The notes under the pieces were generated by a model. It was not told the DNA's origin and did not search any database. It was given only the letters and a program-made list of their open reading frames with translations. From assembly GCF_006345805.1 (NCBI RefSeq), contig NC_042997.1:202244001-202308000 (forward strand): a stretch of 64,000 nucleotides of DNA, given 5' to 3'. The translations under genes and the position numbers were made by a program. This DNA is from Octopus sinensis. Taxonomy: Eukaryota. Shown in pieces: positions 1 through 64,000 of this stretch (position 1 is the first letter of the stretch; each line of letters starts with the position of its first letter).

Positions 1-44
1 TTGGTGAGCGACTTTAGGCCAATCCATCAATGACCCTTTTCTTT

Positions 45-367
45 AAAAATGCACATTGCTTCCCACCATGTGATTTCAAGTTCAGTCCCACTGCATGGCA
101 ACTGGGCAAGTGTCTTCTACTGTAGCTTCATGTTGACGAAGGGCCTTATGGTTGGACTTGATATACAGAAACTGAAAGAGGTCTGTGTGTGTGTGTGTAT
201 GTATGACAGGCTTCTTTTAGTTTCCACCTACCAAATCCACTTATAAGGTTTTAGTCAGCCTAAAGCTATAATAGAAAACACTTGCTAAAGGTGCCACACA
301 GTGGGACTGAACCTGGAACCATGTAGTTTGGAGGTAAACTTTTTACCGCACAGTAACATCTGTGCCT
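45..367. mobile_element. Two tail-to-tail 5' halves of tRNA-derived SINE family A
   Basis: TTCAGTCCCACTGC..GGGCAAGTGTCTTCTAC on + (80-120), and its reverse complement at ~205-365; matches the many family A copies in the window. Confidence 0.75.
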
Positions 368-1671
368 GTGTAGTATAGTAATGGTATAGTTATAGTAATA
401 AAGAAAGATACATCATAAATTGTATTCTCTTACTAGTTTTAGTCATTGGACCATGACTCTGCTTGAGCAAGGTTTCTATGAATGCATAAAAAGTTAGATT
501 CCTAAATAATTAGGAGTATTGAAGTGTGTTGGTGGAAACGGGGGTATTTGGTTTGATGGATTGTGAAGAGAAAGATAGCTCAACTTAACTCCTGTTTCAC
601 CACAATTCGTGACATTCAATAGACATGCATCTGACAGAAGAAAGCACGTCCTGCATGTAAATCAATATGTCTGGTCATGTTATGAGAAATTTTAGAAACA
701 TTCAGGAAAATAATAATCAATAAGATTATAGAAAATCAATAGACATTTCTTTTTTCTACAGTTCTTACAGGAAATTAGTAATGCAGAATGAATTCAAAAC
801 AGGAAAAAGGTGTTTAAACAAAAATTAAATGTGTTTTCTGAAAGGCATATAGAATATTACGAAAATTTATCTGTAGATAAAAACTAATAATAATAATAAT
901 AATATTTCAGCATTAACAATAAAACAACTGATTAATAATTCTAAAAAGACTGATTATTTTGTTATTTTAATAAGAAGACATTGTGTACGGTACAGAACAG
1001 CATTTTTGTCAGTCATCTAGGAAATTGCTTACTTTAAGTTCATCATTCTATTTTTTTCTTCTTAAATTCTGAAGTTGAAATTTTTGCAAACGTTTGGAAA
1101 AAACTTTGTCAAAAATTCATTGAATATTATCTCAATAATTCAGATCAATGTAAATACATTAAATTCAACAAAATCAAAAATTAGGTTCTTCACATAATGG
1201 AAAAATCAATAATGCAGTGAATATTTTGACCTACAAATGGTTTTCGAGGGAACAGGTAGCTGATTTGGAATTCAAATAAAATTCTAACTGGATTGAGAAA
1301 GTTCAGAAGAATTTATCAAATATTTGAAAAAGATGAATATGAAAGAAGGCAAAATTTAAAATATCACATATTTGTCTCCATTGTAGCGTGGATTGGATGG
1401 TTTCTTTCAAAATCTGAATATTTGCATGTAAACTGATGGTACAAATATGTGTATGGTTGGATCAGCTACTCGTTTGTGAAGTAGAAATGATAATTACTTC
1501 AAACTAGACACACTGAGGCGAGAGCTTATGTTGCTGGAAAGTTTCACAGGGCGTCAATTGATCCCTAAACATCTTTTGTATCATGCTTTGTAGTTTTTAT
1601 TGTTTTACTTGTTCTAGTCATCGGGCTGTGGCCATGCTGGGGCACTGCCTTGAAGGGTTTCGGTGAAAACA

Positions 1672-2572
1672 TCCCACTGTGTGGCAACTTGAGCAAGTGT
1701 CTTCTACTATAGCCTTGGGTCAACCAAAGCCTTGTGAGTGGATTTAGTAGACAGAAACTGAAAGAAGCCCATCAGATATAAATATTATATATATATATGT
1801 ATATGTATGTATGTATATATTTATATAGTGTTTATATTATTATATGACCGAACGCCACACATCCTTTTCCAAGTAAATTTTATATATATATAGTGGCATT
1901 TAAAAAGCACCATTTGAGCATGGTCGATGCCAGTCCCACCGGACTGGCTTCCATGCCAGTGGCACATAAAAAGCACCATACAAATGTGGTCGTTGCCAGT
2001 GCCATCTGACTGGGTCCTGTCCTGGTCGTATATAAAAAACACTATTTGAGAGTGGTCGTTGCCAGTACTGCCTGATTGGCTTCTGTGCCAGTGGCCTGTA
2101 AAAAGCACCATTTGAGCGTTGTCAATGCTAATACCATCTGACTGGCCCCTGTGCCAATGGCATGTAAAAAGCACCCACTACACTCACGGAGTGGTTGGTG
2201 TTAGGAAGGGCATCCAGTTGTAGAAACCTTGCCAGATCAGATTGGAGCCTGGTGCAGCCTCCCAGATTGCTAGTTCTCAGTCAAACCATCAAACACATGC
2301 CAGCATGGAAAGTAGACGTTAATTGAGGATGATGATGATAATGATGATGATGAATATTTGTGTGTTTGTTTTGTGTTTGTCTCCCCACCATCGCTTGACA
2401 ACTGATGTTGGTGCGTTATGTCTCTGTAACTTAGCGGTTCAGCAAAAAGAGAACAATAGAATAAGTACTAGGCTTACAAAGAATAAGTCTTGGGGTCAAT
2501 TTCTTCGACTAAAACTCCTTAAGGTGGTGCTCCAACTTGGCCACAGTCAAATGACTGGAACAAATGAAAGAA
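1672..2572 (+). mobile_element. SINE family A interrupted in its central microsatellite by an RTE 3'-UTR insertion
   Basis: 5' body at 1672-1775; 3' body (TTGTCTCCCCACCATCGCTTGACAAC...GGCCACAGTCAAATGACTGGAAC) resumes at ~2356. Confidence 0.75.
1893..2352 (+). mobile_element. RTE-clade LINE 3'-UTR fragment (family B) with five ~63-bp internal tandem units and (GAT)n tail
   Basis: Repeated GTGGCA..TAAAAAGCACC units, then CACTACACTC..GGAGTGGTTGG..TTAGGAAGGGCATCCAG, ending in GATGATGAT; the same sequence follows an RTE ORF end at 16810-17388. Confidence 0.8.
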
Positions 2573-3182
2573 TTTATAGGGTGTCCATATATCTCAAGGG
2601 GAGTTAACTGAAATATTTGAGCAAGGCAATTAGAAACTGGTTGGGAAAATAATTTTCTATGGTGTATTAAATCAAGACCACAAGCAAAGAAGCCAATTTT
2701 CTATGAGGCTAAGTTTATTTCTTCTCATGCTGACATAATAAAAATAGATAGAAATTGTCAAAAACAACTGCTTCACTATTTATCTAATTAGTTTGCTTGT
2801 TATTTAAATTTTGCTTCAAGAATCTATTTGAACATACATGTTAGTTAATCAAACATCATATAAGGTGTCTTTGAGAAATATTGAGTAATTGTTTTACATT
2901 TATGTGGCAAGGTGGTGGGAGACAATTATTTTCCAATTCTCATAGAAAATTGTCAAGTTAAATTACTGAAGAAATGGAAAATTAATCTGGTTTGTTTACA
3001 TTTAATCTTATTATGTTTAAAAAATAATATTAATAAAGCAGTTGTTGTTACAACTTTATATATTATCTAACAGTCAGAAGTAATTCATCTTTTGGTAATA
3101 ATTCTTTGCACATTTAAACTGAGAATAAATGTCTTAAAACAGACAATGACAAGTAACAAATGTGTATGTGTGTGTCTGTGTG

Positions 3183-3223
<41 letters not shown>

Positions 3224-4344
3224 ACATAAACAAACTATAATGAAGATAGATAATGTCTGGTAAATTTGTTAACTTCTCAGTTTTTATTTAGGTTACTAAT
3301 AAAGCTTTTAGAAATGGATTTATGTTAGAGAAAGATTAACCAAATAAATATGGTAGTTGATATTTATTTCTTGTTATTTCACCGTCTTCATTTTACATCT
3401 GTTTCCATGCTGGTATGGGTAGGATAGTTCAACAGATCAGAGGACCATGTCTTGTACCAATGTCTCACTTTTGGCATACTTTCTACAGTTTCATGCCTTT
3501 CCTAACACTGTCCACTTCAAGAGTGTATTTTGTGCATATTTTTATGGCACCAGCATTATAGGCGTCACCTTGTCATCAGCAAGATTAATGAGCTCTCTCA
3601 AGCCCTGCATTGTCACTACTCAAATCAATTACCAGTCACTTACAGAGTGTACTAAGTACTTTTTGTGGCACCAGCATTGTAGGGGTCATCTTGCAGCCTG
3701 CAAAGTGAGAGAGAACCATGCTTTCCCATGATAAATGGAACAAGTTTATTGCTGTGAGAGGATAGTAGCAGAGAGAACAACAGGGAAACCTGTTGGAGTG
3801 GGAGTAATGGGGCAAGAAGTAGAAGAGTAATAATATCAAGGACTTTTGAGGGAGTGGGGTTACAAAGTGGTAATAGGGATGGGGAGAATTCAGTAGGTTG
3901 ACCCAGTGTTGGACTGGGTCAATCCAGTTTCCATGGTACCATGGGTTGCATGGTTTTTCACAGTATTCTTATTGAAGCTACACATGTGTTGTTGAAAGGG
4001 AGAATGTTAAGGAAGGGTGTAATAGGAAGGAAAGGAGAAACTAATGCCTGGGGATTGGTGTGAGAGAGTTATAGGGTGATTATAGAGTAGGATGCAGTGC
4101 AGTGTTGCCCCCATATTATATATAGGTGAAAAATGTGGTACATGAAAGAAAGTTAAAATGGAAGAGGATAACAGGGTCAGTGTGATAAGAGCAATGAGAA
4201 GGGTTGAGTAGGCAGAGAAGCTGTGCTACTCCATGTGAGTATAGGTGAGTAGAGTGGTACGTGGTGGAGAGAGAAACAAGATGATGATGAGGGGCCAGCA
4301 TATATCTTCAGGGCAACATTTTCACACTCCATATCCATCTAGAT

Positions 4345-4518
4345 CAGCAGTTTTCAGGCACAGCTCCCAGGGCTGCATGTGGCCCTCAACAGTTTTCTCC
4401 TAATTAATGTAATAAACTTTTCTTTAACTGATTTGTGTTTTACTTTTTGGGGTGTGGCCCTCTAAAACAATCCAGGTTTTGGATCTGGCCTGGATATTAA
4501 AATAGTTGATATCCACTG
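4345..4518. mobile_element. hAT (Charlie-type) MITE
   Basis: CAG...CTG termini with degenerate TIRs; 8-bp TSD ATCTAGAT (4337-4344) / ATCTAGAC (4519-4526), matching the NTCTAGAN target preference. Confidence 0.7.
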
Positions 4519-4744
4519 ATCTAGACTAATCCAGTCCTAATCAGTTGTGCAATTACATTCCTGTAACTTTCACATTATTTACTATATTAGATGACATATA
4601 AGTCACCCTGGGGCCTATATACAAAGTTGAGTCTATATCACATGCTTTAATGTACTAAAACTCTTTTTCCTTGAATATACGCTGCTGAAATTGGGGTGCA
4701 TCTAATGTGCCCATGTGTTTTTTATGCCATGAAATATAGTATAC

Positions 4745-5110
4745 TCTTACTCTTTTACTTGTTTCAGTCATTTGACTGCGGCCGGGACTTGTTCTTTTTG
4801 TAAGCCCAGTACTTATTCTATCGGTCTCTTTTGCCGAACCGCTAAGTAACGGGGACATAAACACACCAGCATCGGTTGTCAAGCAATGCTAGTGGGACAA
4901 ACACAGACACACAAACACACACACGCATATATATATATATACATATATACGCCAGGCTTCTTTTCAGTTTCCGTCTACCAAATCCACTTACAAGGCTTTG
5001 ATCGGCCCGAGGCTATAGTAGAAGACACTTGCCCAAGGTGCCACGCAGTGGGACTGAACCCGGAACCATGTGGTTGGTAAACAAGCTACTTACCACACAG
5101 CCACTCCTGC
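4745..5110 (-). mobile_element. Near full-length, young tRNA-derived SINE family A (CORE-like)
   Basis: Minus strand: A box TGGCTGTGTGG, B box GGGTTCAGTCCC, CORE-like CACCTTGGGCAAGTGTCTT, central (TA)/(TG) tract and AGTAAAAGAGTA tail; CpGs retained. Confidence 0.85.
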
Positions 5111-6729
5111 TCACAAGAAATTAACTGATAATCTTAATCTAAAATCTTGCAACAGAAATTCATAAGCTTAACCTTATTGTTTTCTGATTTTTTTAAAAAT
5201 TAATTCGGTTCTTCTCTTATCTTCATACATTGTTTTTAGTCATACAAGGTATAAAATACAGACAACTAACAAATACAAAAACATCTTATACGAAATTTAG
5301 TTCTGGAGTTAAAATATCCCATCTTTGTGAAAAGTTTTATAAAAAATGTATCTCCAAATTAATAATAATGTCTTAATTTATTTTCTTAAAGAAGCAGGTC
5401 TGGTTTGAGAGTGCTGGGATACAGTTCAGTTTTCCTTACTTTTAAGAAACATTTCACTTCATCTTCTAGGCTCTTTCCAAGAGTCTAGAAACTAGTTCTC
5501 TATAATCTGAGGTTACCTACCCATATATCTAACTGCAATTAATACTTTATCAGAGTTTTCAATATTTGCTGTTGGCAATGTGGAATTGAAAATTGCAACA
5601 GAGAGGATGTTCAGTAACTGAAATTATGCATGTCTTCATATATATGCACATGACACACACACACGCAAGCATATATTTATCTATTTACAATATTAAGATA
5701 GCTAATTCTAATATATTCCTGGACAGGAATATAAAATATGGTTTTTTATGTGTGTATTTTTTTCACCAGTAAAATAGTAATGGAATGAAATTACATCAGA
5801 CAATACAAAAAACAGTCTAAAGAACAAAAATTTAATATTCCATGCAGGTACTTTTTTTTAAAACCATTATGGTTTCAACTAATTTTAGACTTAACTAGTC
5901 TGTGTGATTGATAATAAGGTTCAAAATTCTAGGCTTCCTTTCATAATTATTATTATTATCAGTAGTAGTAGTGGTAGTAGTAGTAGTAGTAGTTTTAATA
6001 TTACCGTAATGCTAGTAATTATTATTATCGTCATCATCACCATTATTATTATTTCTGAATGAGTTCTGTAAACTGAAAAGATGTATATAAACCATTAGAG
6101 GCCTCTGCTGTGAAATTGTTTTATCAAATCAAAATTAATTCATTCCTAAACCTATTACTTCAGTTCTTTGATGGTCTGTTAACCAAACGAAAGGGTTTGT
6201 TTTTGTTATGCTAAAACACACGAGCACACACACATACATATGAAACCTTTTCATTTGGTTAACTAAATGAAAAGCCAATTTCTCTCTGTATCTAGCTTAA
6301 GTACATTAATAGAAGATAAGTTATTTTCTACTAAATTACTACAGGATTCATGATATTCATTGAGCATGGAGGGTGTCCCAGGATGAAGCTAAACTGCATG
6401 ACACACGAGATACTTGCTTGAAATATGTCTGTTTGTGAGTATAGGAATGATAGCTAGCTGTTACTCCGATCAGTAGAATAGCTTGCTTGTGAAATTGATA
6501 TGCAAGTGGTTGCATTTTCTTTGATAAGTTTGAGGCTGTGGTAAATAGGAAACTGCTTCATGAAATAAGGGCCAAACAACAGAGATCTTTTGGTCATGTG
6601 ATTGTTGTTGTTGTTAAGCAACAAGATGGATAAGGGTGATTAGGTGATGGTCTAGGGCTTAGGGGCGGGAGACCCCAGACCTTGCATGTGTGTGGATGCA
6701 CATGTGTGCACATGCATATGTGTGTGAAT

Positions 6730-7360
6730 AGGTGCAGACATGGCTGTGTGGTCGAGAAGTTTGCTTCCCAGCCCTGTGATCTAGGATTCAGTTCCCCTGC
6801 ACAGCACCTTGGGAAAGTGTCTTTTACTATTGGTCCAGACCAACCAAAGATCTTGTGTGTGTTAGTGTTAGTGGCTTGCCTTGACTGTGAGATAGTTGTA
6901 AACGAGTATCATCAACATGCAAGAACTATCCATTTCCAATATTCTGGTAAAACATGTCTGCTCATGGAGAAATATTACCTTACTTGGAAACAAATGAGAG
7001 TTGGTGACAGGAAGGGCATCTGGTTGTAGAAAATCTGCCTCAACAAATTCCATCTGACTCATGCAAGCATGGAAAGTAGAAGTTAAAATGATGATGAATG
7101 ATACTACTACTGCTGATGATGATGATGATGATATATATATTGTGTGTGTGTGTGTGTTTCTGTTTACCAATTTAAACAAGTACTATGTCACCCTTACGTC
7201 AAAAACAATAATAGTAACTTTGATAAAAAGAGATCAATGGAATAAATACCAGACTTACAAAAATAAATACTAGCATCGATGTGATTGACTAAAACCTTTG
7301 ATGGTGGTGCCCCAGCATGGCCACAGTCTATTTATTGACTGACACCATCAAAGCTAGAAT
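6730..7360 (+). mobile_element. Degenerate SINE family A with nested RTE-type 3' tail
   Basis: Head at 6730-6850, insert ~6870-7130 ending in (GAT)n, SINE tail to ~7360. Confidence 0.6.
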
Positions 7361-8569
7361 TTTTAGTATTAAATCAAAGCAGCTATCATGATGTGATGAA
7401 AAACTTCTTTAATCCTAAGTAAAATAATGACTTTGATGGAATGTATTGAACTTGGTTTTTACTGTTAAAAAATATAACTTTTCTCTTTCTTACAACAAAC
7501 TACATTTAAATATATGTATATCTTGAGAAAAGTAAAAGCACCCCCAAGAATCATAATTTTACCTTTTTTATCAGTTATTTAGCACAAGAATACAAAGCCA
7601 AACATACTTACTAGTTTTTTGTGTTTTTTTTCTATCATTATTATTATTATTATTATTATCATTATTATTATTATTACTTTATCTTCATATCTATCTTGAA
7701 GCATATCTCTCTTCTTTTTATAATTATATTTGTTGCTGCTAGGAATAGAGGAATATATTCCATTTATTTTCATCATGCATGGATTATACTTTGTCTCTTC
7801 AAAAATAGAGAATCATTATTTTTTTTTCTCTCATGGAGATGACATTATAATTTTTTTAATTTTTTTTTAAATTCTATATTTCATCTAAACAGTAAAATTT
7901 TGTACCTGACAAATGAAATGAAGGATTCTTATAAAGAATGTGGGATAATACTTTCTTACCCCTTCTGGGTACAATTTTTCTGATAACAAATAATTTCAAA
8001 AAATGCCAAATACTTTTTGTTATGAAAATATGTTTGACATTTTCATTAAAAGACCATTGTACAATCATGAAGGTTGTATTAAAACTCTTTTTTTTTTATC
8101 ATCACACATGTTTTTAATAATTTTGTTGACATTGGTTTCTAAGTTTTGCCAGTAGTGAGCCTTGTCAGACATATCTTCGTAACAAACGTGATTTGGCTCT
8201 CTTATAAGGCAAAACATATATCCAGGAGCTGTAATATAGAATCATTCATTTGTTAGATACAAAATTTTTGCTGTTTAAATGGAATATTAGATTTTTATAA
8301 ATTTATAATTTTCAATTCTAAGAAAAATTTTGGAAAAAAATGACATGTCTCCCTATTCCTGAAGAAGCAAAATATTATTCCACCATACATGACAAAAATA
8401 TCTGACTCAACATTTTTAAGGATTCTTTCCTTCATTTAATACTCACAGTTTTTATATTTATTAAAATGCTTCTTAACTATGCTTGCACACATACACATGC
8501 ACAAAAAGAGGTATACTACTGTGCTTAACTCCTTTGTTACCATACTTCTATTGGAATATACTGCCTTTA

Positions 8570-8790
8570 TAAGGCGGCGAGCTGGTAGAAACATTAGCAT
8601 GCCGGGCAAAATGCTTAGCAGTATTTCATATGTCTTTATGTTCTGAGTTCAAATTCCTCTGAGGGCAACTTTTCCTTTCATCCTTCAGGGTCGATAAATT
8701 CAGTACCAGTTGCATACTGAGGTTGATCTAATCAACTGGCCCCCTCCCCCAAAAATTGTTGGTCTTGTGCCTAGAATAGAAAAGAATATA
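8570..8790 (+). mobile_element. tRNA-derived SINE family C (Meta-domain-like)
   Basis: AAGGCGGCGAGCTGG head, B box GAGTTCAAATTCC, central CCTTTCATCCTT..GGGTCGATAAAT..AGTACCAG domain. Confidence 0.75.
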
Positions 8791-8858
8791 TTGCCTTTCT
8801 TTCAATTTCTGAAATAATTATGAATTTAGTAAAATAATGTGTCATTCCTTCACACAGC

Positions 8859-9168
8859 TTGCATTTTCTTGGATAAGTTTGAGGCTGCAGTAAATAGGAA
8901 AATGCTTTATGAAATAAGGGCCAAACAACAGAGATCTTTTGGTCATGGGATGAGGAAAGAGGGCCTAGAGTATTTAGCAATGACCAGAAAGATTGAAGGA
9001 AGAAAAAGCAGAGGAAGGAGAAGGATGATATTGGTGTCAAGCTTGGAAGAAGGAGGCATTAAACATCAGGAAGTGGAACTGTTACAGAAAACAAAGAACA
9101 GACAATTGTGGCAGAACGTGGTTACTTATATCCTACTTTCTGGACATAGAGCTAAGAAGAAGAAGAAT
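8859..9168 (+). pseudogene. RTE-clade LINE C-terminal ORF fragment with (AAG)n tail
   Basis: ORF 8839..9228 contains FGHGMRKEGLEYLAMTRKIEGRKSRGRRR...RQLW, typical of RTE ORF C-termini. Confidence 0.75.
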
Positions 9169-9549
9169 TTATCATTATTACACGTATATTTGGAACATGA
9201 ATTAACATGGAATTTTAATAGGTTATAATTTAAAAATCACATTAACTCTTTAACATTTAAACCATTCATATCCTTTACCTGTTTTATAGCCAAACTGTTT
9301 AGATCTGGCCTTTCACACCTACTCTACAATGTCATTCTAAAAATAAACACTTTTATCATTGAAATCTTAAAGTTCTGAGATATTCTTTTTTTTTATTGCT
9401 TTCAGTCATTTGACTGCAGCCATGCTGGAGCACTGCCTTTAGTTGGACAAATCGACCCCAGAACTTGTTTCAGTTCTATATTTAAGAGATGAGGAATTAT
9501 ATACATTATTTACATTTGACAGATATTTGTCCTCATTTTGTTTGTTGTT

Positions 9550-9595
9550 AACACAACATTTCGGCTGATATACCCTCCAACCTTCATCAGGTATC
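9550..9595 (-). ncRNA. Minimal type-I hammerhead ribozyme motif (slightly decayed copy)
   Basis: Minus: GATAC-CTGATGA-A-GGTTG-GAGGGTATAT-CAGCC-GAAA-TGTT-GTGTT. Confidence 0.7.
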
Positions 9596-9837
9596 CTGGG
9601 GGAATTTCGAACCTGGGTTCTCATTCCTAAGGTATTTTTCGATGTTATTGTTGTTGTTATTATTATTATTCAGGTCACTGCCTGCAATTGAAGTTGAAAT
9701 CTTGGGGTTAGGAGTGTGGGCTACTAACCCCAAGATTCCGAGTTTAATTCCAGGCAGTTACCTGAATAATAATAGTAACAATAGTAATGTCAAAAAATAC
9801 CTTAGGAATGAGAACCCAGGTTCAAAATTTCCCCTAA

Positions 9838-9881
9838 ACACCTGATGAAGGCTGGAGGGTATATCAGCTGAAACGTTGTGT
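9838..9881 (+). ncRNA. Minimal type-I hammerhead ribozyme motif (intact core)
   Basis: ACAC-CTGATGA-A-GGCTG-GAGGGTATAT-CAGCT-GAAA-CGTT-GTGT: stem I ACAC/GTGT, 5-bp stem II, palindromic stem III ACGT, GUU triplet at 9875-9877. Confidence 0.8.
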
Positions 9882-10314
9882 CAACAACACACAAGATGAG
9901 GTCAAATATCTGTCAAATGTAAATAATGAACTTATTCTTTGTAAGCCTAGTACTTATTTTATCAGACTCTTTTGCCAAACCGTTGAGTTATAGGGATGTA
10001 AACACACTAACATCGGTTGTCAAGCAATGGTAGGGGGACAAACACAGACACACAAACATATATATCATCATCATCATTATCATCGTTTAGCGTCCGTTTT
10101 CCATGCTATATATATAATATATAGATGATAGGCTTCTTTCAGTTTCCGTCTACCAAATCCACTCACAAGGCTTTGATCAGCCCGAGGCTATAGTAAAGGA
10201 CACTTGCCCCAGGTGTCATGCAGTGGGACTGAACCCAGAACCATGTGGTTGGGAAGCAAGCTTCTTACCACACAGCCACACCTGCATGTGAATATAGATT
10301 TGGCTCACCTGGAA

Positions 10315-10500
10315 TCATCATCATTTAGCATCTGCTTTCCATGATGGCATGGGTTACATGGTTTGACTGGAACTGGTAATCCAGGGAGCTGTACCAGACT
10401 CCAGTCTGAATTTTGGCTTGGTTTCTACAGCTGGATGCCCTTCCAAATGCCAACCACTCTAAGAGTGTAGTGGGTGCCTTTTACATGTCATCATCACGAA
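10315..10500 (-). mobile_element. RTE 3'-UTR fragment (family B)
   Basis: (ATC)n tail plus TTTCTACAGCTGGATGCCCTTCC..ACCACTC..GAGTGTAGTGGGTGC. Confidence 0.75.
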
Positions 10501-11063
10501 TGCCTCATATGTGTCACCAGCACGGGTTGGTGCCAAGTGGTTTTGGTTTCATTTTTTGTCTATTTTTTTTTTCCCAGGGCCAGACGCCTTCCTTACCACT
10601 AACCACTTTACACTGTGAACTATGTGTATTTTATCTTACTGCCACCACTAAAGCAATTAAATACATTAATGTCAGAAAGTTACTTTTTAATCAGACCATT
10701 TCTTGTTCATCTGACCAGTCTCATTAGCTGTATCCAGGAAATTGGATAAAATTCTGAAAATGGTTTTGCACTTTGCAAGATTGATACATGCAAGACGCAT
10801 TTCAGTCTGCTATCGGCATACTCATTTTTATGTTCTCTGACAGCCAATGTCTAATGAACCAGGTTCTTAGTGGCTTCAGTTTTGGTGTTTATTATTGAGG
10901 TGAGTGGATAGACAGTCTATACTCAATTCAATGCTCTACTGGATAGAGTTTACTCCGTGTCAGATTTTCTTCTTAGTACTCTCTTCCAATTGCTGAGTAT
11001 GTATTGTCTTCAATGGTTCTTTTAAACAGAAAGTTTATGTCTTTTGGGCTGACCCTATCTTAA

Positions 11064-11285
11064 CCCTTTCATTACCAACCCGGCTGAAACCAGCTCTGGC
11101 CCTGTAGTACAAATGTCTTGTTTTCATAAGTTTTGAATTAAAATCTTCCACCAAACCTTAGTCACAATTTATGTTCCTAACACTAGCTTAATGATAACTA
11201 AGTTATTTTACTAAATTCTTTGTTACATTTAAATTTAATTGAAAGAAACACAGAGCATCTCAACAGAAATATGGTAATAAAAGGG
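11064..11285. mobile_element. piggyBac-type MITE family 1, copy 1
   Basis: TTAA-CCCTTT...AAAGGG-TTAA termini with TTAA TSD. Confidence 0.8.
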
Positions 11286-11305
11286 TTAACAAATGATTAA
11301 TTTAA

Positions 11306-11526
11306 CCCTTTCAATACCAACCTGGCGGAAATCACCTCTGGCTCTGTAGTACAAATGTTTTGGTTTCATAAGTTTTGAATTGAAATCTTCCACTAAATCT
11401 TAGTCACAATTTATGTTCCTAACACTAGCTTAATGATAACTAAGTTATTTTACTAAATTCTTTGTTATATTTAAAGTAATTGAAAGAAACACAGAACATC
11501 TCAACAGAAATATAGTAACAAAAAGG
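11306..11526. mobile_element. piggyBac-type MITE family 1, copy 2
   Basis: TTAA-CCCTTT...AAAAGG-TTAA; colinear with copy 1 over its whole length. Confidence 0.8.
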
Positions 11527-12659
11527 TTAATATCTAGTTTACTACAAAATTTGTTACTTTTATGCTGCTGCCAATAGTATGTGCCATCATACTGATAATT
11601 TGATTATGATTCACTGAAGATCTTTTTTAAAACTGAAGTAATGGTGAGTGGGCTACCTTTTCGGGTCCGATAGGGCAACACCTTGTTTGGCCATGCTTGT
11701 CTAAGTAGTAATTATTCTGAGCCCCAGCATCACAAAATTTCACATCACACTTGTAACTCATCTCCACACATAGTCTTCAACAAAATCAATACCAATAGGA
11801 GATAGATACAGGAATACAGCATTCATTCTACCCATGATGCAACTTGTGAGGTCTTAGGAGTGGTTAGAGTCATCGATCCTGCTGAGCAGGTCTTTAGTGT
11901 TGTCGTAGACATCTGGAGACATCTCAATTAGTGCACGTTTGATCATTTGAATGTAATATCTTGCCTGAAGCAGAATAAACCTAAGTTGGGTACATTGATA
12001 ACTTTCATAATTTTTTACTTGTTTATGCTCTTTTTTTTCCTTTCCAAGAAGGAATTTTTTTGTTATTGTTTTCCTTTTATCTTGGTAATGTTTATAATTT
12101 CTTAGAAGAAATTACGTGTGTGTGTGTTTATATATATAATATTGAAATCACGAGGCAAAGAATTATAGTAGAGTTCAAAGTACTCAGATATTTTTCTTTT
12201 TAATGAAACAATTATCCAGCAGTGTTATTTCTTAACTAAATAAAGTTCTGTTAATCTCTAATCCTAGATCCATCATCTTAACATATGTAACCCCACAGAA
12301 AGTAACAATGGGTGCAGTCATAGCAATGTTATTAACAACTTCAATTTGAAACAATATGAGACCAAGTTCAATCCCATTCTTTAATAATGTCTTCTACCAG
12401 AACTTCAGATTAACCAAAGCCTTGGAAGTGAAATTTGGAGGACAAGAAACTGTGAGAAACACTATCGGAGGGACTACTTCTGTCCAATCTAACACCAGTT
12501 GTGTGCAGTTATAGTGAAGTCAACACTGCAGCATGCAGAGTCCCCTCTGTTGTACCAGTCTGAGGATAAATTTCTCCCTCCCTCCAATCTGAGACACTGG
12601 CAACATTCGTGATTGTTGCTTTCTCGTCTCACTAACCCCTTAAAAAATAAATTTCTTTT

Positions 12660-13025
12660 ATGTAAGAAGCTTGCTTCCCAACCACATGGTTCTGGATTCA
12701 GTCCTACTGTGTGGCACCTTGAGCAAGTGTCTTCTGCTATAACCTCAGGCTGACCAAAGCCTTGTGAGTGGATTTGGTAAACAGAAACTGAAAGAAGCCC
12801 ATCGTGTATATTTATGTTTGTGTATGTGTGTGTCTGTGTTTGTATCCCAAACATTGCTTGACAACCAATGTTGGTGTGTTTATGTCCCGTAACTTAGTGG
12901 TTCAGCAAAAAGAGACCGATAGAATAAGTACTAGGTTTTCAAAGAATAAGTTGTGGGGTAGATTTGTTTGACTAAAGGCAGTGCTCCAGTATGGCCATGG
13001 TCAAATGACAAACAAGTAAAAGAGT
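12660..13025 (+). mobile_element. SINE family A
   Basis: Colinear with the 4745-5110 copy, from the tRNA head to the CAAGTAAAAGAGTA tail. Confidence 0.85.
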
Positions 13026-13525
13026 AAATATATTCATGGTGTTGGGTATATATTCAGGTAAACTATAAAGTCACATTCATCATGGTTTTACTGTCCACTT
13101 TTCTATACTCACATGAATTGGACAAAATTTGTTTCTATGCCCAGAAACCCTTCCTGTCCCCAACCCTCACCCGTTTCCAAGCTCAGTAACATTTCCCCAT
13201 AGCCAGACAGGTTTTTTTTTTCATGGAAGACTGACAACAAACAACATTGCTTGTATGATGGTGATGCTTATTTACAATTATCAAGTGACATTAAAACAAG
13301 GAGCCAAATATGGGGACGGACACACACATACATTCACTCTCAAAACAACTGGTTTCTTTCAGCTTCTGTCCTACCAAATCCTTTCCCAAGGTTTTAGTTG
13401 GCCTGGGGTTATATAGAAGACATTACTAAGAAGACACCCTGTGAATGAACCCTTGGCTACATGCTAGGGGAAGTAAGCTTCTTGACCACATTGCCATAAA
13501 GTCAGATATGTATTCAAATAGATTA

Positions 13526-13934
13526 TCTATAATATAAATTGGACATGGGCGATCGTTGTATTCTTCCTTGTCTTGAGGTTCACAGCCAAATGGCTGGGTG
13601 GATTCGCATGAAAAATGGCACATATGTGGAGACAGATGCATAGATTGGAATGCAGTTTGTATTTTTTTCCTAGCCCCCATACTTACCAAGAAAATCGATT
13701 AAAAATTTTCTAATGGAATTTCCCTCTTTTTTTCTGCCATTAAAACAACCAGTTGCTTAGAAGCTGTTTTCTGACAGGGTGGGGTCAGGAAATTTTCATA
13801 TGGTTGAAGGCTCCAATTGAAACAGGGTCCCGAAATGATAAGGTTGACAAACGCTGTTATAGGTTATGCCTAACCGAAAACAATCACAGCAACATCATCC
13901 AATTAGACCGGGTGAAACCGGGCTTAGCTGCTAG
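13526..13934 (+). mobile_element. Non-autonomous Helitron
   Basis: 5' A|TCTATAATATAAA; 3' GC-rich hairpin CCGGGTGAAACCGG (13908-13921) about 10 nt upstream of terminal CTAG|T; inserted between A and T with no TSD. Confidence 0.7.
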
Positions 13935-15196
13935 TTTACATATAAATTTTATAATCTATTTTCTCTGCTTCTTCCTTTTTTTCTGTCAGAATCTATTAGT
14001 CAGAGGTTAGTTGCTCCTCATTAAAACTGAAGATCACAATCCACAAACATGGAAGAGAGCAAAAATCAATGGATGAGTTTTTTTTTGTTTTTTGAAAATG
14101 AAAGAATCGGTTTCTAATGAGAGTTGAAACAACTTGGTAACTTAATTTTCTACAAGGTTCAATGGAAACTAACAATATAATAGCTGTTTGTAAATTACTA
14201 ATAATAGATGTGGGGAAGGATAAATGTTGGTTGTGGAGAAATACAGTGAGAAGCCATTTGAAATATGCTTGCTTTCTCTCATAAACTCTGTATTTCTTAT
14301 TCATAAACTGCTATATTTCTTTATGAAATAAATAAAAGAAATTATTTAATTCTTGTTTTATTTTTATATATGGCTTCAAACCACACAGACGTGCATGTAA
14401 TCGTTTCTTTTTTTTTAAAATATTTTAGTGTTTTATAAGATTTATCAAAATGGCCATTTTAATAACATTAGCTACAATGATATCTATTTAAATCATATTG
14501 TATATTTTGAAATTTTGTCACAGGCAAGATCTTTGAAGGTTTCTGAAGATAGAGATTTCTTGTTTCTCTAGGAACGCCACAGTTAAATATTAGTTCCATA
14601 TATAATGCAGCTTTTTCCTCTTCTCCTTCCTCCTCCTCCTCTTCATTATTATTTGTTATATTTTATTCTCATCATCACAAATAATTCAGTAACTCCAAGA
14701 TAAAACGAGACTATTAGATGATTTTATTCTGTACCATATTTCCACACTTCTATCATCTCTGCCCACATAGTACCTTACATTGCGTCTCTACCTGCCTTCC
14801 AGTATATATTTTTATCATTTCATTTTGTAAATATTTGTGAACTCATTCTATTTTAAATACAATTTGTTATTATTATTATTATCATTTTACACATGACTAG
14901 AGCTAATCTATAAACTTGATTCTCTTTTTCAAATTGGCAAGTTTTTCCATAAATTCCTTATTGTTCGGTTAAATATAACCAAAACTCACTCGTTTCCTTT
15001 TTGACATTTTCATAAGTCGAGCCATTCATTCAGCATCGCCAGTGCCATGTTTCCAAATAAATAAAACTATTCATTTTTATATTTGCTACTTTTACAAGGA
15101 AACTCACTGAAGTTTGCAGCTATGTTTATTGAACAATGTATTCCATATTCCTTCAGTTCAATGTGATGGAATATTATTGCAGCTGACATATATAGC

Positions 15197-15212
15197 TGTG
15201 TGTATATATATA

Positions 15213-15253
<41 letters not shown>

Positions 15254-15928
15254 GTATTACTATATTGTAGGAGAAAATTGTTTTCCTATTTTGTTTCCTT
15301 TATATTTATGTTACATTTTATTTTATGCATACATTCTCTCTCTACTTATTTGAGCATCTGTATATACCTGTGTGTATGTGTGTGTGTGTGCACGTGCATA
15401 TATATGACAGAATGCATGTGTTTGTATATATATATATATATATGTGTGTGTATGTATGTATTTGTAAATGTGTATGCATGTACATAAGTATATATACGTG
15501 TGTATGTATACATATATTTATGTATATGCACACACACACATGTATGAGAGAATGTGTGTGCTTGTATATATACTTGTATATATATGTATGTATGTATTTG
15601 TAAATGTGTATGCATGTACATAAGTATATATACATGTGTATGTATACATATATTTATGTATATATGCACACACACACACACATATATGGGAGAATGTGTG
15701 TGCTTGTATATATATTTTAATACATATGTTTATATTTGTATATATGTATATATACATGTGTGTATGTATATATATATTAATGCATACATGCATACACACA
15801 CACATGGGAGAATGTGTGTGCTTGTATATATATTTGTATGTATATGTATGTATATATTTGTACATGTGTATACATACATGTGTGTATGTATATATTTATG
15901 TATGAATGTATGCATACACACACACACT
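15197..15928. repeat. Compound (TA)/(TG)/(CA) microsatellite with higher-order ~120-140-bp units
   Basis: GAGAATGTGTGTGCTTGTATATA recurs at ~15548, 15690 and 15808; TTTGTAAATGTGTATGCATGTACATAAGTATATATAC at 15461 and 15597. Confidence 0.9.
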
Positions 15929-16258
15929 GTGCAAACCATATTACATATGAAATATTAAAACTTTGTGATACCTGTCGATTCCTGTCTTATTTATGAAATA
16001 TATCTTCTGTCAATATTGGTGATGTGCTGCTCTAAATAGAGAAATGAGAATTTTATATTACATTTCTTATGCAAAGCCAAATAAGAAGGGATAAAGCCCA
16101 GTGCTTTTATAATGCAGAGAGAAAAAAATAATAATAATAGTAGGAAAAAATATTCTTTTTCCACCTTAGTTGCTTCAAATAATAATAATGATAACGCCCC
16201 TTGCTGTCTCTGGTTGAGACTTGGGTGCAGCATGTATAAATTAAAGCAGAAACAAAAC

Positions 16259-16295
<37 letters not shown>

Positions 16296-16369
16296 GTAAA
16301 ATTTTAGTCCACAAGTAAGAAAGTATTCTAATATTGGATATTCATTCATAGCCCTCTTTGATCCAGTGA

Positions 16370-16400
<31 letters not shown>

Positions 16401-16809
16401 CTTATTTATTTATTTATTGTTGTCTTATTTCATTACTTTATATGTTTGTAGTAACTGAGAAACTAATCTCACCAGTCTATCACAGGTAACTTTTACCTGC
16501 AGGTAATATTGAACTCGACACTGCAAGACAATGAAGCACACAACAAAGATTTTTACACTACCTATATTGGCTGCATGAACTAAGCTATTTGTAATTTTAA
16601 TATATTGATAGGCCTACATACTTTTTTTTTCACCCCCTCCTAGGTTTGACCCAAGGGAACATTGAGGATGTGATAGCAGGTGATTGAGAGGGCTGCATCA
16701 ACACTCATTTGGTACTCATTTCTAGTCTCCTCAACTGGAACAACAGGAAATGAAGTGTCTTGCTCAAGAACACAATACACTACTTGAATCAGGAATTATG
16801 GTCTTGTAA

Positions 16810-17388
16810 AGAGGTAGACCCAGGAAGACATGGGATGAGGTAGTGAAGCATGACTTTCGAATGTTGAGCCTCACAGAGGCAACGTCGAGAGACCGAGACC
16901 TCTGGAGATATGCTGTGATTGAGAAGACCCGGCAAGTAAAGTGAGATCACAGCCGTAGCCTACACCAGTGTCGCATAACCAGCCCATTTAAAAAGTACTC
17001 ATTGTGAGATTTAAAAATAGTAATTTACATTTGAATTGTCAGGTGACACGCCATGCTTGAGGAGACTTAATGAGTCAAGTAAAATCAAAATCAAATCAAA
17101 ATCAAATGGAAATTGTAATTGTGGCCGATGACAGTGCTGCCTGACTGGCTCTCGTGCTGGTGGCACGCAATAAGCACCATTCATGCATGGGTTATTGCCA
17201 GTGCTGCCTGACTGGCTCACCATGCCAGTGGCACATAAAAAGCTCCATCCAAACATAGTCGATACCAGCTGTAGAAACTCTGCCAAATCAAGATTGGAGC
17301 CTGGGGCAGCTATCTGGTTCGCCAGCCCTCAGTAAAAATCGTCCAACTCATGCTAGCATGGAAAGCAGACGTTAAACGATGATGATGA
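16810..17388 (+). mobile_element. 5'-truncated RTE-clade LINE: ORF end plus full 3' UTR
   Basis: 16810-16944 reads RGRPRKTWDEVVKHDFRMLSLTEATSRDRDLWRYAVIEKTRQVK*, followed by the family B UTR and (GAT)n tail. Confidence 0.8.
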
Positions 17389-18692
17389 ATATAGACAGTA
17401 CACAACTGAATACCATTCTTGCAATTTATTCCTCACTCTACTGATTCTGCCAGCTTTCCTTAGCATGGACAATCTATTAGCTTTTTAAGATCCGCAATAA
17501 ATGATATTAATCAAAAAATTATCCAATTGAGACTTGTTAATTTATGGATTCATTTCCTCACTTCCCCATCACTTAGTATTTATCTCATGCAAGTGCCATA
17601 CATTTAAAAGCAAATGGAAATGCTTTTTGAGCCTCAAAGGGCTGTTAAGGGCCGGTGTGAAACTCAATTTTTATAACATGAAGCAGATGAAAGATGAGAC
17701 GTTGTTATGCCTGTTATTGATCCATTATATTTTTTGCAATATCTATGTATTGGATACAGGATTTTTATATAGATTCAGGTTTCTGCTGCTGATTGGTCTC
17801 TCCTACTTCTTCAGTGTGTTCTTTGGGATCTCTCCCACCTTTTCAGTGTGTTGTTTATCTTGTAATTTCATTTCATAATGGGAAAATCATGAAGTTCTTT
17901 TTTCTTTGAGTTCCATAAAAGTGTTTTTTATGCCGTTAGTGTTGTTTTGCAGTTCTCTTTATATTGGTTCCTTTGGTTACTTCTGTGTATTTTACGTGAC
18001 AGATGATCGTGTTCATATTTGCTAATGAAATTGACTGTGAGGTCATGGATGTCTAGAAAATATAGATTCAAGCAAAAGTGTTATGTGAGATAAATTGTAA
18101 ATTTATCATCACAGTGTGGGGAAATATATTTTCTTCTTCTTCTTCTTCATGAATTAAGTTCTGTGATAAGTTCAATCAACAAATATTTAATGTTACAAAT
18201 TAAAATGTCTTGAGATTTCATCATTGCTAATAAATGGAAAATGCTGAAACATCATTAAATACAACTATGATGGCAGCATTCCACATATTTAGTAATAAAG
18301 TGTGTGTGTATGTGTGCAAATCATGGAGTGGAGTCCCTCATGTGGTCCAGTTCCCTCTTTGACACTCTTCTGGCAATTCCAGGATAGGTGAAGATCTCCA
18401 ACCCCATAAGTCAATTCACCTCAGAGAAGGCCACTCCAATGTAAAATGTGCAGTTTGCTGGTCACTGGAGCCACCTTAACCCACTGACCCACTGTGGTCA
18501 GACCTCCAAGTCAGAAGAGTGGGATCTGGTTGTTCAGACTGACTCTCAGTTTAAAACCACTAAGCCCAGGCTGGGGGTGAAATCCCTGCAGTGATGAAGA
18601 AGTGACAAAAATGACTGGCAGTCACAACCTCCTTAACACCACATCTAAGAAATCTCTTTCTTTCTCATAATCTTTGGACACAATGCAATACC

Positions 18693-18922
18693 TATTTCTT
18701 TACTACCCACATGGGCTAAACACAGAGAGGACAAGCAAGGGCAGACAAATGGATTAAGTCGATTATATCGACCCCAGTGCGTAACTGGTACTTATTTAAT
18801 CGACCCCGAAATGATGAAAGGCAAAGTCGACCTCGGTCGAATTTGAACTCAGAATGTAACGGCAGATGAAATACGGCTACGCATTTCGCCCAGCGTGCTA
18901 ATGTTTCTGCCAGTTCACCTCG
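18693..18922 (-). mobile_element. SINE family C with 10-bp TSD
   Basis: ATGCAATACC at 18683-18692 and 18923-18932; B box and Meta-like domain on the minus strand. Confidence 0.85.
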
Positions 18923-19761
18923 ATGCAATACCATCACACTTTCATGTGTTTACGTTCCTGTTGCCTCATGCTTTTGATCTAAATGAAGCTGGGAAGTAAA
19001 TTTCTGCAATTCATTGTAGAAAGTTCACGCAGTGGAAGTTGTGGCTTCAAAACGGTATCTGTCAGTGTAGTGGTGATACTAGTTAGCTGATAATGCTACT
19101 TGTCACTACTGTTACTACTACAACTACATCTGGTGACTAAATATGCCTGTTAATATCAAATGGCACTAAACACTGATTGGTTGGTAGAATAGGAATGCCT
19201 ACAGACTTATTCAATAGTTGCAAATTAAATCTGGGTCCAAATTAATATCACTTGTCCAATTCAAATGTAGTCTTCTTTTTATCATTAGTCTCACTTACAA
19301 ATGTAAGAAGGGGGAAAATGGTATCTGTGGCTTACCTTTTTGAGATTTTAGTATGTTGATCTATTTTCAAGATGGACAGATGTGATATGAAGGAGATTTG
19401 GTTGATATTTCTAGCAGGTTGAGCAGCCACGTAGAGGTTTCCTTGTTGGCTTGTATGTCTTAGTTCTACGAAACAAAAAAAAATAAAAGAATGGCAATAA
19501 ATGTGCTGCTGGCTTTGTATGGTGCAAATTGAAAAGCCTTTTGTTGCTACCAGCTTCATTATAATGATAATACAAGCATTATAATTAATGTTTAATCTCA
19601 TGGCTAATTATCTTTATATAGAAGTATCATTTCTTTATTTTTGTCAATTATAACATTTTCTATATTTCCTGTATTGTATACTACATATATTGATATATAT
19701 ATTATTGTGAAGATTTGCACAAGTATTGTGTGTCTGTGTGTGTGTGGACTTAGATGGTTAG

Positions 19762-19777
19762 ATAGATAGATGGATGG

Positions 19778-19816
<39 letters not shown>

Positions 19817-19889
19817 TATGTATATGTGTATATATATAATATATAATATATATATATGTGTGTGTATATATATATAATATATATATGTG

Positions 19890-19938
<49 letters not shown>

Positions 19939-19955
19939 GTGTGTATGTATGTGTG

Positions 19956-20026
<71 letters not shown>

Positions 20027-20027
20027 C
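19762..20027. repeat. (TA)n-rich compound microsatellite
   Basis: Direct inspection. Confidence 0.95.
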
Positions 20028-20149
20028 CAGGATAGTTATATTGAAAGACACATAGTAATGGGAGCAATCAAACTTACCAACCCATATACAAAGGTTTATA
20101 ACTAGCTTTGTTTAACTATGTCTATGCAGCAGTGAATGAGATCGATTAA

Positions 20150-20660
20150 TATTGGTTTCAAATTTTGGCATAAGGCCTGCAATTGTGGGCGGTGAGGTGT
20201 GAAAGTCGATTACCTTGACTCCAGTGCGTAACTGGAGCTTTCTTTATCAACCTCAAAATGATGAAAGCAAAGTCAATCCCTGCAGCATTTGAACTCAGGA
20301 TGGAAGGAGTGTCACTAAGTGGGGTTTTTTTTCCAGCACAGTAACAATTCTGCCAGCTTGCTACCTTAAGATCAGTTAATATTGATATGATCCTTTTAGC
20401 ATGCCCGGCGAAATGCTTAGTGGTATTTCATCTGTTTTTACGTTCTGAGTTCAAATTCTACTGAAATTGACTTTGCCTTTCATCCTTTCGGGGTCAATAA
20501 ATTAAGTACCAGTTGCATACTAGGGTCGATCTAATCGACTGGCCCTGTCCCCAAAATTTCGGGCCTTCAGCAGAAACAAATATTGATATGATCCTCATCT
20601 GTCTTTACGTTCTGAGCTCAAATTCCACCAAGATTAACTTTGCCTTTCATCCTTTCGGAG
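20150..20660. mobile_element. Cluster of three SINE family C copies (one minus, two plus)
   Basis: TTCTGAGTTCAAATTC and TTGCCTTTCATCCTTTCGG motifs at ~20445 and ~20610, reversed at ~20150-20370. Confidence 0.75.
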
Positions 20661-20965
20661 AAAGAGGTTAACTGTGCTTGCAGAGTCACTGGGTAACAAA
20701 ACTAACAGGTGCAGATAGTCCAGAGTAACGTCTGTGCAAGCAGTTTCAGTATATAGAAGTGAGGGAGCTAAGAGAACCGGTTGATAACAAGAACAATGGC
20801 TTCAGAGAGAGAGAGAGAGAGAGACAAGAGGAGGTGGATGTGTAGAGACACAGGATAAGAGATAATTGAAATATAAGAGATAGCAGGGATGACAAGGGTA
20901 GCTAAAACAACTGGTGGTGTTTATTACTAACATTCCATCCGTGAGAGAAATTTCAATTTTTATTT

Positions 20966-21092
20966 TTTTACTACCCACAAGGGGCTAAACAGAGAGAGGA
21001 CAAACAAGGGCAGACAAATGGATTAAGTCGATTACATCGACCCCAGTGCATACCTGGTACTTATTTAATCGACCTCAAAAGGATGAAAGGCG
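20966..21092 (-). mobile_element. 5'-truncated SINE family C
   Basis: Matches the 3' half of 18693-18922. Confidence 0.75.
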
Positions 21093-21141
21093 AGAAATTA
21101 AAACATGGAGAATGTATATGTTACATAAACCAGTCATTTAA

Positions 21142-21362
21142 CCCTTTAGCATTTAAACCGGCCATATCTGGCCAAAAATATTCTACCTGTTTTATGTTCA
21201 AACTAGCCATATCTGGTCTCTCACACCAACCCTACAATATTGTTTAAAAAATTAACAGCTACCTCATCAAAATCTCATAGCTACAAGATAATGCATGATT
21301 AATTCAAAACAATGTGAATAAAAAAGGATTAATTTTGGCAGAATAATGCGAACACTAAAGGG
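21142..21362. mobile_element. piggyBac-type MITE family 2
   Basis: TTAA-CCCTTTAG...CTAAAGGG-TTAA; related copies at ~9245-9385, 29274-29493 and 36365-36587. Confidence 0.8.
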
Positions 21363-22420
21363 TTAAACAGTTGCAATGAACTTTCTCTATGGAGTTTATA
21401 AATGAAAACAATTAAGAAATACTTCATTAGATTCATCAATTTCAGTCTGTGGTCTGATAAGTTGTTGAATTACTGATAATAAAAAGTATGACTCAAAATA
21501 AGAACAGTTTGTCAGAGGTGAGAGAGAAGGTAGAAGAATTTCATGTGGTTGTGTGTGTATGTGTGTATGTAGATAGATAGTCTAGATGTGTATAGAGAGA
21601 TTGAATAATTGCTGTTTTGAATAGCATTACAGTTAACTAATGCTTAGAACTCCATGGAAATTCATGAATAGCCAACTTCCAATCAAGTATTTAAACAAAA
21701 TTTGTTCTCCAATTATCTTTGATTCTGTATATATTTGAATAATTTAGAATATATATATATCTGAGAGAAGAATAAAACAAAAGATTCAGTTAACCTCTTT
21801 ATTATAACATCATCTGGCATTTCAAGGTGATTTTGCAATCATCTCTGTAACAATTACCACACAACAAACTTGTATATGCTAGTGAAACACATGTAAAGGT
21901 TATTTGATATATGATGCAATAATAAGGAGTTTAACTAAATCTTCCATCATATCCTGCTCTCATAGATAAGTAGTATAGTTTGCATGAAGCATTGTCTGAT
22001 GTAGATAAATGTTTTTAATTTTCTTTAAAAAGCCAACTAATTGTGAGTCCTAAGAAATGATACAAGTTGATGGTTTGCTCTTTTATCTTGTGTTTCAATA
22101 TTTAGAGCTTAGAACCGATTCTTCAGGAAGTCTTTAGAGATTTGATGCTGTGAACTCACCATTTTTTTTTGAAAATTGCTTGGAAAAGGTCTTTATTCCC
22201 CACCCCATGTCCAAAAATTGAAATACTACACAAACTACAAGCCATTGAATTGTCTCTTATAACATGCATTGCTTTGGCTTTTCAAAAAAATTAAAAAAAC
22301 ATTGAACATTGCAGGTTCATAGGTGCCAATGCCATGTAAAAAGCACTTGTACCAGTGCCACATAATGCACCAATGTCAGGGTTGTGTAAAAGCACCTAGT
22401 TTACACTGTAAAGTGGTTGG

Positions 22421-22950
22421 CTCATGAGTGCAATTGCGCCCTTGGGTGGGGCAAACCCCACCCACAGGTGCAGTTGCACTCGTGAACACATTCTATTGCA
22501 CTCAAAGATCGATACATTCATGTACAAAATATAATAAATTTTTCAATTACAAAATTTATACTATATTCCGATGCCTATTTGCAACATAGGTCGCGTTTCC
22601 ATTATCACTTAAAACAGATAGACTCGAACAGAAATTGTTCCATTTGAATGGAAATTTTGTTTTCACTATAAAACACATATTGCTAGGTTTGTACCACCCG
22701 CTTCAGCCCCAACTACTCTCTAACTGAAAACTATAGAATACCTCATAAGTAATATCAATGTTCTAAATTCAGTGGTGGCATTAATGAAGATGTTACATGT
22801 TAATTTAATGTGTTAAACTTATCTCTATTAATGTATATCGAATTATATATAGATACATACAAGATTTACTCAGATATAAGTGTTAGAACTTGTAGTTCGC
22901 CCACAGACCTTTTTCTTGCCCACTGCATTAAAAAGTTTTCCCACTCCTAG
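22421..22950. mobile_element. Probable non-autonomous DNA transposon fragment (hAT-like end) inserted into an RTE UTR
   Basis: Interrupts a family B UTR after AAGTGGTTGG; right end AAAAGTTTTCCCACTCCTAG resembles a hAT TIR; begins with a 64-nt hairpin. Confidence 0.4.
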
Positions 22951-23026
22951 TCTAACCCATGCCAGCATGGAAAACAGACATTAAATGACGATGACACTGA
23001 TGATGATATATATATATACAATATTT

Positions 23027-23408
23027 GTGCCGGTGGCACGTAAGAGAACCATCCGAACGTGGATGTTGCCAGCGCTGCCCCAACTGGCCTCCGCGCCGGT
23101 GGCATGTAAAAAGCACCATCCGATTGTGGCCATTGCCAGCCTCGTCTGGCACCTGTGCGGGTGGCATGCAAAAAGCACCATCCGTCTGTGGCCATTTGCC
23201 AGCTCCGTCTGGCACCTGTGCGGGTGGCACGTAAAAAGCACCCACTACACTCTCGGAGTGGTTGGCATTAGGAAGGGCATCCAGCTGTAGAAACGCTGGC
23301 AGATCAGACTGGGCCTGGCGCAGCCTTCTGGCTTCCCAGACCCCAGTTGAACCGTCCAACCCATGCTAGCATGGAAAACAGACGTTAAACGATGATGATG
23401 ATGATGAT
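23027..23408 (+). mobile_element. RTE 3'-UTR fragment (family B), young, four tandem units
   Basis: GTGGCA(C/T)G(T/C)AAAAAGCACC units; CpG-rich; (GAT)n tail. Confidence 0.85.
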
Positions 23409-23696
23409 ATAATTAGTATACTGTTTTGTGAAGGTAAAATCAACAAAAAAAGTACTCCATTTGGTGAAAGATAAATATTGTTTAATAAATACAATGTATA
23501 TTTTTATGAGCTACTAATATCATCTCATGAAACTATTAGTAGCCCATAAAACTACGTACTGTTTATTAAACAGTGTGTGTGTGTTAGTTTTACAAGGAGA
23601 GTGGTGACAGTCTAATGGAAACCAGCAAGTTGAAACTTCATGGGCCAGTGTCACACTTCTTGTAATGGTAAAATAAATATGCACTCTCCAAGAAAT

Positions 23697-24068
23697 ACTC
23701 TCTTTTACTTATTTCAGTCATTTGACTGTGGCCATGCTGGAGCACTGCCTTTTGTCAAGCAAATCGACCCCAAGACTTATTCTTTGGGAGCCTAGTACTT
23801 ATTCTATTGGTTGCTTTTGCCGAACCGCTAAGTTACAGGGACATAAACACAGGCACACAAACATTTACACACACATACACATATATATATATATACATAT
23901 TTACGACAGGCTTCTTTCAGTTTCCATCTACCAAATCCACTCACAAGGCTTTGGTCGGCCCGAGGCTATAGCAGAAGACACTTGCCCAAGGTGCCATGCA
24001 GTGGGAATGAACCTGGAACCATGTGGCTGGTAAGCAAGCTACTTACCACACAGCCATTCCTGCACCTG
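23697..24068 (-). mobile_element. SINE family A
   Basis: Colinear with the 4745-5110 copy. Confidence 0.85.
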
Positions 24069-25324
24069 AGTAATGATGAGTGTGATGTAAAATTATTTTT
24101 ATCACAACTCGACATAAAAACACAGAGAGCCTCTAGGACACCACCACTCGTTGCCTGCTTTCATAATGACATTTCAACACACCGTGATATTAAGTTATCT
24201 TTTGACCAAATACTTGCAACACAGTGTATTCTCTTAAACTGTCCTTAGGACCGGAGTGTGGTATTAAGTCAATTCATAGATTAAGTCTGCTTCCAAAAAT
24301 ACCATTCTTTTTAAATGCAATGCCATAGTTTGTGGATGCACTGTTCTTGAGAGCTGTCTAAAGTGTAGAAAAGCATGGAAAGAATAAACCATACAGGTAG
24401 GGGTGGGGGTAAAAGAAAATAGCAAACATTCTGAAATATGACATAAATTGTATACAAGTTTTTGTTTGTTTGTTTTATTTCCTACTGCATTATATAACTC
24501 TGTTTTAGGTTCTTGTATATTAAAACTTTGACACTTGATTCTGAAAATGACATTTTTCATACAAGAAACAGCTGTTCACAGAAATGATCATTGACGATGA
24601 CAAGAATAAAAGGAAAAATAACTATTTCTTAAAAGAAGAAGACATGAAAATAAAGAATTTGTCTAAACATAAAGATGATGTTTGTTACTTTTATTCTGGT
24701 TCAGAAAAGGCAATCCTAAATATGTTCAGAGAACATTTTTTATTGATATAAATGCTTTTATTGTGGCAGTTTTAAGCAATGCCAACTTGTCAAGTGCTGT
24801 GAATTTTCTTTGATAGAATGTGTCATGTATTCCAAACCAAAGCATTTTGAAGTTTTGTTGTTGATAACCCTCCTCCACCTTTTCATTTAACTCTTTTCAT
24901 GTGGACAGCTATATAAATGCATGCTGGGTTGCCTATGTACTAGAAACACTTAGCTTGTATAGTCTCTGATTGATGGGATTGCTGTTGTTTTTAGCCCCTG
25001 GTAGGCCTTGATTGTGCAGGCCTATGATCAAAGGCTTTCCAACTATGACTAATTAATCTTGTAGTCAAGAACAGTGTATCTAAGGGTACCTTATTCAATG
25101 TGTCCTTCTTTAACTTTTTTTTTTATTCTCTGACATAAGTCATTCAAATAGCACATGTTGAAACAGTAACTCTTCCTCTCTACAAAGTTATTTCTCAACA
25201 TAGTTTCCATAACAAGCAATGCATCTGCACATGTTCATAACAAGCAATCCATATGGTGCATATGTAATGCTTGTTATGGAAACTCAATGAATTCAACTCT
25301 TTAAACTTCATTGAAAAAATTCAA

Positions 25325-25715
25325 GTGCTAGTAGGGTGCCAAGAGCACCATCCAAGCATGATCGTCGCCAGAGCAGCCAACTGGCTTCCATGCTGGTGGC
25401 ACGTAAAAGGGCACTATTTGAGCGTGATCATTACCAACATCGCCTTACTGGCACCTGTGCTGGTGGCATGTGTAAAAAGATTCGAGCGAGGTCATTGCCA
25501 GTACTGCCTGACTGGCCCCCGTGCCGATGGCACGTAAAAAGCACCCACTACACTCTCAGAGTGGTTGGTATTAAGAAGGGCATATATCTGTAGAAACTCT
25601 GCCAGATCAAGATTGGAGCCTGGTGCAGCCATCTGGTTTGCCAGCCCTCAGTCAAATTGTCCAACCCATGCTAGCATGGAAAGCGGACGTTAAACGATGA
25701 TGATGATGATGATGA
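25325..25715 (+). mobile_element. RTE 3'-UTR fragment (family B)
   Basis: Tandem units, conserved UTR end and (GAT)n tail. Confidence 0.85.
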
Positions 25716-25729
25716 ATATTGTACCTTTA

Positions 25730-26125
25730 CACTTACTTTCCCATTGTCTTTTCCATCAAATCATAGTCCTTGAGAGCTATCCTTTATTGGACCAAACTGG
25801 TGGAAGTCAGACAATGTCAGATCCAAGTTGTATGGCAGATGGGATATCACTGACCACCTCGATATGTCAGTTGCCTTATTTCTTGCCAAAGATGTGTATA
25901 TTGTGCATTATCATGGTAAATGTGGATCATTTGCAGACTCTTGTTCTTCCTCCTAATGTCTTCTCTAAACCTTTTTCGTGTCTCAGTATATCGCTCACTT
26001 TTTCGTGATACAGACATGTTCCAGAAAATCAAAGAGAATGACACCCTTGTCATCTCAAACAACTGTTGTCATAACCTTTTGTGCCAATTGCTGCCTCTCT
26101 TAAATTTCTTACACCATTCCAAGAA
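25730..26125 (-). pseudogene. mariner transposase relic (catalytic domain)
   Basis: Minus-strand translation gives KVMTTVV*DDKGVILFDFL, HDNAQ and HLPYNLDLTLSDFHQFGPIKD, decayed versions of mariner HDNARPH and HPPYSPDLAPSDFHLF; frameshifted. Confidence 0.75.
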
Positions 26126-26260
26126 CTGAGCCTTATACATATATAATCTTCATCATCATTTAATGTCCACGGCTTGGATGGGTTGACAGGATCTGATGAG
26201 TACAAGGACTGCATTATATACATATACATGCGCGCACACACATGTACATATATAAAGATA

Positions 26261-26294
<34 letters not shown>

Positions 26295-26594
26295 AGAACA
26301 TGAACTGAGCGGGAGATATATTTTTATTAGAAATATTATCCTAGCTATTTGAAGCAGATATCTGGACAGAATTAATTTATCTATTTTTCCTCTTCTATTA
26401 TTGATCAGAAATATATTCATCATGAACAGATTTCCAATTTCCTATCTTTTCTTCTTTTTTCCCCACATTGGTTTCCATTCAGTCATTTCTAACATGTATA
26501 AAGACTATTGAATTGTTCCATTTGTTTGTTTGACAGAGGGGGAGAGAGGTTCTTCTCCCATAATATTGATTTTTCTCTCTGTTTTATTCAATAG

Positions 26595-26657
26595 ATTTGT
26601 TTATGAGAACCATGGAGCATTCTAGGACTAAAATCATTTTTCCTGGTTTTCTAACAG
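26595..26657 (+). CDS. Candidate 63-nt exon of an unidentified host gene
   Basis: Pyrimidine tract TTTTTCTCTCTGTTTTATTCAATAG| and CAG|GTAAGA donor in repeat-free sequence; only one open frame (phase 1-1): LFMRTMEHSRTKIIFPGFLT; no family recognised. Confidence 0.35.
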
Positions 26658-26971
26658 GTAAGAAAATGGAAAAACCTTTTAAATTTTTATTGCTGTATCA
26701 TTTATAGATTGCTAAAATTATATAATTCCAGCCTTTTGTTTTGTTTTCATTGGTAAATTTAATTCAATTTGGTCAGGTAAAACTGATGAATGGGCAGCTA
26801 ATAGTGACCATTACCAATGGCTAATTTTATAATTATATTTTTAGTGATTGATTGTTCTAAATGGAATTTGGAACATTATGAAATTTTTCCTTCAAATATC
26901 TTTTTTTTTTGCCATGCATTTTATGAAATACTTTGGTATTTTTAACTGCTTTTTCTCATTTATTTATTACA

Positions 26972-27004
<33 letters not shown>

Positions 27005-27526
27005 GGATTCTTTTATGTTTCACTGCAGGCTTTATAAATATTTTCTTTAGTGTCTGTGTTAGTGTGTCTGTATGTCTGCCTGTGTACTATACTCATGTGT
27101 GTCTGTGCACTTAAAAAGAACATTCAAACTGACTGTCTGGCACTAAAAAAAAAAACGGGATACAGCACCAAAAAGGTAGCTTCCTTTTATAGAAATTCCA
27201 TCTCGCTTCAATTTCATGATACTAAATTTAGCAGTTTTCCCCTGCTTTTATCAACAGCAACACCATCATCATAATTTTTGCCTCCAATCCTCATATTGAC
27301 ATGGATCCTTTCATTTTTCAATCCTTCATCCACTCCCTATTATTTTTCATGGAACAATTAATTCATTAACAATTTTCTTAACCCACAGTTATGCATGTGT
27401 GTGTGTGTATATATATATATATATAGTAGAATATAAGGATAAAAATCACATAATGATTTTTATCAGGTAGTCAGCATGCTATAAAAATTTACAGGTAATT
27501 TATGCATTAAATTAATAATCATATAC

Positions 27527-27562
<36 letters not shown>

Positions 27563-27566
<4 letters not shown>

Positions 27567-27682
27567 AGCATAGGCTCGAAACGTGAAAGATTTTCTCACT
27601 TTCCCGAGCTTCAAACTAATACACCTGCTTGTTGTTCATGCACCTGCCTTTGTCTTTTGTTTTTCTGTAAATTTCAATTATA
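27563..27682 (+). mobile_element. Truncated hammerhead-bearing element embedded in (TA)n
   Basis: AA-GAGC-ATAG-GCTC-GAAACGT-G-AAAGA (stem II, GAAA, palindromic stem III); downstream sequence is homologous to 36700-36821 minus. Confidence 0.55.
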
Positions 27683-27698
27683 CATACATACATACATA

Positions 27699-27749
<51 letters not shown>

Positions 27750-29273
27750 CAGAGAGGGGGGGAATGGATGCACTCAATACATGACAATTTTACTGTTCAG
27801 TTTTTTGGCTCTTATTTTTAGTCATTTTAAACTTCCACATTTGTGTGACACATATACACACACAATTATATTTGTGTAGTGCACTGTATTGATCATGATG
27901 TATAACCAGTGTTTAGAACACTTCGACAGATCCTTATTTGAGGAGCAAATCAGTTATTATTTCATGTGTCTTACTGCAACCCTTGTCACTGAATTGTTTA
28001 TGTAAATTCTTTGACTCATCTCAGCATACTTGTTATGTATATTCATACCATAATATTGTCCAAGGGTCATTATAACTTAGAGCTGTTTTTTATGTTATGC
28101 AATCTCTGATGATTTAATAATGTATCCTATCCATAAGGTATTTCCTTTCATAATAGATATTATTGTCAATGAAATATGTGTAAGAATGTAGTGAACATAC
28201 ATAAAATATTTATTTTTACACTTGTTTTCTCTCTCATTCTCTCTTTCTCCCCAACATACATACACACACACAAGTCAATATTTTTAGCTAGACATTCAAT
28301 CACTACAAGTTTGATAAGTATGATAGAATTACACTTCCATAGATGATGTCTTACAATTGCTAATTTAAAAGTTTGTATTAGTTACCAACGAATATTTCTC
28401 CCCCTGTTTTCCACTTACATTTGATCCACTTTAACTTTTCTTTAATGTTCCAGACATCAAAAATACTTTCACCCACTCAACTATCAATTAATTAGTTGTT
28501 TACTCCCAAGCAAGTTAACTGGGGTTGTACCTTGCTAGAAATTTGCCAGCATAGAAATAAATGTTCTTACTTCAATCATACTCCATACAGTTGAAAGTCT
28601 ACAGAAACACAACACCTACACACGACATGAAAATGATCAAAGAATATACATATTGAAATATTGCTGCAACAAGAACTCAAAACATAGGTTATAGCCCAAT
28701 AGGTTTTTGGTCTTCTAATAATAACTTGACTAAAAAAAGAATTCAGATAATGGATAGGAAATTATTTTCAACAAATTTACATTATCAAACTATGGAGTAA
28801 TATCTAAATATATCTATTAGTAAATTTCAGATTTCAGAAGCTAAATAAAATATTTTCTTTGTGCTTTCCCAAAGACTATGTTATAAACCTAAACTATTTA
28901 TCTATTCTATCTTGTTCAGCCATTATGTGCTTCTTCTCTACTAGATTATTTGATTACATAAGATAACATCTTTATATTACACACCTAGATAACAGGTGTA
29001 TAAATAATGTATATATCAGCATTGTATGATAAAGATGTAGTTACTATAATTGTTTCTGAAAGGATTTAGCAAGAAATGTATTCCATCTAAAAATATTTCT
29101 TTTATAAATTCATTTGATACATGTTTTAACACTTCCCATTTATCATCACTGCCACCACCACCACCACCACCTCCTCTTCATCAGTTAGTCTTAAATTTAA
29201 CAGGTTTGCAAAACAGTTAATTTCCACTTTTCTCAACCTTGCATCACCACAGTTATAAGGGGGAATACTTTAA

Positions 29274-29493
29274 CCCTTTAGCATTCAGATTATTTATTCA
29301 AACATAGCCCTTATTGATATGCATCATTTTGAATTAATTATGCATTATCTTGTAGCTTCGAGATTTCAATGATATGATTGTTTATTTCTAAAATGACATT
29401 GTAGGGTAGGTGTGAGAGACTAGATCTAGCCAGTTTGTACATAAAAGAGCTAGAATACATGGACTGGATGTGGCTGGTTTAAGTATTAAAGGG
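29274..29493. mobile_element. piggyBac-type MITE family 2 (opposite orientation)
   Basis: TTAACCCTTTAGCATT...TTAAAGGGTCAA. Confidence 0.7.
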
Positions 29494-30344
29494 TCAAAGA
29501 TCTAACTTTGCTTCTCCTTTTTGTGTCTTCCTTGCTCTTTGTCTGACAGAGACATCTTTTAATATTAACTCAAAGCACATTTTTATTCAACACTTATCAT
29601 CCTTTTGCAGCAATATATTCATCTCTTCTGTAAACATATTCTAATGTCTTTAACATCCAGTTCTTTCCTCATTTTACATACGCATGCCCTTTAATTCAAA
29701 TTAATATTGCACATCTTTCTACTCTTAACTCAACATCCTTGTAACCAGTTCATATTCACTGTCCATATCTCATATGTCATCTTATACTACTTGCCCAAGT
29801 TTCATACGGTCTTCTTTTGGTACAGAAAATACCGAACTACACAAAGAAGGATGAATTGGTGTGTCATCATCCGCAGTGCTAAGGTTATGATGTTTCTCAA
29901 GAGCACAGCATTGGGTAACCTTGAAATCAGAAAGATAATTAACAATCAGCTCATAATTGACTAGATCAGCATGGAGATGGCTGCGGTGAAAGTAGGGTGT
30001 ATATTTTGTAATAAGAGGATTGGAAGAAGTTCATGGATATGCTACATGTGTTGGTAATAAAGGGGTATTTTCTTGTACAAAAGAACAAAACAAAGGACAG
30101 CAAAGAAAAGAACAAAAAGGGAATATTTGTATCAGTGAGAAAATGCGAGAGAGAGAGAGAGAGAAGGTCTATGTCATTAAGGAGAGTAAAGGGGGGGTAG
30201 AAGATCTACAGGGGTTGGACAAAATAATGGAAACACCTTAGAATTTCAAACAAATTTAATTTGATATGGAGTAGGACCACCTCTGACAGTAATTACAGCT
30301 TGAATTCTATGAGATATGAATTCATACAAAGTTTGAATTGTAGT

Positions 30345-31268
30345 GATGGGATTGCTGTTCTTGTAGTGATGATGGTGGAGGATATGGAGTCCTTACTTGT
30401 TTTTCTAAAATGCACCATAAATGTTCAATAATATTGAGATCTGGGGACTGTGGTTGCCAGATAAGATGTTCCACTTCACTAGAATGTTCCTCATGCCATT
30501 CAGTAACAACTTTAGCTGTGTAAATTGGTGCATTATCATCCTGAAAGATTGCATTTCCCTCCGGAAACAGTTCCACAACCATAGGATGAATTTGATCAGA
30601 TAAAATGCTTGGATAGTCTTAACTATTAATTTTGCCATGAAGGGAAACCATTGGGCCGGCAGATTTCCAAGATATAGCCCCCCTCCCTCAGATCATCACA
30701 AATCCTCCTCCATGTTTAACAGTTGGAAAAAGTCAGTCTGGATCAAATGCTGTTAAAAGGGCTGTCTCCACACGTATACTCGGCCAGTGGTTGGAAATAA
30801 GGTAATGGATGACTCGTCCAAGAAAATAACGTTCTTCCACTGCTTTAGGGACCAATTCTGTAGGTTTTTACTCCACTCTAAATGCTTTACAATGTTTGTT
30901 TTTGAAAGTAGTGGTTTTCTGATTGCAGCCCTCCTGTGAAATCCAGCTTTGTGCAGCTCCCAGTGAACGGTTTTTGTGGAAACTGGATTCTCAAGGTGGT
31001 CATTAAGCTCTGCAGTAATTTGGGGAGCTGTACTTTTATGATCCTTTCTAACAATTCATGTAAGAGTACGACAGTCCCTATCTGAAAGTTTTGGTTTCCT
31101 TTCAGAGTTTTGTTTCGAGAAGGAAGTTTTTCTCTCTTTCTCAAAGGCCGTCATTACTAAGACAGTATTTCTTCATACACCAAATATTTCGGCTGTTTTC
31201 CTTATGCTAGCACCTGCCATATGAGCACCAACAATTTGATTTCTTTGAAAGTCCTATAGATCTGTCAC
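30345..31268 (-). pseudogene. Tc1 transposase pseudogene, DD36E spacing
   Basis: Reads DL*DFQRNQIVGAHMAGAS..., WKNVIFLDESS, and FQDDNAPIYT...WQPQSPDLNIIEHLW; several in-frame stops. Confidence 0.9.
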
Positions 31269-31342
31269 TTTAATGAATTTTAATAACTTTTTCTGATGAT
31301 ATCTGAAAAGAAACAGCAATTTTAACAAAACATATTAAGTAA

Positions 31343-31560
31343 CATCATCATCATCATCATCATCATCATCGTTTAACGTCCGTTTTCCGCGCTAGCACGG
31401 GTTGGACGGTTTCGACCGGGGTCTGGGGAGCTCGGGACTGCCCCAGGCTCCAGTCTAGTCTGGCAGTGTTTCTACAGCTGGATGCCCTTCCTAACGCCAA
31501 CCACTCCGCGAGTGTAGTGGGTGCTTTTTACGTGCCACGTTCGGATGGTGCTTTTTATGT
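31343..31560 (-). mobile_element. RTE 3'-UTR fragment nested in the Tc1 5' region
   Basis: (CAT)n tail followed by the reverse-complement family B UTR. Confidence 0.85.
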
Positions 31561-32229
31561 GGGGGGGGTGCAGAAATATAGGGGAGCACCAGTGGGGAGG
31601 GGTGGTTCAGAGAAATGATGACAGGTTCTAGGCAAGTAGAACGTAGGATATCGAGAGAGGGGTAATGCATGGTGAAATAGCGTATTGAAGAGGGGGTTCG
31701 AAGAGTAGACACCTATAATGGTGGTGGGAGAAGCGACATCCGGTATAGATGGAGCAAAATATAGAGATATCCGGTATTGGTGGTGGGGGTGGGAGTAATA
31801 ATAAATAAAAAAACATAAAAATAAACAAGCTTTTGACGGTTTTATAGATATTTCAAAATTACGATGCTTCCATTATTTTGTCCAACCCCTGTATATTATT
31901 CTGCATTTGTCTTTTATAAACACAAGCATGATCAAAATGTTTTACATAAAGAAAGAGCGTCATGAAGATCTATAAATTTATGCTTTTGAAGATATATTGA
32001 TAAATATTTAAATTAAAGTGAAATGAATGTAGCTGTAGAAGTTACACTTTTATCTTTTATGTGTTCTAGACCAACACTTAAGGCCATGCTGGGGCAATAT
32101 GGTTATTCTTTTTTTTTTTCCAGTTATTAGGTTTAAATGCTTGTCAATATTGTGAAAGCGAACAGATACGCACATTGGCAAAAGTGAAAGTAGATGTGAT
32201 AATTACTTAGAGAGACATACAGACAGACA

Positions 32230-32468
32230 ATGTTAGTACCACATAAAAAAACACCCGTTTCAGTGCCATCTAAAAAGCAGCCAAACCGGTGTCACATTAG
32301 AATAACACCCAATATAGTTTCTAAAGTGGTTGCCATTAGGAAAGGCATCCAGCCATAGAAACCATGCCAAAACAGACAATCAGTCTGGGCAACTCTCCAG
32401 CTTGCCAGCTTTTGTCAAACTGTCCAACCCATGCCAGCATGGAAAACAGGCATTAAATGATGATGATA
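32230..32468 (+). mobile_element. Degenerate RTE 3'-UTR fragment
   Basis: AAGTGGTTGCCATTAGGAAAGGCATCCAGCC...CCAACCCATGCCAGCATGGAAAA..GATGATGAT. Confidence 0.7.
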
Positions 32469-32668
32469 TATGAATATGCACACACACACACACACACACA
32501 GAGTAGCTTTATATATATATAATATATATATATACGCACACGCACTCAATATAGTAGGTACTATTTGTTGGTTTGTCATCTCAGTGAAAGCTCCATTTTA
32601 TACATCATCACCATTTAACGTCTGCTTTCCATGCTAGCATGGGTTGTGTGTGTGTATGTATGTATATG

Positions 32669-32767
<99 letters not shown>

Positions 32768-33346
32768 GTAATTCTTCAATAGATTTAAATTCAGAAATAC
32801 ATTTGAAAAATTATGAGAAAATAATACTTTTCTTTCTTTCTTTTTTTTTTTTTTGTAAATAAACTATATATACAACAAAAGAATGCAAGCAGGAATTTGT
32901 TGGTTTTTTTATTTTTTAAATTTCAATGCAGAGAACAGCTTAAAGAATAAGATGTGGTAACAAACAGAATTTTAGAATTCAACAGTTGATTTCCTAATCT
33001 AAATATCAGTGTATGTGGACAACTAGTCTCTTCAGACTTTGGAGTAGTATTTTGTCAACAGTCTCATCTCGGTTTGTTCAAAAGTGGATATTGATTTATC
33101 TATATATTTATCTTACATATTTTTCCCAAAGGCAGATTTTTGTTGTTTTTCTTTCTTTTTTTTTTTTTTAGATATTAGACTTGTGTGAATTATCAAACTA
33201 TTTCTTGGCATAAATAATTTAAAAGATGGAGAATGTTCCAAGACTGAAATTTGAAATTATATAATCATTCTTCATTTTTTGTTTGTTTGTTTGTTTTCTG
33301 TTTCTTTTTCTCGAAAAAAAATCCCTTGAGATTTTTTCTTTTAATC

Positions 33347-33387
33347 ATATGTGCACATATGTACGTCTATATGTGTGTGTTTATGTA

Positions 33388-33438
<51 letters not shown>

Positions 33439-33735
33439 TTATGTGTACATATGTGTGTGTGTGTGTTTATGTGTACATATGTGTGTGTGTGTGTGTGTGT
33501 TTATGTGTACATGTGTGTGTGTGTGTGTGTTATGTATGTGTGTGTGTGTTATGTGTACATATATGTGTGTGTGGTGTGTGTGTGTGTGTTTATGTGTACA
33601 TATATATATGTGTGTGTGTGTGTTTATGTGTACATATATATATGTGTGTGTGTGTGTTTATGTGTACATATATATGTGTGTGTGTGTTTATGTGTACATA
33701 TATATGTGTGTGCATATGTGTCCGTATGTGTATGT
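33347..33735. repeat. Microsatellite-derived minisatellite, unit (TG)n-TTTATGTGTACATAT
   Basis: About nine recurrences of TTATGTGTACAT separated by variable TA/TG runs. Confidence 0.9.
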
Positions 33736-35770
33736 AATAATGTACAGATTTAGTTCAGACAAAGTGGCTCAAAAATAAAGTCCATCTCCATATTTGAAAT
33801 GCAATCTCTACAACATTATTACTTGGAGACTGGCTAATATTGTTCTTATCGTATTTCACGATATAAGTTCAACTTTATTTCTGAGTGTCTCTTCACTTTA
33901 GCTGCTGTGTCTTTTCTCCATCATGGTATATATTATTGCTCTCAATTCGGTATATCTTTTTCCTCTTTTATTGAATTTTCTTACTAAGTTACTTTGCATG
34001 AATAAGTATTATTGCTGTAAATGCACAATATTTCTGCACATGGGTTACTCTATCATCATCATCATTTTTAATAATCATAATAACCATAATAATAATGAGC
34101 CTATTTTACGCAGTGCTCTGGTGTGCTAACAATAAAAATACTTGTGCATATGTGTATTGTATTTATACATATGTACATATATATACATATGTGTGTGTGT
34201 GTATTGTTATATTTTCCCTGATGATTGAGAAATGTCATATAACATTTGTCTGGAAAGAAATGCACTAATTAACCATCAAAGTAATTAAGGACCCTGTATT
34301 ACGTAGGCTGAGGGCTATATGCAAAAGCTCTCAAATTAATTTGGTTATGGAGCCCATTCATCATCATCATCATGTTCTCTGTTCATATTTCTTCTGGACT
34401 CAATAAAATAAAGTACTAATCAAGAACTGTGTACTTTTGTTGACCTATACCAACCCTTGAGACTTGTGTCTAATTGTGTCTAATTTAAACAACAATAATG
34501 ATGATGATGGTAATAATAATAACAATAATAATAATGATCCATTTTCCTAAAATCAGATATTGCGTAGTTAATTTCTATCAGAATAAATATAAAATTTTTA
34601 TTTTAATTGAAAATTAAAATAAAACATTTTTCTTAATTGAAACTTTTTTTTTCCACAGAAAAGCTTTTAAAGTTTTGTGTCTTTAATAACTAAACAATTA
34701 TCACATGCAAAAATTATTCCCAAACATAAAGTTAGATGCTTGAACTCAATAAAGATTAAAGAAGATATTTTAATTTAGCAGTAATCTTTTGAATTACTAA
34801 ATAAATGTTTTGATAGAGAAAACAAAAGAAAAGAACCATAATTAGTTTTTTAAAAATAAAATAGAAAATCTTTAACAGTAATTTTTGAGAACAAATGTCA
34901 CATGAACTATTCTGAACAGAAAAAAAAAGAACAGCTTGTAATTAATCTGGAAATAATTGCTATTGACCTCTAAATGATTAAAAGTTGTGTGAATAGCTTC
35001 ATTTCACTACAGACTATATTATACAATATTAGACATGCTGCTTCTACTTGTAAATGCTAGAAGGCAAAATGAATTAGTTTTGTTAGATTTTTTTTTTTAC
35101 TTTTTTTCTTGCTTCTAGCCAAAGATCTTATTAAAAACCAATTTTAGCGAATAAATATCATAAAGTCTATCATAAACACCCGCCTCTAAATAAACTTTTA
35201 AAGGATAAAAAGCCAATTTTGTGCAAATGGCAACCAACCAGCCAATATGTAAAAGAACTTTTGTGGCAAGTTTATCTCATCTAACGGAACCAACAACCCA
35301 TTACTGTCAGTGCAGTTTTTTTCTTCTTGTATTCACTTTCTCGGTCCTTGAACAAACAAATACATCATAGAATAGTAGAGACTGATTTAATTGAATGGGA
35401 TATAAAGCAGCCACACAATAAAATGCACCCAGTACACTCTGCAAAGTGTTTGGTTATAGGAAGAATTTCCAGCCATAGAAACCAAGTTGAAAATAAGATA
35501 AAATTAATATATGGTTTTGAAACAGCCTTAAATTAAAATACAGCTAGCGCTGTTCTATGTTTGTATGCATAATATAAATGTGTATACACATTGGTATACG
35601 AAAATACAATCTGTGTGCAAGCCATGTTCCTCTGACCCATCTAAGAGGGCAGTAATCCTAAACAAGGACTGGCTTGGTGTGTAACAACTGGTCCAACTCA
35701 TGCCAGCATTGATAGCAGACATCAACTGATAATAGTGAAAACAAATAAGAACCAGTGAGATATCCTAAGT

Positions 35771-36064
35771 CAGTGATTCTCAACCAGGCTCCATGTAAGA
35801 TTTTTTGGGGATGGGGGGGTTCACATAACGAAATAGTAAATTGGAAATCCACAATAGTATTTTAAGGACCCCTGAAAATTTGCAAGAAACAGCTAAGTTT
35901 TCTTTTTTATCAACTTTTTACATAGTTCACATTAGAGAAGAAGTTAATGTGTGAAAAACAAAATAGGAACTTTGAAAGAAGTTTCAGTCGAATGGCTATG
36001 AGGGTCCACTACAATAAAATAGTAATCAAAGGGTCCATTGGTAAAAAACGGTTGAGAACCCCTG
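35771..36064. mobile_element. hAT-type MITE
   Basis: TIRs CAGTGATTCTCAACC / GGTTGAGAACCCCTG; degenerate 8-bp TSD TCCTAAGT / CTTTAAGT. Confidence 0.7.
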
Positions 36065-36364
36065 CTTTAAGTAATCGCTCAGTCTGCTTGAAATAACAGC
36101 CTTCACTTCATTACATTGTGCCCTAATGTCCTAGGGAAACAGAAGATGACTGAGAACTGAAAAGTGGAGCTGACAATTTGTCAGGTTTCACAAATTTTTG
36201 TTTTAAACTACTTAAATTTATCTACGGGGGAAAAAAAAAATTGAATTATTTGAATGTAAATTCAATTATTTCTTTATTAATTAGTGTCTGGAGGTCAAAA
36301 GATTTCACTAATTTTATTTTTTGAGCAGGTTCTAGTTCCTTCAGTTTGAGAATTTCTGATATAA

Positions 36365-36587
36365 CTCTTTAGCATTTAAACTGGCTGTATCCAGCCCAAA
36401 TACCGTACCTGTTTTATACTCAAGCCAGCCAGATTTATCCTCTCACACCTACCCTACAATGTCATTCTAAAAATATATTATAATCACGTCATCAAAATTT
36501 TGAAACTATCAGATAATGTACGATTAATTCAAAACAATGTGAAGAAACAAACATTACATTTGACAGAATAATTTGAATGCTAAAGGG
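36365..36587. mobile_element. piggyBac-type MITE family 2
   Basis: TAACTCTTTAGCATTT...AATGCTAAAGGG-TTAA. Confidence 0.75.
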
Positions 36588-36699
36588 TTAAAGGACTTCT
36601 AATGAGGCCCCAAATGTATTTAATAATACATACTATAACAAAAAATAATCCAAGCATATCAATTATATTTCACTCCCTCTGTGTGTGCGTGTGTGTGTG

Positions 36700-36825
36700 T
36701 ATAGTCAATTCAAATAAATACATAAGAACAGACAATGTGAAGACATGTATAAGATATGTATTAGCTTGACACTCAGTGAAAGGAGAGAGTTTGACTTATC
36801 AAGCCTGTTCTTCATCAGAAAGGAG
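36700..36825 (-). mobile_element. Decayed hammerhead-bearing element (same family as 27563)
   Basis: Minus: TTT-CTGATGA-A-GAACAGGCTT-GATAA-GTC-AAA, then CTTTCACTGAGTGTCAAGCTAATACA; ends in a (CA)n tract. Confidence 0.5.
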
Positions 36826-37704
36826 AAAGGGGAACAGTCAAAAGAAGGAAAAGAAATCGCCAACGGCAGCTGTGTAGTTACATTGCTGAAGTGTGTGTGT
36901 ACATGTGTACACAAACATGAATATGCCATGGGCTTTCTTTGAATTTCTGTCCCAAACCCACTCACAAGGCTTTGATTGGCATAGGACCATAAAAAAAAGA
37001 CACTTGCCCAAGGTGCCACACAGTGGGACTGAACCTGAAATTGTAGTTAGGAAGCAAACTTCTTTGCCACCCAGCTATGCTTTCTCCTGATTATAAATAA
37101 TAACAATCATTGGAGTTAAGTCAATTAGTTTGTTAACTTACACCAAATGTTTTACATTCGACTAAATCTCTATTTTTAATTAGAACTTTTAATTTTATTA
37201 ACTTTTTCATCTTTTGTATTTATATTTTAACTCTGCTCATTTCACTACAACCATTTTGTATTCATACAGCATGTTTATTAATATCATTCGTTAATTGTTC
37301 TGCAAAATGGTTTTAATTAAATAACGAAGTCTTCAAAACTATCAGTCTGATTTAAATTGATTTATTTTACCATGCTACAGTTTTATGTTCTGTTTGTTTT
37401 ATTCATTTCAAAATTCAATAAATATTGGTATTAGTAGCAGCTTAGTTTTCTTCAAGGAAGTGATTATTAATTTAAATTTTTCTAATATATTTTATTCGTT
37501 GGATGAAATGGTTGGCACCTCCAACTTTGAATATTTCATGTTAGGGGGGGAAAAAAAAAGTTTACAGTCAAAGAACATCCCAGAGGGAATTGACAGATGT
37601 TTTTGCTAAGAATCCAGCACAGTTAAATTCAAAGACTAAATATTTTAAAGTGAAACAGTGTAAAGAATTGTGTGTGTGAATGTATATTGCTATAAGGTAG
37701 AACC

Positions 37705-37920
37705 AAGGCAGCGAGTTAGCGGAATTGTTAACGTGACAGACAAAATGTTTAGTGGAATTTCATCTGGGTTTACATTCTGAGTTCAAATTCCACAAAGGTC
37801 GACTTTGCCTTTCATCCTTTTGGGATTGATAAAATAAGGACCAGTTGAACACTGGGATCGATTTAATAAACTTACCCCCTCCCCAAAAAAAACTGCTGGC
37901 CTTGTGCTTAAATTTGAAAC
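37705..37920 (+). mobile_element. SINE family C
   Basis: Head AAGGCAGCGAGTTAGC, B box and Meta-like domain. Confidence 0.75.
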
Positions 37921-38869
37921 TACTACGAGGTAAAACAGGTATGAGCATCCAACTGTGAAAAACCTGCCTCAATGAATTTTATCTGAACCATGAAAATATG
38001 GAAAGAGGTTAAAGTGATGATGATGATGATGGTGATGATACTTTGATAAATTTATCTGTCCCTCACAAGTGAGTGTAATTTCACAAGTCATTTTAGGTGC
38101 CTGTACTGTTGCAACTCAACCCTTTGGATCCTTCCACCTTTGATTCAGCAGAAAATTGAATCTGTGAGTGGAGGGAGAAAGAGCTGCACCGGCAATAAAT
38201 TGATGCTCATTTCTGTGGAGTAGATTGGCACAAAAGTGAAAAACAAGTGCCTTGCTCAAGGTCACAATTCATTGCTCAGTCCAAGATGAGTCGAACACTT
38301 GCCACTGAGCCATCATGTGGTAAAATAGCTTTTATCATTATAAACTTTAAAATTTCCTATCTTGTAGACTTGTGATGAATCAAAGAAGAGAATTACCCAG
38401 CAGTCAAGTTATCTGAATTATCTAAATTTAATCTAATTTCAAATATTCTGCAAAACATATCCAACCATGGGAAGATATTACTTGCTTGGAAATTAGTGAG
38501 AGTTGGTGACAGGAAGTCTGCACATACATCCATCCATCCATCCAAGCCATGTAAGCATGAAAATGTGAATGTTAAAATGTTGAAGATATATGTATATATA
38601 TATATGTGTGTGTGTGTGCATGTATGTACACAGAGACCATGAGCTTCTTCTCAGTTTCTGCCCTCCATATTCACTCAGAAGGCTTCAGTTTGCCTGTTTC
38701 TATAGTAGAAGACATCTACCCATGATATGCAGTGGAACTGTATCTCAAACCACTCAGTCTCACATTACATTCCATATAAAATTAACTTGGCAACATATTG
38801 ACAAAACAGAAGGTTGAATGCCATTATGTTGAAATACAAACTGTATAATTTTGTTATTATTATTATCAT

Positions 38870-39230
38870 TTCATTTACACACAACACAAACTGTTGGAGA
38901 AAATACCTAACATTGGGCTATAACAAATAACATTAGATGCCAAGAACCTTCCTAAATATCCTAACTGTCCTTAATATTGTTTTCTGGAGCTGCACTAAAC
39001 TAGGTTTTAAGTCTATTTCATTTATCCATCTGTTCAAATCTTTAGGATAGTTCCTAATACATTTATAACTACAGAGATACATTTTACCTACACTTTCCAT
39101 AGCTTCTATAACTCAATGGCTAGATCCTTCGCTATTTTCTCTATACTTCTCATATTTACTTTCTCACCATTTGGGACTGAAGTCAATTTCCTGACACTTT
39201 CTATTCTCTTTGTCTCTAGACAAAGAGAAT
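38870..39230 (-). pseudogene. 3' fragment of an R4/Dong-type non-LTR retrotransposon (RLE C-terminus)
   Basis: Minus: KDLAIEL*KLWKV*VKCISVVINVLGTI/PKDLNRWINEIDLKPSLVQLQKTILRTVRIFRKVLGI*; flanked by (TAA)n. Confidence 0.7.
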
Positions 39231-39268
39231 TACTTATTATTATTATTATTACTATTATTATTATTATT

Positions 39269-39780
39269 GAGTGAGAGAGCAGTTCATGCCATCAAAGTGA
39301 CACTGGGGTAAAATATACAAAGCCCAGTATACCCATCATGACCACCCATCTGATAAGGGTACACAAGGCACATGCATCACAACCATATGTGTGTGACATG
39401 GTGATCTTATATCAAGATAAACAGCACATGACCTTGCAGGTGGGGCCCAGTTAGAATTTTCTTCTGGTTGAGTAACCCATCCCACTCAGAAGGTCCCTGA
39501 ATAAGGGTTGTTTAAGGATGTTGAATGAAACACCCATGTTTCCAGAGGTGAATTATTCAAACCCCAAAGAATCCCTCTCAACACATGACTATGATGTTCC
39601 CCCACTACTTCTGCTTGTGATCAGAGATGCCACTAAGGGACATGCTCAACAGGTTAAGGTCAAATGACTGACAAGCAAATCTGTGGTACTGAGCAGAATA
39701 TTTGCTGTAGCCCATCTTTTATACCAAGACAAAACAATGTACATGATAACACTTCCATGCCTGGTACTGCATCAGGGCGC
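39269..39780. mobile_element. ~510-bp non-coding insertion bounded by (TAA)n tracts; probable non-autonomous Dong/R4-dependent element
   Basis: Sharp boundaries against ATT repeats at 39232-39268 and 39781-39817; lies between two R4/Dong fragments; no recognisable ORF. Confidence 0.5.
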
Positions 39781-39817
<37 letters not shown>

Positions 39818-39818
<1 letters not shown>

Positions 39819-41535
39819 GATGTCGCCCAGTATACAATATCGTGAAGTTGCTGATAGAAGATATTGTATCTACCAGGGGTTTGTACTGTTTGTCAAGTCA
39901 CAACAAGGACCTCAGACAGACAGTACTTTACACAATATGCATGCAGTTCCGAGTAATGCCAACTTTTGCAATACATCTAGACTTTTTTCAATATCTAGAT
40001 GGGTTTTTTTCAGATTGGATGGTATTGAACCCAATGTTCCAATAGGGATAAGCTTTATGTTTGATTCTCATAGCTTCCACATCTTAGTGGTCTCAATTCT
40101 CAGGTCTCCATATCTATCAACCTTTACTCTTTCTTTCATGATGATACATTGATCTCCTGTCACTTCCATGTCAATTATTAGGCACTGTTGTTTGTCCCTC
40201 CTAAAGGTTATAATACCCAGCCTTCAGTGCTTGAACACTTTGTCAATCTGGAAGTTAAAGTCCCAGAGGATTTTTGCCTTCCACTTTTCGTCATTTATCT
40301 TTTTTGGTGTATGTTGGTACCAAGCACCCATAACCTCATATCCATACTTGTGGCATAGTATCCAGTGGAGGTGTCATGTCTACACTTGTACTCTTTCTAT
40401 GCAAGACTTTCACAAGCACTAACAATGTGAATCACACTTTCAACCCTCTTCCCACACATTCTGCAGAGGTCTGTTACACCTGTGTGGTATATATTCTTTT
40501 TCACTGAGTTGGTATTCAATACCTGATCCTGGGCAGCAATGATTAGGCTTTCAGTATTTTTTTTTTAGGTCACCCTTGTTGAGCCACCTCCATGATGCTT
40601 CCTAGTCTTTTAATTTGTTGGTTTTTCAGTGGAACTGACCATGTAATTCCATACAGAGTAAGGTTTCTTCTCTCTCGTTGGCTGTTCTTGATCAGAATTC
40701 ATGAGTACTCTCAAGTCCATTTTTGTTAACTCCTTCTGCACAAGCAGCATACTGTAGCAGGGTCTTTGTTGTTTACCAAATATTCTGCTATGTTTCTTCT
40801 TTTACTGTTGATGCACTCCCATATGCTAATCAGCCCATGTCCACCTTTACCTCTCTTCATGTAGAGCTTGTGTACATTATCCTTAGGGTGGAGGACACAA
40901 TGCATTGTCACTGTCTTTCAAGTAGTGCAATAGAGTTGGTCAATCTCTGCTTGTGGCCATTTCAGAATGGGTGCACTATAGCAGACTACAACAACAGTGC
41001 ATATGTTGATAGCAGTCACAAGGTTCCTTGAGTTAAGTTTTGATTTCGAGAGAAATTTAAGGCACTTGAAATATGCAGTGATGACCTTGTCTTTCATTTC
41101 TTTGTGTAAGATATTGTCCAGCTCCAGGATCCCAAGGTACTTGTACCCATTATCATCCAGGTCTTCCATTCTCTCTTTCTGTTTGGCAATTTTATGCCCC
41201 TACAATTTACTCCTTTCCCCCACTTCAAAATAAGCACTGCACACTTTGAGATACGTATTCCATCACTATATCCTTGCTGCACATTTGCATAGCCTCAACC
41301 AGCCTTTCCATTTCAGGCTCTGTTTTTGTGCACAGTTTTAAATCATCCATGAAGGGAAGGTGGTCCATTCTTTCTCAGCTCATAGTGCTCATTGATTTTG
41401 CAAAGGACTACAGAAAGTGGGATCAGGGCTATAACAAATAACAAAGTTTCTCCTTGGAAGAGACCTCTTTTGATTGTTACCTCGGCTAAGTGCTGGTTGT
41501 TACAAGAAAGACGTGTTTTCCAACTAGGCATGCTG
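39818..41535 (-). pseudogene. 5'-truncated R4/Dong-clade non-LTR retrotransposon (RT, CCHC knuckle, restriction-like endonuclease)
   Basis: Minus-strand motifs KRGLFQG, HLPFMDDLKL, YKYLGI, SKLNSRNLVTAIN, LYMKRGKGGHGL, CRMCGKRVESVIHIVSAC..RHD, KILWDF and LQKLALLGTACIL; many frameshifts; (TAA)n on both sides. Confidence 0.88.
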
Positions 41536-41558
41536 TTCTTCTTCTTCTTCTTCTTATA

Positions 41559-41590
<32 letters not shown>

Positions 41591-42450
41591 GTAATTTGGA
41601 AAAGATTCTTTGATAACAAGGTAACTGTTTATCTAGATTTCTATCTCTGCTGTTCAAGAATGTTTAATGGGTACCGTTTGTGAGGGCACTATCCTTAACT
41701 AAAATCCTGATTTATCTTTCATAAGTTTGGTCGTTCAACAAAAGCCATCGTTTTCATTTCAGTAACTTTTAGTTACTTTTTCTTAAACAAACAAAGCAAA
41801 TCTCCAAAGACTGTAATTTGCTTTCCTGAATACTTTGTTTCCTAAAGATAAAAATCAGTTGAGATTTTATCAACAGAATACATCTAATTTTCTTTTAATT
41901 AAAATGAAAAATTACAGAAAATACAACTATATTTTAATGGCAAATTTCTAAAGAATAAAGAAAGCATTGTTCTAATGACAGACATGTAAAAAGACTATTT
42001 TCAAATATAAAGTCATTTTATAAGGAATCATTTTATTATTTTATATCTTTTATAAAATAAAAGTTTAATTTTAATTTTAAGTGAAGAATTTAATCTCTAC
42101 CTTTGATAATACTGATATTTTCTTCAATTATTTTCATCTTGTTTTGTTGGAGTTATCAGACTAATATTTGATGTTCTCTATTTGTATTTACAGTCTTCTT
42201 TAATTCTATATGGGAAGATATATTTAATTTTACTCTTTAATAATGTTGGTTTAATAATTTTGGCTTTTACTCAATAATAATTTTGAAAGATAAAATGTAT
42301 TGGTCAACTGAATGATCAGGATTTCAACTAACATCAAATGAACTGTCTCTTCACTTCTTCACAACTGGCTGATCTTGTACCTCCGCCACACAAGCTTCCC
42401 CACTCCACCTTACTCCTATTTCCACCCATTGATATCTTTTATTTTTTTTT

Positions 42451-42772
42451 TGGCACCTGTGTCAGTGGCACATAAAAAACACCATCCGAGCGTGGCCGTC
42501 TGCCAGCCTCGTCTGGCACCTGTGTCGGTGGCACATAAAAAACACCATTCGAACGTGACCGTCTGCCAGCCTCGTCTGGCACCTGTGTCGGTGGCACATA
42601 AAATCACCCACTACACTCTCAGAGTGGTTGGCGTTAGGAAGGGCATCCAGCTGTAGAAACACTGCCAGATCTGACTGGCCTGGTGCAGCCTTCGGGCTTG
42701 CCAGACCCCAGTTCAACCGTCCAACCCATGCTAGCATGAAAAGCGGACGTTAAACGATGATGATGATGATGA
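42451..42772 (+). mobile_element. RTE 3'-UTR fragment (family B), young, three tandem units
   Basis: Near-identical ~63-bp units TGGCACCTGTGTC(A/G)GTGGCACATAAAA..CACC; (GAT)n tail. Confidence 0.85.
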
Positions 42773-44724
42773 ACCCTCTCAGACATCTTACTCTAACTAT
42801 ATACCCCAAAACATTGGCCCCTTTGGAGTCCTCCTAATCATGTCTTTCCCACAGGTATTAACTTATAAAGATTCAAGAAGAATTTTAACAGCATCAAGTT
42901 CATCAGTCTTGGAGGTCCTGCAAAGATCATGGGCCCTGTGCTTTTGTCAAAATTCAGACTGAGGCTTAGATCTGTTGTGTGCCCCAGGAATTGTAAAACT
43001 GTAACTTAACCTGATTTTCATAGCATATATTTGACCGAGATTATAACACTCACCTCTAAATGGAATCCCAACCTGTCTTGGGGTTAACTTCCTAGCTGTT
43101 GCTAGAATTCACTTACAGCTGAGTGGACTGGAGTAACATGAAAATGAAGTGTTTTGCTCAAGAATACCATGCACCGTATTTTTTTTCAGATATTTCTGAG
43201 TAAGGCTTAAATATCTATTTTTTGTATAAAAGAAATCTTTATGTTCCATGGTGTGTCATGTAATTTGATTGCATCCTGTATCTCCCTTTTAAATTTTCTT
43301 TATTAAGTCTCTCTTCTTTCAGCTCTTTATGACTCAGAGCACTTCCTTGTGACACACACTTGGGAGTTAATTCCAATTTATTTTTATTTGGAAAATTTTA
43401 AATAAGACGCCTGTATAGAATGTGGACATTAAATGATGATGATGTATCTTTTAGAATATAGAATTATGAAGAAATCTTAGAGGTAAAGGAACTATTGTAT
43501 AGAATATTGTTGTAGATATCAATTATGATTCCTTATTCTAAAGGATCAAAGCAAATCATTACTGATTATCAATAAATATTTCAGTATTTATGCTTTTATT
43601 TGTAATTTTCCTCAACTAATAACAACAGCATTTTGTCTATAATGGCCTTCAGGGTTTGTAGTTCATACATTATTGTAAAATCTTTAAATTATATCCTAAT
43701 GGATGATATTTCTAGCTTGCAGTTGAACATCTACTCTTACATTAAGAAATACATCTTTTACATTGTTTGAATGAAGATATACTGTTTCTTCGGTAATGTA
43801 AGGACTTTCCATTTTCCAAATGTTCACTTTGTTTCTAAGAATTCAGAATATGTCCTTGGAATTGTCAGGAATTTCACTTGTGAGCTTTCTCCTAATTTAT
43901 TTTTATTCTTAAATTTCAAATCAAATATTACCCTTTCGAATGGAGTGATCTCACAGATAAACAAGCTACTTTATTGGATGTCTGTTCTTAAATTTAATAA
44001 AGTACACCCAACCAAGTAGCTGCAGTAGAAAAGAATATTTTCAAAAGTATGCTAAAGCTTAAGTCTTTTCCATTATGAGGTCTTTTTACATTAAAACTAT
44101 GCACTGTTTTCCTAAGTGTTACTATGTGGCTAGCATATCCTGTCATCAAACTTCTCTTCTCAGGTAGATATGAAATAATCTTGTAGAATTTGGTTTCTGT
44201 GGTAAAATGGTCCACTGAATGGACTGAATACATTCACTCTGTAAACTGATTAGTAAATGGAAACAACACAGACTGAACACTTTAGTCTTGTTGAGAACTT
44301 GACAACCTCTCTACTGCTGGTGCCATGATATAAATGCACCCAGTTATACTGTCTGAAGTGGATGGCAGTAAGAAAAAGCATCTCACTGTAGAAACCATAC
44401 CAAATATGAGACCCATGTAGAGTAAGCAGTAACTCTGAATAATAACTGATTTGGTCCATAATAACCATCCACTCCATTGCCAACATTTGCTAACACTGCC
44501 CCAGATGTGCCTTTGTACTCTTTCTTTTTTACGGCTCTTTTTACTGTTTATTTTTTCCTATGTCTTATTTTGTTTACTCTGCAATCACTTTTGGCTTTTA
44601 ATACCATCTTTCTTTATTTGACTTAGGTCTGCTTTCTGTCCCCTCTTCTACCTTTTCCCTAATCAGTTGTAGTACATATGAATACTGAATATAATATTGT
44701 TTTGGTTATTACTGCTATTACCAA

Positions 44725-45170
44725 AGCAATGAGCTGGCAGATTCATTAGCACGTCAGGCAAAAGGCTTAGCGGTATTTCGCCTGTCTTTATATTCTGAGT
44801 TCAAATTCCATTGAGGTCGACTTTGCCTTTCATCCTTTCAGTGTCAATAAATTAAATACTAGACATGTACTGAGGTCAATGTGATTGACTTAACTGCTCC
44901 CCTCAAATTTCAGGCCTTGTGCCTATAATACAAAAGATTATTATTATCAATAAGGCGATGAGCTGACAAAACCATTTGTACACTGATCAAAATATTTAGC
45001 TACATTACGTTTGTCTTTGTTCTGTGTTCAAATTCTGCTGAAGTCAACTTTGTTTTTCATCCTTTCGGAGCCACTGGGATAACAACCAATTGAGCTTGGA
45101 GAGGCGATGTAATCAACTAGCCTCCTCCATCAAAATTTCAGGCCTTATGCCTATAGGAGAGAAGATTATT
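44725..45170 (+). mobile_element. Two tandem SINE family C copies
   Basis: Two GAGCTG heads with B boxes and Meta-like domains, each ending in (ATT)n. Confidence 0.75.
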
Positions 45171-46124
45171 ATTATTATTGTTGTTGTTGTTGCTATTATT
45201 TATATGAGCAAACGTAAAACAATGATATCTTAATCTATTTAATCAGCTATAATGAATAACTTCTAATGCATTAGTCTCTAATATTTTCATATATTCCATT
45301 ATAGCCTAACAGTTTGGCTTCATTTAACAAGATTATGAAAATTACTTTAGAACACACAAAAATAAACTATTTGTCACAGTAAATATATGAGTTTGTTTTG
45401 GGGGGGGGGGGGTTGTATTTTTGTTTTGTATTTCCTAGAAAAAGTATTTATACACAAAGTTAACTTTTATTAATAATTTGTTTTAATTCACTTCAAATGC
45501 TGATATTTTTCTCCAACATAATCAGTGAACTTACTTTCAAATAGATTTATACTAAATACTCTATATGTGACTTACTTCATAATGTTGGGTTTCTGTGTCA
45601 TGAAAAAGTTTTAAAATGATATTCCTCATTTTTAAATATGTCCAATTCAATTTGCTAAAAGAAATATTTTACTTTGAAATAGTCTTTTTTATTTATTTGC
45701 ATATACCCAAGGGTGTATGTGGGAGAGAGAGAAAGAGAGAGAGGAGGAGAAGGTGAGAAAATGAGAGTTATGCAAATGCTTTTTTTTTTATTTGGTTTGC
45801 ACTAAAACATTTTTAACGTGTGTTTCTTTTTTAAAGCACCTGTTTTGATCATTTTAAAATTGGCAGAATACACACACACACACAGAGGCATATATATAAA
45901 GCCAATTAAAATGCTAAATATTTTATAGACATTTTAAAATTGCAAATGATTTATTTCTTACAAGCATATTAAAATTCCAAGTGCAATTTGTTCATGTGAT
46001 GGAAAAAGGTGATGGCAAAATATTTGAGAAGTAACACTAAATAAATTTCAAGTTAATTCTGGCAAGTTGGAAAGAGAAAAAGCCTTATCACTTCTTGGGT
46101 CTGATTTTTATCGCAGTATGAATA

Positions 46125-46302
46125 GATGCAGGCATGGCTGTGTGGTAAGAAGTTTGCTCCCCAGCCACATGGTTCCTAGTTCAGTCCCACTGTGTGGTAC
46201 CTTGGGCAAGTGTCTTCTACTGTAGCTTTGGGCCTATAAAAGCCTTGTGAGTGGTTTTGGTAGATGGTAACTAAAAGTAGTGACCCATGTTTGTGTGTAT
46301 GA

Positions 46303-46338
<36 letters not shown>

Positions 46339-46524
46339 GCCGGTGGCATGTAAAAAGCACCCACTACACTCTTGGAGTGGTTGGCATTAGGAAGGGCATC
46401 CAGCTGTAGAAACTCTGCCAGATTAAGATTGGAGCCTGGTGCAGCCATCTGGTTCACCAGCCCTCAGTCAAAATCGTCCAACCCATGCTGGCATGGAAAG
46501 CGGACATTAAACAATGATGATGAT
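46125..46524 (+). mobile_element. SINE family A 5' half followed by an RTE 3'-UTR fragment
   Basis: A/B boxes at 46135-46188; UTR at 46335-46524. Confidence 0.8.
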
Positions 46525-46722
46525 ATATATATATATATATGGTGTGTGTGTGTGTGGTATATATATGTGTGTATATGTGTGTGTGTGTATATGTGTGTGT
46601 GTGTATATGTGTGTGTGTATATGTGTGTGTATGTGTGTGGTGTGTGTTATATGTGTGTGTGTGGTGTGTGTGTGTATATGGTGTGTGTATGTGTGTGTGT
46701 ATGTGTGTGTGTGTATGTGTGC

Positions 46723-46754
<32 letters not shown>

Positions 46755-46916
46755 ATATATGTGTGTGTATATGTGGGTGTGTATATATGTATGTGTGTGT
46801 GTGTGGTATATATATGTGTGTGTGTGTGTGTGTATTATATATATGTGTGTGTGTGTGTGTGTATATATGTGTGTGTGTGTTGTGTGTATATATATGTGTG
46901 TGTGTGTGTATATATA

Positions 46917-46947
<31 letters not shown>

Positions 46948-47108
46948 GTGGGTGTATATATATATGTGTGTGTGTGTGTATATATATGGTGTGTGTGTGG
47001 GTGTGGTATATATATATGTGTGTGTATATGTGTGTGTGGTGTATATATATGTGTGTGTGTGTGTATATGTGTTGTGTGTGTATATATGTATGTGTGTGTG
47101 TGTATATA

Positions 47109-47146
<38 letters not shown>

Positions 47147-47371
47147 GTATATATATGTGTGTGTGTGTATATATATGTGTGTGTGTGGTGTGTGTATATA
47201 TGTGTGTGTGTGTGTGTATATATATGTGTGTGGTGTGTGTGTGATATATATGTGTGTGTGTGTGTGTGTATATATATGTGTGTGTGTGTGTATATATATA
47301 TGTGTGTGTGTGTGGTGTGTATATATATGTTGTGTGTGTGTATATTATGTGTGTGTGTGTATATATATATA

Positions 47372-47425
<54 letters not shown>

Positions 47426-47438
47426 TGTGTGTGTATGT
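46524..47438. repeat. ~900-bp compound (TG)/(TA) microsatellite
   Basis: Direct inspection; source of the long spurious V/C/Y and H/T/I ORFs. Confidence 0.97.
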
Positions 47439-48865
47439 GCTACTGTCTCCTTGCCTTGATATTTGTAAATGAACGTCCTTGTCATACAAGCAGTATCCTT
47501 CATTTTCAATCTTCTGTGAAAATAGTTTGGCGATGGGGAAATATTACCTTACTTGGAATCAGGCAAAGATTGGTGACAAGAAAGGAAGAAAATCTGTCTG
47601 ACCCATACAAGCATGGAAACGTAGACATGAAAATCGATCATGAATAAGAATCTAATTGCTAGTTTGAAGCACTACTTCGTAGGACACCATGAAGTGTTGA
47701 CTGAGATAATATTGGTAACATAAACAGAGAAACACAGTTCAGTCAAGCGGAAAGACCAGTTTAAATTGATCTTCTTTCTAGATTAATGATCACCACCAGG
47801 GTAATATCCTTTTTACCATCCTTCCATCCATCCGTAATGTTCATGAATATTTCATATCTCAGTGCAGTTTGGAGATGGCAGTTCTTACTAATCATTTCCC
47901 CATATATATATGTTGTTCCACTCTAAATTCTTTCCAGCTTCAACCTTTCTTCTCGCTTTCTCTTTTATATCCTTCTCTACACCGAAACTTAACAGAATGT
48001 TATCCGAAACTTATAAAAACCCATGTAGTCTATCATCATTTGCGACAGCCTTTAGCCTTTCAAGATTGTCTCTGCCATTTCGTCTTCTGATATTTTCACT
48101 ACGCAATCAGCAGACTTGCTAGCTTAAAGCAAACATAAACGAATATCCTCCTCTCTCTCTTTCTCTCTCTCTCTCTCTTTCACCATGAAGCACTGGTTGA
48201 GTGATGGCATTATCAATGTTTTGTTGTTATGCTTCACTGTGTATTTATATTCCTACATGCATTCCAATTATTTAGTTATATTTTTTTTCCTTTTTATATT
48301 TTGTTGCATTCATACTTTTCACCTTATCTTCAGCTGTAAACATTCTGGTTGGTTGTGGTAGGCAAGCTACTTTTCACAAGATCCACTTCTTTAATTTCAC
48401 TAACTGCTAATGTGTGTGTGTTTTTTTTCTCTCCCCCCCCCCCCGACATTGGTGGTGCCACTATCTTCTGAATGGTTTCCTGGTTGTGACCAGCCACCCA
48501 CATTTTTAGACAATATGATTTTACTTGCTTTCTTTTTTTGTTGTTTTTTGTTTGTTTCCAATATGTTTACAACATTTCAGACCACAAAATCAATACCCAA
48601 TCACTCAATGGGAACCTATTGCTGTTCTTTTGTCTTATATCCAACTCATTGACGTACATATTCCTGTTTCCCCAGCAACAATAAACCCTGCAATTATTTC
48701 ACTGTAATGCTAGAAAAAATATCTTGTATCAAGCATTATTATTGTTGTTCTTGGGGTGGTGAGGTAGCCTTGTGGTTTCTCTCCTGGCTCTTTATATTCT
48801 GAGTTCAAATTCTTCCAAGATCAGCTGAGCCTTTCATCCTTTTAGAGTCAAGAAAATAAAGTACC

Positions 48866-49070
48866 TATTTCTTTATTACCCACAAGGGACTAAACATAGA
48901 GGGGAAAAACAAGGACAGACAAACGGATTAAGTTGATTGCATCGATCCCAGTGCGTAACTGGTACTTAATTTATCGACCCCGAAAGGAGGAAAGGCAAAG
49001 TCGACCATGGCGGAATTTGAACTCAGAACGTAATGGCAGATGAAATATGGCTACGCATTTCGCCCGGCGT
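48866..49070 (-). mobile_element. Young SINE family C copy nested antisense in an older family C copy, 19-bp TSD
   Basis: GTCAAGAAAATAAAGTACC at 48847-48865 and 49071-49089; host copy spans ~48790-49140. Confidence 0.88.
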
Positions 49071-49726
49071 GTCAAGAAAATAAAGTACCAATCAGGTGCT
49101 GGGGCCAATGGTACTGACTAATACCCTCATCTCAAAATTTTGAAGCATTTTCATATTTGTTTTGATAACCAACCATTCCTGGCAATATTTTAGTTTTACA
49201 GGGGATTGAACCTGATGCTGAGTGATACTTGATTTTGAATTGAGTATAATATTCTTAATTATCTCATATCCTGCTGAGGTTAATTTTCCTTTCAGATTTA
49301 ATACAATAAACTACCAGTTGAGCACTGGGGGTCTACTATATTAATTTACCCCCACCCACAAAAAAAATTACTGGTCCTATGCTTAAATCAGAAGCTGTTA
49401 TTATCATCATCATCATCATCTTCGAGGAATATAGCAATCTCCTTGCCAAATTGGTATTTTTTTATTGTAGCTTTGATTCTTAAAGAAAACTGAATTTGTG
49501 GTCCCTTTATCTTTTCGCCTTCCATTTTACTTCATGGCAAAAAATCATTACTTTCTCTTTGCCCTACACCTTGTATCTCTTATATACATGAATATCAAGA
49601 CAGAATTGGAAGCACATTGTGACCAGCAGTGTATATCATCATCTGATGGTCTGGTCAATACTGTCAGACTATGATATACATAAATATATATATATATATA
49701 ATTGTATATATATGTATATTTATATC

Positions 49727-50070
49727 ATCATCGTTTAGTGTCCGCTTTCCATGCTAGCATAGGTTGGACGGTTTGACTGGACTGGCACACTGGAAGGCTG
49801 CACCAGACTCCACTCTGAATTAGCATTGTTGTCAACTGCTGGATGCACTTCCTAATGCCAACCACTCCAAAAGTGTAATGGGTACTTTGACATGCCACCG
49901 GCACAGGTGCCATTTGTGTGACATCAGTATCTGCCATGACTGGAATTTTGCTCAGCTTGATGGGTTTTCTTCTTCAAGTACGACAATGCCAAAGGTCTTA
50001 ATCATTGCCTCTGTGAGGCCCAACACTTAAAAGGTCTCAGCCACTTTGCCCAATGTTTGAAAGGAATTCA
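49727..50070 (-). mobile_element. RTE LINE 3' end (ORF remnant plus UTR)
   Basis: Reverse complement of TTGGGCCTCACAGAGGCAATG (compare 16864-16883) plus the family B UTR. Confidence 0.7.
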
Positions 50071-50343
50071 GATATATTTATGTTGTGTGAAAATAGTACT
50101 ATAAAGTCAGACAGTCAGTCGTTGTAGGAAGGTCAGTTGTCATAGAGTTGTTGTACTAGTTCTCGGGTGGAGTCAGTGTCAGTTACATGAAATATATACG
50201 AGTTCAAGTTACTGTCAAGGTAAGCACTTCAACGTCATTGTCTTGTGGAGCTATCAAAGATAATAAGATGCAGAATATCGCCAGAACATAATAGTGGTGA
50301 CAAGAATATTATGCTGCCAACAATAACATAGGATCCACATTAT

Positions 50344-50379
<36 letters not shown>

Positions 50380-50440
50380 TTACAGAATGAGATAAAAATC
50401 CAAGGCTGTGAAAGATTTCAGAACATTTATAAAGAGAAGG

Positions 50441-50486
50441 TCTTACTGCTGTTTCGGGAATATTTTATATATATCTTCATCAGAGA
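50441..50486 (-). ncRNA. Hammerhead ribozyme motif, decayed stem II
   Basis: Minus: TCT-CTGATGA-AG-ATATATATAAAATATTCCC-GAAA-CAGCA-GTA-AGA; near-palindromic stem III ACAGCAGT; the element abuts (TA)n at ~50373. Confidence 0.55.
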
Positions 50487-51109
50487 TGGTATGAGAAACA
50501 CACACGTGCACACATGCTCTCACACACATGCACATGTGAGTATTCTATATATATACAACTATAGTATGACAACTATCTCTGTCCCTCTATCATATTCTAA
50601 CTTCCCACCTGAGCCACTTCCCTAGATTCCATTCTTTCTCTCAACTAAGAGATTTTTGTCTTGTAACTTACTCAGTGACCCGATTTGTGCTGGTATCATG
50701 TAAAAAAGCTCCTGTACCAGTGCCACGTAAAAAGCACACAGTACACTCTGTAAAGTGGTTGGTGTTAGGAAAGACATCCAACCATAAATACCATGCTAAA
50801 ACAGATGATTAGAGGTTGATGCAGCTCTTTGATTTGCCAGCTTCTGTCAGACCATCCAACCCATTCCAGCATGGAAAACGGGCATTAAATAATAATGCTA
50901 AACAGCTATTCATGAATATTCTTATTCCTGTACATTCCCCAGTAAATCATGTGTGTGTGTGTGTGTGTGTGTGCCAAAATATATGTACATTCATTTGTTT
51001 AACATGTGGTTTTCTATGTAAGCAAGGGAAAGGCTCTTGAAGCAGGTTATTTACTGCCAGATGCTCTTCATGTTTATGTTTTTTGAAATAAGGGCATATA
51101 TATATATTA

Positions 51110-51298
51110 TTCTTTTATTTGTTTCAGTCATTTAACTGCAGCCATGCTGGAGCACCACCTTTAGTCGAACAAATCAACCCCAAGACTTATTCTTTGTAAG
51201 CCTAGTACTTATTCTATTGGTCTCTTTTGCCAAACTGCTAAGTTACGGGAATGTAAACACACCAACATCGGTTGTCAAGCGATGGTGTGGGAACAAAC

Positions 51299-51367
<69 letters not shown>

Positions 51368-51518
51368 GATTCTTTCAGTTTCCATCTACCAAATCTACTC
51401 ACAAGGTTTTGGTCAGCCTGTAGCTATAGTAGAAGACACTTGCCCAAGGTGCCACGCAGTGAGACTGAACCCAGAACTATGTGGTTGGTAAACAAGCTAC
51501 TTACCACATAGCCACTCC
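51110..51518 (-). mobile_element. SINE family A with expanded central (TA)n
   Basis: Colinear with the 4745-5110 copy. Confidence 0.85.
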
Positions 51519-52377
51519 AATATATATATATTCCTGCAGACAAAATTAAATAATGTTTATACTTTTATGCCATTTGGATTAGAACAAAGTTAGGTTGTTT
51601 ATTTTAGGCTACCCAAGTTCTTTAGTTAAAATTTATTAGATTTGTGTTATGGCATAATGTCTGCCATTTGCCTTGGGAGGTAGTAGCATATTTATGGGGG
51701 TGCGTGAGAGAAAGAGAGAAGTGTGAGAGAGAATGGCCAAACCTCTGTTAGCAAAAGGTTTGATACTCCCCAAAAAGATGTGAGAAAGTTGTGTCTTTCT
51801 AAATGGAATGTTGGAGACAATAATACTGTTGTAATGGCTCACAAAATATTGACAAATCAAACTTTAAATTGTTTGCTTCCTTTCTTGAAGCAATCAAATT
51901 TTATTTTCTATTAACCATTAAAAGTTTTGCCAACAGATTACCATTCTGAATGCATTGATTTTTATTTCTAGTTTCTTACTAGTGTAAGTATTTCAATAAC
52001 TGCTTCGATAAAATGCTAGGTCAACTGGTTTTATGCATTAATTTCACATAAAACGAGAAGAGGATTTCACAGAGAAAGTATAAAAAAATAAATGAAAGAA
52101 ATGATAAAAAAAATTTTAGAAACTATTTTAAACTGCTTCTGAATAGTGTCGACAAGATGGCTTGACGATCACTGGTAGATATACATCCTCATTAAGTTCT
52201 CTGACTAAATCAACACAGTGCTCAAGCCACAAAATCAATACATAATACAACATGAACTTGTTGCTGCTATTGTCCTATTGTATATCAAACCCATTCATAT
52301 AGATACTTTTTAATTTCTTTTTGTAACTCTTTGCATTTCCAAATTCTTCTTCCCCCACCCCCACCCTTCTCCCCTCT

Positions 52378-52419
<42 letters not shown>

Positions 52420-53181
52420 TACCCTCTCTCTCACCTGACTGAGATTCACTGCAAGATTATTAAAAATAACATTTATAGAATCAGAAGAATAAAATCCATG
52501 CTAATAGTGTGATTAATTTTTGTATGAAATCATTTAAGTGAATTAATTAATCTTTTGTGCATCTTTTATGGGAAAAAAAAAAAAAGAAAGAAATGATTAG
52601 TATCTTTAATAAAGAATTAATTAAAGTCATAATGTTGCTAACCTTTTAAGTCTTTACAGATAAATTAAAAACTGAAACCAATTTCATTTTTATTATTATG
52701 TTCTTTTGTATTTCTACGTTAGAAATATAAAATTATATTTAATTTTTAAGAATTTGTTAGGTTATGAAACTCCAAAGAAAGTTGACAAATTGTGCAAAAA
52801 GAATTTTCGTCAATAAAATTTTCTGGGAAGTAATTTATATAATTGATGTCTAACATCTTATTGGGAAAATGACAGTTCATTAAAAATATGTTTAGTTTTA
52901 AATCATAGAAAACAGTCAACTGAAATACGTTGAGTTATTTTTTTTTTCTATTTCTTGCATAATCTTAAATAATTTTTAGTTAGATAATTCAAATCTTAAT
53001 AGATACATTAAATATCCATAATCTTTTTTTTCTTTTTTTTCCACCAATTCTCTGGTGTGTCTTCAAAACTTAATGTGAATGACATGGATGGGAAGGTCTT
53101 CATCATATTCATGGATGTAATCATAAATAGTTTCATGTATTTTTTTGTTTTTTTGTGCATGTGTGTATGTTAGCACAGAAT

Positions 53182-53598
53182 TCTTTCTAGTGGAAGCACA
53201 AGGCCTGAAATTTGGGGGACAGGATTAAGTCGATTACCTCGACCCCAGTGCGTAACTGGTACTTATTTAATCGACCCCGAAAGGATGAAAAACAAAGTCA
53301 ACCCTGACAAAATTTGAACTCAGAATGTAGCAACTGACAAAATACCTATTTCTTTACTACCCACAGGGGGACAAACAATTTCTTTACTACCCACAGGGGG
53401 ACAAACAAGGACAGACAAATGGATTAAGTCGATTATATCGACCCAAGTGTGTAACTGGTACTTGATTTATCAACCCCGAAAGGATGAAAGGCAAAGTCGA
53501 CCTCAGCAGAATTTGAACTCAGAAAGTAACAGCAGACGAAATACCGCTAAGCATTTCATCTGGTGTGCTAACAACTCTGCTAACTTGTCACCTTAGTA
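53182..53598 (-). mobile_element. Dimeric or self-nested SINE family C with 12-bp TSD
   Basis: TTAGCACAGAAT at 53170-53181 and 53599-53610; two Meta-like domains inside. Confidence 0.8.
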
Positions 53599-53786
53599 TT
53601 AGCACAGAATATATCATTTTAGTGGTGAGTGCATGTATGTGTGTGTTCCCAACTACATAGTCTTGGGTTCAGTCCCACTGTGCAGCACCTTGGGCAAGTG
53701 TCTTACTATAGCTCCACACCAACCAAAGCCTTTTGAGCATACATAGTAGATGGAAACTGAAAGAAGCCCATTTGTGTGTGTGTATG

Positions 53787-54051
53787 TAGATAGATGGATG
53801 GATGGATGGATGGACGGACCGACCGACGGACCGACCGACGGACGGACCGACCGACGGATGGATGGATGGACAGACAAACAGATAGATGGATGGATGGATG
53901 GACGGATGGACAGACAGATGGATTGACAGACAGATATATAGACAGAGAGATAGTTAGATAGACAGATAAGCAGATAAACAGACAGACAGATAGGCAGATA
54001 AACAGATAGACAGACAGACAGATAGATAGATAGATAGGCAGGCAGGCAGGC
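53787..54051. repeat. Compound tetranucleotide microsatellite (GATA/GATG/GACG/GACC/GACA/GGCA)
   Basis: Direct inspection; lies in the middle of a SINE A copy starting at ~53645. Confidence 0.95.
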
Positions 54052-54699
54052 ATCCTCGTGGCCAAACAGATTTTTCACAGAAGACTGGAAACAATCACTT
54101 GCATGAAGGTGATTCTTCTTTACAAGAATCACTTGGTATCAAGGCAAAGTTACATACACATACACTTGTGCGTGTGTGCATTTGAATTTAGAAGCAAAAG
54201 AGAAAAATGACTCGATACCGAAGGAGAGTGTAATTATTTGTTGTAGTTTCTCCTTTTTTATTGTGTGTTGCTACACATTCTGAGATGAGTGAAGAATCAC
54301 ACAATAAGGTTAATCTCTAACAGCAAAGATTAATCTTAGCACTATACTGAATGTGAGATACAAGACATTGTAAGTGCTACCTTGAGATTAAAAACAAAAA
54401 AGAAAAGCAGAACACTTCGATGGCGCTCAAACATTGTATCAACCACTTTCTGGATGACCATATTACGGATTACACCATTTGTTACCTGCCGTATTACTTA
54501 ACCAGATTAGTTTATAAATATTCTGTTAATATAAACTAACTCCGAGAAAAATATAAGTCAGGGCATTCAAGTAAAAGTAACTTGTGGTATTTATTCCACC
54601 CGAGTAATGCAAGGATGTTACTCTTGCCATCAGAAATGTGATAAACCAATGAAAGACCCATTCATTAGAAACTGTCGCTAGCAACACTATTCTTGTATT

Positions 54700-54912
54700 C
54701 CTTTATTTGTTTCAGTCATTTGACTGCGGCCATGCTGGAGTACCGCCCTTAGTCAAACAAATTGACCCCCAGGACTTATTCTTTGTAAGCCTTGCATTTA
54801 TTCTGTTGCGCTATTTTGCTGAACTGCTAAGTTACAGGGACGTAAACACACCAACATTGGTTGTTAAGCGACAAGGTGGGAGGACAAACAGACACAAACA
54901 TATACATATATT

Positions 54913-54944
<32 letters not shown>

Positions 54945-55310
54945 TACGGAGATGTACTTGCATAGCAAGTGACTTGATCTGAGATCATGTGCTGGAACGA
55001 AAACAATTGCAGCTTGGAAGGTGTTTATAAGCCATTTAAGAAATACACAAAACCGTGAGATTCACTTCAACATTTAAATTTAATTTCTCAAAATATTTTC
55101 TCAAAGCAACGAAAATATTTTGACAAATTATATATATATATACACACACACGACAGGCCTCTTTCAGTTTCTGCCTATCCACTCACAAGGCTTTGGTTGG
55201 CCCAAGGCTATAGTGGAAGACACTTGCCCAAGGTACCGCACAGTGGGGCTGAACCCAGAACCATGTGGTGGGGAAGCTGGCTTCTTACCACACAGCCACA
55301 CCTGCGCCTG
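54700..55310 (-). mobile_element. SINE family A with a ~185-bp insertion in its (TA)n
   Basis: SINE halves 54700-54905 and 55140-55310 flank non-SINE sequence at 54945-55130. Confidence 0.8.
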
Positions 55311-55574
55311 TTTTTAAAATGTATTATATGCACACATATATATGTATGGTCCTGGCATCTGATGAGATGGGTGTGTGCTACAGTAGACTTGTGAGCTACA
55401 TGGTAACCTGAAATAGGGCCATTGGCATGAGAAAAGCACCCAGTACCCTCTATAAAGTAGTTACTGTTAGGAAGGGCATCCAGCTGTAGAAACCATTCCA
55501 AAACAGACTATGAAGCATGATGCAGACTTTCCAACACATGCTAGCATGGAACATGGAAGCTAAGTGATGATGAT

Positions 55575-55958
55575 ACTCCTTTACTTGTTTCAGTCATTTG
55601 ACTGTGGCCATGCTGGAGCACCACCTTTAGTCAGGTAAATCAACCCCAGAACTTATTCTTTGTAAGCCTAGTACTTATTGTATTGGTCTCTTTTGCCAAA
55701 CTGCTGAGTAACACACCAGCATCAGTTGTCAAGCGATGTTGGGGTGACAAACACAAACACACACACACACACACATATATATACATACATATATACAATG
55801 GGCTTCTTTCAGTTTCCGCCTACCAAATCCACTCACAAGGCTTTGGTCAACCCGAGGCTATAGTAGAAGACACTTGCCCATGGTGCCACGCAGTAGGACT
55901 GAACCCAGAACCATGTGGTTCGTAAGCAAGCTACTTACCACACAGCCATTCCTACGCC
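55575..55958 (-). mobile_element. SINE family A
   Basis: Colinear with the 4745-5110 copy. Confidence 0.85.
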
Positions 55959-57201
55959 TATACGTAACTTCTACCAAATATGTTGAGCGTCACTTGCTTT
56001 CATTTGTTCACTCACTTCTGTATGCGCGCGTGTGTGCATGTGAGTGTGTGTGCGCACTCACATGTGTATGTGTGTAGACAGAGAGACGGTCGAGTAAGCT
56101 AAGTCCTTTTACACAACATAACTTTACTTTGACTTTTATAAACTCTTAATATGTGAGAACTCTTCACTTTAGCATGAAAATATTTTTAAAGTTTGGGTTA
56201 CATCATAGAATTTCTTGCATGTTCCAAAGTAAGTTTCAACATGGATTAAAAATGGTAATATATTCCTGCAAAAAGAAAAGCTTTATTTCACCATTGTTCT
56301 TCTGAGAGTCTTTTTTTTCTCTCTCATTTTTAACTGAACCAAAAAGACTATCTCTATAGGAATAGGTTTAAATTTTTCCCTATGAATTTCAAGAATATTG
56401 TAATATTCTTGTCTTTGTTTCTTGTGCCTGAATAATCTTTTATATGTGTGACTAAGTGAAGCACATAATTCAGATGGTTACAAGTTATCTTCAACATATT
56501 TAGTTCTGTTGAAAATAAGAATTATTTTTGCCCTAGAGATAACAGAAATTTTATACTTTCTAGGCATATACTTAGATTCCATATTACAACTTAACATAAC
56601 TAAAAACTTTTTCTTTTCGGGTTTGTTTTTGTTTAGGTTTTTATTCTTTCTTTCTGTCTTTTTGTTGTTTTTTTAAATAACATTTTAGGTGTCATATTCT
56701 TCGTAACAAAACACTTTTACAATTACATCTCCGAAACTAAGAAAAAGCAACAAATATTTCTAAATGAACGAAAGCTCTTTCATAATGTTATGAAACAGCC
56801 TTGTGAAATTTGATGTTTCAAAACATCCCTTGGTTAAAAACTGAATCCTTCCAATGCTTTTTTTTTGTTTTGTTTTGTTTTTTTTTTTGCAAACAATTCA
56901 ATGTTGTTGGTAAGTAAACAAACCATACAGCTTCAAAATAAAAAAAAAAATTCCTTCTTTTTAAAGTATTCTTTTACTCTTGTATTTCAAATTAGCCAAC
57001 AACTCATATATTTCCAAAACTAGATATATATTCTTCTATTGTTTTTTTTATTTCAATTCTCTTTGCAGTCGTTTTTTTTTTTTTTTGTAGGAAAAGCATA
57101 TTAGAGTTGATTTTCTCCCTTGTTGTTTTCTTACAATGTGTGTGTGTGTGTGTGTGTTTATTTTATTGATCCACATTGTTAAGTCTATTATTAGCTGTTT
57201 T

Positions 57202-57232
<31 letters not shown>

Positions 57233-57418
57233 TTATTGATGTTTCCCAGCACTTTGCATTGATGAATTCTACCTTCTGGTGTGTCCAAACGCATACACAT
57301 GTGTGTGTATGTGTATGGATATGGATATATATATATATATATATATATATAAATGTATATATAAAACAAAGTGAAGTTGTAAGGTACCGCACGAGTGGAA
57401 TTTTATATATATATATAT

Positions 57419-57449
<31 letters not shown>

Positions 57450-57974
57450 CATATACATATGTATGTGTATATATGTGTTTACATGCATGTGTGTGTGTGT
57501 GTGTGTACCCACCCCCTGTATATAGTCTTATTTCCTAAATATCCTACCTCACACTTATTATCAAACATTAGGTTTTGAAGTGATAACCATGCTCACTAAT
57601 TATATTAAATAATAGATAAATTTAATTTATCAGAATATCTTGTATCAGACTCTTAATATTAATAATAATAAAAAAGAAAAGAAAATGATGTGAATGCAAT
57701 ACATAAAATTAATTATAGCTTTGAATTATAAATCGCAGGATTTATTGATCTGATTAAATATTGATTTGTATGGATATTTTGTTTACTTTTGTCACACATG
57801 AAATCAAAATGATAATATAGCTTTCAACTCCACTTCTCTGACATAGCTAATTTTATTGGAGAAAGTATGATTGTCACAACATCCCATACTGTAGGGGCTC
57901 CATCAGCTTATCTTGACTGCATTTGCACTAGTGTGTGAGGTAAGAATTTTTTTTTTTTTGAGGAAGTCTAAATG

Positions 57975-58400
57975 ACATGGCTGTGTGGTTAAGAAGCTGA
58001 CTTCACAACCATGTGGTTCTGGGTTCAGTCCCACTGCAACATGGTTGTGTGGTTATGAAGCTGACTTAGCAACCATGTGGTTGTAGGTTCAGTCCTACTG
58101 CATGACACCTCAAGCAAGTATCTTCTGTAGCTCCAGGCCAAAGAATTCCTTGTAAGTAAATTTAGTAGGTGGAAACTGTGGACACCCATCATGCAGATAT
58201 GTGTATGTCTTTGTGTCTGTGTTTTCCCCCACCCCCACAGCTTGGCACATGCTGTTGGTTCATTTATATCCCCATGAACTAACAGTTCAGGGAAAAGAGA
58301 CAGATAGACTAAGTGCTCAGGTCAATTTGTTTGATTAGGCCTTTCAGAGTGACACTCCAGCATGGCCAGAGTTCAGTGACTGAAACAAGTAAAAGATAAA
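57975..58400 (+). mobile_element. SINE family A with tandemly duplicated 64-bp tRNA head
   Basis: ACATGG(C/T)TGTGTGGTTA..AAGCTGACTT..CAACCATGTGGTT..GGTTCAGTCC.ACTGCA occurs twice. Confidence 0.75.
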
Positions 58401-59998
58401 ATGCAAGTCTCCCCCTCTTCCCTCCCTCAACCACCAAAGTTTATTCAAGAGAAAGGCCACTGACTTGGGCCAATTCTGCTTGGCACCAATGTCAGAATAT
58501 AATATAAAGAGCTACGACAGATTATACTGCAAGGCATCCTACCCAATCCTCTAAAAATCCCCTTCAGCTAATCCTTTTCACTCAATCTACTATCCAGGAT
58601 TAATACTTTTTTTTTTATCAAATCTGAAAGAGTGAAAGGCAGAGTTGACCATAGCAGGATTTGATCTCAGAGCACAGAGAGTCGAAAGAAATACCATAAG
58701 GCATTTTATCTAGCACTTGTATTAGTCATATCTTTTTATGTTTTATTTGTTTCAGTCATTAGACATTGGCCATGCTGGTGCACTGCCTTGAAGACTTTTT
58801 GAATTGGTGAATTGACCCCAGGACATTTTTTCGTTTTTGTAAAACCTGGTCCTTATTGTATCAGTCACTTTTGCTGGACTGTTTAGTTACAAGGATGTAA
58901 ATACACACACACACACACACACACACATATATTTGTGTGACTTTGTGTCTGTGTTTGTCTTCCACCACCACTTAACAACCTGTGATGATGTGTTTATGTC
59001 CCTATAACTTAGTGGTTCACCCTTAAAAAAAAAGATAAGTACTGGGATCAGTTCATTCAACTAAAAATTCCTCAAGGCAGTGCCCCAGCATGGCTGCAAT
59101 CCAATGACTGGAGCAAGCAAAAGATAAAGCATTATCTCCATAAAGACACCATTACCAGCTGCTTAACTTCCCTAAAGCTACACCAATGACCATATATATA
59201 AAATAGGGGGCATTTTTAGCCACACCCTGTATTGCAGTAAAGTTGTATGCAGCAACATTTGATCCAAAAATTATTTAGATTTCAGTAAATGTTTTCTTTT
59301 AATGTCCATTGCAGATTAGTTTGTAAAAGTTGAGAAGATTTAAACCAATCCAAATCCTTACATTATACGTTGGGAGAATTCTTCACTGCTATGCATACTA
59401 AGCATTTTTTCCAATTGAGTACAGTTTTAATTCCAGCTTATTTTATAACACCTGGGAACTGTGTATGAGTGTGTGTGTGTGTGTGTATGTGTTTGTGTGT
59501 GCGTATGTGTTTGTGTGTGTTGTGTGTGTGTTTGTCTATGTGTGAAGGTACGGCTGTCCCTTGCTCAATGTACTTAATTAATCTCCCAATATTCCATCAT
59601 ATATCAAAGCCATGTCATTCAAATTTAATAACCATTGAGAATAATTATAATTATTAATCCTGAAAAATAGAATTTAAAAAAAAAAAAAAACCAGTCAGGA
59701 ATTAGTGTAAATCATTTATTTTCAGAGAAAAACCCATCAAGACCCAAATGAACAGTTTAAATGGGGAAAACGCTGTCAGCTTGGCTGGTCACTCACAGCT
59801 GTTTGAATGCCGTTTTTGAAATACAGAAATCAAATTTTATACTCAGTAAATTAAGAAGTAGTTAAAATAATTTTAATTGCAGTAATTAAAACTGCATTCA
59901 TGAACAATCACAGTAAGCAAGAGATAACTGCAGACATGTATGTGTGTGCGCATGCATATGCATTCTGCATATTCCTGAAGTGGTTATGTAAACATGCA

Positions 59999-60340
59999 TG
60001 GAGGCGCAATGGCCCAGTGGTTAGGGCTGCAGACTCCCAGTTGTAGGATCGTGGTTTCAATTCCCAGACCGGGTGTTGTGAGTGTTTATTGAGCGAAAAC
60101 ACCAAAAGATCCACAAGGCTCCAGCAGGGGGTGGTGGTGAACCCTGCTGTACACTTTTGCTACAACTTTCTCTCACTCTTTCTTCTTGTTTCTGTTGTAC
60201 CCTTATGTCAAAGAGCCAGCTTTGTCACACTCTGTGTCTCGCTGAATCTCCCCGAAAACTACGTTAAGGGTACATATGTCTGTGGAGTGCTCAGCCATTT
60301 GCATGTTTATTTCATGAGCAGGCTGTTCTGTTGATCAGAT
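59999..60340 (+). mobile_element. tRNA-derived SINE family D
   Basis: A box TGGCCCAGTGG and B-box-like GGTTTCAATTCC; 3' part is shared with 60630-60940 minus. Confidence 0.7.
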
Positions 60341-60629
60341 GTAAACATGTGAGTTCTTGTAAGAAAGGTATTTTGAAGTTACACACACACACATATATAT
60401 ACAAACATACATATAGACATGAGTGTGTGTGTTATGAAAGGTATCCAGCCATAGAAACTATGTCAAAGCTGACACTGAAGCTCACTGTAGTCTTGTGGAT
60501 CACTGGATCCTATCAAAGTAATCAATGCCATGGGCCAGCATGCAAAAACAATTGTTAAATGATGATGATGATGATACATATATTTACATGCACACATGTA
60601 TCTACATAGGTATACATACATTATGTCTA

Positions 60630-60940
60630 AAACTGGCTCCTCTTTGTCAATTACAATGAGGGTTCCAATTGATCCAATCAATGGAACAGCCTGCTCATCA
60701 AATTCACATGCAAGTGGCTGAGCACTCCACAGACCCATGTACCCTTAACTTAGTTCTCAGGGAGATTCAGCATGACACAGAATGTGACAAGGCTTTTTGA
60801 ATTAAAGGTACAACTCATTTTTGCCAGCTGAGTAGACTGGATAGTACCTAAAGAACACATTGCACTGCCAGGAATTGAACCCACAACCTGATGGTCATGA
60901 TCGAAATACCCAAACCACTAAACCATGCATCTTCACATTA
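60630..60940 (-). mobile_element. tRNA-derived SINE sharing the family D 3' tail
   Basis: Minus: TGGTTTAGTGG...GGGTTCAATTCC head; tail GTCTGTGGAGTGCTCAGCCACTTGCATG..GAGCAGGCTGTTCC. Confidence 0.7.
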
Positions 60941-60959
60941 TGTCTATATATATATATAT

Positions 60960-61129
60960 ATCATCATCATCATCGTCGTCGTTTAACGTCCGTTCTCCAT
61001 GCTAGCATGGGTTGGACGGTTCGACCGGGGTTCTGGGAAGCCAGAAGGCTGCACCAGGCTCCAGTCTAATCTGGCAATGTTTCTACAGCTGGATGCCCTT
61101 CCTAACGCCAACCACTCCGTGAGTGTAGA

Positions 61130-61130
<1 letters not shown>
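60960..61130 (-). mobile_element. RTE 3'-UTR fragment (family B)
   Basis: (CAT)n tail plus conserved UTR end. Confidence 0.85.
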
Positions 61131-61168
<38 letters not shown>

Positions 61169-61329
61169 TGAGAAAGTTGGTGTGTGAAAGCACGTGGTTG
61201 AATATATAGAAAATAGTAAAAAGTGAAAAAACTACAGAAGGCTTGTTTTAAAAGGTTAAAAAATATATATTTGAGTCATTATGTCTGAAGAATGTTATAA
61301 ATTTTTTTCATACAATGACATAGTTTTTG

Positions 61330-61369
61330 AAGAAATGACCGGTTTCGCTTTCAGCTTTTCAAATTTCTT
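61330..61369 (-). ncRNA. Minimal type-I hammerhead ribozyme with U3-A8 core variant
   Basis: Minus: AAGAAAT-TTGAAAA-GCT-GAA-AGC-GAAA-CCG-GTC-ATTTCTT; perfect 7-bp stem I, 3-bp stem II, palindromic ACCGGT stem III, GUC triplet. Confidence 0.75.
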
Positions 61370-61752
61370 ACATCGTTATGTTTACAAAGAATATATATAT
61401 ATATATGCTGAGAAAGAGTGACAGGAGAGGATTATCAACAGCAGTAGATTGGTAAGATTTTTAGAGCAACACAGAAAATTCTGAGTTCAAATCCTACGAA
61501 GGTCATTAATTATCTTTGCCTTTCATAATAATATATCACAAATTTGTTACACTTAATCCATGTTCAGTTTATCACCAACACCTGACCCTTTCTTGAGCAC
61601 TCCATTCTGTTTGTTGCCAGCATTTGGCTTAGATCTTTGGTATCAGGATAAATTCCTGATGTCATCTTATCAATCTTGAAATTCCTGTGAAAAGGTCTCA
61701 GGTGCTGATCTTTTTTGGCAGACTAAAGTATACGAAAAAATAGGAAATGGTT

Positions 61753-62380
61753 TATTCTTTTATTTGTTTCAGTCGTTTGACTGCGACCATGCTGGAGCAC
61801 CACCTTTAGTCGAACAAATCAACCCCAGAACTTATTCTTTGTAAGCCTAGTGCTTATTCTATCAGTATCTTTTGCCAAACCGCTAAGTTATAAGGATATA
61901 AACACATCAACATCAGTTGTCAGGTGATGGTAGAGGGGCACAAACACAGAAACATATATATATATATATATATATATTTAATAATAAATATTAGGGAATA
62001 TGACTGCGACTCAAAAATTTGAAGATGTTAGCAGGCATGAAACGATCGTAGTGTGATATTAATTATATTTTTTTAATAATTTTGTTATATATTTAAATAA
62101 TATAAATTAATCATATGTATTGGCTTAAGTTTTTCGTTGTTTGATTTGCCTAATAGTGGTTTTGTCTCTAATTTAATATAATATATATATATATATTTAT
62201 ATATATAGCTATAGATATGATGGGCTTCTTTCAGTTTCCATCTACCAGATCCTCTCACAAGGTTTTGGCCAGCCCAAGGCTATAGTAGAAAACACTTGCC
62301 TAAGGTACCACGCAATGGGACTGAACCCGGAACCATGTGGTTGGTAAGCAATCTACTTATTACACAGCCGCTCCTGCGCC
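61753..62380 (-). mobile_element. SINE family A with a ~200-bp insertion in its (TA)n
   Basis: SINE halves 61753-61955 and 62215-62380. Confidence 0.8.
62019..62056 (+). ncRNA. Degenerate hammerhead-like motif
   Basis: TTGAAGA-TGTTAGCAGGCAT-GAAAC-GATC-GTA; palindromic stem III ACGATCGT; stem I partner missing. Confidence 0.45.
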
Positions 62381-62931
62381 TTTGATCACCTATATTCCAC
62401 AAAACCATCTCTAAACTGTGGATCTGTGCCAGTGTTCAGCTGAAATAAACATCAGAGATGCTTTGCCCCATACTGAAACTGCAGGAGCTATTCAGCCATT
62501 TTGCAAGCTGGAAAGCCTTCTGTATTACCACCAGGTATCTCAGGGTCACAAGTGTTTCACTCCTTAGCCTGAGCACACACACACATTATATACTTATATG
62601 TGTGTGCATGCCTTTTTGTTTCCAATTAACGAGACATGTCACCTGTAGACATCAAGCAGAACATTTTAAAGAAAGTAATTACTGCACAACTATAAATTTA
62701 ATTAGGTCAGCTATCTGACCCTACCATGGTGGCATTCTGACCCAGTTTTGATCATACTGGTGACAAATGTTCTTTCAAAATGCAGAAACTCTAAAAGTTT
62801 GGAGATGGTCATTAATTATATTGATATTACCAATATTTGATGTCCTATTTGTAATTAATTATAAACAGCTGAAATTAGCTTGTGTATATAATAGCTAATC
62901 CCAGCTAATGTATACTAATTATACTCTGTAT

Positions 62932-63280
62932 AGGCATAGGCATGGCTATGTGGTTATACAACTTGCTTAGCAATCATATGGTTTGGGGTTCAGTCCCATT
63001 GCACAGCACCTCAGGTATGTGTCTTCTACTATGCCCCTGGGTTGCCCAGTGCCTTTGAATTTGGCAGACAGAAACTGTGGAACCCCATCATATATGTATA
63101 ATGTGTGTGCGTTTGTGTCTATCTGTCTGTCTTTGTTTGTGTCCTCCATCTTGACAACCAGTACTGGTTTGTTTACATCCACACAGCTTAGCAAAAGAGA
63201 TTAACGGAATAAGTAAGCTAAACTCTTCAAGGTGGTGCCCCAGCATGGCCACAGTCCAATGTCTGAAGTAAATAAAGAAG
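62932..63280 (+). mobile_element. Degenerate SINE family A
   Basis: A/B boxes and GGTGGTGCCCCAGCATGGCCACAGTC tail. Confidence 0.75.
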
Positions 63281-63374
63281 AAAATATCTTGTGATATTTT
63301 TCCAGGGAAAGCTGTTTAATTAAAAATGCAAAACTTTCTTTAATGAACTGTATTATGTCTTTTGTCTCATTTTC

Positions 63375-63768
63375 CTTGTTTCAGTCACTGAATTGTGACC
63401 ATGCTGGGGCACTGCCTTGAAGGGTTCAGTCAAGCAAACTGACCCCAGTAGTCTTTTTTTTTTAAGTCTGATACTTGTTTTCTCACTCTTTTTTGCTGAA
63501 TTAATCAGTTACAGGGATGTAAACAAACCAATGTCAGTTGTCATATAGCGGGGGGTGACAAGCATAAATAAAAAGACTCTTGCACACACACACACACACA
63601 TGATGGGCTTCTGCAAAGTTTCTGCCTACCAAATTCACTAACAAGGTATTTCTTGACTTGGGACTATCGTAAAAAAAAGCACTTACTCCAGGTGCTATTC
63701 AGTGGGATTGAACCCAGGATGATGTGATTGCAAAACATGCTTCTTAACCACACAGCCATTCCTGTGCT
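63375..63768 (-). mobile_element. Degenerate SINE family A
   Basis: Tail TTTCAGTCACTGAATTGTGACCATGCTGGGGCAC; head ACCACACAGCCATTCCTGTGC. Confidence 0.75.
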
Positions 63769-64000
63769 TTTGCACATTAAAGATGGAGCAGCTTCACAAT
63801 CACTCAACTTGCTAGAAATTGCAACCATATCTCCTTTAAATCACACTCTGTTGAACTAGAAATTGAAGGGGACATTGGATAACAATCTTTTTCTGCCCCC
63901 TATGTTTGGAGAGAATGAGATGAGAACAATTGGAACACCTTTTTATCATATACCTGCTCATTATATTTATTTAGTTCCATCCCAGATACATTCCTTAATG

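Follow-up and report, generated by a model that had tools for sequence, protein, structure and literature searches.

A U3-A8 minimal hammerhead motif in a truncated copy of a Penelope-like retroelement of Octopus sinensis

Background

Minimal hammerheads of the palindromic, dimer-type kind have been described in the pseudo-LTRs of Penelope retroelements (Cervera and De la Pena 2014, PMC4209133), where they display low cleavage even as dimers and include a U3-A8 variant with approximately 1,300 hits in the Cercyon elements of Schistosoma mansoni. The natural double change from the C3-G8 pair (described in PMC3884650) to U3-A8 has also been reported elsewhere, in hammerheads for which in vitro activity is stated (Perreault et al. 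2011, PMC3088659). As for the elements themselves, Penelope copies are known to have inverted partners and a tail that is optional, a CX2-5CxxC linker occurs in both the Neptune and the Nematis clades, and an ORF1 separated by a frameshift is mentioned for some clades in the legend of Fig. 1 of the same work (Craig et al. 2021, PMC8557442). The Poseidon element PAc of the green anole, the single Penelope system to have been purified, uses two internal start sites which bound the tail; its hammerhead needs the protein for cleavage, and insertion proceeds without cleavage (Frangieh et al. 2024, PMC11167929). Retrozymes, on the other hand, consist of tandem units that measure 170-400 bases and code for no protein (Cervera and De la Pena 2020, PMC7229834; bioRxiv 10.64898/2026.07.22.740005). 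These statements, and the comparisons made below, refer to the accessible portions of the cited works.

Here we analysed a 64,000-nucleotide stretch of the Octopus sinensis genome (hereafter the window) for which a preliminary description, made from the letters alone, had proposed a potentially functional, dimer-dependent hammerhead with a U3-A8 core. By the features tested, the motif most likely works like, and is, a minimal Penelope hammerhead residing in a dead copy. Given that U3-A8 hammerheads of Penelope pseudo-LTRs are already in print and that the window copy is probably a dead fragment, the motif by itself matters little. The family to which it belongs is nonetheless useful for studying the role of Penelope hammerheads, as it offers thousands of young copies and intact masters, with natural U3-A8, U3·G8 and C3-G8 cores available in one scaffold. 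No description of the hammerhead of this family was found in the literature, although subscription papers, repeat databases and the supplements of PMC7229834 and PMC4209133 might hold one; the same search returned no description of natural U3·G8 cores, for which subscription papers and repeat databases might again be the place.

Results and discussion

Anatomy of the motif

The type I minimal hammerhead motif spans positions 61330-61369 of the minus strand, as delimited by a descriptor match, hammerhead numbering, the predicted fold and covariation. Its stem I of 7 bp joins the 5' arm (61363-61369) to 61330-61336, with double changes across relatives in six of the seven pairs; it is followed by the core U3-U4-G5-A6-A7-A8-A9 (UUGAAAA, 61356-61362, with U3 at 61362 and A8 at 61357), by stem II with its loop (61347-61355) and then, in this order, by GAAA, the palindrome A15.1-CCGG-U16.1 (ACCGGU, 61338-61343) and GUC. 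The motif lies where the preliminary description had put it, and the cut predicted there between 61337 and 61336 likewise agrees with hammerhead numbering, which sets the scissile bond after C17 (61337), the base at which some insertions start (see below). Less general is the 3-bp stem II that it had drawn. This holds for the window copy through an A at 61349 (minus strand), a minority letter found in 2 of 148 aligned copies and in 3 among the first 100 listed matches of the exact core; contigs of two public runs carry the family letter instead, and the family form is a 2-bp stem closing a 5-nt loop.

The sequence features of a type I hammerhead are present in the motif, namely the core C3/U3-U4-G5-A6-N7-G8/A8-A9, G12-A13-A14-A15.1, U16.1-H17 and the three-helix junction, together with G10.1-C11.1 and covarying stems I and II. 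A strict hammerhead descriptor gave a single match in the window and none in 300 simulated 64-kb windows, and an Rfam scan of the whole 64-kb window returned no family at gathering thresholds. Judged from its sequence, the motif is a genuine hammerhead-shaped RNA, its core swapped yet paired. We also agree with the earlier remark that searches for CUGANGA miss this core, a reminder that most hammerheads of a genome can escape searches relying on that string only.

The motif shares with the hammerheads of PMC4209133 the type I topology, the location in a pseudo-LTR, the palindromic loop III and an occurrence mostly as single truncated copies, with some inverted pairs. It differs from those described in the accessible part of that work in its longer stem I (7 bp versus 4-5), its shorter stem II (2 bp in the family versus 7-8) and in lacking an additional base between positions 9 and 10.1.

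The insert and its copies

The motif is carried by a 5'-truncated pseudo-LTR without coding part, i.e. the 3'/5' untranslated repeat of a Penelope-like element, which homology delimits to 219 bases of the minus strand (61167-61385) and which shows a single difference with respect to close copies once their private changes are set aside. At its 3' end it abuts a tandem (TA)18 target tract (61131-61166) and beyond its truncated 5' end lies a further (TA)n target tract (61391-61406), so that the bounding of the insert by (TA)n on both sides was rightly described. Of the approximately 225 bp assigned earlier to the insert (61167-61391), the 219 bases at 61385-61167 are homologous to the element, but the five at the 5' junction (61390-61386) fall outside the limit of homology. 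Within the element part, 61167-61201 correspond to a 35-base optional tail, which yields the 'long' 3' end and in full copies lies 25-26 bases before the element's start codon; the neighbouring 61202-61208 hold a TATATAT belonging to the element itself, where the 'short' 3' end of many copies lies, and contig loose ends fall at 61202. None of the contigs of public runs spans the whole insert. Three other very high-copy repeats, with very high summed contig depth, flank it at 60700-60875, 60964-61130 and 61712-61930.

The insert is by no means unique, as had been supposed. A DNA search of its own genome, which is large (2.72 billion bases) and AT-rich, retrieved 2,093 candidates, the best 40 of which, when scored, were 97-100% identical to it. 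The exact 26-mer core occurs 379 times and the family hammerhead pattern matches 1,940 times, both with 0 matches for the reversed-pattern control, placing the number of hammerhead copies of the family at 1,940 at least.

It could be argued that the window nevertheless holds a ribozyme insert peculiar to this locus, or else a retrozyme of small size and non-autonomous nature, which is functional where it stands. Every core base is kept in this copy, which has even gained the third stem II pair. Against this, some two thousand nearly identical copies exist, of which it is one, and it is simply a truncated version of an autonomous element; no second hammerhead unit exists beside it, either in the window or in the next 60 kb, none of the 34 long frames in the window contains a recognisable coding exon, and the insert folded alone does no better than shuffled sequences (z = -0.08). 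We regard this possibility as scarcely credible. With no second unit nearby, function at the window locus is unlikely, contrary to what was first proposed, and the truncated and partnerless copy is likely inert.

Conservation of the motif across the family

Stem covariation was assessed on a set of ten related rows of our own choosing. On these, 96% of the cells pair, versus 39-63% in slid controls, double changes appear in 8 of the 10 pairs and G-C is found at 10.1-11.1 in all ten rows. For variation at the subfamily level we relied on an unbiased subset of 73 copies that had been fetched without a hammerhead pattern, because the set behind our tree-based counts was partly picked by such patterns. 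In these 73 copies 1 of 33 constrained columns (core, stem and palindrome) varies, as compared with 4 of 7 free columns and 32 of 135 flanking ones (p = 0.006 and 0.002 for the two comparisons). The tree-based count, on the set partly chosen by hammerhead patterns, also gave fewer shared changes in the constrained columns (p = 0.003), but a shared-to-private ratio no lower in the hammerhead than in its flanks (p = 0.88).

These data bear on the idea that the hammerhead is weakened or vestigial and has been retained for some role other than catalysis (RNA packaging or protein binding, for instance), or is merely carried along. Consistent with such decay, stem II has shrunk to 2 bp in the family and to 1 bp in some old copies, subfamilies C and D have a bulged U ahead of the core, and a U3·G8 subfamily is spreading; moreover, the flanks on the 3' side are as conserved as the motif or more so, with 19-24 changes in 40-base windows versus 33 in the hammerhead. 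Cleavage is dispensable for insertion in vitro (PMC11167929) and Naiad elements spread without canonical hammerheads (PMC8557442). What a vestige would not readily explain is that the letters of the catalytic core do not change whereas loop II and position 17 do, the latter being C, A or U and never G in 148 copies. Similarly, the sister family keeps the core on stems that are wholly different, i.e. replaced wholesale with their pairing maintained, and insertion junctions cluster weakly at the predicted cut. On this balance we find a vestigial hammerhead quite improbable, and favour a minimal hammerhead that still acts on the RNA of the family.

The 3-8 pair

To the preliminary description, U3-A8 was a compensatory double change of the tertiary C3-G8 pair. 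We searched 88 contigs encoding related reverse transcriptases (RTs) with positions 3 and 8 left free and the palindrome demanded. A sense-strand hammerhead was found in 30 of the 88, giving 35 matches, some of which are the two repeats of one element, and the 3-8 pair is Watson-Crick in all 35 (C-G 26, U-A 7, G-C 1 and A-U 1); the antisense strand yielded 6 matches, one of them with 3-8 unpaired. The rarer Watson-Crick swaps, G3-C8 and A3-U8, are those of loci L274 and L301, likewise beside related RTs.

Among outside relatives, the closest two (L225 and L230, at 43-45% protein identity) carry C3-G8 together with the same 2-bp stem II, a CCGG loop and a long stem I. In a quick RT tree comprising 35 of 35 rows, all of them unnamed, the five elements of the Octopus genome form one clade (SH-aLRT 100) beside four C3-G8 elements (88), and U3-A8 is scattered elsewhere. 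The change was likely directed from C-G to U-A. Sequence comparison across lineages thus presents U3-A8 as true compensatory covariation.

Within the family the pairing is not strictly Watson-Crick, which qualifies the earlier claim. A hand count of the first 100 listed copies gave U3-A8 in 89, U3·G8 in 9, G3·A8 in 2 and C3 in none; in the copies fetched without a hammerhead pattern, U-A accounts for 71 of 73 and U·G for the remaining 2. The U3·G8 subfamily has also spread. The accessible portion of PMC3088659 treats the same double change, though not in retroelement repeats, and leaves U3·G8 unmentioned.

Genome-wide, U3-A8 patterns have 5,523 matches (control 11) and the C3-G8 pattern 226 (control 120), a preponderance unlike that in the accessible part of PMC4209133, with the reservation that the patterns are not equivalent. 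Of the 5,523 U3-A8 matches, the first 100 listed most often have the form of a sister Penelope family (L163-L165 and L176-L179), whose U3-A8 hammerhead has a 3-bp stem I and a 4-bp stem II.

The Penelope-like element carrying the family

Longer copies extend upstream into a frame encoding an RT followed by a C-terminal GIY-YIG endonuclease, a part that the window fragment lacks. Pfam recognised RVT_1 in the family protein (E 2.9e-7) and gave no match to GIY-YIG, which in the sister family scores 21.6, just under the cut-off of 22.6. Among 8,000 scored candidates 665 protein homologues were retrieved; the 120 listed contain RVT_1, GIY-YIG or two further shared Pfam domains, GIY-YIG being frequent. 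Ahead of the endonuclease the family has a C-x4-C-x2-C linker resembling the Neptune rows in the supplement of PMC8557442. With the Neptune clade it shares the C-terminal GIY-YIG domain, the CX2-5CxxC linker and a CCHH motif, and furthermore the (TA)n targets, 5' truncation, inverted partners and a tail of 30-40 bases (PMC8557442). From these protein and target features we classify the family as a young, high-copy, Neptune-like Penelope retroelement with RT and GIY-YIG; 'Neptune-like' refers here to the linker and the (TA)n targets, bearing in mind that Nematis has the linker too and that the rows of the RT tree are all unnamed. RT-endonucleases of the Penelope type were also seen in bacterial metagenome-assembled genomes and symbiont records (L305-L312; P0026, P0042, P0055, P0069, P0075 and P0082), which are likely host DNA binned as bacterial.

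The structural traits expected of such elements, namely pseudo-LTRs arising from partial tandems, inverted 5' partners and the optional tail of 30-40 bases, are all present in the family. Locus L087 is a pLTR-ORF-pLTR copy with two hammerheads 3,995 bases apart around the coding part, and L081 (C1665:153500-163400) is a head-to-tail array with three hammerheads about 3.98 kb apart, belonging to the U3·G8 subfamily and having a pseudo-LTR of the sister family directly upstream; at a locus such as L081, two units could meet as a double hammerhead. By hand count, the first 100 listed copies include 21 divergent pairs within 5 kb (42 copies) and 0 pairs with a same-strand neighbour within 10 kb.

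Inspection of the 3' ends of 128 copies distinguished 64 short and 52 long ends, 4 copies that continue into ORF1 and 8 others, the long end lying 42 bases beyond the short one (the 35-base tail plus TATATAT). A (TA)4+ tract follows 50 of the 52 long ends, and (TA) or (TC) repeats follow 57 of the 64 short ones. Both common 3' ends adjoin the element's own TATATAT, and the same two TA-bounded ends were seen in 13 displayed copies of the sister family, which has 57% protein identity.

In L087, ORF1 comprises 451 residues from its start codon, and its overlap with the RT frame, near 3657 on the minus strand, is in the -1 phase. An in-phase UUUUUUA slippery heptamer occurs at the ORF1/RT overlap in 6 of the 13 informative loci out of 15 (L087, L086, L225, L226, L230 and L233), and the overlap likely represents a programmed -1 frameshift.

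Folding as monomer or dimer

The computed energies amount to +3.0 kcal/mol for the monomer hammerhead and -14.3 kcal/mol for the double hammerhead, which is the cofold minimum. In the monomer, stem III would consist of one pair closing four bases, i.e. it is not stable, and the palindrome, as predicted stem III between two units, permits the double hammerhead that characterizes minimal, dimer-type motifs. At the level of computed folds the dimer reading of the preliminary description was accordingly borne out. The double hammerhead, in this form or in a closely similar one that pairs position 17, is likewise the minimum for subfamilies A, B and D, for the sister family and for L225, and is not the cofold minimum for subfamily C. 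In its local context the pairing probability of stem I is only about 0.09.

An alternative is that, in the same element, a lone hammerhead unit is folded by the protein that the element encodes and cleaves without dimerization. The anole Poseidon hammerhead cleaves only with protein added, and endonuclease mutants still permit cleavage (PMC11167929); in addition, tandem copies are rare in the Octopus genome. A monomer, on the other hand, has no need of the perfect palindrome, which is kept in loop III of the family, of its sister family and of the nearest relatives outside. The search beside related RTs is no test of this point, since its descriptor demanded the palindrome. We consider single-unit cleavage unlikely, and continue with paired units as the preferred explanation.

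Insertions starting at the predicted cut

If the family RNA were cut in vivo, some insertions might start exactly at the cut. In subfamily A, 9 matches have an element part starting at that base, which reduce to 6 events after dropping L318 as a local duplication and merging two inverted pairs into single events; the control site gave 2 matches, 1 being a true junction and 1 a one-base slip, which was dropped. The sister family has 4 matches at the cut, of which 3 are true junctions and 1 a dropped one-base slip, versus 5 at its control site, all of them one-base slips and hence 0 true junctions. Pooling both families, with one control site per family, the count is 9 versus 1 (binomial p = 0.011), or 7 versus 1 (p = 0.035) after removing two ambiguous inversions; the count of subfamily A alone gives p = 0.06. 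About 1 event would be expected for subfamily A from a truncation rate of 0.0035 per base, with copy number and pass rate estimated. Two of its six events could stem from microhomology in stem I or TA. Among unselected 5' ends between -60 and +92, 0 of 19 fall on the cut, a sample too small to reveal a six-fold peak. At L313/L314 the beginning of ORF1 directly abuts the cut position, as expected from a template jump at an RNA 5' end. Altogether, the excess of junctions is a weak genomic hint of in vivo cleavage by the family hammerhead. Nearly all copies read through the cut, which implies that the usual template is uncut or re-joined there. The hint from these junctions is the only fresh point; the U3-A8 core variant had already been published.

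A proposed mechanism for the spread of the family

The account that we prefer, and hold to be reasonably probable, is that the motif is a minimal Penelope pseudo-LTR hammerhead which likely cuts the RNA of the family weakly, through units paired by ACCGGU, and whose copy in the window is likely inert. The identity of the element, its copy number, the anatomy and covariation of the hammerhead and the absence of a neighbouring unit are matters of observation. Upon these, rare head-to-tail master arrays with a unit of about 3.98 kb would be transcribed through two or more hammerheads, and two units would then associate into a double hammerhead and be cut after position 17. The RT-endonuclease would nick a (TA)n tract and reverse transcription would start within the RNA at either of the two UAUAUA tracts that bound the 35-base tail, pairing with the target likely helping. 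Synthesis would mostly stop early, at the window locus after 219 bases; most templates would be uncut or re-joined at the hammerhead, and a minority would end at the cut.

The anole system offers partial parallels. PAc and the Octopus family share the two internal start sites bounding the tail and a hammerhead near the start codon, but the PAc starts are non-homologous to the cut DNA, whereas those of the Octopus family adjoin its own TATATA, matching the target (PMC11167929). The accessible part of that work reports no PAc reads ending at the hammerhead site, whereas in the Octopus family a few insertions start at the cut.

It is tempting to speculate further that the family preserves a fossil record of in vivo cutting by a Penelope hammerhead, a minority of insertions deriving from RNA whose 5' end lies at the cut, that priming relies on pairing between UAUAUA and (TA)n, and that the core drifted from C3-G8 to U3-A8 by way of a viable U3·G8 wobble. 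We put this combined proposal forward tentatively, as possible but doubtful. None of its three points was found in the literature, subscription papers and repeat databases excepted. The two TA-bounded start sites would provide a simple and testable account of microsatellite targeting.

Other hammerheads and repeats

Retrozyme-like hammerheads do occur in the same genome. A tandem family with units of about 359 bases and a canonical type I hammerhead has 684 genome matches (L108-L130, L161, L162 and L181-L210) and forms a true retrozyme-like family. Its cores, counted by hand in the first 100 listed, are U3·G8 in 49, U3-A8 in 35, C3-G8 in 12 and C3·A8 in 4; as G8 lies within a CpG in this family, some of the A8 copies may be decay. 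The ACCGGU palindrome is common to this tandem family and the Penelope families, and no sequence similarity was found between its unit and the pseudo-LTRs. The motif in the insert also shares with non-LTR retrozymes the type I hammerhead, the palindromic loop III and the residence in an animal genome (PMC7229834; bioRxiv 10.64898/2026.07.22.740005). Its identity as such a retrozyme was considered and rejected, the insert being a single fragment of a coding 3.98-kb unit and not a non-coding tandem of 170-400 bases.

The window contains a second hammerhead-like motif at 9838-9881 of the plus strand, with its core at 9842. It has a canonical C3-G8 pair, a 4-bp stem I, a bulged base before stem II and a palindromic loop III, and lies inside a repeat with 8,707 genome candidates; of seven further loci fetched, four retain it. 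It has the looks of a typical minimal hammerhead of the Penelope kind, and no RT linked to it was seen. Finally, related tandem repeats of 63-66 bases occur in the window at 1892-2175, 23029-23242 and 42451-42603, probably as members of one dispersed repeat family.
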